Shown piece after piece: positions 1 through 58,592 of a DNA stretch of 58,592 bases. A program made the translations under genes and the position numbers. How positions within the stretch are numbered: the stretch's first letter is position 1; each line of letters begins with the position of its first letter. This DNA is from Candidatus Bipolaricaulota bacterium. GTDB taxonomy: Bacteria; Bipolaricaulota; Bipolaricaulia; RBG-16-55-9. The stretch is taken from positions 1 to 58,592 of the forward strand of contig JALSGO010000100.1 of assembly GCA_026982655.1 (NCBI GenBank), written 5' to 3'. The notes beneath the pieces were generated by a model. The model worked only from the letters and a program-made list of their open reading frames with translations. It searched no databases and was not told the DNA's origin.

Positions 1-147
1 GGGCTGCGGGTGAGGTGGCCGCTGCGGGACGGGAGGGGTCGGCCGGTGGCCTCGGGGGTCTACCTGGCGGTGGTGGAGGTCGAGACGGGCGAGGGGAGCC
101 CGCTCCACCGCCAAATCCTCAAACTCGTCGTCCTCCGCCGGCCTTGA
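1..147 (+). CDS. 3' end of a gene for a secreted protein ending in an FlgD-Ig/T9SS-CTD-like beta-sandwich tail (5' part outside window)
   Basis: Frame 1 is open from base 1 to TGA 145-147. The encoded tail VRWPLRDGRGRPVASGVYLAVVEVETGEGSPLHRQILKLVVLRRP aligns position-for-position with the C-terminus of the 41742-42110 product (VQWNLQTQEGAPAANGVYWAVVTVRDREGRLHVRLQRVWVLR). Confidence 0.45.
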   Translation, partial: GLRVRWPLRDGRGRPVASGVYLAVVEVETGEGSPLHRQILKLVVLRRP

Positions 148-203
148 TGGAGAGCCTCTCGTGTCGTCGCCGCGGGATGAGGGCGCGATGAGGGTAGTAG
201 GGA

Positions 204-1406
204 CTAGAGGCCCAGCCCCTTGGCGATCGTCTCCTTCTGGATCTCGTCCGTGCCCTCGACGATGCGCAGCACCCGCGCTAAGCGGAAGATCCGCTCGATG
301 GAAAGCTCCTTCATCACGCCCATCCCCCCGTGGACCTGGACCGCTCGGTCCGCCAAGCGATACAACGCTTGGGTGCAAAACCACTTGGCCATCGAGCTCT
401 CTTTGATGACGTCCTGGCCTTGATCGAAGCGCCAGGCGACGTACAGCAGCAGCCGTTCGGCGGCCTCCAGCTCCGCGGCGGACTCGGCAAGCATCCCCCG
501 GACGTGCTGGTACTTACCGATCGGCTTCCCGAAGGCCGTCCGCTGCCGGGCGTATTCGACACTCTGCTCCAGCAGGTAGTGGGCCAAGCCGACGCTCATC
601 GCGGCCACGTTGAGGCGGCCTACGGTGAGCCAGCTCATCGCCGTGTAGAAGCCCTGGCCCTCCTGACCGATGACGTTCTCCGCGGGCACCTCGCAGTCCT
701 CGAAGATGAGTTCCGCCTGCGCCCCGTCGTCCAGGAGACTTCGATTCACCCTCCCCACTTGGTAGCCGGGGGTGTCTCGATCCACCACGAAGGCCGTAAC
801 GCCCAAATATCCGTGCTCCTTGTAGAGCGTAGGGTCGGTCACCGCAAACACTTGGGCGAAGTCGGCGTCCACGGCGTTGGTGATGAAGGTCTTCATCCCG
901 TTAAGGACGTAGCGGTCGCCCTTCTTGACGGCGGTCGTCTTGAGGTTCTTGATGTCGGAGCCCGCCTCGGGCTCCGTGAGGGCAAAACACGTCGTCTTCT
1001 CTCCGCGCATCAGGGGATAGAGATACTTCTCCCGCTGGGCTTCCGGGAGGTGCAGCAGCATGGGGCTTGGCCCTTCCGGCCCGGCCAAGACGACGACGTT
1101 GAGCCCCAAGCCGTGGCGGAAGACTTCCTTGAAGGCCAAGGCCATCCCGACGCGGCCCACGCCCCCGCCGCCGACCTCCTCGGGCATGTGCATCCCGTAA
1201 TAGCCCAGCTCCGCGGAGCGCCTTCTTACGTGATCCAGCACCTCTTGGAACTCGGGGACGAGCCGTCCGTCCTCCCGGAGCCGGGCGCGCTCGTCCTCCA
1301 GGAAGCGTTTGTACCGCTCCTCCAGGGGCTTCACTTCCTTCTCGAGAAAGGAGCGGAGCCCGCGGACAATCAGCTGCGTCTCCTCGGGAACCGTAAAGTC
1401 CACCAT
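204..1406 (-). CDS. acyl-CoA dehydrogenase
   Basis: ORF 204-1541 trimmed to ATG 1406 (MVDFTVPEETQLIV...). ACAD hallmarks are CFALTEPEAGSD and the C-terminal RIVEGTDEIQKETIAKGLGL. The 45 upstream codons are G/P/L-rich read-through. Confidence 0.9.
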   Translation of the reverse strand: MVDFTVPEETQLIVRGLRSFLEKEVKPLEERYKRFLEDERARLREDGRLVPEFQEVLDHVRRRSAELGYYGMHMPEEVGGGGVGRVGMALAFKEVFRHGLGLNVVVLAGPEGPSPMLLHLPEAQREKYLYPLMRGEKTTCFALTEPEAGSDIKNLKTTAVKKGDRYVLNGMKTFITNAVDADFAQVFAVTDPTLYKEHGYLGVTAFVVDRDTPGYQVGRVNRSLLDDGAQAELIFEDCEVPAENVIGQEGQGFYTAMSWLTVGRLNVAAMSVGLAHYLLEQSVEYARQRTAFGKPIGKYQHVRGMLAESAAELEAAERLLLYVAWRFDQGQDVIKESSMAKWFCTQALYRLADRAVQVHGGMGVMKELSIERIFRLARVLRIVEGTDEIQKETIAKGLGL

Positions 1407-1415
1407 AGCGAGGGA

Positions 1416-1445
1416 AGTGTACGGCCTCTTCGTCGGGGAAGTCAA
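1416..1445 (-). promoter_or_regulatory. sigma70-type promoter abutting the acyl-CoA dehydrogenase start codon
   Basis: The minus strand reads TTGACT (1445-1440), an 18-nt spacer, TACACT (1421-1416), then 9 nt to ATG at 1406. No SD fits in between. Confidence 0.5.
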
Positions 1446-1499
1446 CGGGAAGGGGGGTTGCCCGTCAAGCCTCGGGGGACTAAGCTGCCCGGGGAGGCC

Positions 1500-2360
1500 A
1501 TGCAAAGCCGGAGGATGTTGGAGGAGATCGCCCGAGACCACCGATCCGGTGCAACGGAGCTCACCCGCCGGGCGGGCGAGGCCCTCCTGCGGTTTCTGGA
1601 AGAGCAGACCGGCTCTCCGTCTGCTCTCGTCGAAGAGCTTGCCCGCTTTGCGGAGCGGCTCACCGAGGCCCAGCCCGCGATGGCCTCCCTTCGCAACGTA
1701 GCTCGACGGGCGCTAGGGGCACTTCAGGAACGAGGCGATCTCGCAGCGGTCAAGGAGGCCGTTCAGGAGTTCCTCCAGGCCCTCGAGCGGAGCCCCGCCC
1801 GGATCGCCGAGCGGGCAGTCCCCCTCCTCCCCCCGGGATCCCGAATCCTCACCGTTTCGTACAGCGCGACGGTCCTTGAGGTCCTCGCGCGTGCGCACCG
1901 GGAGGGCCGAGGGATCGCGGTCGTCTGCCCCGAGTCGCGGCCTCTCTGCGAGGGGCTGCGACTGGCGCGCGAGCTCGCCTCCCACGGCATCCCTACGGAG
2001 ATCTGCGTGGACGCGCTGGCCCCGGCCCTGACGGAGGAATGCGATCTTGTGGTGGTGGGCGGGGACGCCCTTGCGCCCGAGGGGCTCCTCAACAAGTGCG
2101 GAACCCTCCCCCTGGCGCTGGCCGCCCATCGCACGCACACGCCCTTCCTCGTCGCGATCAGCTCTCTTAAGTTTCTCCCGCGCTTCGAGAGGTCGTGGAT
2201 TCGGGAGATGCCCCCGGAGGAGGTGCTGGACGAGCCCTTCCCAAGCGTGCGGGTCCGCAACCTGTACTTCGACCTCACTCCCTGGGAGTACATCACGCAC
2301 ACGGTCACCGAGTCCGGCGCGCTGACCGCCGAGGAGGTGCGAAGGAGGCTTTCCCCATGA
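1500..2360 (+). CDS. eIF-2B alpha/beta/delta-family protein (sugar-phosphate isomerase-like)
   Basis: In-frame ATG 1500 (alternative ATG 1515) lies inside the long shadow ORF 330-2360. The product MQSRRMLEEIARDH... carries RILTVSYSATV, VVCPESRP, VVVGGDAL..EG.LNK.GT..LALAA, typical of the IF-2B family. A weak TTGCCC-17-TAAGCT match sits at 1458-1486. Confidence 0.75.
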   Translation: MQSRRMLEEIARDHRSGATELTRRAGEALLRFLEEQTGSPSALVEELARFAERLTEAQPAMASLRNVARRALGALQERGDLAAVKEAVQEFLQALERSPARIAERAVPLLPPGSRILTVSYSATVLEVLARAHREGRGIAVVCPESRPLCEGLRLARELASHGIPTEICVDALAPALTEECDLVVVGGDALAPEGLLNKCGTLPLALAAHRTHTPFLVAISSLKFLPRFERSWIREMPPEEVLDEPFPSVRVRNLYFDLTPWEYITHTVTESGALTAEEVRRRLSP

Positions 2361-3196
2361 GCGAGCCGAGGACTGCGGAGATCTTCGCAATCGGCAACGA
2401 GCTGTTGCTGGGAATCGTCCAGGACACGAATACCCACTGGCTCTGCCGGCAGATCGCGGGTCTCGGGGGACGGGTTCGGCGGGCTACGCTGCTGCCTGAT
2501 GATCCTTCCCTCGTGGGGGCCGAACTGCGAAGGGCCCTCGAGAGGGGACCGGACCTGCTCGTGACCACGGGGGGCCTAGGCCCCACCCCGGACGACCGCA
2601 CGCTGGAGGCGATCGCACAGGCCCTAGGAGTCCCCCTGGAGGAGAGCGGAGAAGCCCTCCAAATCGTGGAGCGGCGCTATCGGGAGCTCTTCGAGCAGGG
2701 CCGGGTGGACTCCCCGGAGCTCACGGACGCCCGACGCAAGATGGCTCGGCTCCCAAAGGGGGCTCGGGCGCTGGACAACCGCGTGGGGACCGCACCGGGG
2801 GTCCTCCTTCGCCGAGGGAGGACGACGGTCGTCGCCCTCCCCGGCGTGCCTTCCGAGATGAGGGCCATCTGGGCGCACGCGCTCCCGCCTCACCTGGAGC
2901 GGATCTTCGGCCAAGGGTTCTACCTCGAGAGGACCCTCGTCGTGGCGGTCAACGATGAGTCCCTCCTGGCCCCGATTCTGCGGGAACACCAAAGCGCTTG
3001 GCCGCAGGTGTACATCAAGTCCCGTCCTCAGAGCTTCGCGGAGGGGTTCAAAATCCTCATCACGCTGGCCATGAGCGGGGAGCGCTCCGCGGTGGAGGCG
3101 ACCCTCGCCCGCGCCGTCCACGGGCTGAGGGAGCGCCTGCGGCGGGAGGGGTTGCCCGTGGAGGAGAGCCACGCCCGTGACGGGGGGACCGTTTGA
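2357..3196 (+). CDS. CinA-like MoCF-binding domain protein (competence/damage-inducible protein A N-terminal type)
   Basis: ATG 2357 overlaps the upstream TGA (ATGA 2357-2360). The N-terminus AEIFAIGNELLLGIVQDTNTHWL and LLVTTGGLGPTPDDRT are classic CinA/MoaB-fold blocks. Confidence 0.85.
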   Translation: MSEPRTAEIFAIGNELLLGIVQDTNTHWLCRQIAGLGGRVRRATLLPDDPSLVGAELRRALERGPDLLVTTGGLGPTPDDRTLEAIAQALGVPLEESGEALQIVERRYRELFEQGRVDSPELTDARRKMARLPKGARALDNRVGTAPGVLLRRGRTTVVALPGVPSEMRAIWAHALPPHLERIFGQGFYLERTLVVAVNDESLLAPILREHQSAWPQVYIKSRPQSFAEGFKILITLAMSGERSAVEATLARAVHGLRERLRREGLPVEESHARDGGTV

Positions 3197-3255
3197 CGTC
3201 GCTTCCCCCCATCGCCTACTCTACACAGCTACAGACGGGCAGAGGAGGCGAGACG

Positions 3256-4532
<1,277 letters not shown>

Positions 4533-4536
<4 letters not shown>

Positions 4537-6776
4537 AGGCTTCCCCAGCGCTGCGAGTCGCGGAGGTCCGATCTGCAACCGGGTGTCGGCCGTCGCTTCG
4601 GCGTATCCTGTGGCCGGCGGCGGCGTCAGGAGCGCTCCTCGCCGTAGCCGTGCTCACGGCTCCCCTTGGGGGACGGGCACAGCCCTCGGTGGAGGGGGAG
4701 TGGACAACGCCTCAGACGTGGCCTGTCGTCGCGGTCCACGCCGTGGTGCTCCCCACGGGGAAGGTGCTTCACTACTCCTATCCGAAGGACGGCAGCGGAT
4801 CGGAGGCGTGGCTGTGGGATCCCGCCACGAATGCCTTTACCGAGGTCTCCCTCAACGGGGTGGACCTCTTCTGCAGCGGTCAGGCCCTCCTCGGGGACGG
4901 CCGGGTGTTCGTGACGGGGGGCACCGATCCCGCCTCCCAAGACCCCGTTTTCCTGGGGATTCCGGACGTGTATACCTTTGACCCCTTTACGGAGACGTGG
5001 ACCCGGGTGGGGGAGATGGCCGTCGGGCGCTGGTACCCGACCAACGTCGCCCTTCCCGATGGGCGAATGCTCATCTTCTCGGGGCTCGACGGGAACGGCG
5101 ACCTCACGGACCTCGTGGAGAGCTACGACCCCGCCACGAACGTCCTCCAAGTCGTCCCGGGCGCGGAGCGCTTCCTCGACTTGTATCCTCGCCTCTTCCT
5201 CCTCCCCTCGGGGAAGATCTTCCACGCCGGACCGGAGCCGATCTCTGCCCTCTTTGACCCGGCCACCAACACCTGGCAGGACGCAGCCACCAGCAACTTC
5301 GGCTACCGAGGGGAGGGGACCGCGGTGCTCTTGGCGCTGGAGCCGCCGGACTACCGCCCTCGAGTGCTGATCGCGGGCGGGAGCCCCAACCCCTGGGGGG
5401 AGCCGCCCGACCCCGCGACGAACACCGCGGAGATCATCGACCTCGGGGAGCCGAACCCTACGTGGCGCTATACGGCGTCCATGGCCTACGGACGCCAGCA
5501 CCTGAACGCGGTGCTCCTCCCCGACGGCACGGTCCTCGTCATAGGGGGGACGGCCTCGGACAACGACGAGACGGCCGCCGTCTACGCCGCAGAGCTCTTC
5601 GACCCCGTGCGCGAGACGTGGACGGTGCTCGCCTCGATGCAGCGCCCGCGGATGTACCACTCCAGCGCGGTGCTCCTCCCCGACGGGCGGGTGCTTGTAG
5701 CGGGCACCGACGGGGAGTTCACCGCGGAGATCTTCAGCCCTCCCTATCTCTTTCAGGGACCGCGCCCGCAGATCGCATCCGCCCCGACGACGATCGTCTA
5801 CGGCGATCCCTTCTCCGTGAACACCCCCGACGCAACGGATATCGACCGCGCCGTGCTCGTCCGGCCCGGAGCGGCCACCCACAGCACGAACCTCGATCAA
5901 CGCCTGATCGTCCTGGAGCTTCAGCCGGGCCCGGGCGCGGACGAACTTACCCTGACCGCGCCGCCGAGCGCCGCGGTGGCCCCCCCGGGCTACTACATGC
6001 TCTTCCTGCTCGACGCCTCCGGGGTCCCCTCCGTCGCGCGGTTCGTGCGCCTTCAGGCGGCACCCGACGCCGGAACCGCAGCCACCTTCCGGGTGGATCG
6101 CCAGGGGAACGTCTACGCCGATCGGGCTTTCTTCTGCGGCCTCGTTTCGGGGTGCTTCAACGCGGGCCCGGGGGCCGACCTCGCCGAGCGGATCGACGTG
6201 ACGGAGTCGGTGGAGCCCGGAGACGTGATCGAGATCGACCCGGACCGCCCGAAGCGCTATCGCCGAGCCCGAGGCCCCTACAGCCCACGGGTGGTCGGGG
6301 TGATCGCCACCGCCCCCGCGATCACCTTGGGGAACCGCTTCTCGGAGTGGAAGCAAGACCGACCCCTTCGCCTCGATCGTCTGCGCACGATCGGCGTTCG
6401 GCCGCTGCTTGGCCCCCCCTGGCCCCGGCCGCGGGGCTTCCAAGGGGGCACGGCTCTCGAGCGGATCGCAGGCCACGGCGTCGCGGGGGGGATGTCGCTC
6501 GGCATCGCCCAATTGGTCGAACATCTCCGGGCCGAGCTCCTGCGCGCAAGCCCCGGGACGGAGCGCCCCTTGTTGGCGCTCATGGGGCGGGTCTACGTGA
6601 AGGCCACCGCGGCGAACGGCCCCATCCGCCCCGGGGATCTCCTCACCACGGCCGAGGAGCCCGGGTACGCCATGCGCTGTCCCGATCTTGCACGGTGCGA
6701 GGGGGCGATCCTCGGCAAGGCCCTCTCCCCGCTGGAGAGCGGCCGAGGCGTGATCGAGATCCTGCTCCTCCGTTGA
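4533..6776 (+). CDS. secreted copper radical oxidase (glyoxal/galactose oxidase family) with an extra ~230-aa C-terminal module
   Basis: ATG 4533 overlaps the upstream stop (ATGA 4533-4536). Signal peptide ...GALLAVAVLTAPLGGRAQP. All active-site motifs are present: DLFCSG (Cys codon 4872-4874), GRWYPT, RMYHSS, ATHSTNLDQR. The last ~231 aa form the module shared with 20806-22848 and 53493-56195. Confidence 0.85.
6574..6682 (+). repeat. 109-nt segment identical to 22643-22751
   Basis: Base-by-base comparison: tggcgctcatggggcgggtctacgtgaagg...gggtacgccatgcgctgtcc is identical in both places. The flanking bases differ (t/a upstream, c/t downstream). Confidence 0.95.
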
Positions 6777-6932
6777 AGCCCGGTGCCCCGCCGTCTGCGA
6801 CGTGCGCAGCCCGGATCCCCTCTCACGCGATGCCCGCTCGCTACATGAGGAGCTCCCCTCCACGCCGGGACATACGCCCCTGGGGGTTGCAGGAAGGGCC
6901 GGTTCGAGATAAGCTTCTAAGAAGGCATGCGG

Positions 6933-6965
6933 GACCGGACCGGCCCAGCCCGGCCCGGTCCGGTC
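6933..6965 (+). other. GC-rich hairpin downstream of the oxidase gene
   Basis: gaccggaccgg (6933-6943) pairs perfectly with ccggtccggtc (6955-6965) around an 11-nt loop. It is followed by caaaag, so there is no U-tract on the plus strand. Confidence 0.35.
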
Positions 6966-7029
6966 AAAAGCGGGAGGAAGAAGGGGCGAGAATCGGGTGG
7001 CAGACCGAAGCCAACGCGATCGCAGGGGG

Positions 7030-7269
7030 ATGAGGAGACTCCGGCTCGCAAGCAGTCTCGTCGTGGTGTTGGCTTGGACGCTGCTCGTGTGGGGAACGAG
7101 CTTGGGGAGCAGTTGCACGTCTGCATCCGGGTGCGCCCTCGAGCCCTCGGAGCTGAGGCTCTCCCCGACCTTCGAGTCCCTCGCCTCTCCCGACGCACGA
7201 CCCTCCCCCGCCCTTTACACCCCGCTTACGCTTCCGGAGAAACCCCCTCAGAGACGGCTCGTCTCGTGA
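7030..7269 (+). CDS. possible small secreted protein
   Basis: ATG 7030 gives MRRLRLASSLVVVLAWTLLVWGTSLG..., which looks like a signal peptide. SD spacing is poor and the rest is P/S/L-rich, so support is weak. Confidence 0.25.
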   Translation: MRRLRLASSLVVVLAWTLLVWGTSLGSSCTSASGCALEPSELRLSPTFESLASPDARPSPALYTPLTLPEKPPQRRLVS

Positions 7270-7501
7270 GGCCCCGTCCCCGCGCCCGCACCCGCACCTG
7301 AACCTGACCTGCGGCCTGGAAGACACCTCCGATCGTGTCTCCGCAGGGTCGATCTGCCGGAAGACCTCGGTGCGATGGCCTCACCGCCAAGGGACCTCCG
7401 CGCAAGGGACCGAGACTACCCCTTCCTCCGCGAAGGGGGAAGGCATAACGGGAGTATGGAACGAGAGATGCAGTAAGGAAGGGAGGAAAGGAAGGAGGAC
7501 A

Positions 7502-8038
7502 ATGGCCCGTCCGAAGAAGAAACGACAAAGAGGGAAGGGAACGCCAACGGCAACGACTATGAGTCCGCACTCGCCCCGGTCGCCTCAGGAGCGACTCAAC
7601 CTCTGGATCGCCGGGGGGAGCGCTCTGGTCATCGGGGTGGTGATCCTGCTGGTAGGGCTTTCGTCCCTCTCCGAATCGAGGGACACCCGCGTTCTCCCCC
7701 CGATCACCGTGGTAGGGCACATCGAGCGCTATCCCGAGGAACGGATCTCACGGGAGACGCCGATCCCCCTCCCCGTGCAGCGACACATCCTCGAGCACGT
7801 TCCGCTCAGCATGGGGCAGCAGCGCCCGGGGATCTTGCTCCAGTTCAACTGCGAGAAGTTCGAATGTGCCGACGACCTGGTGGATCGCTTGGTAGCCATC
7901 GCCGAGGAGTACGAGTACGTCTACATGGCTCCTTACCCCGCCATGGACGCCAAGATCGCCTTGACGGCTTACGGACGGATCCTCACGCTCGATGAGGTGG
8001 ACGAGGAACGGATCCGCACCTTCATCGAGGGACCGTAG
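7502..8038 (+). CDS. membrane-anchored DUF3105-family protein
   Basis: ATG 7502 follows AAGGAGGA (7492-7499). Basic N-terminus plus a TM helix (LWIAGGSALVIGVVILLVGL). DUF3105-like blocks LPP.T..GH, HILEH, YVYMAPYP...IALTAYGR...IRTFIE, and a CEKFEC pair. Clear paralogue of 18616-19134. Confidence 0.75.
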   Translation: MARPKKKRQRGKGTPTATTMSPHSPRSPQERLNLWIAGGSALVIGVVILLVGLSSLSESRDTRVLPPITVVGHIERYPEERISRETPIPLPVQRHILEHVPLSMGQQRPGILLQFNCEKFECADDLVDRLVAIAEEYEYVYMAPYPAMDAKIALTAYGRILTLDEVDEERIRTFIEGP

Positions 8039-8143
8039 GGAGAGGCCGCTCGAGGAGATGCGCAGGGCAAAGGCGAAGAGCGCGGCGCGGAGCGAGCAGC
8101 GCGACAAGCGGCCGCCAAGCGGCCAGACCACAAGGAGGCGAGC

Positions 8144-8569
8144 ATGAGCAAAGGCAAGGGCAAGACCCGCGGGAGTGCGCGAAAGGGCAAGCTGCCCCTC
8201 GGTTGGATCGTCGCCGGGCTTGTGATCCTAGCGGGGATCTTCTTCCTGGCCCTGCGGGGCGGACAACAGGGCGAGGCGCCGGCGGAGGGCGCGATCGCGA
8301 TGCGGGCCGGAAACTTCTTCTTCTCCCCTAAGACGCTCACAGTCACAGTGGGCGAGGAGGTCGTCCTCGACATCCGCTCCACCGGGGTCCACACCTTCAC
8401 CATCGACGAACTGGGGGTCAACGTACGATTTGGGACGGGCAAAGCGACGGTGCGCTTTACCCCCGACCGCCCCGGACAATTCGAGTATTACTGCGCCATC
8501 CCCGGCCATCGCGAGCGGGGCATGATCGGAACCCTCGTCGTGGAAGAGGGAGGAGGCGAAGGAGGTTGA
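8144..8569 (+). CDS. membrane-anchored cupredoxin (type-1 blue copper protein)
   Basis: ATG 8144 follows AAGGAGG (8132-8138). N-terminal anchor LGWIVAGLVILAGIFFLAL. Copper ligands are His in GVHTF and C-x2-H-x4-M in YYCAIPGHRERGM. Confidence 0.85.
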   Translation: MSKGKGKTRGSARKGKLPLGWIVAGLVILAGIFFLALRGGQQGEAPAEGAIAMRAGNFFFSPKTLTVTVGEEVVLDIRSTGVHTFTIDELGVNVRFGTGKATVRFTPDRPGQFEYYCAIPGHRERGMIGTLVVEEGGGEGG

Positions 8570-8574
8570 AGGCC

Positions 8575-9753
8575 ATGCGGAGATTCCTCTCGGCGCTCGT
8601 CCTCGGGGGGGTCGGGATCTTCCTCCTCGAGGGGATGTCGGCGGTGGCACAAGGCCCGATGAGGGCTTCTTCGTTCGAAGTCTGGGTGAGCGATCAGGAA
8701 GGGGACCGTCTCCTCGTGCTCGACGGGACCACCCTGGACGTCCTCACGGAGATCCCCACGGACGAGGACGGGGAGCCGGCCACGAGCAAGCCCCACATGG
8801 TCCTGTTCAGCCCCGACGGGCGCTACGCCTATGTGGCCCTGGTGGCCGCCGGGAGCGTGGCCGTGGTGGACGCCCGGACCAAACGGGTGGTCACCACAAT
8901 CCCGACGGGCAAGCGGGCGCACGCTCCGATGCCCTCGCCCGACGGGACGCGCCTTCTGGTCGTCAACGTCGGGGATTCCACCGTCACGGAGATCCTTGCG
9001 GACACCCGCCGGGGGGTCTTCCGTAAGGGGCGGACGATCCCCGTGGGCCCGCGGCCCATCTGCCTGCTGTTTACGGCCGACGGGGCCAAGGCCTATGTGA
9101 CGCTGGGCGGCGACCCCGAGGCGGAGGACCCCGCGGCCACAGGCGGCATCGAGGTGATCGACGTCGCCCGCGGCGAGGTGCGAAAGCGCTTCGAGAACAC
9201 GGGGAAGAACGGCTGCGGGCTCGCCCGCTACACGCCCGATGAGCGGGTGATGTTCGCCAACGTGGGGCAGCCCCTCAACCGCCTCTACGCCTTCGACACC
9301 GAACGCGAGGAGCTCCTCTTCCAGACGGAGGCGGGCGTGGACGACGCCCACGGGCTGTGGGTCTCCCCTCAGGGGGCGGTGTGGGTCTTCGGACGGCGGG
9401 ACGGACGTGTGCGCGTCTTCGACTTCGACGTACAGCAGGGGTTCCGCCCGCAGGGCGAGTTCACGATGCGCCCGGGGCTGGACCTCTTGGACGCCTCGCC
9501 CGATGGCTCGCGGCTCTTCGTGGCGGTGCGCGGCCCGGCGGGCGGGGGCGAGACCCCTGGCGTGGCCGTCATAGACGTCACGCAACGTCGGGAAGCGCGC
9601 TTCGTCCCGCTGGGGGACGATCCCCACGGCTTGGCGGTCCGCGTCGCGGACGCCCCCGCAAGGCCCATGGGACGGATGCCGATGCCCTTCCCCTGGATGC
9701 CCCTTCTGTTGTTGGGTGCCCTGGTCGTGCTGATCGTGGTGTTGCGTCGCTAA
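8575..9753 (+). CDS. YVTN-type beta-propeller repeat protein with signal peptide and C-terminal TM anchor
   Basis: ATG 8575 lies 9 nt after GGAGG (8561-8565); the ORF-track start 8566 is a TTG. Repeated SPDGRYAYVA / SPDGTRLLVVN / TADGAKAYVT / SPDGSRLFVAV blades. The C-terminus MPLLLLGALVVLIVVLRR is a hydrophobic anchor. Confidence 0.75.
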   Translation: MRRFLSALVLGGVGIFLLEGMSAVAQGPMRASSFEVWVSDQEGDRLLVLDGTTLDVLTEIPTDEDGEPATSKPHMVLFSPDGRYAYVALVAAGSVAVVDARTKRVVTTIPTGKRAHAPMPSPDGTRLLVVNVGDSTVTEILADTRRGVFRKGRTIPVGPRPICLLFTADGAKAYVTLGGDPEAEDPAATGGIEVIDVARGEVRKRFENTGKNGCGLARYTPDERVMFANVGQPLNRLYAFDTEREELLFQTEAGVDDAHGLWVSPQGAVWVFGRRDGRVRVFDFDVQQGFRPQGEFTMRPGLDLLDASPDGSRLFVAVRGPAGGGETPGVAVIDVTQRREARFVPLGDDPHGLAVRVADAPARPMGRMPMPFPWMPLLLLGALVVLIVVLRR

Positions 9754-9865
9754 CGGCGCTCAAGGCCGCGTCGGCGCGACGGGGCGCGTAGGGGCAGGGG
9801 CGGCGAACGGGTCCCCAGGAGGACTGGAAAGGGAAAATTACCCCCAAAAAAGGAGGAGGTAGACC

Positions 9866-11530
9866 ATGCGTACGGAACGAAGGGTCAACCGGTTGCAGGC
9901 GCGGGCGAAGCGGCCCCGGGTCCGCGCCGTCCTCGGCAGCCTGCTGCTCGGCCTGTGGGCGGTAGGGTTGCTCGTCTCGCTCGGGGCCTCTCAGGGAGAG
10001 ACGGTCCCGCAGATCCGCATGGCCATCCCGGCCGACGAGCGGACCCTCACCCCCTACACCTACAACACGGGCTTCCCCGGCTACAACATCCTCTCGCTCC
10101 TCTACGACACCCTGTTGCTGATCGACGCCGACGGCGTACCCCAGCCGTGGCTGGCCGAGTCCGTGGAGGTCTCCGACGACGGGCTCACCTGGACGTTTAC
10201 CCTGCGGGAGGGAATCCGCTGGCAGGACGGCCAGCCCCTCACCGCCGCGGACGTGAAGTTCAGCTACGAGTACTTCCAGCAAAACCCCCACGGGCGCTTC
10301 ACTCCGGAGGCGAACGTCGTCTCCGCGATCGAGATCCCCGACGAGCGCACCGTGGTGATGCGGCTGGAGGCGCCCAACCCCATCTTCGACAGCCGCACCC
10401 TGGCCGATGTGCCCATCCTGCCGAAGCACATCTGGGAGGGGGTGGAAGACCCGAACGCCTTCGACAACGCGCTCGGCAGCGGCCCCTACCGCCTGGTCCA
10501 GTATGAGCCGGATCAGTTCTATCGCTTGGAGGCCAACCGGGATTACTTCGCGGGACAGCCCGTGACAGACGTGCTGATCCTGCCGATCATCAAGGACCCC
10601 ACCGCCACCTTCTCGGCCTTGAAGGCGGGGCAGATCGACGTCTCGGCCCGGGAGCTCACCCCCGAGCTGGTGGAGGAGTTCGAGGCCACCCCCGGCGTGG
10701 CCGTCGTCACCGGACCGGGGTTCGCCAGCACGCTGGTGCAGTTTAACCTCGAACGGGAGCCCTTTGACAACGCGGAGTTCCGCCGGATCGTCGCCGGCCT
10801 CATCGACTACGAGCAGCTCGTAGAGACCCTCCTGCTGGGGCGTGGCACCCTGGGGAGCCCCGGCTTCCTCCACCCGGCGCTCCCCTTCTACAACGAGGGG
10901 CTCATGGGCTACGAGCGGCTCACGGCCGAGGAGGCCGGGCAGCGCCTCGAGGCCCTGGGGTTCCGCGACACGGACGGCGACGGGATCCGGGAGTTCCCCG
11001 ACGGGCGGCCCTTGGAATTCGTGTTCTTGGCCCAGTCGGACAACCCGATCCGGCTACGGGCCGCGGAGCTGATCTCCCAGAGCCTGCGGGCGGCGGGGAT
11101 CGCCTTCAACGTGCGGGCGCTCGACCGGGACACGATCGTCTCGCTGGTGTGGCCGGACTTCGACGTCTGCAAGGGGCGGGACTTCGAGGTCTCGATGTGG
11201 GGCTGGTCCGCCCCGGTCCAGAGCCGCACCCTCGTCCAGCAGCTCTTCCACTCCGACTGCCGCGTGGGGACGCTCAACATCGGCGGCTACCGCAACCCCG
11301 AGCTCGACGCGTTGCTCGATGAGCAGGCCGTCACGGTGGACCGCGAGGCGCGCAAGCAGCTCCTCGACCGCGTACAGGAGGTCATCGCCCAGGACCTGCC
11401 GTTTATCACCCTCTTCTATCCGGACCGCCTCTTCGGCTACCGGCCCGAGGTCTACGACGGCTGGGTCTTCCAGGTGGGCGAGGGGATCATCAACAAGCTC
11501 TCCCTGGTGCGCCAGGAGTTGATCCGCTAG
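9866..11530 (+). CDS. ABC transporter substrate-binding protein, family 5 (peptide/nickel/opine type)
   Basis: ATG 9866 follows AGGAGGAGG (9851-9859). Has a signal peptide. The length and blocks (TFTLREGIRWQDGQPLTAADVKFSYE, GSGPYRLV) are typical of DppA/OppA/NikA-like SBPs. Confidence 0.9.
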   Translation: MRTERRVNRLQARAKRPRVRAVLGSLLLGLWAVGLLVSLGASQGETVPQIRMAIPADERTLTPYTYNTGFPGYNILSLLYDTLLLIDADGVPQPWLAESVEVSDDGLTWTFTLREGIRWQDGQPLTAADVKFSYEYFQQNPHGRFTPEANVVSAIEIPDERTVVMRLEAPNPIFDSRTLADVPILPKHIWEGVEDPNAFDNALGSGPYRLVQYEPDQFYRLEANRDYFAGQPVTDVLILPIIKDPTATFSALKAGQIDVSARELTPELVEEFEATPGVAVVTGPGFASTLVQFNLEREPFDNAEFRRIVAGLIDYEQLVETLLLGRGTLGSPGFLHPALPFYNEGLMGYERLTAEEAGQRLEALGFRDTDGDGIREFPDGRPLEFVFLAQSDNPIRLRAAELISQSLRAAGIAFNVRALDRDTIVSLVWPDFDVCKGRDFEVSMWGWSAPVQSRTLVQQLFHSDCRVGTLNIGGYRNPELDALLDEQAVTVDREARKQLLDRVQEVIAQDLPFITLFYPDRLFGYRPEVYDGWVFQVGEGIINKLSLVRQELIR

Positions 11531-11572
11531 CGCTAGGAGCGATAGCCCTTCCATCCCCCGGGAAGCAGAGTC

Positions 11573-11615
11573 GGCCGCCGGGTCCTCCCCACCCCTGACC
11601 GCGGACCCGGCGGCC
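11573..11615 (+). promoter_or_regulatory. intercistronic hairpin after the SBP gene
   Basis: ggccgccgggtcc (11573-11585) pairs perfectly with ggacccggcggcc (11603-11615): a 13-bp stem with a 17-nt loop and no U-tract. Confidence 0.5.
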
Positions 11616-11676
11616 CCTCCCCCCTTCCCGCCGCTCCCTTGCGGAGCCGGACGGAGGTGAAGTACAAACCGATCCC

Positions 11677-12645
11677 ATGTTCTGGACAGCGAAGCTGGGG
11701 CAATACCTCTTGGTGCTGTTGATCATCCTGGCGATCAACTTCTTCCTGCCGCGGGCGATGCCCGGCAGCCCCCTGCGCTTCCTCGCCGGGGAGGACGTCG
11801 GCTTCCTGCCCCCGGAGACGATCCAGGAGCTCCTGGCCAAGAACGGCTTGGACAAGCCCCTCCCCCAGCAGTTCTGGCTCTACTTGAAGAACCTGCTCAA
11901 GGGGGACTTGGGGTACTCCTACCAGATGAAGCGGCCCGTGCTCGAGGTGCTGTGGGAGCGGCTCCCCTGGACGCTCCTCCTTACGGGGACGAGCTTGATC
12001 TTGGCCACGATCATCGGCGTCGTCGTGGGGACGCTGGCTGCCTGGCGGCGCGGTCGGCGCTTCGACGCGATCTCGCTTACGACCTTCATCCTGCTGGACT
12101 CCACCCCCAGCTTCTGGCTGGGGATGATCCTCATCGCCGTCTTCGCCGTCAACGCGAAGCTTCTGCCCATCTTCGGCGCTCAGACCCCTTGGGTGACGCT
12201 GACGGGCTGGGCCTATATAGCCGACATCCTCAAGCACTTGATCCTGCCGGTCACCACGCTCACGCTCACCACGATCTCGGGGACGTTTATGATCATGCGC
12301 TACTCGATGCTCCAGACCCTGGGGGCAGACTACATCACCACCGCCCGCAGCAAGGGGCTGCCCGAGCGGGTCGTGCTCTACCGCCATGCGATGCGCAACG
12401 CGCTGTTGCCCGTGGCCACCGTCTTCATGCTCAACTTAGGGTTTGTAGTCAGTGGGGCGACGGTCGTGGAGACCGTCTTCAGCTATCCCGGGCTGGGGCG
12501 CCTGCTCTTCGAGGCCGTGCTCAACCGGGATTACCCCCTGCTGCAGGGAGCCTTCTTGCTGATCACCCTGAGCGTGCTGGCGGCCAACGTCGTGGCCGAT
12601 CTCCTCTATCCGCTGCTCGACCCCAGAGTCCGCAGTTCTCGATGA
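11677..12645 (+). CDS. ABC transporter permease (DppB/OppB-like)
   Basis: The N-terminus LPRAMPGSPL and 6-TM pattern are typical, as is the EAA-type region TARSKGLPERVVLYRHAMRNALLPV. Confidence 0.9.
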   Translation: MFWTAKLGQYLLVLLIILAINFFLPRAMPGSPLRFLAGEDVGFLPPETIQELLAKNGLDKPLPQQFWLYLKNLLKGDLGYSYQMKRPVLEVLWERLPWTLLLTGTSLILATIIGVVVGTLAAWRRGRRFDAISLTTFILLDSTPSFWLGMILIAVFAVNAKLLPIFGAQTPWVTLTGWAYIADILKHLILPVTTLTLTTISGTFMIMRYSMLQTLGADYITTARSKGLPERVVLYRHAMRNALLPVATVFMLNLGFVVSGATVVETVFSYPGLGRLLFEAVLNRDYPLLQGAFLLITLSVLAANVVADLLYPLLDPRVRSSR

Positions 12646-12712
12646 GACGATGAGACGAGCAGGAAGACTCACTCCCAAGGAGGGAAAGGAAGAAACCTAG
12701 GGGGGACCGATC

Positions 12713-13606
12713 ATGGAAGTCGGCGGGAGGCTACGACGCGCGGTGCGATTCTTCCAGGAGAACCCCTTGAGCTGGGTGGGGCTGATCCTCCTGATCGGGC
12801 TGGGCGGCGTGGCTCTGCTGGCCCCGTACTTGAGCCCGTACGATCCCAAGGAAGTGGTCGGCAGGCCGTTCCAAAAGCCCTCCCCGGAGCATCCCCTGGG
12901 CACGAACGACATCGGCCAGGACATCCTCTCGGAACTCCTCTACGGCGCGCGGACCAGCCTGTTGATCGGGTTTACGGCGGCGGCGATCGCCATCCTCCTG
13001 GGGACGCTGGTGGGGGTGGTGGCCGGGTACGCCGGCGGGTGGGTGGACGCCGCGCTGATGCGCCTGGTGGACGTGGTGCTGGTGATCCCCTTCCTGCCGC
13101 TGATGATCCTGCTGGCAGCGTACCTGGGGCCGGGGTTGATCAACATCATCGGGGTGATCGCCGCGCTCATCTGGGCCCGCCCCGCCCGCGTGATCCGCTC
13201 TCAGGTCCTCTCGCTCAAGCACTCCGCCTACATCGAAGCGGCGGAGGCGTTGGGGGCGGGCTTCGGGCGTGTCCTCTTCCGCCATGTGCTCCCCGGGGTA
13301 CTGCCCTTGGCGCTGGCCCAGTTCATCCTGGCGGCCTCCAGCTCCATCCTCATCGAGTCGTCGCTGGCGTTCCTGGGGCTGGGGGATCCCCTGCGCAAGT
13401 CCTGGGGGACGATTCTGTATTATGCCCAGGCGCGCGGGGCCTTCCTGACGGGGGCCTGGCTCTGGTGGGTCCTCCCCCCCGGACTGCTCATCACGCTCAG
13501 CGTGCTGGGGTTTGCTCTGACCGGGTACGCCCTGGAACGGCTGATCCAACCCCAACTCGCCCGCCACGGGGGCCCTCAGCCGCCGCGAACGCGGAGCCAA
13601 CGGTAA
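12713..13606 (+). CDS. ABC transporter permease (DppC/OppC-like)
   Basis: HPLGTNDIGQDILSELLYGARTSL and EAAEALGAGFGRVLFRHVLPGV are typical DppC/OppC blocks. Confidence 0.9.
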   Translation: MEVGGRLRRAVRFFQENPLSWVGLILLIGLGGVALLAPYLSPYDPKEVVGRPFQKPSPEHPLGTNDIGQDILSELLYGARTSLLIGFTAAAIAILLGTLVGVVAGYAGGWVDAALMRLVDVVLVIPFLPLMILLAAYLGPGLINIIGVIAALIWARPARVIRSQVLSLKHSAYIEAAEALGAGFGRVLFRHVLPGVLPLALAQFILAASSSILIESSLAFLGLGDPLRKSWGTILYYAQARGAFLTGAWLWWVLPPGLLITLSVLGFALTGYALERLIQPQLARHGGPQPPRTRSQR

Positions 13607-13654
13607 CAGCGGGCGTATCGATCCTCATACCCCCTCGCCGAAGGCTCCAGCCCC

Positions 13655-13684
13655 TTGACGCTCCAAGCCCATAGCGGGTATAAT
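13655..13684 (+). promoter_or_regulatory. strong sigma70-type promoter ahead of a ~365-nt leader
   Basis: TTGACG (13655-13660), an 18-nt spacer, then a perfect TATAAT (13679-13684). The next gene start is ATG 14057. Confidence 0.6.
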
Positions 13685-14056
13685 CCCGCAAACCGGACCG
13701 GAGCCCAAGAAGGGGGACACAGGGGACTTGCGAGCCCTAGTGGTTTTTGGTGCCGTCTTGATCTTGCTCGCAGGCAGCGCTCTTAACGGGCCCGTTTGCC
13801 ATCAAGCGTTCAGTTGCCCCCTCGCCTCGGAAGTCGTGCTCCTCGCCTTTCATCCGACCCTAGCCTTTGTGTACGTCTCCCCACCGGTAGCCCCGCACGA
13901 GGGGAGATCTCCCTTACTGGAGCATCCTCCTCAAAGAGACATCTCCTAGCAGCACGTCGTGCCCCAGGGCATCGGAGGCCCTGGTACTCCGTTTCGGGAA
14001 GGAACCGGGCATTCTGAGACCCGGAAGATCGCTCTACCCAAAAGGAGGTCGGAACC

Positions 14057-15760
14057 ATGCAGCAAGCCGTACGGAGCGGCATCAACCGACGGCAGTTCCT
14101 CAAGCGGGTCGGCGCGGCGGCCGGAGCCACGGTGCTCCTAGGCCCCCTCGGTCGGCTCACGGGCTACGGCCAGATGCAGAAGGTGGTGCGGGCCGCCCTC
14201 TGGCAGGAGCCCGAGGGGTTGAACCCCTTCTTCTTCATCCAGACCGCCAGCCGGATCGTCCGCAAGCGCGTGCTCGAGGGGCTCTTCCGCATCGCCCCCG
14301 ACGGGAGCGTCGTCCCCGTCCTGGCCGCCGAGGTCCCCACCCAGCAGAACGGCGGCATCTCCGAGGACGGCAAGACGATCACCATCAAGCTCAAGAAGGG
14401 ACTCGTCTGGTCGGACGGGACCCCCGTCACTGCCCAGGACGTCGTCTTCACCTGGGAGGTCGTCATGGACGACCGCAACCCGGTCAGCAGCCGCGCGGGC
14501 TACGACCTCATCGAGGACATGAGCACCCCGGACGACACCACGGTCGTGATGCGCTTCCGCGAGGTCTACGCCCCGTTCTTGACGCTCTTTAGCGTCAACC
14601 ACGCGGTGCTCCCCCGCCACGTCTTCAACGGGAATACCGATCTGAGTCAGTCGCCCTTCAACCGCGAGCCCGTGGTGGGGACGGGGCCCTTTAAGTTCGT
14701 CCGCTGGGAGTCCGGCGCCTTCATCGAACTGGAGAAGAACCCCATGTACCGGGGAGCTCCGGACAAGCCCCTGCTGGACAAGCTCATCTACACGATCGTC
14801 CCCGCCCGCGAGACGGCGATCCAGCAGATCAAGACCGGCCAGGTCGACGCGATGTGGAACCTGCTGGAGTCCCAGATCCCCGAGTTCCAGGGGCTCGCGG
14901 ACGTACGACTCCTCAACACCCCCTCGGCCAACCTCGAGTACTTGGGGCTCAACCTGAGCGACCCCAGGAGCCAAGACCCGAACAACCCCGGCTACACCGA
15001 TCCCAACAAGCCGCACCCCATTCTGGGGGACCCGGCGGTGCGCGAGGCGATCGAGCTGGCGATCGACAAGCAGGCGATCGTCGACGCCCTCTTCGGAGGG
15101 CTCACCAGCGTGGCCGTCTCGCCCATTAGCCCCTTCCACTGGGCGAACAACCCCGAGATCGGGCCGAGCGAGTACAACCCCGACAAGGCGAAGCAGCTCC
15201 TGGACGAGGCGGGCTGGACCCCCGGCCCCGGCGGGGTGCGCGTCAAGGACGGGGTGCGCATGGACCTGCGCATCATGACCACCACGGGCGACCAGATCCG
15301 CCTGCAAACGGAGCAGATCATCCAGCGCTACCTCCTGGAGGTGGGGATCAACCTCCAGATCGTCAACGTCCCCTCCGCGGTACTCTTCAGCAAGAACGGT
15401 CCGCTCCAGACGGGGGACTACGACATCGCCGAGGACACCTGGGGCCCGGACTTCGACCCGGCGGACTTCCTGACGATCCTCTTCCACAGCAACTCGCTGC
15501 CGCCCAACGGCTGGAACTTCTTCCGCATCAACAGCCCCGACATCGACAAGCACATCGACCTGGGGAACTCCGCCATCGGGATCGAGGCCCGCAAGCCGCA
15601 CTACCAGATCGCCCAGAAGCTCATCCTCGACACCGGGGCCTACATCCCCTTGTACAACCGCTCGCTCATCGACGCCTTCCGCACGAACGTCAAGGGCGTC
15701 ACCGAGGGCGGCAACCCCTGGGACGACTTCAGCTGGGACGCGGAGAACTGGGACGTTTGA
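14057..15760 (+). CDS. ABC transporter substrate-binding protein, family 5, with twin-arginine signal
   Basis: ATG 14057 follows AAAGGAGG (14041-14048). Tat motif NRRQFLKRVGAAAGA. Family-5 SBP blocks such as TIKLKKGLVWSDGTPVTAQDVVFTWE. Confidence 0.9.
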   Translation: MQQAVRSGINRRQFLKRVGAAAGATVLLGPLGRLTGYGQMQKVVRAALWQEPEGLNPFFFIQTASRIVRKRVLEGLFRIAPDGSVVPVLAAEVPTQQNGGISEDGKTITIKLKKGLVWSDGTPVTAQDVVFTWEVVMDDRNPVSSRAGYDLIEDMSTPDDTTVVMRFREVYAPFLTLFSVNHAVLPRHVFNGNTDLSQSPFNREPVVGTGPFKFVRWESGAFIELEKNPMYRGAPDKPLLDKLIYTIVPARETAIQQIKTGQVDAMWNLLESQIPEFQGLADVRLLNTPSANLEYLGLNLSDPRSQDPNNPGYTDPNKPHPILGDPAVREAIELAIDKQAIVDALFGGLTSVAVSPISPFHWANNPEIGPSEYNPDKAKQLLDEAGWTPGPGGVRVKDGVRMDLRIMTTTGDQIRLQTEQIIQRYLLEVGINLQIVNVPSAVLFSKNGPLQTGDYDIAEDTWGPDFDPADFLTILFHSNSLPPNGWNFFRINSPDIDKHIDLGNSAIGIEARKPHYQIAQKLILDTGAYIPLYNRSLIDAFRTNVKGVTEGGNPWDDFSWDAENWDV

Positions 15761-15776
15761 TGGGATCGATCCCTAA

Positions 15777-15863
15777 GGCTTGACGCTACCCCGTCAAGCC
15801 AAGCACGGAGCGGCCCGAGGGGCGGGAGGCAGGTCGTATCGGAGCCTCCTCCCGCCCCTCGGG
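15777..15863 (+). promoter_or_regulatory. double intercistronic hairpin after the SBP gene
   Basis: Hairpin 1: ggcttgacg (15777-15785) pairs with cgtcaagcc (15792-15800). Hairpin 2: cccgaggggcgggagg (15814-15829) pairs with cctcccgcccctcggg (15848-15863), a 16-bp perfect stem. Neither has a U-tract. Confidence 0.55.
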
Positions 15864-15906
15864 GACTCGTCAAAGAACCCGCCCGAGGGACACGGGCGCG
15901 ATCGGA

Positions 15907-16872
15907 ATGGGACATTATCTTTTGCGGCGCTTGGTGGAGGGGATCCCCCTGCTGTTGGGGATCACCCTGGTGGTCTACTTGGTGCTGGTGAGCATCCCGG
16001 GAGGCCCGTTGGCAGCCTATCGGAACAACCCCCGGGTGCGGGCCGAGGACCTGGCTCGACTGGAGAAACAGCTGGGACTGGATCGGCCCGTCCACGTGCG
16101 GTATGCCCTTTGGCTGGGGCGGTTCGTCCGCGGGGATTGGGGATACTCGTACGTCACCCGCCAGCCGGTCCTCTCGATGATCTGGGAACGATTCCAAAAC
16201 ACGGTGTACCTGATGGGGATCTCGATGCTCGTCACCCTCTTGCTGGCCCTTCCTATCGGGATCTACTCCGCCGTCCGTCAGTACTCCCTCTTCGATCACG
16301 CCATGACCGGGTTGGCGTTTATGGGCTACTCGATGCCGGTCTTTTGGCTGGGGCTGCTGTTGATGCTCCTCTTCAGCGTCGAGCTGCGCTGGTTCCCGGC
16401 CGGGGGGATGTTCACCGTCGGGGAGGAGCTGTCGGGCTGGGAGGCCTTTCTCGACCGCCTGCGGTACCTCGCACTGCCCGTGATCACCTTGACCATCGTA
16501 TCCACCGGGTTTTACGCGCGATACCTAAGGGCCAGCCTCCTAGACGTCATTCACCAGGACTATGTGCGCACGGCATGGGCCAAGGGGCTGCGGGGGAGCC
16601 GGGTAATCTTCCGCCACGCGCTGCGCAACGCCTTGATCCCCTTCGTCACGGTGGTAGCGATCCACCTGCCCCAGCTCTTCACCGGCGCGGTGGTGGTGGA
16701 AACCCTCTTCGCCTGGCCGGGGATCGGGAGGCTGTTCTGGGATTCGGCGCTCCGGTTCGACTATCCCGTGCTTATGGGGGTGCTGGCGATCGGAGCGCTG
16801 TTGGTGTGGTTCTTCAACTTGCTCGCCGATCTGCTCTACGGGTATTTAGATCCGAGGATCCGCTATGGCTGA
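15907..16872 (+). CDS. ABC transporter permease (DppB/OppB-like)
   Basis: MGHYLLRRLVEGIPLLLGITLVVYL... plus TAWAKGLRGSRVIFRHALRNALIPF are typical. Confidence 0.9.
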   Translation: MGHYLLRRLVEGIPLLLGITLVVYLVLVSIPGGPLAAYRNNPRVRAEDLARLEKQLGLDRPVHVRYALWLGRFVRGDWGYSYVTRQPVLSMIWERFQNTVYLMGISMLVTLLLALPIGIYSAVRQYSLFDHAMTGLAFMGYSMPVFWLGLLLMLLFSVELRWFPAGGMFTVGEELSGWEAFLDRLRYLALPVITLTIVSTGFYARYLRASLLDVIHQDYVRTAWAKGLRGSRVIFRHALRNALIPFVTVVAIHLPQLFTGAVVVETLFAWPGIGRLFWDSALRFDYPVLMGVLAIGALLVWFFNLLADLLYGYLDPRIRYG

Positions 16873-17779
16873 ACCGAGCGTGCTGGAGAAGGCACCCGCG
16901 TTTGGGGAGGGTGGGGGGACGCCGGTCGAGCCCCCTGTGGAAAGCCTGTGGCGGCTCACCTGGCGCCGCTTCCTGCGTCACCGCGTGGCCTTGGCGGGGC
17001 TGGCGGTGTTGACCCTCTTGCTGCTGAGCGCCCTCTTCGCCCCTTGGATCGTGCCCTATGACCCGAACGCCATCGACTTGAAAGCCCGATATCAACCGCC
17101 GAGCTGGGCTCACCCCATGGGCACGGATGACCTGGGACGCGATCTGCTCTCCCGGGTGATCTACGGAGGACGGATCTCGCTGAGCATCGGAATCCTCTCC
17201 GCGCTCGTCTCCGTGCTCTTCGGCACCCTCATCGGAGCGCTCGCCGGCTTCTTCGGGCGGATGGTGGACGGGGTCCTCATGCGCTTTACGGATCTTATGC
17301 TCACCTTTCCGCCCCTGCTGCTGCTTATCCTGCTGGCTTCGCTGTTCGGCACGAGCTTCCTCACCATCGTCTTGGTCATCAGCTCCGTGAGCTGGATGAA
17401 CGTGGCCCGCTTGGTGCGGGCTTCGTTCCTCTCGCTGAAGGAACAGGACTTCGTCGAGGCCGCCCGGGCGTTGGGGGCCGGACCGCTGCGCCTGATGGTC
17501 CGTCACATCCTGCCGAACGCCCTGAGCCCCATCATCGTAGCCGCGACCCTGGGCGCCGCCGCGGCGATCCTCACGGAGTCGACCCTCTCGTTCCTGGGGT
17601 TGGGGATTCAGCCCCCCACCTCCTCGTGGGGGACGATGTTGCAGACGGCCCAGTCCCAGATCTCCACCGCCCCCTGGATGAGCCTCTTCCCGGGGTTGAT
17701 GATCTTCCTCACGGTGCTGAGCATCAACTTCGTGGGCGACGGACTGCGCGACGCTCTGGACCCGCGCAAGGTCCTCTAG
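16865..17779 (+). CDS. ABC transporter permease (DppC/OppC-like)
   Basis: ATG 16865 overlaps the upstream stop by 8 nt. HPMGTDDLGRDLLSRVIYGGRISL and EAARALGAGPLRLMVRHILPNA blocks. Confidence 0.9.
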   Translation: MAEPSVLEKAPAFGEGGGTPVEPPVESLWRLTWRRFLRHRVALAGLAVLTLLLLSALFAPWIVPYDPNAIDLKARYQPPSWAHPMGTDDLGRDLLSRVIYGGRISLSIGILSALVSVLFGTLIGALAGFFGRMVDGVLMRFTDLMLTFPPLLLLILLASLFGTSFLTIVLVISSVSWMNVARLVRASFLSLKEQDFVEAARALGAGPLRLMVRHILPNALSPIIVAATLGAAAAILTESTLSFLGLGIQPPTSSWGTMLQTAQSQISTAPWMSLFPGLMIFLTVLSINFVGDGLRDALDPRKVL

Positions 17780-17912
17780 TCCCGGGTCTCCTCCGCTCCT
17801 CCTCCGCGGCCCGACCCGGCAGGCCCGGGCGGGCAACGCCTCCCCTCCTCCCCCTACCAGCTTGCGGCTTCTCTAGGGAACCGGGAGGTGGCAGGAGCGC
17901 GGAGCAAGGCGT

Positions 17913-18545
17913 ATGATAGAGGAGATGATGTCCCCACGGGTGCGGGCTGCCATGGCACAAGAGACAACGGCACGGCGGAAGGGCGTGGAGTTCGTTCCTT
18001 CCAGCGGCAGGACGATGCCCCGCCCGAGGAAGTACGTCCTCCTGGGAGGACTGGCGGGGCTGGGGTTCCTTCCGGTCTTCGGGATCCCCACAGCCCTCCT
18101 CCCCACACCGTATTTCGTGCGCATGGTCCCTACAACCGTTTGGGACTACTTCGTCTGGGGGGGTACGTCCCTGCTCCTCGGGGCCTGGGTAGCCCTGCGG
18201 CTCTATGGAAGGGCCGCCCGAGCTGCCCGAGCTCTCCCCCCGTCCCCGCAGGCTCAGGGGGAAGGGATGACGATCGGAGGAGCTCTAGGCAGCGTGCTGG
18301 CGTTCGGATGCCCGATCTGCAACAAGGTCTTGGTGGCCTTGTTGGGGGCATCGGCCGTGCTCGCGTATGTAGACCCCTATCGCCCGGCCGTGGGTGCGAT
18401 CTCCCTAGCGGTGCTGAGTCTGGCCGTGCTCCTCCAGGTCCGGGACCTCCGTCGTCCCTTCTCTTCCGATCCGTGCCCCGGGTGTTCGGGTCGGAGGGGG
18501 GAAGCGGTCACCCATCCGACGAATCCGAGGAACGTTACCGAGTAA
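17913..18545 (+). CDS. four-TM membrane protein with an intramembrane CPIC motif and a C-terminal CPGC motif
   Basis: Four hydrophobic segments. CPIC is encoded at 18309-18320 inside FGCPICNKVLVALLG, and the tail carries DPCPGCSG. The start is ambiguous (ATG 17913, 17925, 17928, 17952 or 18015). I recognise no family name. Confidence 0.55.
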   Translation: MIEEMMSPRVRAAMAQETTARRKGVEFVPSSGRTMPRPRKYVLLGGLAGLGFLPVFGIPTALLPTPYFVRMVPTTVWDYFVWGGTSLLLGAWVALRLYGRAARAARALPPSPQAQGEGMTIGGALGSVLAFGCPICNKVLVALLGASAVLAYVDPYRPAVGAISLAVLSLAVLLQVRDLRRPFSSDPCPGCSGRRGEAVTHPTNPRNVTE

Positions 18546-18615
18546 AAAGGGAGAGAAGCGGAAACGAACCGGGAACTACGAAGGCCCAAGAGAAGGGAGG
18601 AGAAGAGGGAACGCG

Positions 18616-19134
18616 ATGGCAAAGATCCGCTGTCCACACTGCAAGCACACGTTCTCGTCGCAGGACGCGCTGCGCCAGCACCTCCGGGCGAAGCACCCGG
18701 AGAGCTGGCGTCTTCGACAGCTGAAGGTATACGGCGGGGGAGGGCTGCTGGCCGTGGGGCTCGTGGCCCTTCTCGTGACGTACTTCTCCGGACGCGGCAT
18801 CCTACCGCCGACCTCGTTTGCCGGTCCCCATGTAGAGACTTGGCCGGAACAGCGCATCTCGGAGGTCCCCATCCCCATTCCCCAGCAGAAGCACATCATC
18901 GAACACGTTCCGGGCGGGCGTCCTGGGGTGCTCTTGCAGTACAACTGCGAAAAGTTCGAATGCGAGCCGGACTTGGTGGAGAAGTTGGCTCAGATCGCGC
19001 TGCAGTACCCCTATGTGTACATGGCCCCGTACCCGAACATGGACGGCAAGATCGTGCTCTCCGCGCTCAACGCCCAACTCGTCCTCGACGAGTTTGACGA
19101 GGAGAAGATCGTAGAGTTCATCGAGAGGCGCTGA
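18616..19134 (+). CDS. C2H2 zinc finger - TM helix - DUF3105 domain fusion protein
   Basis: ATG 18616. The N-terminus CPHCKHTFSSQDALRQHLRAKH (18631-18696) fits C-x2-C-x3-F-x5-L-x2-H-x4-H. TM helix GGGLLAVGLVALLVTYF. DUF3105 blocks PPTSFAGPH, HIIEH, YVYMAPYPNMDGKIVLSA, and a CEKFEC pair. Confidence 0.8.
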   Translation: MAKIRCPHCKHTFSSQDALRQHLRAKHPESWRLRQLKVYGGGGLLAVGLVALLVTYFSGRGILPPTSFAGPHVETWPEQRISEVPIPIPQQKHIIEHVPGGRPGVLLQYNCEKFECEPDLVEKLAQIALQYPYVYMAPYPNMDGKIVLSALNAQLVLDEFDEEKIVEFIERR

Positions 19135-19158
19135 CGGGGACAGGGGAACGACGCGACC

Positions 19159-19920
19159 ATGAACGTGAACGTGAACCTCGAGCTGTTGCCCTTCTCGTTC
19201 GTGGCGGGCGTGTTCACCTTCTTCAGCCCCTGTTTTGGCGCGATGCTCCCCACCTATGCGTCCCTCTACCTGGCCCGACAGGAGAGCGACTCCTCGGGGT
19301 GGCTCCGTCGCGGCTTGCACGGCCTCAAGCTGGGAGGACTCATCAGCGCGGGGATGCTCACCAGCTTGGGGATTCTCGGGGTGCTCTTCGCCTTCATCGG
19401 CAGCGCCATCGGGAAATACCTCCCGTGGGTGGCGGTCCTGGTCGGACTGGGCATCCTGGTGGCAGGGGTCGTCTTGGTGGTGCGCCCGGAGTTCTCCCCC
19501 TCGCTCAGCGGGGTGGTGGAGCGTTGGATCCCCCTGCGGGCTCGGACGGGCGCGGGCACGGGCACGAGCACGACGGCCGGCGCGTACGGCTTGGGAGCGT
19601 TTTACCTCTACGGGCTTGTCTACGCAGTCTGCGCCGCGGCCTGCACGCTGCCGATCTTCCTCTCCGTGATGATGCAGACCTTCCTGGGAGGGCCGCTCAA
19701 CGGCCTGGTGCACTTCGCTGCGTACGGGTGGGGCATGTCGGTGATGATGCTCGGGTTCGGCGTGCTCCTGGCGTACGCCAAGGGGGCCGTCCAGAGAGTT
19801 TTCTACTCTATGGGCATGCGGATTCGGCGGCTTGGCGGGGTCTTCATGATCCTCGCAGGAGGGTTTGTGTTATACTACCTGCTCATCTACGGACGGTACA
19901 TCGATGACCTGCTGCGATGA
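19159..19920 (+). CDS. ccdA: CcdA/DsbD-family thiol-disulfide electron transporter (cytochrome c biogenesis protein CcdA-like)
   Basis: Polytopic membrane protein with the two signature cysteines, FFSPCFGAMLP and VCAAACTLPIF. Confidence 0.8.
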   Translation: MNVNVNLELLPFSFVAGVFTFFSPCFGAMLPTYASLYLARQESDSSGWLRRGLHGLKLGGLISAGMLTSLGILGVLFAFIGSAIGKYLPWVAVLVGLGILVAGVVLVVRPEFSPSLSGVVERWIPLRARTGAGTGTSTTAGAYGLGAFYLYGLVYAVCAAACTLPIFLSVMMQTFLGGPLNGLVHFAAYGWGMSVMMLGFGVLLAYAKGAVQRVFYSMGMRIRRLGGVFMILAGGFVLYYLLIYGRYIDDLLR

Positions 19921-20043
19921 GCCTCCGCCTCCCTCGCCCTCGACCCCAAAGAGGAGCGGAGGAGGCGGCGGGACGAAGACCGTAAGGGACGGATAGCAGA
20001 GCACGCAACCACCCAATGGCAAGGGAGGGGGAAGCAGAGAACC

Positions 20044-20736
20044 ATGCTCCGAAAGATGCTGATCGTCTCAGTTGCCCTGCTGGGAATGGGCATCACCGGA
20101 CTGGTCACCTACTCGTATTTCTTCATGCAGCGATCGCCGGAAGGGCTGGCCGAGCTGCGGCAACGGGCGGAGCAGACGGCCCTCGATCGAGGCCGGATGA
20201 TCATCACCTTCAGCCGAGGGCAGTTTATCGACAAGGACGCAGAGGTCAATCCGGAGATCACCGCACCCTTCCCCGGGTATCGCGCGCCGGACTTCGCCTT
20301 CCCGGACCTGGACGGGAAGATTTGGCAGCTGAGCGCGCTGCGGGGCAAGCCGGTGTTGCTGAACTTCTGGGCTACCTGGTGTCCCCCCTGCCGCAAGGAG
20401 ATTCCGGACCTCCAAGCGTTCCATGAGCAATACGGTGACCGGATCGTGCTGCTAGGGATCAACTGGGCCGAGGAGCCGGAGGACGTACGGGCCTTCATGG
20501 AGCGCTACGGGGCCACGTACACCACCCTCCTCGACGAGGACGGGAAGTTCTTCGTACGGTACCGCCTAACAGGCCTTCCGACGTCTTATTGGATCGACGA
20601 AGAGGGGATCATCCGCGGAATGTGGCTGGGGGCCATGGACTTGGAGGACATGGTGGAAGGGTTCCGCAAGACGACGCGGGCTCTCGACGCGGACGCGGAC
20701 GGATCGGAAAACGACGCATCCGCAGAGAGCCCCTAG
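20044..20736 (+). CDS. membrane-anchored TlpA/ResA-family thiol:disulfide oxidoreductase
   Basis: N-terminal anchor MLIVSVALLGMGITGLV. Thioredoxin fold with KPVLLNFWATWCPPCRKE (WCPPC at 20377-20391). Confidence 0.9.
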   Translation: MLRKMLIVSVALLGMGITGLVTYSYFFMQRSPEGLAELRQRAEQTALDRGRMIITFSRGQFIDKDAEVNPEITAPFPGYRAPDFAFPDLDGKIWQLSALRGKPVLLNFWATWCPPCRKEIPDLQAFHEQYGDRIVLLGINWAEEPEDVRAFMERYGATYTTLLDEDGKFFVRYRLTGLPTSYWIDEEGIIRGMWLGAMDLEDMVEGFRKTTRALDADADGSENDASAESP

Positions 20737-20805
20737 GGGCCGCGGACGGACACGGGTAAGAAATCCCCCAAGAGAAGGAAGGGAAGAAAACGGGGAGGGG
20801 AGACG

Positions 20806-22848
20806 ATGACCGAGCGAGGAAGGATCGGCGTAGGAGTCGGGTGGATCTGGGCTGCGCTGTTGGGCCTTCTCGCCCCGACAGCAGGGGCCACAAGCTACGT
20901 CCCCATGGCGGATCGGGACCTCGCCGAAGGCGCCTCTCTCCTCATCGTCGGACAGGTGTTGGAAACCCGTCCTTCCGTCGCCGCCGATCGGGTATACACC
21001 GACTACCTCGTTCGCGTAGAAGAGGTCCTCCAGGGCGGCAGGGAGCAGCCCCTGCAGACCGTGGTCGTGCGGGTCCTCGGGGGCGAAGGTCCCGACGGGC
21101 TGTCCTTGAAGATCTGGGGCGCCCCACGCTTCCGGCCTTCGCAACGGGTGATCCTCTTCCTGAACCCCCATCCGGACGGGACGTTCCGGATTTACCAGTT
21201 CTTTCTGGGGGCCTTCGTGGAGATCACCGTGGGCGGCCGCCGAATCGCCTTCCGAGACCTAGCGGACGTCCACGCCGTCTCCCCGCCGGGGTGGGGCGTG
21301 CCTCCCGAGCCGGCGACGCGGGTGCGCGACTTCGAGGGGTTCGTCCGCTGGCTCCGAGACCGCGCGGCGGGAAGGGAGCGCGAGCCGGACTACTTCCTCT
21401 CTTTGAGCGCGAGCGACCTGATCTCCGTACGGGCCCAGTTCACCCTCTTCGAGGTACAGGGGCTGAACTTGCGGTGGTTCGAGTTCGACTCCGGGGGGAG
21501 CGTGGACTGGTACGCCCACCAGGACGGTCAGTCCGGACTGGCAAGCGGCGGCTTCCCGGAGTTCCAAAACGCACTGGCCGCCTGGAATAACGAACCCGCT
21601 ACTCCCATCAACTACGTCTACCAGGGGACGACCGCCTCCACCGGCGGTTTCACCGCAAGGGACAACCTCAACGCCATCCTCTTCGACGATCCCAACGACG
21701 AGATCGACGGCAGCTTCGACTGCGCGACCGGAGGGGTCTTGGCCGTCGGAGGGCCCTGGTACCAAGGGCAGGCGACCTTTCAGGGGGAGACCTACTGGGT
21801 CATCGTCGAGGGGGACATCATCACCCAAGACGGGGTTTCCTGCTTTTTCCAAAACAGCTCGACTCCAAGCAAGGCGGCCGAGGAGCTCTTCGGTCACGAG
21901 CTCGGACACACCCTAGGGATCGACCACTCCTGTGACGACGACCCGAGCACTCCCCCTCCCCCCTGCAGCAGCGACCCCGTTCTCGACGATGCCCTCATGC
22001 GGGCCTACGTCCACAACGACGGACGAGGAGCCCAGCTCAACAGCGACGACCAAGCCGCTGCCCGCGCCCTCTACGAACAGCCGGGCAACCCCGATCCCAC
22101 CGCCGCGGTCTTCACCGTGGCCAACGACGGGACCGTGCGCTCCGATCGGGCCTACTTCTGCGGCCTCTCTCAAGGGTGCTTCAACGCGGGTCTGGGAGCG
22201 GACTTGGCAGAGCGCATCGACGTAGTCGAGCCCGTCGAACCCGGAGACGTCGTGGAGATCGACCCGGATAACCCGAAACGCTATCGCAAAGCCCGTAGAG
22301 CGTACAGCGACTTGGTGGCTGGGGTAATCGCCACCCAGCCGGGGATCACCTTGGCCAACCGACCGGACGAACGGCAACAAGTCCCACGCTACCTAAGGGC
22401 ACTCCTCGCGCTGCGGGAGGCCGGCGTTCCCCCGCTCCTGCAGGCCCTGCTGACTCCCCTTCCCCGGGCGCTCGAAGGGGCCACGGCGGTATGGCTAGAA
22501 GCGACCGCACACCCGACCCCTTTCGTCAACTCCCTCAAGAGCAAGAGGGGGATGGGGGCGAGCCTGGCCGACTTGGAGGAGCAGCGCCGCTGGCAGGTCG
22601 TTTGGGAACGGGCGACGGCGAAGCTCCCCGGGAGGCCTCTGATGGCGCTCATGGGGCGGGTCTACGTGAAGGCCACCGCGGCGAACGGCCCCATCCGCCC
22701 CGGGGATCTCCTCACCACGGCCGAGGAGCCCGGGTACGCCATGCGCTGTCCTCGGGCGGAGCTCTGCGAGGGGGCGATCGTGGGCAAGGCCCTCGAGCCC
22801 CTCCCCCGGGGAGAGGGGCTCATCCTGGTGCTGGTCACGGCCAAGTGA
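20806..22848 (+). CDS. secreted metzincin-type zinc metalloprotease carrying the shared C-terminal module
   Basis: Signal peptide GWIWAALLGLLAPTAGA. HELGHTLGIDH at 21895-21927 is followed by a Met-turn candidate DDALMRAY. The last ~249 aa form the module shared with 4533-6776 and 53493-56195. Confidence 0.8.
   Translation: MTERGRIGVGVGWIWAALLGLLAPTAGATSYVPMADRDLAEGASLLIVGQVLETRPSVAADRVYTDYLVRVEEVLQGGREQPLQTVVVRVLGGEGPDGLSLKIWGAPRFRPSQRVILFLNPHPDGTFRIYQFFLGAFVEITVGGRRIAFRDLADVHAVSPPGWGVPPEPATRVRDFEGFVRWLRDRAAGREREPDYFLSLSASDLISVRAQFTLFEVQGLNLRWFEFDSGGSVDWYAHQDGQSGLASGGFPEFQNALAAWNNEPATPINYVYQGTTASTGGFTARDNLNAILFDDPNDEIDGSFDCATGGVLAVGGPWYQGQATFQGETYWVIVEGDIITQDGVSCFFQNSSTPSKAAEELFGHELGHTLGIDHSCDDDPSTPPPPCSSDPVLDDALMRAYVHNDGRGAQLNSDDQAAARALYEQPGNPDPTAAVFTVANDGTVRSDRAYFCGLSQGCFNAGLGADLAERIDVVEPVEPGDVVEIDPDNPKRYRKARRAYSDLVAGVIATQPGITLANRPDERQQVPRYLRALLALREAGVPPLLQALLTPLPRALEGATAVWLEATAHPTPFVNSLKSKRGMGASLADLEEQRRWQVVWERATAKLPGRPLMALMGRVYVKATAANGPIRPGDLLTTAEEPGYAMRCPRAELCEGAIVGKALEPLPRGEGLILVLVTAK
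22123..22190 (+). repeat. 68-nt segment identical to 55482-55549
   Basis: aacgacgggaccgtgcgctccgatcgggcctacttctgcggcctctctcaagggtgcttcaacgcggg is identical in both genes. The next base differs (t versus c). Confidence 0.95.
22643..22751 (+). repeat. 109-nt segment identical to 6574-6682
   Basis: See the 6574-6682 feature; this is the second copy of that segment. Confidence 0.95.
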
Positions 22849-22924
22849 CGAAGCCTTCCATGTGAAACAGACCACACCACAGCCCTCGACTTCGACCGCC
22901 GGCCGGGCTGCACTTCGAAGCCCT

Positions 22925-24172
22925 CTAGGGCCTTCCGTGCTGTATCTGTAGGGGGCGGAGTCGGGTGCCCGCCCGCGTGAGGCCCACCGTCAGGCCGAAG
23001 GCCCCCAGCGTGGCGGCGCTCAAGGCCCGCTCGATGCCCCAAGCATCTCCCAAAGCCCCCACCGCGGTGACCATCAAGCCGCTCACCCCCCAAGCGACCC
23101 CCATCACCAGGGCCGAAGCCGTACCCGCGTTCCGGGGCAATAGCTCTTGGGCATGGGCTACGATCACGGGGTTCGAAGCGCTCAGCAGTCCACCGCCCAG
23201 GAGCAGCAGCGTCAGCGACGGCCATCCCGAGGTGAGGAGGAACCCGAGCATCGCCAAGAAGCCCGTCCATAGGGTGACGACGGTGACGGGCCAGCGGCCG
23301 AAGCGATCGGAGAGGAACCCACCCAAGAGTCCCGAGGGGACGCTCACGAAGAGAAACCCCACCAACGAGAGGCTTCCGGCCAAATAGTCAAATCCCCGCC
23401 CCTGCAACAGGATGACCAAGAACGTGAGGAACGAGAGCAGGACGGTGTGGCGCAGGACGACCAGTCCCCACAGCAGGGCCAGGGCCGCCCGACCCTGCCC
23501 CTGCCCCTGCGCCTGCGGTGGAGCCTCCGCACCGGCGGCAGCAGAGGCCGCAGGGGAAGGAAGCGATGAGGCGGCGGGGACGGCCACGGCCCGAAGGAGA
23601 CGGGCGAGCAGCGCGCCCAACGCGACCAGGGGGAGGAGGGCCCAGGGACTGGCCTCCAGCGAGAAGCGGTCCAGCCACAGGGCCATCAGTGCCGGCCCCA
23701 AGGAGAAGCCGAGCATCCCGGCGCTGATGAACAGCGACACATACAGCCCCTTGCGGCCCGCAAAGATCCTTCCCGAGAGGGCCGTCGCCTGGGGATGGAA
23801 CATCGCCGTCCCCAAGGCCGCCAGCACGAGCGCCCCCAGCACCCAGCCGTAGCCCGGAAGGACCCCAATGACACTCATGAACCCTCCAGTGAGGAGAGGC
23901 CCCCATAGGACGAAGTTCCACCGGGGCATGCGGTCTGCCAGCAAGCCGAACCCCAACTGGGAGAACGAGGCCGTGACCGTAAAGACGGTCGAGAGTACGG
24001 CCACGAGCGTGAGGTTCAACCCCAACGTCTCGCGCAGCAGCGGGAGATACACGGGCAGGAAGTTCGCGTACAGGTCGTTGGTGAAGTGGGCAACCATTAA
24101 GCCCACTAAGAGCCCTGCGCTCGGGCTCGGCACCGCCTGCATCTCGGGGTGGGAGGTCGAAGTCGTAGCCAA
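22925..24172 (-). CDS. MFS transporter
   Basis: 12-TM-like hydrophobic pattern with LGFGLLADRMPRW (the MFS loop 2-3 motif region). The start is uncertain (TTG 24172 or ATG 24142). Confidence 0.85.
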   Translation of the reverse strand: MATTSTSHPEMQAVPSPSAGLLVGLMVAHFTNDLYANFLPVYLPLLRETLGLNLTLVAVLSTVFTVTASFSQLGFGLLADRMPRWNFVLWGPLLTGGFMSVIGVLPGYGWVLGALVLAALGTAMFHPQATALSGRIFAGRKGLYVSLFISAGMLGFSLGPALMALWLDRFSLEASPWALLPLVALGALLARLLRAVAVPAASSLPSPAASAAAGAEAPPQAQGQGQGRAALALLWGLVVLRHTVLLSFLTFLVILLQGRGFDYLAGSLSLVGFLFVSVPSGLLGGFLSDRFGRWPVTVVTLWTGFLAMLGFLLTSGWPSLTLLLLGGGLLSASNPVIVAHAQELLPRNAGTASALVMGVAWGVSGLMVTAVGALGDAWGIERALSAATLGAFGLTVGLTRAGTRLRPLQIQHGRP

Positions 24173-24185
24173 GGCGACTAGGCAA

Positions 24186-24241
24186 CGTAAAACGCAAGAG
24201 GAAGGGGAGACACGGCGATTCGCGCCGGTCGCCCCTTCCTC
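24186..24241 (-). terminator. rho-independent terminator after the cytochrome c gene
   Basis: On the minus strand, gaggaaggggcgac (24241-24228) pairs with gtctccccttcctc (24211-24198) in 13 of 14 positions. The stem is followed by ttgcgttttacg. Confidence 0.55.
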
Positions 24242-24258
24242 GCCTCGCTCGGAGCGGT

Positions 24259-24768
24259 TTACTTCAGGCTCTTGATGTACTCGATGAGGGCTTGGAGGTC
24301 CTCCTCGCTCAGCTGGCTGTACGGCGGCATCACCGGCGGGAACCCTTTAACGATCTTCGCGTTGGGGTCCACAATGGACTCCTTCAGGTAGTCTTCATCA
24401 GCGACCACGGTGCTCCCGTCCTCCAGCTCTCGCTCGGAGCCGAACAGCCCCTTCCAGGTAGGACCGGTGCGGGGACTGCCGTCCACGGAGTGGCATCCCA
24501 AGCACCCGTTGGCCTGCGCCAGTTGCTTACCCCGCTCGATGAGGTCCTCCAACCCCGCGGCGGGCTCCTCCTTCGGTTCGTCCTTCGGCTCCTCCTGAGG
24601 CGGCTGCTGAGGCTCTTCCGGCTTGGGACGCTCCGCAGCAGGCTCCTCCTTTGGGGTCTCCTCTTGCTGCTGTCCGCCTCCGCAGCCGGCCAGCCCTATC
24701 GCTACCCCCCCGAGGAGGACGAAGAATAACAGGCGCAACGACAGACGAGTTCGAGCCGTGCTGTTCAT
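24259..24768 (-). CDS. lipoprotein c-type cytochrome
   Basis: ATG 24768 (MNSTARTRLSLRLLFFVLLGGVAIGLAGC, lipobox LAGC) lies downstream of GGGGGG and a TACAAT -10 element (24808-24803). P/E-rich linker. Haem site NGCLGCHS and a distal Met in VMPPY. Confidence 0.8.
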   Translation of the reverse strand: MNSTARTRLSLRLLFFVLLGGVAIGLAGCGGGQQQEETPKEEPAAERPKPEEPQQPPQEEPKDEPKEEPAAGLEDLIERGKQLAQANGCLGCHSVDGSPRTGPTWKGLFGSERELEDGSTVVADEDYLKESIVDPNAKIVKGFPPVMPPYSQLSEEDLQALIEYIKSLK

Positions 24769-24867
24769 GCTTGCATAACCCCCCCTTTGCAATCGTAGGG
24801 GTATTGTACACCCTCTTCCCCTTGGGATGCCAGCCCGCCCGTCGGCTTCCCGAGCCCGGATGGGGGG

Positions 24868-24896
24868 TTGCGTCCGAGAGCCGGACGATCTATGAT
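24868..24896 (+). promoter_or_regulatory. sigma70-type promoter abutting the SDR gene start
   Basis: TTGCGT (24868-24873), a 17-nt spacer, TATGAT (24891-24896), then 9 nt to ATG 24906. Confidence 0.5.
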
Positions 24897-24905
24897 CCGA
24901 GCGCT

Positions 24906-25682
24906 ATGAGGAAGCACATCGAGGGGTCCCCTCCGGGGGCGAAGCGGGTGGCCCTCGTCACCGGGGCGAGCCGGGGGATCGGCGCGGCCACGGCGATCGC
25001 CCTCGCCCGTCGAGGCTTCCACGTGGCCGTGAACTACCTCCGAAACGAGGAGAGAGCCCGGGCCGTCGTGCGCGAGGTCGAGCGCCTGGGCCGCCGGGCC
25101 GTGGCCCTGCAGGCGGACGTGGGCGACTACCCTCAAGTCCAGAGGCTGATCGCCCAGACGGTGGACGCGCTGGGCGGGCTCCACGCCCTGGTGAACAACG
25201 CGGGCTACTCCTCCCATGCTTCCCTCGAGGAGCTTTCCATCGAGGAATGGCACCGCATGGTGGCCGTGACCCTCGACGGGGCCTTCTACTGCTGCAAGGA
25301 GGCCGCCCCCCACATGAAGAGGGCCGGTTGGGGCCGAATCGTCAACGTCTGCTCCCTGCGGGCGATGACGGGCTCCGACCACGGGGCGCACTACGCCTCC
25401 GCCAAAGCGGGCCTGCTCGGGCTCACGAAGTCGTTGGCCTTGGAGCTGGCCCCCGAGATCACGGTCAACGCCGTATCCCCCGGCTACACCCTCACGGACA
25501 TGACCCGGACCGCGCTGGAGGACCCTCAAAAAGCTGAGAGAATTCGGGCGCAGATCCCGCTGAGGCGTCCGGCCTCCCCGGAGGAGATCGCCGCCGTGAT
25601 CGCCTTCCTCTGCTCGGAGGACGCGGGCTACCTCACGGGGGAGACGATCAACGTCAACGGCGGAATCTACATGCGCTCGTGA
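24906..25682 (+). CDS. short-chain dehydrogenase/reductase, 3-oxoacyl-ACP reductase (FabG)-like
   Basis: ORF 24651-25682 trimmed to ATG 24906. VALVTGASRGIG cofactor motif, NNAG, and the YASAKAG catalytic Y-x3-K. Confidence 0.85.
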   Translation: MRKHIEGSPPGAKRVALVTGASRGIGAATAIALARRGFHVAVNYLRNEERARAVVREVERLGRRAVALQADVGDYPQVQRLIAQTVDALGGLHALVNNAGYSSHASLEELSIEEWHRMVAVTLDGAFYCCKEAAPHMKRAGWGRIVNVCSLRAMTGSDHGAHYASAKAGLLGLTKSLALELAPEITVNAVSPGYTLTDMTRTALEDPQKAERIRAQIPLRRPASPEEIAAVIAFLCSEDAGYLTGETINVNGGIYMRS

Positions 25683-27235
25683 TGCCTCTGCGCTTTGCCT
25701 ACGGCCTTGCGGCGCTCTCCGGCCTGCTCCTCTCCGGGAGCATGCCGGGGCCCGATCTGGGAGCGCTCGCTTGGGTGGCCCTTGTCCCCCTGCTCTGGGC
25801 CCTCCACGGTCGAAGCCCCCGAGAGGCCTTTCGGCTGGGAGGGCTTGCGGGCCTCGTCTACTTCGGGACGCTGCTCTACTGGGTGTACGCCGTGTGGGAT
25901 TGGGCCTCCTTCGCCATCGTCCCCGGGCACCTGATCTTGTCGGGGTATCTAGCGCTCTACTGGGGGGCCTTCGGCGCGCTCTCCGCCTTCCTCGCGCGGC
26001 GGCTCCCCCTAAGCCTTCTGACGATCGCCCTGCCGGCCCTGTGGGTGGTGCTGGAGTACGTCCGGGCGCTGGGGCGCTTCGGATTCCCCTGGGGCCAGGC
26101 CGCCGACGCCCTCTACCAGCAGCTTCCGTTCGTGCAGCTCGCCTCCCTAGGGGGCATCTGGGCCGTCTCCTTCTTGGTGGTGTTCGTCAACGCCCTGATC
26201 TTCGCCGCCGTACGAGCCCGCAGCGCGCGCTACGGGCTCCTGGCCCTGGGGGTGCTGGCGGCGGCGTTCCTATGGGGTCAGACGCGGCTGGCGGCCCCGA
26301 TCCCCGAGGGACCCGAGCGGAAGCTCGCGCTGGTGCAGCCGAGCATCCCCCAGCGGCTCCGGGGGAACCCGCAGCTGCTGGAGGAGCACGCCCGGGTCTA
26401 CTTCCGGCTGCTGGAGGAGGTCGCCCGTTCGGAGACCCCGGCGGACTGGGTGGTGCTCCCGGAGTCGATCCTGCCCACCCTGGTGCTCGACGACCCTCGG
26501 GTCTTGGAGCCGTTGAGGGAGTGGGCAGCCGGGCAGAACGTGACGCTCTTGTTCGGGACGTACATCGCGGAAGGGGAGGATATCTTAAACGGCGCGACGG
26601 GCCTCTCCCCTTCGGGAGAGGTGCTCGGCCGGTACGCCAAGGTGCAGCTCGTCCCCTTCAGCACGGAGTACTTTCCGGGGGCCTCTCTCCTGGAGAGACT
26701 GGGGATCACGCGCTTCCTGCCCGTGGGGACGCGGCTGGGGCTGCTCACCCCCGGCTCGGGCTGGGAGCCGCTCCTCTTGCCCGAAGGGGCGGTGGGGACC
26801 CCCATCTGCTTCGAGTCGATCTTCTCCCGCATCGCGCGGGCGTTCGTCCGCAACGGGGCGGAACTGATCATCACCGTGACGAACGACGCGTGGTTTAAGC
26901 GCACCTGGGCGCTGGAGCAGCACTTCGCCAAGGGGGTCTTCCGGGCCGTGGAGACGGGGCGCTACTTCGTCCAGGCGGCCAACACGGGGATCTCCGGGAT
27001 CGTCGACCCGCGGGGCCGGATCCTCGCCCAGACAAAAAAGGACGAGCGCACGGTGCTTTGGGGCACCGTGCGCCTGCTGCAGGGGCGTACGCCCTTTGTG
27101 CGCTACGGTGATGGGTTCGTCTATCTCCTCGGGTTGATCGTGCTCTGGGTGCTGGTGCGGGCACGGAGCGGGCTGAGAGGACCCGTCGTCACGCCGACTG
27201 CCCCGGACTCCTCACGGCCCGCGCTCGGAGCCTGA
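25682..27235 (+). CDS. lnt: apolipoprotein N-acyltransferase
   Basis: ATG 25682 overlaps the upstream TGA (GTGATG). Multi-TM N-terminal half plus a CN-hydrolase half (VVLPES, ICFESIF, TNDAWF). Confidence 0.85.
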   Translation: MPLRFAYGLAALSGLLLSGSMPGPDLGALAWVALVPLLWALHGRSPREAFRLGGLAGLVYFGTLLYWVYAVWDWASFAIVPGHLILSGYLALYWGAFGALSAFLARRLPLSLLTIALPALWVVLEYVRALGRFGFPWGQAADALYQQLPFVQLASLGGIWAVSFLVVFVNALIFAAVRARSARYGLLALGVLAAAFLWGQTRLAAPIPEGPERKLALVQPSIPQRLRGNPQLLEEHARVYFRLLEEVARSETPADWVVLPESILPTLVLDDPRVLEPLREWAAGQNVTLLFGTYIAEGEDILNGATGLSPSGEVLGRYAKVQLVPFSTEYFPGASLLERLGITRFLPVGTRLGLLTPGSGWEPLLLPEGAVGTPICFESIFSRIARAFVRNGAELIITVTNDAWFKRTWALEQHFAKGVFRAVETGRYFVQAANTGISGIVDPRGRILAQTKKDERTVLWGTVRLLQGRTPFVRYGDGFVYLLGLIVLWVLVRARSGLRGPVVTPTAPDSSRPALGA

Positions 27236-28534
27236 ACCTGAACCCATCGCCTCCCTCCGGAGGGAAGCGGGGTGCACGTTGAAGGTCCCCACGGTGGTCA
27301 GGGGTCCGGTGACGGCAAGGGTGTCGGGGTCCAGCATGAAGATCTGGAAGTCCCCGTCGCGGTTGGAGACGAAGGCGATCCGGCCGTCCGGGAGCCAGAC
27401 GGGGCTGAGGTCTTCGGCAGAGTGGGTGGTGACCTGCGCCAGGCCCGTCCCGTCGGCGTTGATCGTGAAGAGGTCGAAGTTGCCGTTCCGGTCCGAGGCG
27501 AAGACGATCTTCGTCCCATCGGGACTCCAGGAGATCCCGCCGCGGAAGACGGGCGCGGGGCTGGTGAACATCCCGCCGAAGTCCATGAACAGGTCGCCAC
27601 GGAAGCCGTCGGCGTCCGCGTTGTCCGTAAGCTGGGTAAGACCCGTCCCGTCAGGACGGATCTTATAAATCTCGAAATCCCCGTCGCGGTCGGAGGCGAA
27701 GGCGATCCACTCCCCGTCCGGCGACCAGGCGGGGGCCAGCGCGTGGCTTCCGGCCTCCACGAAGAGCTCCGTCATCTGGTCGGTCTCGAGGTCGTAGACG
27801 TAGAGCCCGAACGCCGTCCCTAGGTTGTCTTTATCGGAGGCGAAGACGATCTTCGTCCGATCGGGGGACCAGCTGGGCTGGACCTCGTGACTTACGGTCT
27901 GCACGGGCGTGAGGTTGATGGGGAGCGTCCCGTCCGGCTCCGAGAGGAACAGGTCGAAGGAGCAGTTGGGGCAGTCCATCAGCGTGGAGCGCGCGGAGGA
28001 GAAGGCCAGCCGATCCCGCCCGTTGGGGGCCAGCGCCGGGAACATGTCGGGCCCCGGGACGTCCGTCACCTGGGCCGGGTTGCTCCCGTCCGTGTCCATA
28101 CGAAAGATTTCTACGTCCCCGGTGCGGTCGGAGGTGAAGTAGATGCTCGAGGCGCCCACCGTGACCACGACGGTATCGCTGTTTTGCTTGCCCAAGTTAT
28201 CCGTTACGGTCAGGATCACGAGGTACGTCCCCTCCGCGAGGAACTCGTGAGAGGCCGTCTGAGCGTCGACGGTCGGGCTGCCGTCTCCAAAGTCCCATAC
28301 AAACGAGACGATGGTTCCGTCCGGATCGTAAGAGGCGCTCCCGTCGAACTGCACCGTCAAGGGGGCCTCCCCGGAGGTGGGCGAGGCATTCGCGATGGCC
28401 ACCGGCGGCTGGTTCACGAACGCCGGACAGCCCGCAAGCCCTACGGCCAAGCCGCCCAGCACGAAGAGCGCAAGGGCCCGCTGTCCCAGCCGGGCCACGA
28501 TCCCCCGTCTCGTTTCGTTCTCAAACATCTCCAT
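27212..28534 (-). CDS. lipoprotein with a PKD domain and TolB-like PD40 beta-propeller repeats
   Basis: ATG 28534 lies 8 nt after GGAGG (complement of 28543-28547). Lipobox LAGC. PKD block PLTVQFDGSASYDPDGTIVSFVWDFGDG. Repeated SPDG..IAF.SDRDG..EI motifs. Confidence 0.8.
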   Translation of the reverse strand: MEMFENETRRGIVARLGQRALALFVLGGLAVGLAGCPAFVNQPPVAIANASPTSGEAPLTVQFDGSASYDPDGTIVSFVWDFGDGSPTVDAQTASHEFLAEGTYLVILTVTDNLGKQNSDTVVVTVGASSIYFTSDRTGDVEIFRMDTDGSNPAQVTDVPGPDMFPALAPNGRDRLAFSSARSTLMDCPNCSFDLFLSEPDGTLPINLTPVQTVSHEVQPSWSPDRTKIVFASDKDNLGTAFGLYVYDLETDQMTELFVEAGSHALAPAWSPDGEWIAFASDRDGDFEIYKIRPDGTGLTQLTDNADADGFRGDLFMDFGGMFTSPAPVFRGGISWSPDGTKIVFASDRNGNFDLFTINADGTGLAQVTTHSAEDLSPVWLPDGRIAFVSNRDGDFQIFMLDPDTLAVTGPLTTVGTFNVHPASLRREAMGSGSGSERGP

Positions 28535-28801
28535 AGATAGGTCCTCCTTGCTCCGCTCCCGGCATCTCTCTCGCTCTCGATCGGCATCCTCAAAGCGCAA
28601 TGCAATTGGGTCTGCTTTCAGCGTAGGAAACCCGGCCCGCCTCCCCAAGGACCGCCGTTCTCGGCGACCCTCTGCTTTGTCTACTCCGGGGACGACAGCG
28701 GTCCCCTCGCCCCCGGCCCCCTCGTCCCGCTACACTCGGGGTGAAACTTTTAGGGGGGGGTGCGGTGTATATGGCGGCGAGCGACGAAGAAAGGAACCGC
28801 G

Positions 28802-29353
28802 ATGGGTGAGGGAGAACTTCGGCTGGTTCAGCAGGCGCTCCAAGGCGACATCGACGCTTGGGGGGAGATCGTGAGACGCTATAAATCCGCCGTGTACGGG
28901 GTGGCCCTCGGGATCTTGGGCAACCCCGCCGACGCCGAAGACATCGTCCAAGACGCCTTCATCCGCGCGTACGAGAACCTACATCGCTATGATCTCAAAC
29001 GGAAGTTCAGCACCTGGCTCTTCACGATCACGGCCAACCTCTGCAAGAACAAACTGCGCCGGGAGCGCTTCTTCGCGCCGCTTAAAGGGCTCTCCCAAAT
29101 TCGGGGCGGAGAAGACCCCGCCGAGACGGTGGCGCGGGAGGAGCGCTGCTCCCGGGTCCAAGAGGCGCTCCAAGAGCTGGACGAGAAGTACCGGACACCG
29201 CTGGTGTTGCGATATTACAGTGACCTCGAATACAAGGAGATCGCCGAAGCCCTCGGAATCCCTGAAGGGACGGTCAAGACGCGGATTCACCGGGGGAAGC
29301 AGGCGCTCAAGCACTGGTTGGAAGCGAAAGGGGTGATCGAGAGTGCGAGATGA
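28802..29353 (+). CDS. ECF-type RNA polymerase sigma factor
   Basis: ATG 28802. Region 2 (DAEDIVQDAFIRAYENL, FSTWLFTIT.N) and region 4 (YSDLEYKEIAEALGIPEGTVKTRIHRG) motifs. Confidence 0.9.
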   Translation: MGEGELRLVQQALQGDIDAWGEIVRRYKSAVYGVALGILGNPADAEDIVQDAFIRAYENLHRYDLKRKFSTWLFTITANLCKNKLRRERFFAPLKGLSQIRGGEDPAETVAREERCSRVQEALQELDEKYRTPLVLRYYSDLEYKEIAEALGIPEGTVKTRIHRGKQALKHWLEAKGVIESAR

Positions 29354-29969
29354 ACTGTATCGGGAGACTCGCCCCTCCCATGGGCCGGAGGAAGACGAGG
29401 TCGCTCGCCTCGTCAAGGAGGGACTGGAGTACGAGGCCCTCCGGGGGGCGGAGCGGCTGGCGGGCTTGGAACTACGCGTGATGCGCGCTCTGGAGGAGCG
29501 CCGTGCCCGCGCCCGCCGCAGCCCCCGCCGCAGCCCCGCCCGACGCCTCCTCGAGGTCCTCGAGGGGCTCCGAGCTCCCCGGCCCGCGCGGGCGCTTGCG
29601 GCGACGGCGGCGGCCCTGGCGATCTTTGCGCTCGGCTTCCTCGTGGGATCGTGGGCGAGCGATCCGTTCGTGGCCGAGCGGGGCGTGGAGTTCGTGATCT
29701 ACCACCCCGAGGCCCGGCAGGTCTCGCTCGCCATCAGCTACCCCGTCGAAGGCCGTCCCGAGTGGCAGGACATCCCGATGAAGAAGCGGGACGGCCTCTG
29801 GTACATCAGCCTGCAGCTCCCGCCCGGAACGTACGAGTACGGCTTCAAGATCGACGGCGAGTGGTGGGCCTACGACCCCGCCGCCGACTATCTGGTGCGC
29901 AGCGCCGACAACACCGTCAACGCCGTGCGCGAGATCCGCGTCGGCAGCCCCCGGAGGGATACCTCATGA
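29343..29969 (+). CDS. putative anti-sigma factor: cytoplasmic N-terminus, one TM helix, extracytoplasmic CBM48/AMPK-beta-like domain
   Basis: GTG 29343 overlaps the sigma gene by 11 nt. TM helix ALAATAAALAIFALGFLVG. The C-terminal WYISLQLPPGTYEYGFKIDGEWWAYDP fits the glycogen-binding/early-set motif. No HxxxCxxC zinc motif. Confidence 0.65.
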   Translation: MRDELYRETRPSHGPEEDEVARLVKEGLEYEALRGAERLAGLELRVMRALEERRARARRSPRRSPARRLLEVLEGLRAPRPARALAATAAALAIFALGFLVGSWASDPFVAERGVEFVIYHPEARQVSLAISYPVEGRPEWQDIPMKKRDGLWYISLQLPPGTYEYGFKIDGEWWAYDPAADYLVRSADNTVNAVREIRVGSPRRDTS

Positions 29970-30781
29970 TGACGGCCACCCGCCGAAGATCACGCAGCCA
30001 GAAGCCGCTCTTGAGGCTTGCAGCCGTCGCCGTCGCTGTCACCGTCGCGCTACTCCTCGGAGCGCCGGGGGTGTCTGTGAGCGCTCAGCCCGCTCCGGAC
30101 GTCTGCGGCGCGATTCAGGGTCTGCCGATCTCAGACGCCGCCAAAGAGGCCCTCTGCCGGGACTTCCAAGCCGGGATCGCCCGCGGGCACCTCCGGCCGG
30201 AGCGGGCCCTGCAGTTCCTTAAGGAAGTCGGAGCCCGAATCACGGACGAGAGCCGCGCCGCCGCCGAGGAGCTGCTGGCGCTCGTCGGGCGGACGGTCAA
30301 CCCGGCTACGGGCGACCTCCCTGCGGAGGTGTTGATTCGCCGGACGTTTGAGGTCTTCAGCCGGGAGCAAGACCCGGAGGAGGCCTTGAACACGGCGCTG
30401 CGCGAGGCGACCGCGCTGCAGCGGGCTCTTGCGAGCGTGGCGGCGGTCTACCGTGGGCTGGGGATCTTTCTCGAGCCGAACGTATCGGAGAAGACCCTCG
30501 AGACCGAGCAGGGGGCCGTTGCGCTCACAGTCCTCCGGGTGGACACCGTGATCACGGCCACCGTGGTGGCGCTCGATCGCTTCGAGCGCCGACTGGACCG
30601 CCGATTGGACGACGCTCAGGGCATGAAAACGGAGGTGATGAAGGAGCTTCGATCTCCTTCGTTCTACGGGGCCCAGGCCCTCCCGGACGCGTTGGTGCAA
30701 TACATCGACGCCCGCACCGACGGGCGGGAGTGGGCTCCCATCGTGAGGCAGCTGGCCGCGGACCGCGGACGGAGTTCTTAA
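29966..30781 (+). CDS. secreted, predominantly alpha-helical hypothetical protein
   Basis: ATG 29966 overlaps the upstream stop (ATGA). Signal peptide LLRLAAVAVAVTVALLLGAPGVSVSA. I recognise no family. Confidence 0.6.
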   Translation: MMTATRRRSRSQKPLLRLAAVAVAVTVALLLGAPGVSVSAQPAPDVCGAIQGLPISDAAKEALCRDFQAGIARGHLRPERALQFLKEVGARITDESRAAAEELLALVGRTVNPATGDLPAEVLIRRTFEVFSREQDPEEALNTALREATALQRALASVAAVYRGLGIFLEPNVSEKTLETEQGAVALTVLRVDTVITATVVALDRFERRLDRRLDDAQGMKTEVMKELRSPSFYGAQALPDALVQYIDARTDGREWAPIVRQLAADRGRSS

Positions 30782-30812
30782 GCGTTAGGAAATCCCAAAG
30801 GAGGGATCTACG

Positions 30813-32195
30813 ATGAGAACCAGGAACGCAAGGTTTTTGAGCGCCGTAACGCTGATGCTGGCGCTCTTGGTCGGATTCGGCTACGCGGGGTACACCCAAG
30901 CCCCTCAAGGGGTCATCGTCGTGCCCCCGTCGGACCAAATTCAAGTGGACATCAGCCTGCCCAAGACCGTTTACCAGGTGGGCGAGGAGATCCAGATCTT
31001 CATCCAGACGAACGCACCGAGCGTCTCTTACGTCTACCTAAACGTGGTGGACATCGACGCGGCGGGGCGGTGCACCCTCATCTTCCCCAACGCCTTTAGC
31101 CCCAATCCCTTGGTGCCCGTCGGCGCGTTCGTGATCCCGGACAACCCGAGCCTCTACCGCCTACGGGTGGTTCCGCCCGCGGGGACGGAGTACCTTCAGG
31201 CGTTCGCCAGCCTCGACCCTCTGGACTTGAGGCAGCTCTTCAACGCGCCGAGCACTCCGGGGACGCCGTTCCCCACGTTGTGTACCAACCCGGCGGAGTT
31301 TGTCCAACAGGTGCAGGGGGCCATCGCGCAGGGCATCATCGCCGAGGCCCGCTTCGCTACCGATTGGGTGAGCTTCCAAGTGGTGGACACCCAGGGCCCG
31401 CCGCCCCCGCCCCCGAACCGGCCGCCCGTCGCCCAGTTTTCCCTTACCCCTCCGACCCCTACGGTAGGGCAGCCGGTGAGCTTCACCTCTACGTCGTTTG
31501 ATCCCGATCCGGGCGATTTCATCGTCCAACACCTCTGGAACTTCGGCGACGGGACGACGGCCCAGGGGGCGACCGTCTTCCACACCTACACCGCGCCGGG
31601 CACGTACCAGGTCACCCTCACCGTCACGGACAACCGTGGGGCCTCCTCCGTCGCCGTGCAAACGGTCACCGTTCTCTCCGCACCCCAGCCGCCGCCTCTC
31701 CCTCCCACCCAGGTCGGCTTCTACATCCGTGCCCTGGACGACACGCGCTTCCTCCTGACGGTCCAAGGGGACCCGAGCTGGTTGACCGCCCGCCCCTACC
31801 AGATCTTCCTCGAGACGGATGGGGCCTTCGTGAGCGTGGAACAACAGATCGTGGGCAACGTGGCCCCTCAGGGGATCGTCCCCGTGCCCGCCAACCAGAC
31901 GACGCTCACGCTCAGCGGTGCCGTCGCCTCCGGGCGGGTAGACTACATCATCGGGGTCTCGCCCACCGCCACCAAGGTCAAGTTCGATCTCCGCTTGGAT
32001 TGGAACGGCGACGGGATCCCGGAGCGACGCACGGACTTCGTCTACATAGGGAGCCAGCTGCGCCATCCGCCCTCCAATCCCTTCGTGCTCAGCTTCGCTC
32101 CCGGCGGGATCTCCCTGGAAGTCCAGATCTGCTTGGTGCTCGTAGACGTGCCGGGGTTCCAGTTCATCATCTGTTTCCGCTTCGGGAGCCTATAG
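30813..32195 (+). CDS. secreted DUF4384 - PKD - unnamed C-terminal domain protein
   Basis: ATG 30813 follows AAAGGAGGG. Has a signal peptide. DUF4384-like YQVGEEIQIFIQTN...YVYLNVVDIDAAGRCTLIFPN. PKD block NRPPVAQF...WNFGDGTTAQG...YQVTLTVTDNRG. The C-terminal 160 aa are homologous to the end of the S8 protease. Confidence 0.75.
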   Translation: MRTRNARFLSAVTLMLALLVGFGYAGYTQAPQGVIVVPPSDQIQVDISLPKTVYQVGEEIQIFIQTNAPSVSYVYLNVVDIDAAGRCTLIFPNAFSPNPLVPVGAFVIPDNPSLYRLRVVPPAGTEYLQAFASLDPLDLRQLFNAPSTPGTPFPTLCTNPAEFVQQVQGAIAQGIIAEARFATDWVSFQVVDTQGPPPPPPNRPPVAQFSLTPPTPTVGQPVSFTSTSFDPDPGDFIVQHLWNFGDGTTAQGATVFHTYTAPGTYQVTLTVTDNRGASSVAVQTVTVLSAPQPPPLPPTQVGFYIRALDDTRFLLTVQGDPSWLTARPYQIFLETDGAFVSVEQQIVGNVAPQGIVPVPANQTTLTLSGAVASGRVDYIIGVSPTATKVKFDLRLDWNGDGIPERRTDFVYIGSQLRHPPSNPFVLSFAPGGISLEVQICLVLVDVPGFQFIICFRFGSL

Positions 32196-32213
32196 CGGAC
32201 AGAGGCCCTCGCG

Positions 32214-32245
32214 CCGTCCCCCGGACCGGACGGTCCGGGGGACGG
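32214..32245 (+). promoter_or_regulatory. very stable intercistronic hairpin
   Basis: ccgtcccccggacc (32214-32227) pairs perfectly with ggtccgggggacgg (32232-32245): a 14-bp stem with a GGAC tetraloop and no U-tract. Confidence 0.55.
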
Positions 32246-32286
32246 CCTGCGGCTCCGAGACGGGGCGCACCCGGGAGGAGGAGACG

Positions 32287-33132
32287 ATGAGAGCAAACTC
32301 GACATTCTCAATATGGAAGATCGGTCTGGGAACGGCCCTGCTTGCGTGGATCTTGGCCCCGCAGCTCGGTCCCCCCCGGGACGGCTATGCCGCGGGGGGG
32401 ATGGTAGAGGTCCCACGGCACTTCCGGACGGTGCTCCCCCTTGCCCCTGTAGACGTCGTAGGAGTGGTCCGGACCGCCCAGCAACAGGGCTACTGGATTC
32501 GCATCCAGACGGGAACGGATGTGACGTACTTTAAAGGCATGACGCCCTGCTCCGCCTGCGATCCCTCCCAAGAGGCGACGTTTTTCGTCCCGCCGTGGCT
32601 GGTTGTGGACCGACAGTGGTTCTGGCTCCATCGGGACGAGCCCGGCTGGATCCTGCACCTTAGGCCCTCGGGGGAGCAGACGGGATCGTACGAGATGATC
32701 GTCTCGCCCAAACTCCCCAAGACGGAGCTCACAAGCGACGACCTCGAGGGGATCGTAGGGGTGCTGGCCCCCTTCGGTCTGCTTCCTCAGACGCCTTCCT
32801 TGACGTTGGAGCCGTATATCGTCCCGGCCAAGCCCGCGCCCCCGGAGGGCGTCCGGCTGGACTCCGTGCTCTACGGGTTGGTGCTCGCGCCGGACTGGAC
32901 CCTATACGCCCGTGAACGGGGCATCGAACGATCGGGGCTCCGAGTCCGGGTGGTGATCGAGCGCAGCGCGCCGGGCGCGTTGCCATCACCGGCGTGGGAG
33001 CTGGTGATCGAGGCCGAATCCGAAGGGTTTATCCGCGCCCAGGCGCTCATCCCGCGGCTGGTGGAGCTGGCCCGGGATCCGGCGGTAGGGTTCGTCCGAC
33101 CGCCGACCCGCCCCCAGCCCGGCACCCCTTAA
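32287..33132 (+). CDS. secreted hypothetical protein whose C-terminal half resembles the pro-domain of the downstream S8 protease
   Basis: ATG 32287 follows GGAGGAGGAG. Signal peptide IGLGTALLAWILA. The C-terminus LDSVLYGLV...GLRVRVVIERS...FIRAQALIPRLVELARDPAVGFVRPPTRP parallels the S8 N-terminus VDSALAQLL...NAILVVAEVS...LKLRIPLQNQPLTLLLKLAQLGGIRFVRPPLRP. Confidence 0.65.
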   Translation: MRANSTFSIWKIGLGTALLAWILAPQLGPPRDGYAAGGMVEVPRHFRTVLPLAPVDVVGVVRTAQQQGYWIRIQTGTDVTYFKGMTPCSACDPSQEATFFVPPWLVVDRQWFWLHRDEPGWILHLRPSGEQTGSYEMIVSPKLPKTELTSDDLEGIVGVLAPFGLLPQTPSLTLEPYIVPAKPAPPEGVRLDSVLYGLVLAPDWTLYARERGIERSGLRVRVVIERSAPGALPSPAWELVIEAESEGFIRAQALIPRLVELARDPAVGFVRPPTRPQPGTP

Positions 33133-33161
33133 CACGAACGCAACGTAAAGGAGTACTGCCT

Positions 33162-36100
33162 ATGCACTTGGCGAGAGAGGGTTGCAGGAACGCTTCGCGT
33201 AGGAACTCCCGGTGGGAGAGTCGGGGAAGGAAAAGAGGATGGGGAAGGGCGCTGGCAGCCTTTGGATTGCCCTTCCTCCTCCTGCTTGGCTCCCTAGGAC
33301 CGATCGAGCCGAGCCCCCCGGACGTCTGGGCTCAACCGACCCCGCAGAAATCCTCCCCCAGCGGCAACGTCGACAGCGCGCTGGCCCAACTATTGGCCAG
33401 TGTCCAGAGCGCCCGCGTCAGCGCACAAGGGGTCGTCCAGCAGGCGAGTCGTGCGGGCATCCCGGTAGAGGGCAACGCCATCCTCGTCGTTGCCGAGGTG
33501 TCCGGCCCGGCGGCGGCGATCGCCTCCGCCGTCGCCCAAGCCCTGGGGGGGGATCTCCTCGTCGCCACGTCCCGCAACTTCCTCAAGCTTCGGATTCCGC
33601 TCCAGAACCAGCCGCTTACCCTGCTGTTGAAGCTGGCGCAGCTGGGAGGAATCCGTTTCGTGCGGCCGCCGCTTCGGCCCGCCGCTCAGGTGATCAGCGA
33701 GGGCGTGGCTCTTACGGGAGCTTCGCTCTTGCATGCCAACGGCGTGCGGGGCCAAGGGGTCAAGATCGCGATCATCGACCTGGGCTTTGCCGGGCTCTCC
33801 GCCGCGCAGGCCCGGGGGGAGCTTCCCACCAACGTCCTCACCTTTGACTTCACCGGCACGGGCATCGAGGGGACCGTCTCCCACGGGACGGCGGTGGCCG
33901 AGATCGTCCACGACATGGCCCCCAACGCCCAGCTGCTGCTCATGAAAGTCGCCGACGAGGTGGGCCTGGAGAACGCCGTGGACGAGGCGATCCGCCAGGG
34001 CGTGCAGATCATCAACCACTCCGTGGCGTGGTTCAACACGAACTTCTACGACGGGACGGGTCCCATCGCGGCGGCGGCCCAGCGGGCCCGCTCCGCGGGG
34101 ATCGTGTGGGTGAACGCCGCGGGGAACTACGCCCGACGCCACTGGCAGGGGTTCGCCTCCGACGGCGACGGGGACGGCTGGGTCGAGTTCGCCCCCGGCG
34201 TGGAGGGCCTGCGGCTGAGCGCCCGCGCCGGGGAGGCCGTTCAGGTGTTTCTCACCTGGAACGACTGGCCGCGCTCCTCTCAAGATTATGATCTCTACGT
34301 GGTCGACAGCCGCGGGGCGATCGTGGCCGCTTCAGAGCGGCTGCAGAACGGGACCCAGCCCCCCACGGAGACCCTCTTCTTCACGGCCCCGGCCACGGAC
34401 ACCTACGAGATCCGGGTCCGGCCCGCGAGCGTGAGCGTCCCCCGGGCGCTCTCCATCTTCAACTTGAACCAAGACCTCACGCCCTACGTCCCCTCCGGGA
34501 GCATCGTCACCCCGGCGGACTGCAGCTGTACGTTGGCCGTCGGGTCCGTGAGCTTCCCGAACTGGACCACCGGGCCTCTCGACCCCTTCAGCTCGCAGGG
34601 ACCCACCACCGACGGGCGGCTCAAGCCCGACCTGGTGGGGCCCAGTGGGGTAACCGTCTCGACTGCGGGGTGGAACCCCTTCATCGGGACGAGCGCCGCC
34701 GCGCCCCACGTCGCGGGGGCCGCTGCGTTGCTCCTCTCGGAGAACCCCTCGCTGGGAGCTGCCCAGCTGGAATCCAAGCTCAAGGGCGACGCGATCCCCA
34801 TGGGCTCGGCCACCCAGTACGGCGCCGGGCGACTCAACCTCACCCCCTCGATCGCACGACAGCCCGACTTGACGATCGCGAACCCGACCTTCACGCCCGC
34901 TTCGCCCCGCATCGGGGACTTCATCACTGTGACGGCCCAAGTGCGCAACCAGGGGAGCGCCGACGCGGGCCCGTTCGCCGTCCGGCTCCAAGACGCCTTC
35001 GGGACGCTGCAGCAGAGCTTCTCCGGGCTGGCCGCCGGGGCTTCCGTCAGCGTGAGCTTCCAGCGCCAAGTGCGCCAGACCCAGGACACGATCACCCTCA
35101 CGGTCGATCCCTTCAACCAGGTGAGCGAGTCCGACGAGGGGAACAACACCGTGCAGCTCACCGTGCGGGCGCAGCAGGTCCCGCAGCTTCCGGACCTCGT
35201 GATCGCGGAGGCGAGCTACTCGCCCGCTCGCCCTCGGGTAGGCGACCCCGTGACGTTTGCCCTGACGGTCGCCAACTCCGGAGGGGCTCCCGCCGGGGCC
35301 TTCTTCGTCGAGGTGCGCGGCAGCGCAGGAGCTTCCCGAGCGTATCTATCAGGACTCGCTGCCGGCGCGTCTGCGGTCCTGCAGCTTCAGGTGCCCCTCT
35401 CCGCCCCCACGGAGACCTTTACGGCCTTTGTGGACGTGCTCGGCCAGGTCACCGAGGCCAACGAGGACAATAACGTCGTCTCGATCCCGGTCCAAGGGGA
35501 GGGAGCCAACCCGCTCCGCGTGGAGGTCGAGACGGACCGCTCGGCCTACGTGGTGGGGGATCCCATCGAGATCACGCTGACCCTGGGGACGGAGGGGTAC
35601 ATCTACCTCTACGACGTCGACGCGCAGGGGCAGGTGAGGATCCTCTATCCGACCTCCGAGGGGAGCTCCGCCTTCCTGCAGGCAGGCACCTACGACGTCG
35701 CGGAGCTGCTCGGTGTGGCCTATCTGCAGGTGACCCCGCCGCCGGGGACGGAGGCCCTGCACGCCCTGCTCACCGACCGTCCGGCGAACCTTGGGCTTCA
35801 CGGACTGCAGAACCCCTCCTTTGTCGACCCCAACGCCTTCCGGACGACCCTTCTCCAACGCCTGCAGGCCGTGGCCCCCTCCGCCGCCTGGGCTTGGGAC
35901 GCGGCGACCTTCACCGTGCAGGGCTCCCCGCCGGCCAACCGCCCCCCCGTGGCCCGCTTCGCCTACACCCCGTCTGCCCCTGTGGTCCACCAGGTCGTCA
36001 CCTTCGACGGCTCTTCCTCGTTCGATCCCGACGGAACGATCGTCGAGTGGCGTTGGACCTTCGAGGGGGCGACCACGGTGGAGGCCCGGGGCGTTCAAGT

Positions 36101-37019
36101 CAACGTGCGCTTCACGACCGCCCGAACCTATCGGGTGACGCTTACGGTGACGGACAACCAAGGGGCGACCGACTCCACCACCCAGACCGTCGAAGTGCTC
36201 GCCGCGCCGCCTCCGCCCCCGAACCGCCCTCCCGTCGCGCAGTTCACCTTCAGCCCTCAGACTCCCCAAGTGAACGAGCTCGTCACCTTCGACGGACGGA
36301 CTTCCTCCGATCCGGACGGGACCATCGTGCAGTATCGCTGGGATCTCAACGGGGACGGCCGCATCGACGCGCAGGGCGCCGTGATCCAGGCCCGCTACGC
36401 TCGCGCAGGGACCTACACCGTGACCTTGACCGTCGTGGACAACCAGGGGGCCACCGCCTCCGCTTCCCGCACGATCTCCGTGGGCTCCGCGCCCCCGCCT
36501 CCCCCATCGCTCCCCGAGGGTGTAGGGTTCTACTTGCTCAGCGAGGAGCCCGACACGCTTCGGATCGTCGTCCAAGGCGACCCTGCCTGGGGCGACGAGA
36601 CGCGCTCCTTCCGCCTGTTGGTGCGGCCTCTGACGGGGGCGCTGCGGGGCAATCCCACGGTCGAGACGGAAGGAGCCGCCTCGGCCCGGCCCCCTCGTTC
36701 GCAGGGGAACCTCCTCCTCTTGGAGGGGCGGGTGGGCCAGGGTCGGGTGGTCTTCCTCCTGAAGATCGTCTTCTCCCGCGGCGCGCAGCAGCTCGTCGAG
36801 CTGGCTCCGGAGATGGACGTAGACGGCGACGGCCGACGGGAGAAGTGGCCGCAAGTTCCGGCCTTCGTGGTCTTGGACGGGGAGGTCTACCCCATCGAGA
36901 TCCCCACGAACCGTACGGGGTTCATCCTGCGGGCCCGGAACGGCTCTCTCTTCCCCTTTGCTCGAGGGGTCCTAGAAATCTGCGATCCGACGCTGCGCAC
37001 CTGTATCTCTCCGCCCTAA
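33162..37019 (+). CDS. secreted subtilisin-like (S8) serine protease with two CARDB, one DUF4384, two PKD and an unnamed C-terminal domain
   Basis: ORF 32994-37019 trimmed to ATG 33162, which follows AAAGGAG. Catalytic Asp in VKIAIIDLGF (33777-33779), His in SHGTAV (33882-33884), Ser in GTSAAAPHVAG (34692-34694). CARDB blocks end in ...SDEGNNT / ...ANEDNNV. DUF4384 block YVVGDPIEITLTL..YIYLYDVDAQGQVRILYP. Two NRPPVA.F...PDGTIV..RW PKD units. Confidence 0.9.
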   Translation: MHLAREGCRNASRRNSRWESRGRKRGWGRALAAFGLPFLLLLGSLGPIEPSPPDVWAQPTPQKSSPSGNVDSALAQLLASVQSARVSAQGVVQQASRAGIPVEGNAILVVAEVSGPAAAIASAVAQALGGDLLVATSRNFLKLRIPLQNQPLTLLLKLAQLGGIRFVRPPLRPAAQVISEGVALTGASLLHANGVRGQGVKIAIIDLGFAGLSAAQARGELPTNVLTFDFTGTGIEGTVSHGTAVAEIVHDMAPNAQLLLMKVADEVGLENAVDEAIRQGVQIINHSVAWFNTNFYDGTGPIAAAAQRARSAGIVWVNAAGNYARRHWQGFASDGDGDGWVEFAPGVEGLRLSARAGEAVQVFLTWNDWPRSSQDYDLYVVDSRGAIVAASERLQNGTQPPTETLFFTAPATDTYEIRVRPASVSVPRALSIFNLNQDLTPYVPSGSIVTPADCSCTLAVGSVSFPNWTTGPLDPFSSQGPTTDGRLKPDLVGPSGVTVSTAGWNPFIGTSAAAPHVAGAAALLLSENPSLGAAQLESKLKGDAIPMGSATQYGAGRLNLTPSIARQPDLTIANPTFTPASPRIGDFITVTAQVRNQGSADAGPFAVRLQDAFGTLQQSFSGLAAGASVSVSFQRQVRQTQDTITLTVDPFNQVSESDEGNNTVQLTVRAQQVPQLPDLVIAEASYSPARPRVGDPVTFALTVANSGGAPAGAFFVEVRGSAGASRAYLSGLAAGASAVLQLQVPLSAPTETFTAFVDVLGQVTEANEDNNVVSIPVQGEGANPLRVEVETDRSAYVVGDPIEITLTLGTEGYIYLYDVDAQGQVRILYPTSEGSSAFLQAGTYDVAELLGVAYLQVTPPPGTEALHALLTDRPANLGLHGLQNPSFVDPNAFRTTLLQRLQAVAPSAAWAWDAATFTVQGSPPANRPPVARFAYTPSAPVVHQVVTFDGSSSFDPDGTIVEWRWTFEGATTVEARGVQVNVRFTTARTYRVTLTVTDNQGATDSTTQTVEVLAAPPPPPNRPPVAQFTFSPQTPQVNELVTFDGRTSSDPDGTIVQYRWDLNGDGRIDAQGAVIQARYARAGTYTVTLTVVDNQGATASASRTISVGSAPPPPPSLPEGVGFYLLSEEPDTLRIVVQGDPAWGDETRSFRLLVRPLTGALRGNPTVETEGAASARPPRSQGNLLLLEGRVGQGRVVFLLKIVFSRGAQQLVELAPEMDVDGDGRREKWPQVPAFVVLDGEVYPIEIPTNRTGFILRARNGSLFPFARGVLEICDPTLRTCISPP

Positions 37020-37054
37020 GCTGAGCACCTGGGCACGCCGTGGACGACACGTAA

Positions 37055-37102
37055 GGGCGAGGGGCTCGTACGGAACGGAGGAGCCCCTCGCCCCTTTTCG
37101 TT
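37055..37102 (+). terminator. rho-independent terminator after the S8 gene (between convergent genes)
   Basis: gggcgaggggctc (37055-37067) pairs perfectly with gagcccctcgccc (37081-37093) and is followed by cttttcgtt. Confidence 0.7.
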
Positions 37103-37105
37103 CCG

Positions 37106-38632
37106 CTAGCGGGAGGCACTGGGGGTCCCGGTGCCGGAGGCGGGTAAGCCCTCGGAGTCTCCCGTGAGGGGCGGTCCGGGAAAGGTCCCGGCGCGGGTAT
37201 GGCGCATCGCGCGCAGCGTTTCGCAAAAGGCCTGCTGGATGCGCTCCAGATCCCGCAGAGTCAAGGGGCTTTCCCGCAGCTGGCCGTCTTCTACGCGGGA
37301 GCGGACCACCTCGCGAACCGTCTCCTCCAACTGGGTGAGGTCATCGTGTCCGCGGGTGGCGGCCTCCACCCCGTCGGCGAGCATCACGATGGCCGTCTCC
37401 TTGGTGGAGGGAAACTCCGAGTTATAGCGGTAATCGTCCATCGTGCCCTCGCTCGCCTTCCCCTCCCGCAGCGCCTTGAGGTAGAAATAGCGGATGACCG
37501 AGGTGCCGTGGTGCTGGCGGATGAACCGGATGACGTCCTCCCGGAGGCCGTACTCGCGCGCCAGCTCCACCCCGTCCTTGATGTGGGACATTAAAATCAT
37601 CTTGCTCATGCTGGGGGAGATCTCGTCGTGGGGGTTCGGGCCTCCCTGCTGGTTCTCCACGAAGTACTCCGGGCGGCGAATCTTGCCGATGTCATGGTAG
37701 TACCCGCCGACCTTGGCGAGGAGGGGGTCGGCGCCGATCGCCTGCGCGGCGCTCTCCGCCAGATCGGCCACCCGGAAGCTGTGGTGGTAGGTGCCCGGAG
37801 CCCTCTCCCGCAGGAGCACCAGCAGGGGATGCGAAGGGTTCAGGAGCTCCACCAGCCCCAGCGGGCTCGTCTTCTGGGTGATGTACTCGGCCACGGGGAG
37901 CGCGCCGAAGAGCAACAAGACGCTGATGAGCCCGTTGAGCCCCGTCCAGACGAGGGCTACCGCGCTCAGGGCCCCGCTCCCTTGGGTGAGGACGACCGCC
38001 CCGGTGTGGAGGAGGATCCCGACGAAGCCGATCTCCAAGCCCGCCAGGGGCAGATCCGAAAGCCGGCGCAGTCGGGCGCAGCGGAGGACGGCCACGATCC
38101 CGCTCCCAAACGCGGCCAGGGTAGCCGTGGGCCAGAGCTCGGGCCCTCCGCTCAGCCCCGTCCAGAGGGCCAGGAGGATCGCAGCCCACAGGCCCACCTC
38201 GGCGTGGACGAAGACGGTGATGAGGCCTGCCCCCAAGGCCACCGGAACGAGGTACGCCCCCATCGGCTCGGGCACCAAGAAGGGGGCTAAGAGGTCGACG
38301 GCCCGCCCCAGGAGGACCACGCTCCCCAAGGCCGCGATGAGGAAGACGCGCAATCGACGACTCTCCCAGAGCTGGGGGTGTCGCAAGCGCAGCGCACCCA
38401 GCCAGAGCGCCGTCAGCAGCGCGATCAGCAGGGCACCGCCCGCCAGAGGCTCCCACGGAAGCCAGCGGATCCACGGCTCCCCTGTGGGGTCCAGACGGAA
38501 GGCGAGGAACCCCGTCAGGAGAACCGTAAGAAGGGCGAAGTCCAAGCCGCCTCGCAGAGGGAGACGGCGGCGGCGCAGCTCGCCCCCCCTATTCCGATCG
38601 TTCCTGCGCCTGCGTGGCCTCCGCTTTCTCAT
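37106..38632 (-). CDS. 7-TM HD-domain phosphohydrolase (PgpH/YqfF-like), short form without the large extracellular N-domain
   Basis: Multi-TM N-terminal half, then HHSFRVADLAE...GGYYHDIGK..P.YF.EN (HD/HDIG motifs). ATG 38632 would overlap phoH by 44 nt, so the true start may lie further downstream. Confidence 0.8.
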   Translation of the reverse strand: MRKRRPRRRRNDRNRGGELRRRRLPLRGGLDFALLTVLLTGFLAFRLDPTGEPWIRWLPWEPLAGGALLIALLTALWLGALRLRHPQLWESRRLRVFLIAALGSVVLLGRAVDLLAPFLVPEPMGAYLVPVALGAGLITVFVHAEVGLWAAILLALWTGLSGGPELWPTATLAAFGSGIVAVLRCARLRRLSDLPLAGLEIGFVGILLHTGAVVLTQGSGALSAVALVWTGLNGLISVLLLFGALPVAEYITQKTSPLGLVELLNPSHPLLVLLRERAPGTYHHSFRVADLAESAAQAIGADPLLAKVGGYYHDIGKIRRPEYFVENQQGGPNPHDEISPSMSKMILMSHIKDGVELAREYGLREDVIRFIRQHHGTSVIRYFYLKALREGKASEGTMDDYRYNSEFPSTKETAIVMLADGVEAATRGHDDLTQLEETVREVVRSRVEDGQLRESPLTLRDLERIQQAFCETLRAMRHTRAGTFPGPPLTGDSEGLPASGTGTPSASR

Positions 38633-39647
38633 AGGCGTCGATGATCTTCTTCACCAAGGGATGGCGGACGACGTCGGCCTTCTCTAGATATATGAAAGCG
38701 ATTTCGTCGATCCCGGCCAGGATCCGTGGCACCTCCACCAAGCCGGAGCGGCCCCGCTCCAGGTCGATCTGGGTGACGTCCCCCGTGATCACGGCCCGGG
38801 AGTTGAGCCCCAGGCGCGTCAAGAACATCTTCATCTGGCCCGTGGTGGTGTTCTGAGCCTCATCCAGGATGATGAAGCTGTTGTTGAGGGTCCGACCCCG
38901 CATGTACGCTAAAGGGGCGACCTCGATCCGTCCGCTCTCGAGGTAGCGCTGGACCTCGTCGCCGGGGATCATGTCGTACAAAGCGTCGTAGAGGGGGCGC
39001 AGATACGGGCTCACCTTGGCGTGGATGTCCCCCGGCAGGAAGCCCAGCTCCTCGCCGGCCTCCACGGCGGGCCGCGTCAGGATGAGCCGCCCCACCCGGC
39101 CCTTCTTCAAGAAGTGGATGGCCATCGCCACGGCCAGATACGTCTTCCCCGTCCCCGAGGGGCCGATGGCGAAGACGATCTCCCGCTCTTGAATCGCCCG
39201 GACGTAGCGGGACTGCCCTGCCGTCTTCGGGCGGATGGGTTCCCCCCAGCGGGTGTACTGGATGACGTCGGTGAGCACCCCTTCGACGTCCTGCTCCGCT
39301 TTGATCTGTTCGGCCAAGTATCTCACGTCCCGGGTGTCCGGCATGTGGTGCCCCGCGATGAGTTCCCGCAGCTTCTCCAGGAGCCTTTCGGTGCGCTCCA
39401 CATCTCGCTTGGGCCCCTCGAGGAGGAGACGGTCGCCGCGCAGGCGCAGCTCGACGGGTAAGACCTCGCGGATTACGTTGAGGTTGCGATTGAGAGGACC
39501 GAAGAGGGCAGTAGCCTCACCCACGTCCTGGAGGGCGATCTCGCGCCTCACCACCGCCGTCTGCGCTTGCACTTGCGCTTGCCCCGGGGCCTTGGCTTGG
39601 GCTCGGGATTGGGCTTCCGTCGATTCGCTCAGCCACGACACCTCCAC
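38589..39647 (-). CDS. phoH: PhoH-like ATPase
   Basis: Walker A GPSGTGKTYLAVAMA, Walker B FIILDEAQN, and the PhoH C-terminal block GDVTQIDL. GTG 39647 is the longest start. Confidence 0.85.
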   Translation of the reverse strand: MEVSWLSESTEAQSRAQAKAPGQAQVQAQTAVVRREIALQDVGEATALFGPLNRNLNVIREVLPVELRLRGDRLLLEGPKRDVERTERLLEKLRELIAGHHMPDTRDVRYLAEQIKAEQDVEGVLTDVIQYTRWGEPIRPKTAGQSRYVRAIQEREIVFAIGPSGTGKTYLAVAMAIHFLKKGRVGRLILTRPAVEAGEELGFLPGDIHAKVSPYLRPLYDALYDMIPGDEVQRYLESGRIEVAPLAYMRGRTLNNSFIILDEAQNTTTGQMKMFLTRLGLNSRAVITGDVTQIDLERGRSGLVEVPRILAGIDEIAFIYLEKADVVRHPLVKKIIDAYEKAEATQAQERSE

Positions 39648-39655
39648 GATGAGGG

Positions 39656-39684
39656 ATGGTAATGCCGCAGGCGAGGTTTGTCAA
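39656..39684 (-). promoter_or_regulatory. sigma70-type promoter abutting the phoH start
   Basis: The minus strand reads TTGACA (39684-39679), a 17-nt spacer, TACCAT (39661-39656), then 8 nt to GTG 39647. Confidence 0.5.
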
Positions 39685-39783
39685 CGACCCTCCCCCGAGA
39701 ACGCCCCATGCCATAGGCCGGACTGCATCCCAGTCCTTCACCGCGCGGGGCACGGAACTCGTCGACGAGGCTCTCAACAAGCC

Positions 39784-39812
39784 TTGCGTGCCTCTCACCT
39801 AAGCCGTATGCT
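39784..39812 (+). promoter_or_regulatory. candidate sigma70-type promoter of mutL
   Basis: TTGCGT (39784-39789), a 17-nt spacer, TATGCT (39807-39812), then 17 nt without an SD to ATG 39830. Confidence 0.45.
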
Positions 39813-39829
39813 CCCTTTGAATTCATACC

Positions 39830-41662
39830 ATGAGCACAGCAAGAGAACACCGAGTACACGAACTCGATGAGCACCTGATCCGCAAGATCGCCGCGGGCGA
39901 GGTGATCGAGCGCCCCGCGTCTGTGGTCAAGGAGCTGGTGGAGAACAGCCTGGACGCCGGGGCGAAGCGCATCGAGGTGCTCGTCGAGGGCGGAGGACTC
40001 CGGCGCATCGCCGTGGCGGACGACGGCATCGGGATGGTCCGCGCGGACGCCCTGTTGGCGATCCGCCGTCACACCACGAGCAAGATCCGCTCCGAACGCG
40101 ATCTGGAGCGCATTCAAACCCTGGGATTCCGCGGGGAGGCGCTGGCGAGCATCGTCGAGGTCTCCCGCGCCGCGATCGTGACCCGCGCCGAGGGCGAGCC
40201 CGAAGGGACGCGCCTCGAGATCGAGGGCGGGGTCGTACGAAGCGTCCGCCGGGAGGGCCGGGGCCGGGGGACGACCGTGGACGTGCGGGACCTCTTCTTC
40301 AACACCCCGGCCCGGCGGAAGTTCTTAAAGAGCGAGCGCACGGAGTTCGCGCATATCCTCCGGGTGCTGAAGCGGTTCGCTCTGGCGTATCCCGAGGTGC
40401 ACTTCCGGCTGGTCCGCAACGGGCGAAACGCGTTGGAGTCCCCCCCGGCGCGGGAGCTGCGAGAGGTGATCGCCCAGCTCTACGGCGCGGAGCTGGCCCG
40501 CGCCCTCCTCGAGGTGCGCGCCGACGGCCCGGAGATCCGGGTGCACGGGTTGGTGTCTCCGCCCCAACAGGCGCGCGCCGACCGGGGGGAACAGCACGTC
40601 TTCGTCAACGGTCGCTTCGTGCGCGACGCCGCCGTCCGGTACGCGATCACCAAAGCCTATGAGGGCTTTCTGAAAGATAAGCATCCGATGGTCTTCTTGT
40701 TTTTAGAAGTGGACCCCGAGAAGGTCGACGTAAACGTCCACCCCCAGAAGGCCGAGGTGCGCTTCGCGAACCCGAAGCTCGTCCAAGCGGAGGTGAAGCG
40801 CGCGATCGCGGAAGCCCTGCTCACCCGAGGGGCAATCCCGCAGCTCCGCCCCCCGCGGGTGCCCGCCCCGGCTCCTCCGGCCTCTCGCCCCAAGGAGCCC
40901 CTCTCTTTAAGGCCTTTCACCCCCTCCGCTCCCGAGCTCGACCTTGACCTCGACCTTGACCTCAAGCGCGAGCTCCTCGAGAGGTCCCGCGCGGCCTCCG
41001 GCGCGTTGCCCCCCCGAGGAGAGCCGGACGAGGGCAGGGCCGAGCAGGAGGACAGGCTCGGGGGTACGCCCAAGGGCCGCGATCGGGTCCTGGGACAGCT
41101 CCACGGGACGTACATCCTGGTGCAGACGCCCGAGGGCCTGGAGCTGATCGACCAGCACGTGGCCCACGAGCGGATCCTCTTTGAGCGGTACCGGGCGCAG
41201 CTCGCATCGGGCGGGGTCCGCCGCCAGCGGCTTCTCCTCCCCCTGACGCTGGAGTTCCCTCCCGATCAGGCAGAGCTCCTAGAGGCCCAGCTCCCCACGC
41301 TGGGCGGGGAGCTGGGCATCGGTCTGGAGCGCTTCGGCGGAACCACCTTCTTGGTGCGGGAGTGGCCCGAAAGCTTCGCCGAAGGGCTTACGGAGGAGCG
41401 GGCGCGGCAGGCCCTGGAGCGGGTGCTAAGCGCCCTGGAGCGCGAGGAGGAGCCCCACCTCGAGGAGCTGGCCAAGGCGCTGGCCGCCGATCTCGCCTGC
41501 GAGGCCGCCGTGGTGAAGAACACCCCGCTCACCTTGGAGGAGATGGAGCACTTGGTCCGGGAGCTCCGTCGGGCGGAGAACCCCTACCGCTGCCCCCACG
41601 GACGGCCCATCATCGTCAAGTACTCCCTCCGGGAGCTAGAGCGCGCCTTCGGACGGCGTTGA
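39830..41662 (+). CDS. mutL: DNA mismatch repair protein MutL (endonuclease-type)
   Basis: GHKL N-terminus IRKIAAGEVIERPASVVKELVENSLDAGA. C-terminal endonuclease motif DQHVAHERILFE and CPHGRP. Confidence 0.95.
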   Translation: MSTAREHRVHELDEHLIRKIAAGEVIERPASVVKELVENSLDAGAKRIEVLVEGGGLRRIAVADDGIGMVRADALLAIRRHTTSKIRSERDLERIQTLGFRGEALASIVEVSRAAIVTRAEGEPEGTRLEIEGGVVRSVRREGRGRGTTVDVRDLFFNTPARRKFLKSERTEFAHILRVLKRFALAYPEVHFRLVRNGRNALESPPARELREVIAQLYGAELARALLEVRADGPEIRVHGLVSPPQQARADRGEQHVFVNGRFVRDAAVRYAITKAYEGFLKDKHPMVFLFLEVDPEKVDVNVHPQKAEVRFANPKLVQAEVKRAIAEALLTRGAIPQLRPPRVPAPAPPASRPKEPLSLRPFTPSAPELDLDLDLDLKRELLERSRAASGALPPRGEPDEGRAEQEDRLGGTPKGRDRVLGQLHGTYILVQTPEGLELIDQHVAHERILFERYRAQLASGGVRRQRLLLPLTLEFPPDQAELLEAQLPTLGGELGIGLERFGGTTFLVREWPESFAEGLTEERARQALERVLSALEREEEPHLEELAKALAADLACEAAVVKNTPLTLEEMEHLVRELRRAENPYRCPHGRPIIVKYSLRELERAFGRR

Positions 41663-41706
41663 CCTCTCCTCCGGCGGTCCCCCGGTCGAACGAGCGCTCG
41701 ACCGCG

Positions 41707-41735
41707 TTGACAACCTCCCTCCGCTGCGCTACGCT
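41707..41735 (+). promoter_or_regulatory. sigma70-type promoter giving a leaderless transcript
   Basis: TTGACA (41707-41712), a 17-nt spacer, TACGCT (41730-41735), then 6 nt to ATG 41742. Confidence 0.55.
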
Positions 41736-41741
41736 GCTCTC

Positions 41742-42110
41742 ATGGGATCGCGGTCTACGAGTGCCGGAGGGTTCTTCGTGAGCACCCTGCTCCTCGCCCT
41801 GCTCGTCGGCACGATGGGAGGGTCGGGTACGGCCTCCGCCTCCCCGGCATCCCCCTCTGCCGTTCTCCCCCTTGCCGAGAGGGGGAAGGATATCCCGGTC
41901 CCCCCCGAGGAGGTCCGACTGCAGGTCTTCGACCTCAGCGGGAGGACCGTGTACGATAGCGGCTTCCAAAGGGGACGTACGGTCCAATGGAACCTCCAGA
42001 CCCAAGAGGGTGCCCCCGCAGCCAACGGGGTGTACTGGGCCGTGGTCACGGTCCGGGATCGGGAAGGACGACTTCACGTCCGCCTGCAGCGCGTGTGGGT
42101 CCTTCGCTAA
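41742..42110 (+). CDS. small secreted protein: signal peptide plus a single FlgD-Ig/T9SS-CTD-like domain
   Basis: Signal peptide FFVSTLLLALLVGTMGG. VRLQVFDLSGRTVYD...VQWNL...NGVYWAVVTVRD fits the FlgD-Ig-like pattern. Homologous to the tail encoded at 1-147. Confidence 0.6.
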   Translation: MGSRSTSAGGFFVSTLLLALLVGTMGGSGTASASPASPSAVLPLAERGKDIPVPPEEVRLQVFDLSGRTVYDSGFQRGRTVQWNLQTQEGAPAANGVYWAVVTVRDREGRLHVRLQRVWVLR

Positions 42111-42819
42111 CGGCAGGGCCGGGTGGGCAGAGGGCCCACGCCACCCAGAACGCTCCCCTCCGTAGGGCCAGCGCAGACACCCAGAGTGTTTGACCGCCGG
42201 ATACGGGACCGCGTTCGGGAGCGTAGCGAATCGCGGCTCGGAACCGGAGGCGATCGTTCCCGGAATCCGGTGCGGAGGGAACGAGGGAGACGATCTGGAG
42301 CGCGCGGGGCGTCCATACGGCTCTCCCACCCAGACGGGGGCCGAGGGCCTTAAACGCCGCCTCCTTGAGGGTCCATACGGCGAGGGGGTCGATACGACGC
42401 AGGACGCTTCGCTCGTGGGGGTGCAGAACGCGCTCTGCCCAGCGTGGATGGAGCCGCCTGCGGCGTTCCAAGTCGACTCCAAGGGATCCTTCTCCGGGAC
42501 CCGCAAGTCCCGCAAGCCCTTGGTGCTTCCAATGGGAGATCGACAACGACCCCTCCGCCGGCTCTCCCAAGATCCGCCCCCGGACGCCCCCCCATGCGGT
42601 CCGTTCGATCTCTACTTCCCAAGGTCGTACCTCTATGCCCCAGGCCCTCTCCGCGTGCTCTTGTAAGAGGGCCTTGGCCGCCAAGCGTCCCGCCAGCCAC
42701 CCCGACCGTCGTCGCGGAGCGAGGCACTCGTAGATCGCCCGTTCTTGTGCCGAGAGCCACCGCTCCCCCTCCCGGAGCGATCCCTCGCTTCCTACCGATC
42801 GAACACGCAGCTGCGGCAT
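42046..42819 (-). CDS. 4'-phosphopantetheinyl transferase (Sfp-type)
   Basis: ORF trimmed to ATG 42819, which follows GGAGG. Blocks WLAGRLAAKAL, SISH, GVDLE and WTLKEAAFKA. The 3' end overlaps the convergent 41742-42110 gene by 65 nt. Confidence 0.75.
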   Translation of the reverse strand: MPQLRVRSVGSEGSLREGERWLSAQERAIYECLAPRRRSGWLAGRLAAKALLQEHAERAWGIEVRPWEVEIERTAWGGVRGRILGEPAEGSLSISHWKHQGLAGLAGPGEGSLGVDLERRRRLHPRWAERVLHPHERSVLRRIDPLAVWTLKEAAFKALGPRLGGRAVWTPRALQIVSLVPSAPDSGNDRLRFRAAIRYAPERGPVSGGQTLWVSALALRRGAFWVAWALCPPGPAVSEGPTRAAGGREVVLPDPGP

Positions 42820-42950
42820 AAGCCTCCCCTCTCCGGTACCGGAAGTATACCTTCTCGTGGGAGAATTGCCCCGGCATCTCGGGCTCGAGATGCGGATTCT
42901 GACCGAGGTCATGGTGCGGCCCGCCCGGCGAGGGTAAACTTGACTCATCG

Positions 42951-42963
42951 GTCGAAATTCGAC
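42951..42963. promoter_or_regulatory. 13-nt perfect palindrome, candidate TetR operator
   Basis: GTCGAA-A-TTCGAC lies 14 nt upstream of the TetR gene ATG (42977), in the divergent PPTase/TetR intergenic region. Confidence 0.4.
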
Positions 42964-42976
42964 GGGAGAGTCCATC

Positions 42977-43612
42977 ATGGGGGTCGCCGAGCGGAGGCAA
43001 CAGGAGAAAGAGGAGCGGATTCGGCGGATCTTGCAGGCGGCTTTGCGCGTCTTCGCTCACGAGGGGCTGCAGCCGGCTACGGTGGAGGCCATCGCCCGGG
43101 AGGCCGAGCTGGGCAAGGGGACCATCTACTACTATTTCCCCTCCAAGGAGGCCTTGCTGGAAGAGCTGATCGCAGGCCTTTCCGAGGACTACTTCCACGG
43201 CCTGTTGGAGGGGGCTCGAGGGGAGAAGACGCCCCTGGGGATCGCCCAAGGGGTCCTCGGACAGCTCTTAGAGCAGTACCGACGCGAGCCGGAGCGATTT
43301 CGTGTGCTGTACATGGTCCTGGGGGAGCCGGAGCCCCGGCCGCACCGGGCCTTGCAGACCTTCGTCGAGGCGCATTTCCGCTGGTTGCGGGAGCTGCGGG
43401 CGGCAGTAGAAGGGGTGCTCGAAGACCACGGCGTCCCCGTGGATTCTTTCCTCTACCTCGTGGGGACCTATTGCCACGGCGTCCTGTTCGAAGCCGTGGC
43501 CGGCCGGCCGCCGGACCGCTTGCAGGAGGAGGCTTGTCGTGCCCTGGCCGCCTTTCTGACATCCCCGTCGACGGGGACGGGGGAGGGGCCGAACGACGCC
43601 CGGAGTGCGTAA
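42977..43612 (+). CDS. TetR-family transcriptional regulator
   Basis: N-terminal HTH ILQAALRVFAHEGLQPATVEAIAREAELGKGTIYYYFPSKEAL. Confidence 0.9.
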   Translation: MGVAERRQQEKEERIRRILQAALRVFAHEGLQPATVEAIAREAELGKGTIYYYFPSKEALLEELIAGLSEDYFHGLLEGARGEKTPLGIAQGVLGQLLEQYRREPERFRVLYMVLGEPEPRPHRALQTFVEAHFRWLRELRAAVEGVLEDHGVPVDSFLYLVGTYCHGVLFEAVAGRPPDRLQEEACRALAAFLTSPSTGTGEGPNDARSA

Positions 43613-43682
43613 GGACGCAGACGGAGACGGAACGTGAGGAGGGCACTCAACGAGAAGACGAAAGGAGAAGGAGGCGGTATCG

Positions 43683-44663
43683 TTGCAGACGAGTCGAATC
43701 CGGTGGATGCGGTTGGGAGCGCTGGTGGGCGTGCTCAGCGCGGGCTTGCTCGTCCTGCCGGCGGGCGCGGAGGGCGGTCTGATCATGGACGAGATCCTCG
43801 TGCGCTACCCCGCAGGCTTTACCCGAGCCCTCGCCTGGGACGTGGGGCCTGCGTTGGTCGACCCCGAGCTCCAAGCGGGGCTCATCGAGCCGCTGCGGGC
43901 GGCGAACCACCCCTTGGCAGGGCTCGTGCGCACGATCGAGTTCTTCCGTATCTCTCCGGAACAGGTTGCCTACGTCGTCCACGGGCAGGGGCCGGAGGTC
44001 TCCAGCTTCTCCCAGATCGTCGGTCCCGGTCGGGACCGGTGGATGGGGGCTCTTCGCGGACTCCAGGCCGCTGCCCAAGCACCCAACAGCCCCTTTACCC
44101 GCTTCGAGTGGGAGACGCTCGACGGGGTATCGGTGGCCTTCGTGGAGGGGACCTTCGGACCGGTGGCTCTGGAGTGGGCGTACATCCCGACGGAGGGGAC
44201 CTTGTGGATCGGCACCGAGGTCGCCTTCCTGCCCGGGCGGCCGGATGAGGAAAGACTGCGCAAGACCACGCGGCGCATGGTCGACAAGCTCCTCGGCCGC
44301 CGGACGGCCGGAACCTTCTCCGAGCTGGCCGTTGCCGTATCGGTGCGGGGTGGGGATCTGGGCTTTGTGCGCCTCACGGAGCCGCAAGATCGGCCCCAGG
44401 AGCCCGGAGAACAAGCTATGGGATTCCGCATGACCGTTGGGCCCGAGGACGTCGTAGGGCGGTTCGTCCTGCGCTTTGCCTCTCGGGCAGACGCCCAGGC
44501 TGCTGCCCAACGCCTCCGGGAGGGGACGAGCCCCTACCTCGCCCAGGACCTCTATCGAGCGGAGCTCGTGGGCCTGCAGCAGGAGGGGCGGACCCTCCTC
44601 GTGGAGGTTCAAACGGACCTTCGCGGCCTGGTTGGGCTCCTCCTGCTGGTGATGCCCTTCTAG
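43683..44663 (+). CDS. secreted hypothetical protein upstream of the MMPL gene
   Basis: TTG 43683 lies 8 nt after GGAGG (43670-43674); the alternative start is ATG 43707. Signal peptide MRLGALVGVLSAGLLVLPAGA. I recognise no family. Confidence 0.6.
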   Translation: MQTSRIRWMRLGALVGVLSAGLLVLPAGAEGGLIMDEILVRYPAGFTRALAWDVGPALVDPELQAGLIEPLRAANHPLAGLVRTIEFFRISPEQVAYVVHGQGPEVSSFSQIVGPGRDRWMGALRGLQAAAQAPNSPFTRFEWETLDGVSVAFVEGTFGPVALEWAYIPTEGTLWIGTEVAFLPGRPDEERLRKTTRRMVDKLLGRRTAGTFSELAVAVSVRGGDLGFVRLTEPQDRPQEPGEQAMGFRMTVGPEDVVGRFVLRFASRADAQAAAQRLREGTSPYLAQDLYRAELVGLQQEGRTLLVEVQTDLRGLVGLLLLVMPF

Positions 44664-44674
44664 GCCTACGCGAG

Positions 44675-47326
44675 ATGACGCCCGAGAAGGGGGCACCGGA
44701 GCGGCGACGCGCACGACGCTGGGAGGACCTTTTCGGTCAAGGGGCGGCGTTGGCAGAGCGCCGCCCCCGCCTCTTGCTCGTAGGCGTGCTGCTGCTGACG
44801 GTCTTCTTTGCCACACAGCTCCCTCGAGTCCGGGTCACCTACGACCCGCTTGCCTTTCTCCCCCCCACAGAGCGCGTAGAACTCTTCCGTTGGGTGGAGC
44901 GGACGTTCGGCGTGGGAAGCTTCTCCCATCGAGTGGTGGTGCGCCTCGCCCCTCGACCGGGGTACTCGGTGGAGCACCCCCAGGCCCTTCGCGAGATGGA
45001 AGCCGTCCTCCAAGGCCTGCGGCGGGTGCCCGGCGTCCTCCGGGCTCAAGGGCTTCCGGACCTGGTGAAGTTCGTCCGTCAGGAGCTCTATGGCGGCGAT
45101 CGCCGCTATGCCGTCCTCCCCCCTGACGAGGGACCGGACGAGCGCGGCTACACCCTCTCCGACCTGATCCGCCTCACCTTCCAGCGTATGACCTTGGCTC
45201 AGCAATTCGTATCGCCCCAAGGGACGGCGCTGATCACGGCTACCCTCGCTCCGGAGGTCGACCTCCGGGCGGCAGCCCGTGCCCTGCAGGAGGTGCTAGG
45301 CTCCATCCAACGGGAGGCCCAGGCGCTCCGGATCGACGTCCTCAGCTACGGGCAAACCCTGAACGTCTTCCAAGACCTCACCCGCCGAGACCTCCAGAGG
45401 CTCCTCCCGGCGGTCGCGGCGCTCGTAGTCGGGGTGCTCCTGTGGGTGTTCCGCCTCACCCGGCGTCGAGAGCTCGTGGCGGCCTCCGGCTTGGTGCTGA
45501 CCGTGGCGGCCTTGGCGTGGGGCCCCCTCTTGCTCCCGCTGCCTCCAGGCGGGGTGCTCGCATGGGAAGCGATGGGCTCGATCGTCCTGGGAGGGGTCCT
45601 CGCCAAGACGTTCCGTCCCCTGGTCAACCTGTACCTGCCCCTGCTGGTCGTGGGGGTGTCCGGGGTGTGGACCTTCGGGGCCCTGGGCGCGCTCGGCCTT
45701 CCCTTTACCTTCCTCATGGTTGCCGTGGTTCCGCTGCTCCTTGGGGTGGGCATCGACGATGCTCTCCACCTCCTCCACCGCTACGAGGAGGAGCGGGGCA
45801 AGGGGCGATCGAGCTCGGAGGCGATGGGAATCGCGCTCCGCCGCACGGGGCGGGCCCTGCTCCTCACCACGCTGACGACCGCAGCGGGGTTCGCCGCGCT
45901 GCTCGGGGCGCCCAGCCCTCCCCTTCAGGCCTTCGGACTGCTGGCCGCAGGCGCGATGATCAGTGCGTTCCTCGTCACCGTTGCCCTGGTTCCCCCGCTT
46001 AAGGTCCTCCTCCCACAGGCCCGGCCCGCAAACGGACATCCGCGTCCTCGGCGGAGCGGGCTCAGCCGCCTTCTGGCCGCGTACGCTCGGGGAACGGCTC
46101 GACCGGGGATCGCAGGGGGAGTTCTCCTCCTCGCACTCCTGCTAGGATTCCTCGGCTATGGGGAAGGGTGGGCCTTTCCAACGTATAGTGTGGACTACCG
46201 CCGCTTCCTCCCCCCTGACCACCCTCTCGCCCAGCTCTACACGCGGGTCAACCGCGAGTTCCGCCCCTACGAGGAGGTCCAGATCGTGCTTCGAGGCGAT
46301 CTGCTGCGCTGGCCCGCCCTGCGGCTGCTCCTGTACGACGCTCCCTCCGCTTTGGCCGGGTCTCCCTACGCCCAGGGCATGGTGAGCTTCGTGCAGGTCT
46401 TAGAAGACCTGCGCACGACCAACGCGGACCTGAACGCGGGGTTCTCCGAACGGTTCCCGGATGACCCCGAAGGAGCGTATCGCTGGCTCCTGGCGACGGC
46501 ATGGGCGGAGGAGCGTCTCCGAGCGCGCTTGGTCCCCTATGTGCGCCCTCTTCCCGACGGCTCCCTGGAAGCGGTGGTGCGGATCAACACCCTCCGCTTC
46601 ACGGATTCGGAGGGGATCTCCCGCCTCACCCGGGATCTGAGCCGACGCCTGGAGCCCCTTCTGCGCCGATGGGAGGCTTTCGGGATCGAGGCTCGGGTGA
46701 CGGGGACGCCGTACTTGGAGGAGATCGGTCTCGCTGCCCTACGCCGGTCCTTCACCCGATCCCTGCTCCTATCGTTTGTCCTCTGCTTCGGGGTGCTGGC
46801 GTGGGCCTTTCGGTCGATGCGATGGGCCCTCCTCGCTCTGAGCCCCGCGGTGCTGACGACGGGCATCGTGTTGGGGAGCGTGCGACTCGCCCATATCGAG
46901 CTCAACGTGGCAACGGCCGTGGTGGCCGCGCTCTCGCTGGGGTTGGGAATCGACTACGCCATCCACCTCCTCCATCGCTTCCGCGAAGAGCGCTCTTTGG
47001 AGGTGGCCGTCGCCCGTACCGGCGAGGCCCTCTCGGCGGCGTTCGTGACCACGTCGAGTGCCTTCTTGGCCTTGCTCGGGGGGCAGATCGCATGGAATCG
47101 GGATTTCGGTCTGCTCGTGGGGCTGGCGGTCGCGCTGGCCTTTGCGACCGCAGTCCTCTTCCTTCCGGCCCTCCTGCGTTTTGTCCCCCCGCCCTTCCCG
47201 GCGTCGAATCCGACCTCCGCCGCCGCTTGGGCCCCCCGCCGGATCGGGCTTCGGACGAGAGAAGCTACGCCCCCGGTCGGATTGCCCCACCGGGGGTCGA
47301 ATCCTTCCAAGGAGGAATCCCTATGA
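44675..47326 (+). CDS. MMPL/RND-superfamily membrane transporter
   Basis: Duplicated 6-TM units, each carrying the GVGIDDALHLLHRYEEER / GLGIDYAIHLLHRFREER motif typical of MMPL/SSD proteins. Confidence 0.9.
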   Translation: MTPEKGAPERRRARRWEDLFGQGAALAERRPRLLLVGVLLLTVFFATQLPRVRVTYDPLAFLPPTERVELFRWVERTFGVGSFSHRVVVRLAPRPGYSVEHPQALREMEAVLQGLRRVPGVLRAQGLPDLVKFVRQELYGGDRRYAVLPPDEGPDERGYTLSDLIRLTFQRMTLAQQFVSPQGTALITATLAPEVDLRAAARALQEVLGSIQREAQALRIDVLSYGQTLNVFQDLTRRDLQRLLPAVAALVVGVLLWVFRLTRRRELVAASGLVLTVAALAWGPLLLPLPPGGVLAWEAMGSIVLGGVLAKTFRPLVNLYLPLLVVGVSGVWTFGALGALGLPFTFLMVAVVPLLLGVGIDDALHLLHRYEEERGKGRSSSEAMGIALRRTGRALLLTTLTTAAGFAALLGAPSPPLQAFGLLAAGAMISAFLVTVALVPPLKVLLPQARPANGHPRPRRSGLSRLLAAYARGTARPGIAGGVLLLALLLGFLGYGEGWAFPTYSVDYRRFLPPDHPLAQLYTRVNREFRPYEEVQIVLRGDLLRWPALRLLLYDAPSALAGSPYAQGMVSFVQVLEDLRTTNADLNAGFSERFPDDPEGAYRWLLATAWAEERLRARLVPYVRPLPDGSLEAVVRINTLRFTDSEGISRLTRDLSRRLEPLLRRWEAFGIEARVTGTPYLEEIGLAALRRSFTRSLLLSFVLCFGVLAWAFRSMRWALLALSPAVLTTGIVLGSVRLAHIELNVATAVVAALSLGLGIDYAIHLLHRFREERSLEVAVARTGEALSAAFVTTSSAFLALLGGQIAWNRDFGLLVGLAVALAFATAVLFLPALLRFVPPPFPASNPTSAAAWAPRRIGLRTREATPPVGLPHRGSNPSKEESL

Positions 47327-48318
47327 ATCGAAACGTCGCGTGGGTGCTGCTGCTCGTCGGGTTGATCGCCCTTCCGGGGGGGGCGGGATCGCTGTGGGCT
47401 CAGGACGACGATGGGGACGGCCTCTCCGCCGAGCAAGAGGCGATCCTGGGCACGGATCCTGCCCGAGCCGACACGGACGGGGACGGCCTCCTCGACGGCG
47501 ACGAGTACTTCCTCTACTTCACCAACCCCCTGGAGGAGGACACGGACCGGGACGGCATCCCCGACGGAGAGGACCGCTATCCCTTCGAGCTCTTCTACCG
47601 GGATCTCAACGGGATCACGACCACCGTGGACCGGATCGTCGCCGGCCCGGAGGGCTTACGGTTGCGCCAGCTCGTGGAGATCAAGGTGGGAAACGTCATC
47701 ACCGTCGACTGGACCAACGTCCTGCAGGAGGACTTTACCCTGCAGGAAGCGGAATTTCTCATCCGATTTGACTTCCTCGACCCGACGCGCGAGGACTTCG
47801 TGGGCGAGGGGTATTATCGCCCCCGGAAGGGCGAGAACGGGGAATCGCTCATGGAGATCCGCCTGCCCAGTTACGAAGGGATCTTCGAGGCCGTGATCCC
47901 CTGGCCGGGGAACGCGATGACGATCTCCGACTGGGTCTATCGCTTTTATGACCGCCCCTTGGAGGTGGGCCAACGCTGGGCCTTCAACGTCTTCTACCAC
48001 GAACTGCTCCGCTGGGGGGAGGACCCCTTCTTCTCGGTGACGGCCGAGGTCGTCGCGGAAGTCTCGATGCCTTTGGACACCCGCCTGGGGCGTCGGGAGT
48101 ATCCCGCGTACGAGATCCGCGCCGTCTTTCGACACGCCCCCTTTCAGGACCCCTTCTTCCGCACGCAGTTGGGGGAGAACCCCGAACTCGTCCTGCAGGC
48201 CTTCCTCACCCGGGGGGAAGGAGCCCGCGCCCCGGTGGTGCTGCGCTACACGACCCTCTTCTTCCGGGTAACCCCCACGAAGTCCGTGGGCTTTTCCGTC
48301 TTCCAGGTACAGCGATAG
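47323..48318 (+). CDS. secreted protein with thrombospondin type-3-like calcium-binding repeats and a C-terminal beta-rich domain
   Basis: ATG 47323 overlaps the MMPL stop (ATGA). Has a signal peptide. Repeats DDDGDGLS, DTDGDGLLDGDE, DTDRDGIPDGED. Confidence 0.7.
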   Translation: MNRNVAWVLLLVGLIALPGGAGSLWAQDDDGDGLSAEQEAILGTDPARADTDGDGLLDGDEYFLYFTNPLEEDTDRDGIPDGEDRYPFELFYRDLNGITTTVDRIVAGPEGLRLRQLVEIKVGNVITVDWTNVLQEDFTLQEAEFLIRFDFLDPTREDFVGEGYYRPRKGENGESLMEIRLPSYEGIFEAVIPWPGNAMTISDWVYRFYDRPLEVGQRWAFNVFYHELLRWGEDPFFSVTAEVVAEVSMPLDTRLGRREYPAYEIRAVFRHAPFQDPFFRTQLGENPELVLQAFLTRGEGARAPVVLRYTTLFFRVTPTKSVGFSVFQVQR

Positions 48319-48431
48319 CGCCGCTGCCGAGGAGCGCAGCACGGGTCCCCTCCCGCGCCGCGCGCCCCGTCCGTGCGTCGCACCGTGCGTCGAACGGTGG
48401 AACGGCAAAGGCAACGGCGAAGGCAAAGGGC

Positions 48432-49181
<750 letters not shown>

Positions 49182-49243
49182 GGTCACCGTCACCCGTCCT
49201 TTTCGATTGTAGTTTCGCAGACCCCCCGGTGCCAGCCTCGGGC

Positions 49244-50497
49244 TCAGCGTTCTCCCACCCCGAGGGCCCGCTCGAGCTTCCGGCTCATGTGGCTCATAAA
49301 GTAGGTGAAGAACCAGTAGACCAACGCCACGAAGAGGAGCATCTCCCGGGCCGGGCCGCCCCACTTGGGGTTCTCTAGGACGTCGAGAGCGATGCCGAGG
49401 AAGTCCAAAAGGGGCACGATGAACACGAGCGAGGTGTCCTTAAACAGCGCGATGAACTGCCCCACGTTGGCCGGGATGACCGCCCGCAGCGCCTGAGGGA
49501 GGACGACGAGCAGGGTGGTCAGAACCGGCCCCAAGCCCAAGGCCTGAGCGGCCTCGATCTGTCCCTTGGGGACGGATTGGAGTCCCCCGCGGACGTTCTC
49601 GGCGACATAGGCGGCGGTAAAGAGCGTGAACGCCGCAATCGCCCGCAGGACCTTGTTGATCTCCCACCCGCTGGGCAAAAAGAGCGGGAGCATGAGAGAG
49701 GCCATAAACAAGACGGTGACCAACGGAACTCCGCGTACGATCTCGATGTAGACGATGCAGGTCCAGCGGATCACGGGGAGCGAACTCTGCCGTCCTAGCG
49801 CGAGCAGCACCCCCAAGGGGAAGCAGAGGACGATGCTCACGACGGCCAGGGAGAACGTCAACAACAGGCCTCCCCAGCGCGCGACGGGGACCTCGGCCCA
49901 CAGCTCTCCTCCGGGGACCCCCCTCAGGAGGAGCACCGCTCCGATCGGTAGGAGGAGCCATCCGCCGCCGACGACCCGTTTCCCCCAGCGGAGGAGGAGC
50001 ACCGGGGCTCGGGCCCGCAGCCACCCGCCGACGACGGCCCCCCCGAGGAGCAGCAGGAGAAGGCCTCCGAGCAGACCGCGCTCTCCCCACCCCGCCAGCA
50101 GGAGCCCCCCGAGGAGCACCCCTACCCCGGCACCGAGCAGGACGGCGGCTTCGCGCAGCAGGCCTCCCCACAGACCTGCGCTCAGCCCTAGAAGCACGAC
50201 CGTCCCGTAGAGCACGGCCCAGACGCGCCCCAGCTCCTCCTCGGGATAGAAGCCCACCAGGAGCAACTTCAGGGAGGCCGGGATGACCGCCCAGTTCGCC
50301 TCCGTAACGGCCCAGGTCAGCACGCCCTTCCCCACGACGTAGAGGAGCGCTAGCGCCCCCACCGTGAGCGCCGAGTTCCACCAGGAGCTAAAGAGGTTTT
50401 CGCGCAGCCATCGCAGCGGTCCGACCCGCACCGTCGGCGGCGGGAGGACTTCGCCTCCGTAGGGTTTCGTTCTCGTCTCCGCAGGGACGTCGGCCAT
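49244..50497 (-). CDS. amino-acid ABC transporter permease, long form (AapM-like)
   Basis: Multi-TM protein. EAA-type block [25 protein letters not shown]. Confidence 0.85.
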
Positions 50498-50502
50498 AGG
50501 GA

Positions 50503-51726
50503 TCAGCGCTCCACTAACCGAATGCGGCGGTTGTACCAGTTCATGAACAGCGAGGTCAGCAGGCTCAGCGAGAGGTAGCTGGCCATGATGACCAAGATCA
50601 TCTCCACCTCACGGCCGGTCTTGTTGATGATCGTGTTGGCCACGTTGAAGAGGTCCGGATAGCCGATGGCGACGGCCAGACTGGAGTTCTTCGCCAGGTT
50701 GAGGTACTGGCTCGTCACCGGCGGGACGATCACCCGCAGCGCCTGGGGGAGAATCACCCGTCGCAGGGTCTGATAGCCCGTAAGCCCTAAGGCCAAGGCC
50801 GCCTCGCGCTGCCCCTTGGAGACGGCCAGGATCCCCCCGCGCACGATCTCCGCGATGAAGGCTCCCGTATAGACCACAAGCCCCAACAACAGGGCGGCGA
50901 ACTCCGGGCTGAGCTGCATCCCGCCTCGGAAGTTGAAGCGCCCCAACTCGGCGACCTCCCAGGCCACGGGGGGCACAGGGGCCGCCACCCACCCCGCGAC
51001 GGCGAAGAGGGCGAGCACCCCGAATCCCCACAGCCCCGGGGCCCCCGGGCGGTCCACCCTCTTGAGGTGAACCCGTCGGGCGAGGTAGACGAAGATCCCC
51101 AGGACCAGACCGATCCACAGGAACGTCCCCCAAAGGGAGGCCCCTTCGGTCAGATAGGGCCGGGGGAGGACCAGCCCCCGCTGGCTGAGGAAGATCGCCC
51201 CCGGAAGCTCCACGGCTTGACGCACGGGCGGGAGCTGCAGGAAGGTGGCCGTGTACCAGAAGAAGAGCTGCACCAAGAGCGGAGTGTTGCGGATCGTCTC
51301 CACGTAGACGGTGGCGATCCGCTGGATGAGCCAGTTGCGGGAGAGCCGGGCCACCCCGGCGATGAGCCCCAAGAGGGAGGCGAGGACGATCCCCACCCCG
51401 ATGACCCGCAGCGTGTTCACCACGCCGGCCAGGAAGAGCTTCCAGTTCGGGTCCGTCCGATCGTGCGGGATCCCTTCGGAGAGCGTAAATCCGGCCGTCG
51501 TGGAGAAGAAATCGTATCCAAACCGAAGGTCCTCCGTGTTCTCTCGGTAGTTCGTGTAGAGCCAGTAGACGAGCAGCCCGAGGAGTGTCAGGAAGACGCC
51601 CTGGACGAGGGCGCGGAGGACGCGGACGTTCCGCAAGGCCTTGAGAAGGGGTGCGAACACCCCGGCTAAGGAGCGGAGTAAGGGCCGGAGAAACCTTTCG
51701 TGTGCGCGCCTCAGAAATCCTCGCAT
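50503..51726 (-). CDS. amino-acid ABC transporter permease, long form (AapQ-like)
   Basis: Multi-TM protein. EAA-type block REAALALGLTGYQTLRRVILPQALR. Confidence 0.85.
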   Translation of the reverse strand: MRGFLRRAHERFLRPLLRSLAGVFAPLLKALRNVRVLRALVQGVFLTLLGLLVYWLYTNYRENTEDLRFGYDFFSTTAGFTLSEGIPHDRTDPNWKLFLAGVVNTLRVIGVGIVLASLLGLIAGVARLSRNWLIQRIATVYVETIRNTPLLVQLFFWYTATFLQLPPVRQAVELPGAIFLSQRGLVLPRPYLTEGASLWGTFLWIGLVLGIFVYLARRVHLKRVDRPGAPGLWGFGVLALFAVAGWVAAPVPPVAWEVAELGRFNFRGGMQLSPEFAALLLGLVVYTGAFIAEIVRGGILAVSKGQREAALALGLTGYQTLRRVILPQALRVIVPPVTSQYLNLAKNSSLAVAIGYPDLFNVANTIINKTGREVEMILVIMASYLSLSLLTSLFMNWYNRRIRLVER

Positions 51727-51777
51727 GACAAGATCGCGTTTGCGCTCCGTTTACACTTCGATCCCGCGAGAATCAGC

Positions 51778-51821
51778 GAGGGCGCAGCCCGCCTGCAACC
51801 GGCAGTCGGCGCTGCGCCCTC
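51778..51821 (-). promoter_or_regulatory. intercistronic hairpin after the SBP gene
   Basis: gagggcgcagc (51778-51788) pairs perfectly with gctgcgccctc (51811-51821). It lies in the 141-nt gap between the SBP and first permease genes. Confidence 0.5.
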
Positions 51822-51867
51822 CCCTTGAATCGACCGTCGGTCGGGTCTGTGCCGCGTTCGACCCGGT

Positions 51868-52896
51868 TTACCGGAACGGAGGCGAGTAGAGAAGGCCCCC
51901 GTCCTGCCAGAGGGCGTTGAGGCTCCCCTCACGCGGCAGCCCGATGGGGCTGAGGTTTCGAGCGTAGATCTCGCCGTAGTTGCCCACGGTGCGGATGATG
52001 TTGGCGCACCAGTCGTTGCTAAGCCCCAGCTTCTCGCCGAAGTCACCCTCCACTCCCAAGAGGCGGCGGACTCGGGGATCGTCGCTCTGGAGCTGCTGAT
52101 CGACGTTCCCGGAGTGGACCCCCAGCTCCTCAGCCTCTACCGTGCAGAAGACGGTCCACTTCACGATGTCGAACCACCGATCGTCGCCGTGGCGGACCAC
52201 CGGGCCGAGCGGCTCCTTGGAGATGAGCTCGGTGAGAATCTTGTGCTCATCGGGGTTGGAGAGCTTGGTGCGGATTGCCGCCAGCTGGGAGGCGTCGGAG
52301 GTGATCGCGTCGCAGCGGCCCTCGTCGTAGGCCTGGTCGCGCGCGGCGGTCTCGGCGAAGACCAAGGGGGTGTAGTCCAGCCCGCGCTTGGCGAACTCGT
52401 CCGCGAGGTTTTGCTCGGTGGTCGTCCCCTGCAGCACGCAGATGGTGGCCCCGTCCAGGTCGTCGATCGTGTTGACTCCGGAGTCGACCCGCACCATGAA
52501 TCCCTGCCCATCGTAGTAGGTCGTGGGAGCGAAGTTGGTGGTGAGGTCCACGTCCCGGGTGAACGTCCAGGTGGTGTTGCGGATCAGGACGTCGATCTCT
52601 CCGGTGGCCAGGGCGGTGAACCGGGCCGCCGCCGTCAGGGGCCGGTACTCCACGGCGTTGGGGTCGTTGAAGATCGCCACCGCCAGGGCCTTGCAGTAGT
52701 CGATGTCAAAGCCCGAGAAGGTTCCGGTCTCCTCGTCGAGGAACCCGAACCCGGGCACACCGGAGTTGACACCGCAGACGAGTCGACCTCGATCCTGCAC
52801 CGCTCCGAGGGTTCCTCCGTCCTGACCGATGGACGCCAACGGCGCCAACAGGGCTGCTACCGCCAGCACGGCTGCGAGCTTACGGCTACTGCGCAT
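51868..52896 (-). CDS. amino-acid ABC transporter substrate-binding protein (AapJ-like)
   Basis: ATG 52896 follows AGGAGGAGGA. Has a signal peptide. Family-3 SBP blocks GVNSGVPGFGF, DVLIRNTTWT. The gene order SBP-permease-permease-ATPase matches aapJQMP. Confidence 0.9.
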   Translation of the reverse strand: MRSSRKLAAVLAVAALLAPLASIGQDGGTLGAVQDRGRLVCGVNSGVPGFGFLDEETGTFSGFDIDYCKALAVAIFNDPNAVEYRPLTAAARFTALATGEIDVLIRNTTWTFTRDVDLTTNFAPTTYYDGQGFMVRVDSGVNTIDDLDGATICVLQGTTTEQNLADEFAKRGLDYTPLVFAETAARDQAYDEGRCDAITSDASQLAAIRTKLSNPDEHKILTELISKEPLGPVVRHGDDRWFDIVKWTVFCTVEAEELGVHSGNVDQQLQSDDPRVRRLLGVEGDFGEKLGLSNDWCANIIRTVGNYGEIYARNLSPIGLPREGSLNALWQDGGLLYSPPFR

Positions 52897-52927
52897 GATC
52901 TCCTCCTCCTGGGTTTTGAGGTGGCTG

Positions 52928-52957
52928 ATTCTAATGGCTCCTTTCTCGCTTTGTCAA
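52928..52957 (-). promoter_or_regulatory. sigma70-type promoter of the amino-acid ABC operon
   Basis: The minus strand reads TTGACA (52957-52952), an 18-nt spacer, TAGAAT (52933-52928), then a ~30-nt leader containing AGGAGGAGGA. Confidence 0.6.
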
Positions 52958-52996
52958 CTCGTGCCCGCCCCGGGCCCGAGGGCCGACGGGGTGGAG

Positions 52997-53026
52997 TTGA
53001 CTCCGGGGCGGGAGGCCTCCTATACT
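52997..53026 (+). promoter_or_regulatory. sigma70-type promoter of the lipoprotein/protease pair
   Basis: TTGACT (52997-53002), an 18-nt spacer, TATACT (53021-53026). It is arranged back to back with the 52928-52957 promoter. Confidence 0.6.
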
Positions 53027-53111
53027 CGTTCCTGAGCGACACAACAAGAAACCCTTGGGAAGCCTTAAAGAGAGCGAGAACGAGGAAGAGGAAGGGGAGG
53101 GGATCCATGCC

Positions 53112-53471
53112 ATGCGGAGTATCCGGCAGAGCATCCTCGGCTTCATCGTTTTAGCCAGCTTGACGGCCGTGCTTGGGGGGTGCGCACCGACGTCCCCGTC
53201 CCCCTCGAAGGTCGAGCTCGTCGGACGGCTCCACGTGCTTTGGGGCGATGGTCCCCCGAACTCTCAAAAGTCGACACGCGAGTACTGGCTGAAGGACGAA
53301 GCCAACCGGTGGTATCGGCTCCTCCTCAAGGAGGAGCTGCTGCAGCCCTGGGGAGGGCCTCAAGCCCTCGACGGCCGCTGGATCCGCATCCGCGGCGAGA
53401 TGGTCGACCCGCAAGCTCCTCTCGTGCGGGTCCTTTTCCTGCAGCCCCAGCCGGAGCCATTCCCAACGTAA
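53112..53471 (+). CDS. small lipoprotein homologous to the N-terminal domain of the downstream protease-like protein
   Basis: ATG 53112 follows GGGGAGGGGA. Lipobox LGGC. LVGRLHVLWGDGPP...YRLLLKEELLQPWGG aligns with LVGQLYVLWGDGEP...YRLAISEALLRRWGG of 53493-56195. Confidence 0.65.
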   Translation: MRSIRQSILGFIVLASLTAVLGGCAPTSPSPSKVELVGRLHVLWGDGPPNSQKSTREYWLKDEANRWYRLLLKEELLQPWGGPQALDGRWIRIRGEMVDPQAPLVRVLFLQPQPEPFPT

Positions 53472-53492
53472 GCAGCGAGGTGATCCTACAGC

Positions 53493-56195
53493 ATGACAAC
53501 GAGCACGAAGACCACGCCGACGAAGGGCTCAAGAGGTTCCCTGCTGGGGCGACTTCTTCTCCTCGCCCTTGGGTGGATCGTCTTGGTGGGCACGCCGTTG
53601 GGGAGCCCAGAGGGTGGGGGAGAAGGGTTCGGCAGGGAGCCCACCCCGTCCCCGCCTCCCCCTAGGGGCCAAGGGCAGGATGGGACCGACGTGCTCGTCG
53701 GACAGCTGTACGTCCTCTGGGGCGATGGAGAGCCGGGAAGCGGGGTGCAGCGGACGGAGTTCCGCCTCGTAGACGACCGCCTGCGGACGTACCGCTTAGC
53801 CATTTCCGAAGCGCTGCTACGCCGCTGGGGAGGCCTGCTGCGACTGAATCGCCAGCGGGTGGCCGTCGCGATCGATGCCGCGGCTCGACAGGCGGACGCG
53901 CTGGTGGTGCGCGACCTCACCCCCAAGGCATCCCTCGCCTCCGCCGGCCACCTCCTTCCCCCGGTGACCGGCTCCCAACCTTGGGTGACGATCCTCTGTC
54001 GCTTCGGGGACTCTACGAACGTAACACCCCATCCCAAGACGTGGTTCGAAACGCTCATGGGGAACTCCTACCCCGGGATGGATCACTTCTGGCAAGAGGT
54101 CTCGTACAACCAGATGGACCTTGCCGGTAGCGTCGTGGTGGGGTGGTACGACCTCCCTCAACCCCGGTCGTACTACGTATACGACCGAGACGGGGATGGG
54201 GAGGAGGATCTCGACCACGGACGAGCCATCACGGACTGCACGGCTGCTGCAGACAAGGACGTGTACTTCCCGGACTTTAGGGGGATCAACCTCATGTTTA
54301 ACGAGACGCTAGGCTGCTGTGCCTGGGGCGGGAGCTGGACCCTCAACCGCGATGGGACGGAAAAGCACTACTCGGTCACCTGGATGCCCCCTTGGGGGTA
54401 CGAGACCCAGGGGGTCCTCGGCCAAGAGATGGGCCATGGGTTCGGGCTCCCCCACTCCTCCGGCCCCTACCAGAGCACCTACGACTCCGCCTGGGATGTG
54501 ATGAGTCGCGCTTGGGGTATGTGTCAGAACCCCCATCCTGACTACGGCTGCATCGGGGTTCACACCATTGCCTACCACAAGGACCTATTGGGGTGGATCC
54601 CCCCTTCCCGCAAGTACATCCCTTCCCCGGGGAGCACGCAGATGATCACGCTCGACCGCTTGGCCAACCCTCCCACCTCGACCCGTTTCCTCCTGGCTCA
54701 GATCCCTCTCCCCGGGGGAACGCAGTTCTACACGGTAGAGCTGCGTACCTTCTCCGGGTACGACGTGGAGACCCCCGGCCAAGCCGTGGTGATCCACCGC
54801 GTAGACCCCACACGAGTCGATCGCAACGCCCAGGTCGTGGACGTCGACAACGATCAAGACCCCAACGACGTGGGGGCCATGCTCTTGAGTCGTCCCGTGG
54901 CCGTCCTCTGGAACCAGGGGGAGACCTACACCGACCCGACGATCGGCCTGGAGGTGGAGGTGCTCAGCGAGAGCGCGGGCTCCTTCGACGTGAGGATTAG
55001 CTACAACCCTCCCAGCTGCGACGGCACCGTGGAGGAGGACTTCGAGACCGGGGATCTCTCGAAGTACCCCTGGACCACCGGTGGGGACGGGAGCTGGGCG
55101 GTGGCCAGCGACTTCGCCGATTCGGGGACGTACTCCGCCAAGTCGCCCCCGATCGCGGACAACCAGAGTTCGTACTTGGAGGTCACGCTCGACGTCCAAA
55201 GCGGGGCCATCTGCTTCTCCCGCAAGGTCTCCTCCGAGAGCGGCTACGACTTCCTGGAGTTCTACATCGACGGGCAGAAGGTCGCCTCCTGGTCCGGGGA
55301 CCTCAACTTCGGGCCGGTCGGCCCCTTCGGCGTCACCGCGGGGACGCACACCTTCCGCTGGGTGTACGTCAAGGACTCCAGCGTCAGTGCAGGACAGGAC
55401 GCCGCTTGGATCGACGACATCGATTTCCCCCCGATCGAGACCGGGGGATCGAACCCCACGTCCGCCGTGTTCTCGGTGGCGAACGACGGGACCGTGCGCT
55501 CCGATCGGGCCTACTTCTGCGGCCTCTCTCAAGGGTGCTTCAACGCGGGCCTGGGGGCGGACTTGGCGGAGCGCATCGACGTCACCGAGCCCGTCGAGCC
55601 GGGGGACGTGATCGAGATCGACCCGCACAACCCGGAGCGCTACCGCAAGGCCCGCCAACCCCTCAGCTCAAGGGTGGTGGGGGTGATCGCCACCGCCCCG
55701 GGGATCACGCTGGCCAACTCGCCCGCGGAGCGGCAGGCCCTGGCGGAGCGCTCCCGGAGCGCCCGACTCCTTCGGGCTTCCGGCGTCTCCCCCCACCCCT
55801 GGCTCTCCGCGCTCCTCTCGCCTCCCTATGCCCAGACAGAGCCCCGCGCGAGCGTACACGCGCTCCTCCGTCCCCTTCCCTTCTCCGTCTCCGTGGGAGT
55901 GGGAGCCGGGTTGGCCGAGCTGCTCGACCAACAACGGGAAGCGCGGGTCCTCCTCCGCGTCCTGCCGTTCCTAGGGCCGGGGAGACCCCTGCTGGCCCTG
56001 ATGGGCCGAGTGTACGTCAAGGCGACGACGGAGAACGGCCCCATCGCCCCGGGGGACCTCTTGACGACGGCCTCGAAGCCCGGGTACGCCATGCGCTGTC
56101 CCTCTCCTAAGGCGTGCGTCGGCGCGCTCCTGGGCAAGGCGCTCGAACCCCTCCCCGAAGGCGAGGGGCTCATCGAGGTGCTCCTGTTACGTTAA
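53493..56195 (+). CDS. large secreted zincin-like (M6/InhA-like context) protein with a variant QEMGH site, a MAM/CUB-like jelly-roll domain and the shared C-terminal module
   Basis: ATG 53493 lies 9 nt after GAGGTGA. Has a signal peptide. VTILCRFGDS...YYVYD and GVLGQEMGHGFGLPHS...WDVMS (54423-54455) resemble the M6-type catalytic region, but Gln replaces the first His. YDFLEFYIDG...AWIDDIDF forms the jelly-roll domain. The last ~245 aa form the shared module. Confidence 0.8.
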   Translation: MTTSTKTTPTKGSRGSLLGRLLLLALGWIVLVGTPLGSPEGGGEGFGREPTPSPPPPRGQGQDGTDVLVGQLYVLWGDGEPGSGVQRTEFRLVDDRLRTYRLAISEALLRRWGGLLRLNRQRVAVAIDAAARQADALVVRDLTPKASLASAGHLLPPVTGSQPWVTILCRFGDSTNVTPHPKTWFETLMGNSYPGMDHFWQEVSYNQMDLAGSVVVGWYDLPQPRSYYVYDRDGDGEEDLDHGRAITDCTAAADKDVYFPDFRGINLMFNETLGCCAWGGSWTLNRDGTEKHYSVTWMPPWGYETQGVLGQEMGHGFGLPHSSGPYQSTYDSAWDVMSRAWGMCQNPHPDYGCIGVHTIAYHKDLLGWIPPSRKYIPSPGSTQMITLDRLANPPTSTRFLLAQIPLPGGTQFYTVELRTFSGYDVETPGQAVVIHRVDPTRVDRNAQVVDVDNDQDPNDVGAMLLSRPVAVLWNQGETYTDPTIGLEVEVLSESAGSFDVRISYNPPSCDGTVEEDFETGDLSKYPWTTGGDGSWAVASDFADSGTYSAKSPPIADNQSSYLEVTLDVQSGAICFSRKVSSESGYDFLEFYIDGQKVASWSGDLNFGPVGPFGVTAGTHTFRWVYVKDSSVSAGQDAAWIDDIDFPPIETGGSNPTSAVFSVANDGTVRSDRAYFCGLSQGCFNAGLGADLAERIDVTEPVEPGDVIEIDPHNPERYRKARQPLSSRVVGVIATAPGITLANSPAERQALAERSRSARLLRASGVSPHPWLSALLSPPYAQTEPRASVHALLRPLPFSVSVGVGAGLAELLDQQREARVLLRVLPFLGPGRPLLALMGRVYVKATTENGPIAPGDLLTTASKPGYAMRCPSPKACVGALLGKALEPLPEGEGLIEVLLLR
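55482..55549 (+). repeat. 68-nt segment identical to 22123-22190
   Basis: See the 22123-22190 feature; this is the second copy of that segment. Confidence 0.95.
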
Positions 56196-56198
56196 AGG

Positions 56199-56942
56199 TT
56201 AATCCCAGCGGAAGAGGGCAGCGGCCAGAGCGGTCCCTCCCACCGTGATCCCGCTCAACACGGCGAGGTCTTGGGAGAGGGGCCAGATCCCCTGGCCGAG
56301 CCAGGCGTGCTTCAGGAGGTCGAGCACGTACGTCAGGGGGACGAACTGCGCCACCCCCTTCATAAACGGCGGGAGGAGCTCCCAGGGGATCGCCGTGCCG
56401 CTCAAGAAGATCATCCCGAAGAAGAGGGTGGAGTTGACCGCGTACGTCACCCGGGCCGTGGGGAAGAGGCTTCCCAGCAAGAACCCCAAGGAGAGGAGCG
56501 CGGTCGACCCCAGCGTGAAGGCCCCCCACATCGCCCAGGGGTTGACGGCTGCGCTCAACCCGAAGGAGAACTTGGCGATCCCGATGAGCAACAGGGCAGC
56601 CAGCATCGTCATGGCGTAGACGACGACCCCCTGGGCCAAGAGCACCGCGTAGGGCCGCAGCGGCGTGGCCTGGAACCGTCGGAGGATCCCCCGCTCCCGG
56701 TAGACGGCCAGCGGCCCGCTCAGCGTGTAGATCGCGTTCGAGGCGATCCCGATGGCCAAGGGGATCGGCAGCAGCAGATCGCCTTGCTGGAACCCCCCCA
56801 GTTCCACCCCGGGGTGGGTGCGGAAGATCGCCCCAAACAGAAAGAGGAGCATCGGCAGGAACACGAAGCTGAAGAAGACCGCCTGCCACTCCCTCAGGAA
56901 GAGCAGCATCTCCACCCACGTGAGGTAGAGGAACCCCCGCAT
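56199..56942 (-). CDS. ABC-2 type exporter permease
   Basis: In-frame ATG 56942 lies inside the long ORF 56199-57785. Six hydrophobic segments, MRGFLYLTWVEMLLFLREWQAVFF... The gene lies 5 nt downstream of the ATPase gene. Confidence 0.85.
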   Translation of the reverse strand: MRGFLYLTWVEMLLFLREWQAVFFSFVFLPMLLFLFGAIFRTHPGVELGGFQQGDLLLPIPLAIGIASNAIYTLSGPLAVYRERGILRRFQATPLRPYAVLLAQGVVVYAMTMLAALLLIGIAKFSFGLSAAVNPWAMWGAFTLGSTALLSLGFLLGSLFPTARVTYAVNSTLFFGMIFLSGTAIPWELLPPFMKGVAQFVPLTYVLDLLKHAWLGQGIWPLSQDLAVLSGITVGGTALAAALFRWD

Positions 56943-56947
56943 CGCGA

Positions 56948-57925
<978 letters not shown>

Positions 57926-57986
57926 ACCCGACACGCCCCCATGCCGGGGAGGATTATCGCCCAAAGGACGGGCCTTCGGCAATTCG

Positions 57987-58592
57987 CTACGGCTCCTCGA
58001 AGGAGGCCGGGTCCTCCACCGGCTCGACGTGGATGGTGATGCTCGCCTCCCCCCCTAAAGCCTTTCGGAGTTCGGCCTCGATCTCCTCGCAGAGGTCGTG
58101 GGTCTCCTGGACCGTCCGCTCCCCGGGCACCAGCAGATGAAAGTCGATGAAGCGCTTCCTTCCTGCGCGGCGGGTCCGCAGGCGATGATACGTCACCCGT
58201 CCGTTTTCTGTGTAGCGCTGCAGCACCCGCTCGATTATCCGGAGCTCCTCCGGGGGCAAGGCATAATCCATGAGCCCCCGGGTGGAGCGCTTCAAGAGCT
58301 CCACGCCGGAGACGACGATGTTGAGCGCCACGGCGGTCGCGATGAGGGGATCGAGCCACCACCAGCCCGTAAGGAGCACGGCTCCTAAGCCCCCCACCAC
58401 CCCCGCCGTGGTCCAGACGTCCGTCAAGAGGTGCTTCGCGTGGGCCTCCAGGGTGATGGACTCGTTCCGGCGGGCCATGCGCAGCAGGGCGTAGGCCACG
58501 CCCCCGTTGACGAGGGCGGCCAGGACGGCGATCCCCAGGCCCTCGGGAAGGTCGCTCAAGGGGACAGGGCTGCGAAAGCGCTCCCAGGCCTT
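57987..58592 (-). CDS. cation diffusion facilitator (CDF) family metal efflux protein, 5' end outside window
   Basis: The frame is open to the window edge. TM5/6 region HLLTDVWTTAGVV...WWLDPLIA and the cytoplasmic C-terminal domain FHHLRTRRAGRKRFIDFHLLVP-type block (YHRLRTRRAGRKRFIDFHLLVPG). Confidence 0.85.
   Translation of the reverse strand, partial: KAWERFRSPVPLSDLPEGLGIAVLAALVNGGVAYALLRMARRNESITLEAHAKHLLTDVWTTAGVVGGLGAVLLTGWWWLDPLIATAVALNIVVSGVELLKRSTRGLMDYALPPEELRIIERVLQRYTENGRVTYHRLRTRRAGRKRFIDFHLLVPGERTVQETHDLCEEIEAELRKALGGEASITIHVEPVEDPASFEEP

Follow-up and report, generated by a model that had tools for sequence, protein, structure and literature searches.

The window, a stretch of 58,592 nucleotides from a Candidatus Bipolaricaulota bacterium, contains three genes for unrelated secreted enzymes that end in the same C-terminal module of about 240 residues. 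Gene A (4533–6776, forward strand) encodes a secreted copper-radical-oxidase-like protein composed of a kelch propeller, a GO-like E-set domain and the module. Its open reading frame of 821 aa matches the Pfam models Glyoxal_oxid_N, Kelch and GO-like_E_set, and these matches stop at residue 580. The start is most likely at 4533 rather than 4311; translation from 4533 gives a product of 747 aa that matches database protein P0154 exactly, and the N-terminus of the product reads as a signal sequence, hydrophobic and containing an RR motif.

Gene B (20806–22848, forward strand) encodes a secreted M10-like metzincin (HELGHTLGIDH; Pfam Peptidase_M10) followed by the module. An exact copy of this protein is present on an ENA metagenome contig, and its passenger shares 80% identity with a protein from a Bipolaricaulota metagenome-assembled genome (MAG) that likewise bears the module. 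Gene C (53493–56195, forward strand) encodes a secreted M11/gametolysin-like protein with the zinc motif QEMGHGFGLPH, a jelly-roll-like domain and the module. A direct Pfam scan of its product gave no match; the 78% identical orthologue in L002 matches Peptidase_M11. All three proteins carry signal peptides, their closest relatives are found in Bipolaricaulota/Acetothermia MAGs, and the enzyme–module fusions are kept in orthologues at 41–80% identity.

A gene for a TlpA-like thioredoxin lies directly upstream of gene B. An earlier note on this DNA had linked CcdA/TlpA to the cysteines of the module, a link that is not supported: the gene adjoins only one of the three module genes, and thioredoxins of this class are generally reductive.

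Anatomy of the module

As the earlier note had proposed, the three C-termini align block by block, all in frame, over 235–251 residues with pairwise identities of 58–65% (tblastn E-values between copies of 1e-74 to 1e-93). The open reading frames lie where the earlier note placed them; the in-frame starts of the modules are 6069, 22093 and 55452, and their ends 6776, 22848 and 56195. No fourth copy was found in the window.

Module A spans 6069–6776 on the forward strand. Its neck (6069–6176), the part predicted to be retained on the enzyme, consists of an F-x-V-x3-G-x-V strand segment and a Cys-x5-Cys loop, ends in PGA and aligns with the residues ahead of S691 in gp12 of phage phi29, the pre-neck appendage or tail-spike protein. 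The N-block (6177–6335) opens with an invariant D-L-A-E and would form the first half of a fold resembling gp12 domain D4. It is followed by a variable insert of 76 aa (6336–6563) and by the C-block (6564–6776, including the stop codon), the predicted second half of the fold, which reads RPLLALMGRVYVK...GDLL...PGYAM...GKAL...IEILLLR and is collinear with REWHVVGLLGQIAVRI...GYGVAIVLVK of gp12. Module B (22093–22848, forward strand) is divided in the same way into neck (22093–22200), N-block (22201–22359), insert (22360–22632, 91 aa) and C-block (22633–22845). The corresponding parts of module C (55452–56195, forward strand), the copy used for structure prediction, are 55452–55559, 55560–55718, 55719–55982 (88 aa) and 55983–56192.

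The C-blocks of the window copies are 75–76% identical between otherwise unrelated proteins. Codon positions 1 and 2 of the conserved blocks are 73–90% identical, compared with 58–72% at position 3, a pattern that indicates purifying selection on these blocks and not recent duplication. Divergence at third codon positions, together with a separate orthologue elsewhere for each copy, led us to reject gene conversion or a recent duplication as the source of the similarity.

In the wider family the median length of the insert is 12 aa, compared with 76–91 aa in the window. It had been thought to lack detectable similarity between the three copies; aligned, the inserts are 34–41% identical and retain a small LR..GV.P.LL motif. 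Judged from the alignments, the insert appears to be a tolerated variable loop, and gp12 too has an insertion at this point. Both cysteine motifs are of the form C-x5-C, the second (CPDLARC, CPRAELC or CPSPKAC) having previously been read as C-x6-C. The four cysteines are indeed invariant among the three window copies, but not across 217 family members, where the first pair occurs in 22% and the second in about 65%, each pair being gained or lost as a unit. Cysteines are thus optional in the family, and we discarded them as the defining mark of the module. The family has its own invariants in V-K, GDLL and GKAL.

Relationship to domain D4 of phi29 gp12

No Pfam model, including PF11962 (Peptidase_G2, 'IMC autoproteolytic cleavage domain'), matched the three module copies even at E ≤ 10. 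PF11962 did not match the full-length window proteins either, so that the curated model does not itself place them among its members. NCBIfam gave only chance-level matches to the window modules, PHROGs nothing usable, and a PDB search with a profile built from the three window copies alone only a chance match to scytovirin.

The link to Peptidase_G2 emerges from the wider family. Homologue P0086, which belongs to the family with a profile E-value of 2.4e-47, matches PF11962 with an E-value of 6.9e-6 and 26.1 bits, above the gathering score of 25. PF11962 is the commonest Pfam match among 69 family members, seven of which reach E ≤ 0.1, and family members match it in one consistent register at profile positions of about 6–103. 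When the family profile was run against 177,635 PDB sequences, the best match, marginal at E 0.069, was 3gqh_A, a C-terminal fragment of phi29 gp12, aligned with a gap where the insert lies. Comparison of the family with a 17-sequence G2 alignment using hhalign gave a collinear succession of neck, D-x-A-E motif, first half, insert, second half and C-terminal strand, with a global E-value of 9.4e-5, yet a probability of only 18–31%. In default local mode the alignment halts at the insert (probability 18–25%), and global and low-mact runs cover both halves with a probability still not above 31%. At the level of profiles, these sequences point to a homology with bona fide G2 domains that reaches the window copies through other family members, and we regard homology of the module to gp12 D4/Peptidase_G2 as well supported.

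An AlphaFold2 monomer model of module C has an overall pLDDT of 79, with 94–98 for the conserved blocks (N-block 96–98, C-block 94–98), a less confident neck (53–75) and a low-confidence, helical insert. The top Foldseek matches of this model are 3suc and 3gqh_A, with probabilities of 1.00 and 0.99, a target TM-score of 0.58 and a marginal E-value of about 6e-3. With a short homologue as query, every match was a phage protein of the tandem beta-tulip type; 3suc and 3gqh were among them at a probability of 1.0. The models thus assign the module to the tandem beta-tulip fold class, with N-block and C-block predicted to correspond to the two halves of gp12 D4. Published descriptions of this gp12 domain give it tandem beta-tulips and an autochaperone role in trimerisation (bioRxiv 10.1101/216911); it is missing from the virion (PMC9863714).

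The module resembles gp12 D4 (PF11962; 3GQH, 3SUC) in its location at the extreme C-terminus, in the tandem beta-tulip fold, in its collinear blocks, interrupted by an insertion at a matching site, and in a hydrophobic terminal strand with a basic end. It differs from G2 in that the window copies remain under every Pfam threshold and in having V-K, GDLL and GKAL of its own. The likeness to phage chaperone or auto-processing domains suggested in the earlier note is borne out for Peptidase_G2 by the profiles, the fold search and an aligned cleavage motif. Peptidase_S74 (PF13884), the other family proposed, was rejected, as Pfam gave no match at E ≤ 10. The earlier note had held that a confident match to a chaperone domain already characterised would remove the novelty of the module; the link to gp12 D4 reduces the novelty but does not remove it, because no curated model recognises the window copies and their passengers are globular secreted enzymes.

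Motif conservation and family distribution

The 3GQH chain comprises 163 residues and begins exactly at D692 of D-F-A-E-Y. The D-L-A-E of the module aligns to D692-F-A-E695 of gp12, two of whose residues, D692 and E695, we take to have roles in catalysis. Nothing in the family is better conserved than D-x-A-E: its D, A and E each occur in 210–212 of 217 members, and the only substitution is a single Cys at the Glu position. In the 17-sequence G2 alignment the corresponding D43 and E46 are invariant. The continuation differs, as the Y-F-E-S that follows the motif is invariant in G2 and unconserved in the module family, which lacks the E-Y-F-E-S continuation. By alignment, the module thus appears to possess the acidic motif at the gp12 scissile position (S691/D692), where the released gp12 fragment begins. 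By analogy, it is predicted to cut between Ala and Asp, at 6174–6176/6177–6179 in module A, 22198–22200/22201–22203 in module B and 55557–55559/55560–55562 in module C, all on the forward strand.

The family comprises about 27,000 clusters at 50% identity, and at least 537 stretches of GTDB species representatives match the module. Its position is almost constant: it lies 0–1 residues from the C-terminus in nearly all members of two sets, one of 120 proteins and one of the 150 best representatives, and in 93 of the 95 open reading frames of a third set, and all three window copies end their protein. Most carriers have signal peptides, and they are found in bacteria as well as in DPANN and ANME archaea, organisms with very different envelopes. 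Among uncultivated bacteria and archaea, secreted proteins bear the module very often. A jumbo-phage virion protein whose gene adjoins a tail-fibre gene carries it as well.

Passengers are fibre-like and enzymatic alike. Frequent protease passengers are subtilases with N-terminal prodomains, M10, M11 and C10; many others are collagen or Gly-rich sequences without Pfam matches, which may be fibre-like. In the window the passengers are globular (a kelch propeller with an E-set domain, an M10-like and an M11-like metzincin), and a trimeric beta-helical spike was not found among them. The module shares with PPC domains and the C-terminal pro-sequences of subtilases the character of a removable C-terminal extension (predicted here) on secreted hydrolases, but is unrelated to them in sequence and fold; in some family members, such as P0016, a PPC domain stands upstream of the module and does not replace it.

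Possible functions of the module

We consider it probable that the module is a divergent member of the G2 superfamily that serves secreted enzymes as a self-cleaving trimerisation pro-domain, with the cut at Ala|Asp. Homology, fold class, C-terminal position, invariance of D-x-A-E, signal peptides and the retention of the fusions in orthologues are directly supported; trimerisation, self-cleavage and ATP-free extracellular release we infer by analogy with gp12. Modelled on gp12, three precursor chains would meet through their C-terminal modules after export. Assembly would line up the conserved neck of about 35 residues and thereby render the passengers trimeric, at least transiently. The assembled module would then hydrolyse its own chain directly before the Asp of D-x-A-E (codons 6174/6177, 22198/22201 and 55557/55560) and be shed, leaving the mature enzyme with a short neck and the Cys-x5-Cys loop at its C-terminus.

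Several observations count against this reading. The globular passengers are unlike the interdigitated trimeric beta-helices known for such chaperones, the passenger of gp12 itself being a trimeric beta-helix. Release of the gp12 domain is reportedly (Xiang et al. 2009) an ATP-dependent step in the cytoplasm; the module carriers have signal peptides and are extracytoplasmic, where such an ATP-dependent release cannot apply. No curated model matches the window copies, the profile, PDB and Foldseek statistics are weak, the invariants V-K, GDLL and GKAL are not found in G2, and the Y-F-E-S of G2 is not conserved here.

In functional logic, the proposed pro-domain resembles Peptidase_S74 (the ICA domain), likewise a C-terminal trimerising chaperone that removes itself after assembly, but the two have no sequence relation. 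Peptidase_S74 has a different, helical fold and a different chemistry based on a Ser-Lys dyad. For the reuse of a phage intramolecular-chaperone (IMC) domain by a cellular non-fibre protein there is a precedent in MYRF (PMC3742440, PMC8326128).

The fold leaves room for a module that does not cleave. The non-cleaving cement proteins of Pam3, HFTV1, Sf11 and BB1 and the phi29 gp8.5 base match in Foldseek at least as well as gp12, and because such non-self-cleaving tandem beta-tulip proteins match about as well, the fold alone does not imply cleavage. No self-cleavage is known for the tandem beta-tulip decoration and cement proteins or for the gp8.5 base. The module could thus be a trimerisation or surface-docking foot that holds the enzymes as stable trimers, perhaps on an S-layer-like lattice. 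This alternative is modelled on beta-tulip decoration proteins seated at the three-fold sites of capsids; the decoration and cement proteins and the gp8.5 base (8HDT_G, 8QSY, 9OCB, 6QYY) belong to the same fold class as the module and form trimers (bioRxiv 10.1101/216911). A common binding partner would also suit the high C-block identity (75–76%) within one genome, and the family-specific GKAL, GDLL and V-K are absent from G2. Nevertheless, we consider a docking foot unlikely. Links at the sequence level lead solely to Peptidase_G2 and none to decoration proteins, which are stand-alone capsid binders without D-x-A-E and without profile-level similarity to the module. A pure scaffold would not need D-x-A-E as its most conserved feature at the gp12 scissile position, and the very different envelopes of the bacterial, DPANN and ANME carriers argue against a single docking lattice.

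A further alternative is a C-terminal pro-peptide for secretion, or a sorting domain, that the protein needs in order to cross the outer envelope or attach to it and that another protease then removes, analogous to T9SS CTDs or to the pro-sequences at the C-terminus of certain secreted subtilases and metalloproteases. The module always forms the extreme C-terminus of signal-peptide proteins, proteases (subtilases, M10, M11, C10) are common among its passengers, and it ends in a hydrophobic strand with a basic residue after it, all of which would fit a sorting role. The terminal strand with its basic residue is also present in cytoplasmic phage gp12 (VAIVLVK), however, where it is structural. 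Models of known sorting domains gave no match, phage virion proteins and organisms of differing envelope types also have the module, and a non-systematic look at the genes beside the three window genes showed no conserved partner. We thus regard this alternative as quite improbable. On the same grounds of absent model matches and occurrence in virions and varied envelopes, LPXTG, PEP-CTERM and T9SS CTD signals were rejected as identities of the module, in line with the earlier note and with Pfam and NCBIfam scans that were empty of such models; with its folded core of about 155 aa, the module is not a short signal.

Finally, that the Peptidase_G2 likeness is convergent or spurious and the module an unrelated beta-rich domain of unknown role seems very hard to credit: each statistic is weak by itself (hhalign 18–31%, PDB E 0.069, Foldseek E about 6e-3), but independent methods converge on the same one protein out of whole databases, register, insert position, terminal strand and D-x-A-E all agree, and one family member exceeds the curated Pfam threshold.

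Extending the self-cleaving pro-domain beyond the window, we tentatively suggest that the G2-like cassette could be a general ATP-free extracellular maturation device for secreted proteins of many uncultivated bacterial phyla and of DPANN/ANME archaea, trimerising and then removing itself on fibres and on globular exoenzymes, although this broader reading is at present rather doubtful. The exoenzymes concerned would be oxidases, metzincins, subtilases and glycosidases. Mixed trimers, or small multi-enzyme bundles, are conceivable, because one genome puts near-identical modules on different enzymes.

Intramolecular chaperones that cut themselves off are a textbook feature of phage spikes and fibres. 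To our knowledge, S74 in the transcription factor MYRF is the one well-known case of cellular reuse, and it drew wide attention. A second domain type of this kind, G2, is now found as a very large unannotated family, mostly on secreted cellular proteins that include globular enzymes. If the module does not cleave, its invariant D-x-A-E at the gp12 scissile position requires another explanation. If the processing is real, current annotation has overlooked a common pro-domain, the true mature C-termini and the oligomeric state of many environmental exoenzymes would become predictable, and the module would provide a compact, self-removing trimerisation tag for use outside the cytoplasm.

The shared C-terminal module

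Genes A (copper-radical-oxidase-like), B (M10-like metzincin) and C (M11-like) were located by ORF listing and translation at 4311/4533–6776, 20806–22848 and 53493–56195, all on the forward strand; the start of gene A is probably 4533 rather than the one first proposed. The last 235–251 residues of the three products are 58–65% identical (MAFFT), and tblastn within the window links copy to copy with E-values of 1e-74 to 1e-93, confirming the earlier note's claim that the C-termini of three otherwise unrelated proteins share one module. The same search finds no fourth copy in the window. According to Pfam, the upstream parts (passengers) are mutually unrelated: protein A contains Glyoxal_oxid_N, Kelch and GO-like_E_set domains, protein B matches Peptidase_M10 weakly, and protein C has no match, its orthologue at 78% identity matching Peptidase_M11. 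In the conserved blocks of the window copies, codon positions 1 and 2 have diverged less than position 3, and each copy has a separate orthologue with the same fusion elsewhere (P0229 for A, 41% identical; L004 for B, 80%; for C, L002 with 78% and L008 with 46%). The fusions are thus old and selected, and a recent duplication of the module is ruled out.

The module core comprises ~155 aa, and the loop between its two blocks has a family median of 12 aa versus 76–91 aa in the window copies. The insert, previously described as lacking detectable similarity, retains a small LR..GV.P.LL motif. D-x-A-E is present in 210–212 of 217 family members; PGD, the G of GV, AL.G.V.VK, GDLL, PG..M and GKAL are further family-wide invariants. 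The cysteines form two C-x5-C motifs (the second had been read as C-x6-C) and, although thought invariant, are optional in the family, 22% of members having pair 1 and about 65% pair 2. The two cysteines of a pair come and go together (47/48 and 139/145), which suggests optional loop-stapling disulfides. A TlpA-like thioredoxin is encoded directly upstream of gene B (20044–20736), with nothing like it beside genes A or C in the window. Since the cysteine pairs are also dispensable, the idea that a CcdA/TlpA system serves them is unsupported, and we regard this neighbour as fortuitous or, at best, locally convenient.

Relationship to the autochaperone domain of phi29 gp12

Modules A, B and C give nothing meaningful in Pfam or NCBIfam (both E ≤ 10) or in PHROGs, in agreement with the view that they are not LPXTG, PEP-CTERM, T9SS CTD or PKD; the Pfam scan likewise excludes Peptidase_S74. 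Several close homologues match PF11962 (Peptidase_G2, hereafter G2), the C-terminal domain D4 of phi29 gp12, in consistent register. P0086 does so with an E-value of 6.9e-6 and 26.1 bits, over the gathering score of 25, and P0018, P0056 and P0064 match more weakly; with seven matches, PF11962 is the commonest Pfam family among 69 members. Against the PDB sequence set, a 48-sequence family profile scores best with 3gqh_A ('Preneck appendage protein', E 0.069), and the long gap in this alignment falls exactly at the insert.

Translated from NC_011048, gp12 reads ...GGNTWS691/D692FAEYFESLDGQVIETGYLVTLEKGKIRKAEKGEKIIGVISETAGFVLG...(insert)...REWHVVGLLGQIAVRID...GYGVAIVLVK; from its length (163 residues) and the register of the profile alignment, the 3GQH chain starts at D692. 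Using hhalign, A36-D37-L-A-E40 of the module is placed on S691-D692-F-A-E695 of gp12, and in global mode the two are collinear across the whole domain (E 9.4e-5). The D and E of this scissile motif are invariant in an alignment of 17 true G2 domains, all annotated PF11962.

An AF2 model of module C has a mean pLDDT of 79 (blocks 94–98, insert < 50). Foldseek, a check the earlier note had proposed, returns 3suc (pre-mature gp12) and 3gqh_A as its top two matches, with probabilities of 1.00 and 0.99 and a TMt of 0.58. A 154-aa homologue (model pLDDT 82) matches only tandem beta-tulip phage proteins, among them cement/decoration proteins, the gp8.5 base and, with a probability of 1.0, gp12. The suspected resemblance to a phage pre-neck-appendage chaperone was therefore essentially right for G2, and the two blocks of the bipartite layout each match one half of the D4 tandem beta-tulip domain. 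D4 is described as tandem beta-tulips that serve as an autochaperone for trimerisation (bioRxiv 10.1101/216911), and the virion lacks this intramolecular chaperone (IMC) domain (PMC9863714). As told in the former source, homology to bacterial adhesins was noted earlier by Xiang et al.

Distribution, carriers and gene neighbourhoods

At least 162 proteins came up in a word-indexed search, all of them metagenomic and labelled 'hypothetical proteins' (Bipolaricaulia, KSB1 and other groups). Searched exhaustively with HMMER, 1.84 billion cluster representatives gave 27,449 matches at E ≤ 1e-3, 20,839 at E ≤ 1e-10 and 2,425 at E ≤ 1e-30. Scanning one genome per GTDB species yielded at least 537 matching stretches, from bacteria (Bipolaricaulota/Acetothermia, Fraserbacteria, Acidobacteriota, Chloroflexota, Omnitrophota, Elusimicrobia, Verrucomicrobia, Planctomycetota and Salinibacter) and archaea (Woesearchaeota, Nanoarchaeia and ANME-1). 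The module lies 0–1 residues from the C-terminus in nearly all of 120 proteins, 93 of 95 ORFs and nearly all of the best 150 HMMER representatives, and 54 of 70 complete ORFs start with a hydrophobic signal segment. Most passengers have no Pfam match, and many are Gly-rich and may be fibre-like. Others are peptidases (subtilases with N-terminal prodomains; C10, M10 and M11) or contain collagen repeats, LamG, NIDO, GH42M-like, fn3 or PPC domains, PKD domains, a GH5 cellulase or a cupredoxin. A 1341-aa window subtilase with CARDB, DUF4384 and PKD domains (32994–37019, +) has no module, so that not every secreted enzyme of this genome is tagged with it.

Phage representatives exist but are rare: 12 of 50,697 phage records carry the subfamily, all PA5oct-like jumbo phages or Sinorhizobium phage Phosso, and IMG/VR holds only five loci. 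In Pseudomonas jumbo phage PA5oct the carrier is gp359 (L086:1969–3405), ending ...KY/ADLAERYE...GVISTSAG...VALAGRVPVKV..., whose gene adjoins that of the long tail fibre distal subunit. It is a virion structural protein by mass spectrometry, annotated only as hypothetical/virion structural protein.

Two or three module genes are often adjacent in tandem (L005, L009, L013, L026, L030, L047, L048, L053, L055, L073, L076), including in ANME-1 and Woesearchaeota archaea. ORFs of 148–175 aa, hardly longer than the module (L020:1293–1832, L030:1070–1537 and 2496–2978, L053, L077, L079; P0064), may represent either gene calls cut short or free-standing versions that act in trans.

A secreted PQQ-type glucose/sorbosone dehydrogenase (3193–4536, +; Pfam GSDH, E 2e-46) overlaps gene A at 4533–4536, ending four bases past its likely start, and the two oxidoreductases probably share a transcript. 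Within its signal, protein A has S-L-R-R-I-L-W, which may be a twin-arginine motif; in that case the module would fold before export. DUF3105 proteins occur twice, downstream of gene A (7370–8038, +) and, in L087 (811–1329), upstream of the TlpA-like gene preceding B.

The zinc-binding motif of protein C, QEMGHGFGLPH (54552–54584, residues ~354–364), has Gln for the first His of HExxHxxGxxH. The closest orthologues, L002 and P0167, share this Gln, and the more distant P0231 and L008 have the canonical HEMGHGWGWPH, which suggests that protein C is a pseudo-protease or has a changed metal site. An ORF just 5' of gene C (53055–53471, +) encodes 138 aa that begin with a signal-like segment, and is a paralogue of the domain with which protein C opens (40% identity over 78 aa, E 2e-13; LVGRLHVLWGDGPPNS versus LVGQLYVLWGDGEPGS); the L002 and L008 orthologues open with this domain too. 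The ORF could be a stand-alone copy of a pro-domain or of an inhibitor-like domain.

Proposed function

The G class of MEROPS comprises glutamic peptidases, and we take the Glu of G2 to be catalytic. We infer that the module would be a self-cleaving trimerisation pro-domain, with hydrolysis and release at a predicted Ala/Asp bond: Ala 6174–6176/Asp 6177–6179 in module A, Ala 22198–22200/Asp 22201–22203 in module B and Ala 55557–55559/Asp 55560–55562 in module C (all +). The ~35 module residues upstream of this bond (F-x-V-x3-G-x-V... and the first Cys pair) would be left on the mature enzyme, forming a short neck. Of this picture, the analysis shows the homology, the fold class, the C-terminal position, the invariance of the motif, the signal peptides and the conservation of the fusions, whereas trimerisation, hydrolysis at this bond and release are deduced from them.

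In several respects the family departs from bona fide G2. The G2 model of Pfam misses the window copies, conservation does not extend to the E-Y-F-E-S continuation, and the family has invariant Lys/Asp residues of its own (V-K, GDLL, GKAL). Its carriers are exported, and ATP, which is reportedly required for release of gp12 D4, therefore cannot take part; its passengers include globular enzymes with no obvious need for trimerisation in folding. Because of these differences two rival readings stay in play: a trimer foot or docking domain that does not cleave, which we consider unlikely, and a secretion pro-peptide removed in trans, which seems quite improbable.

The module introduces neither a new fold nor a new principle; it forms a large and so far unannotated branch of a phage assembly-chaperone superfamily, mainly cellular and extracytoplasmic, here carried by ordinary enzymes.
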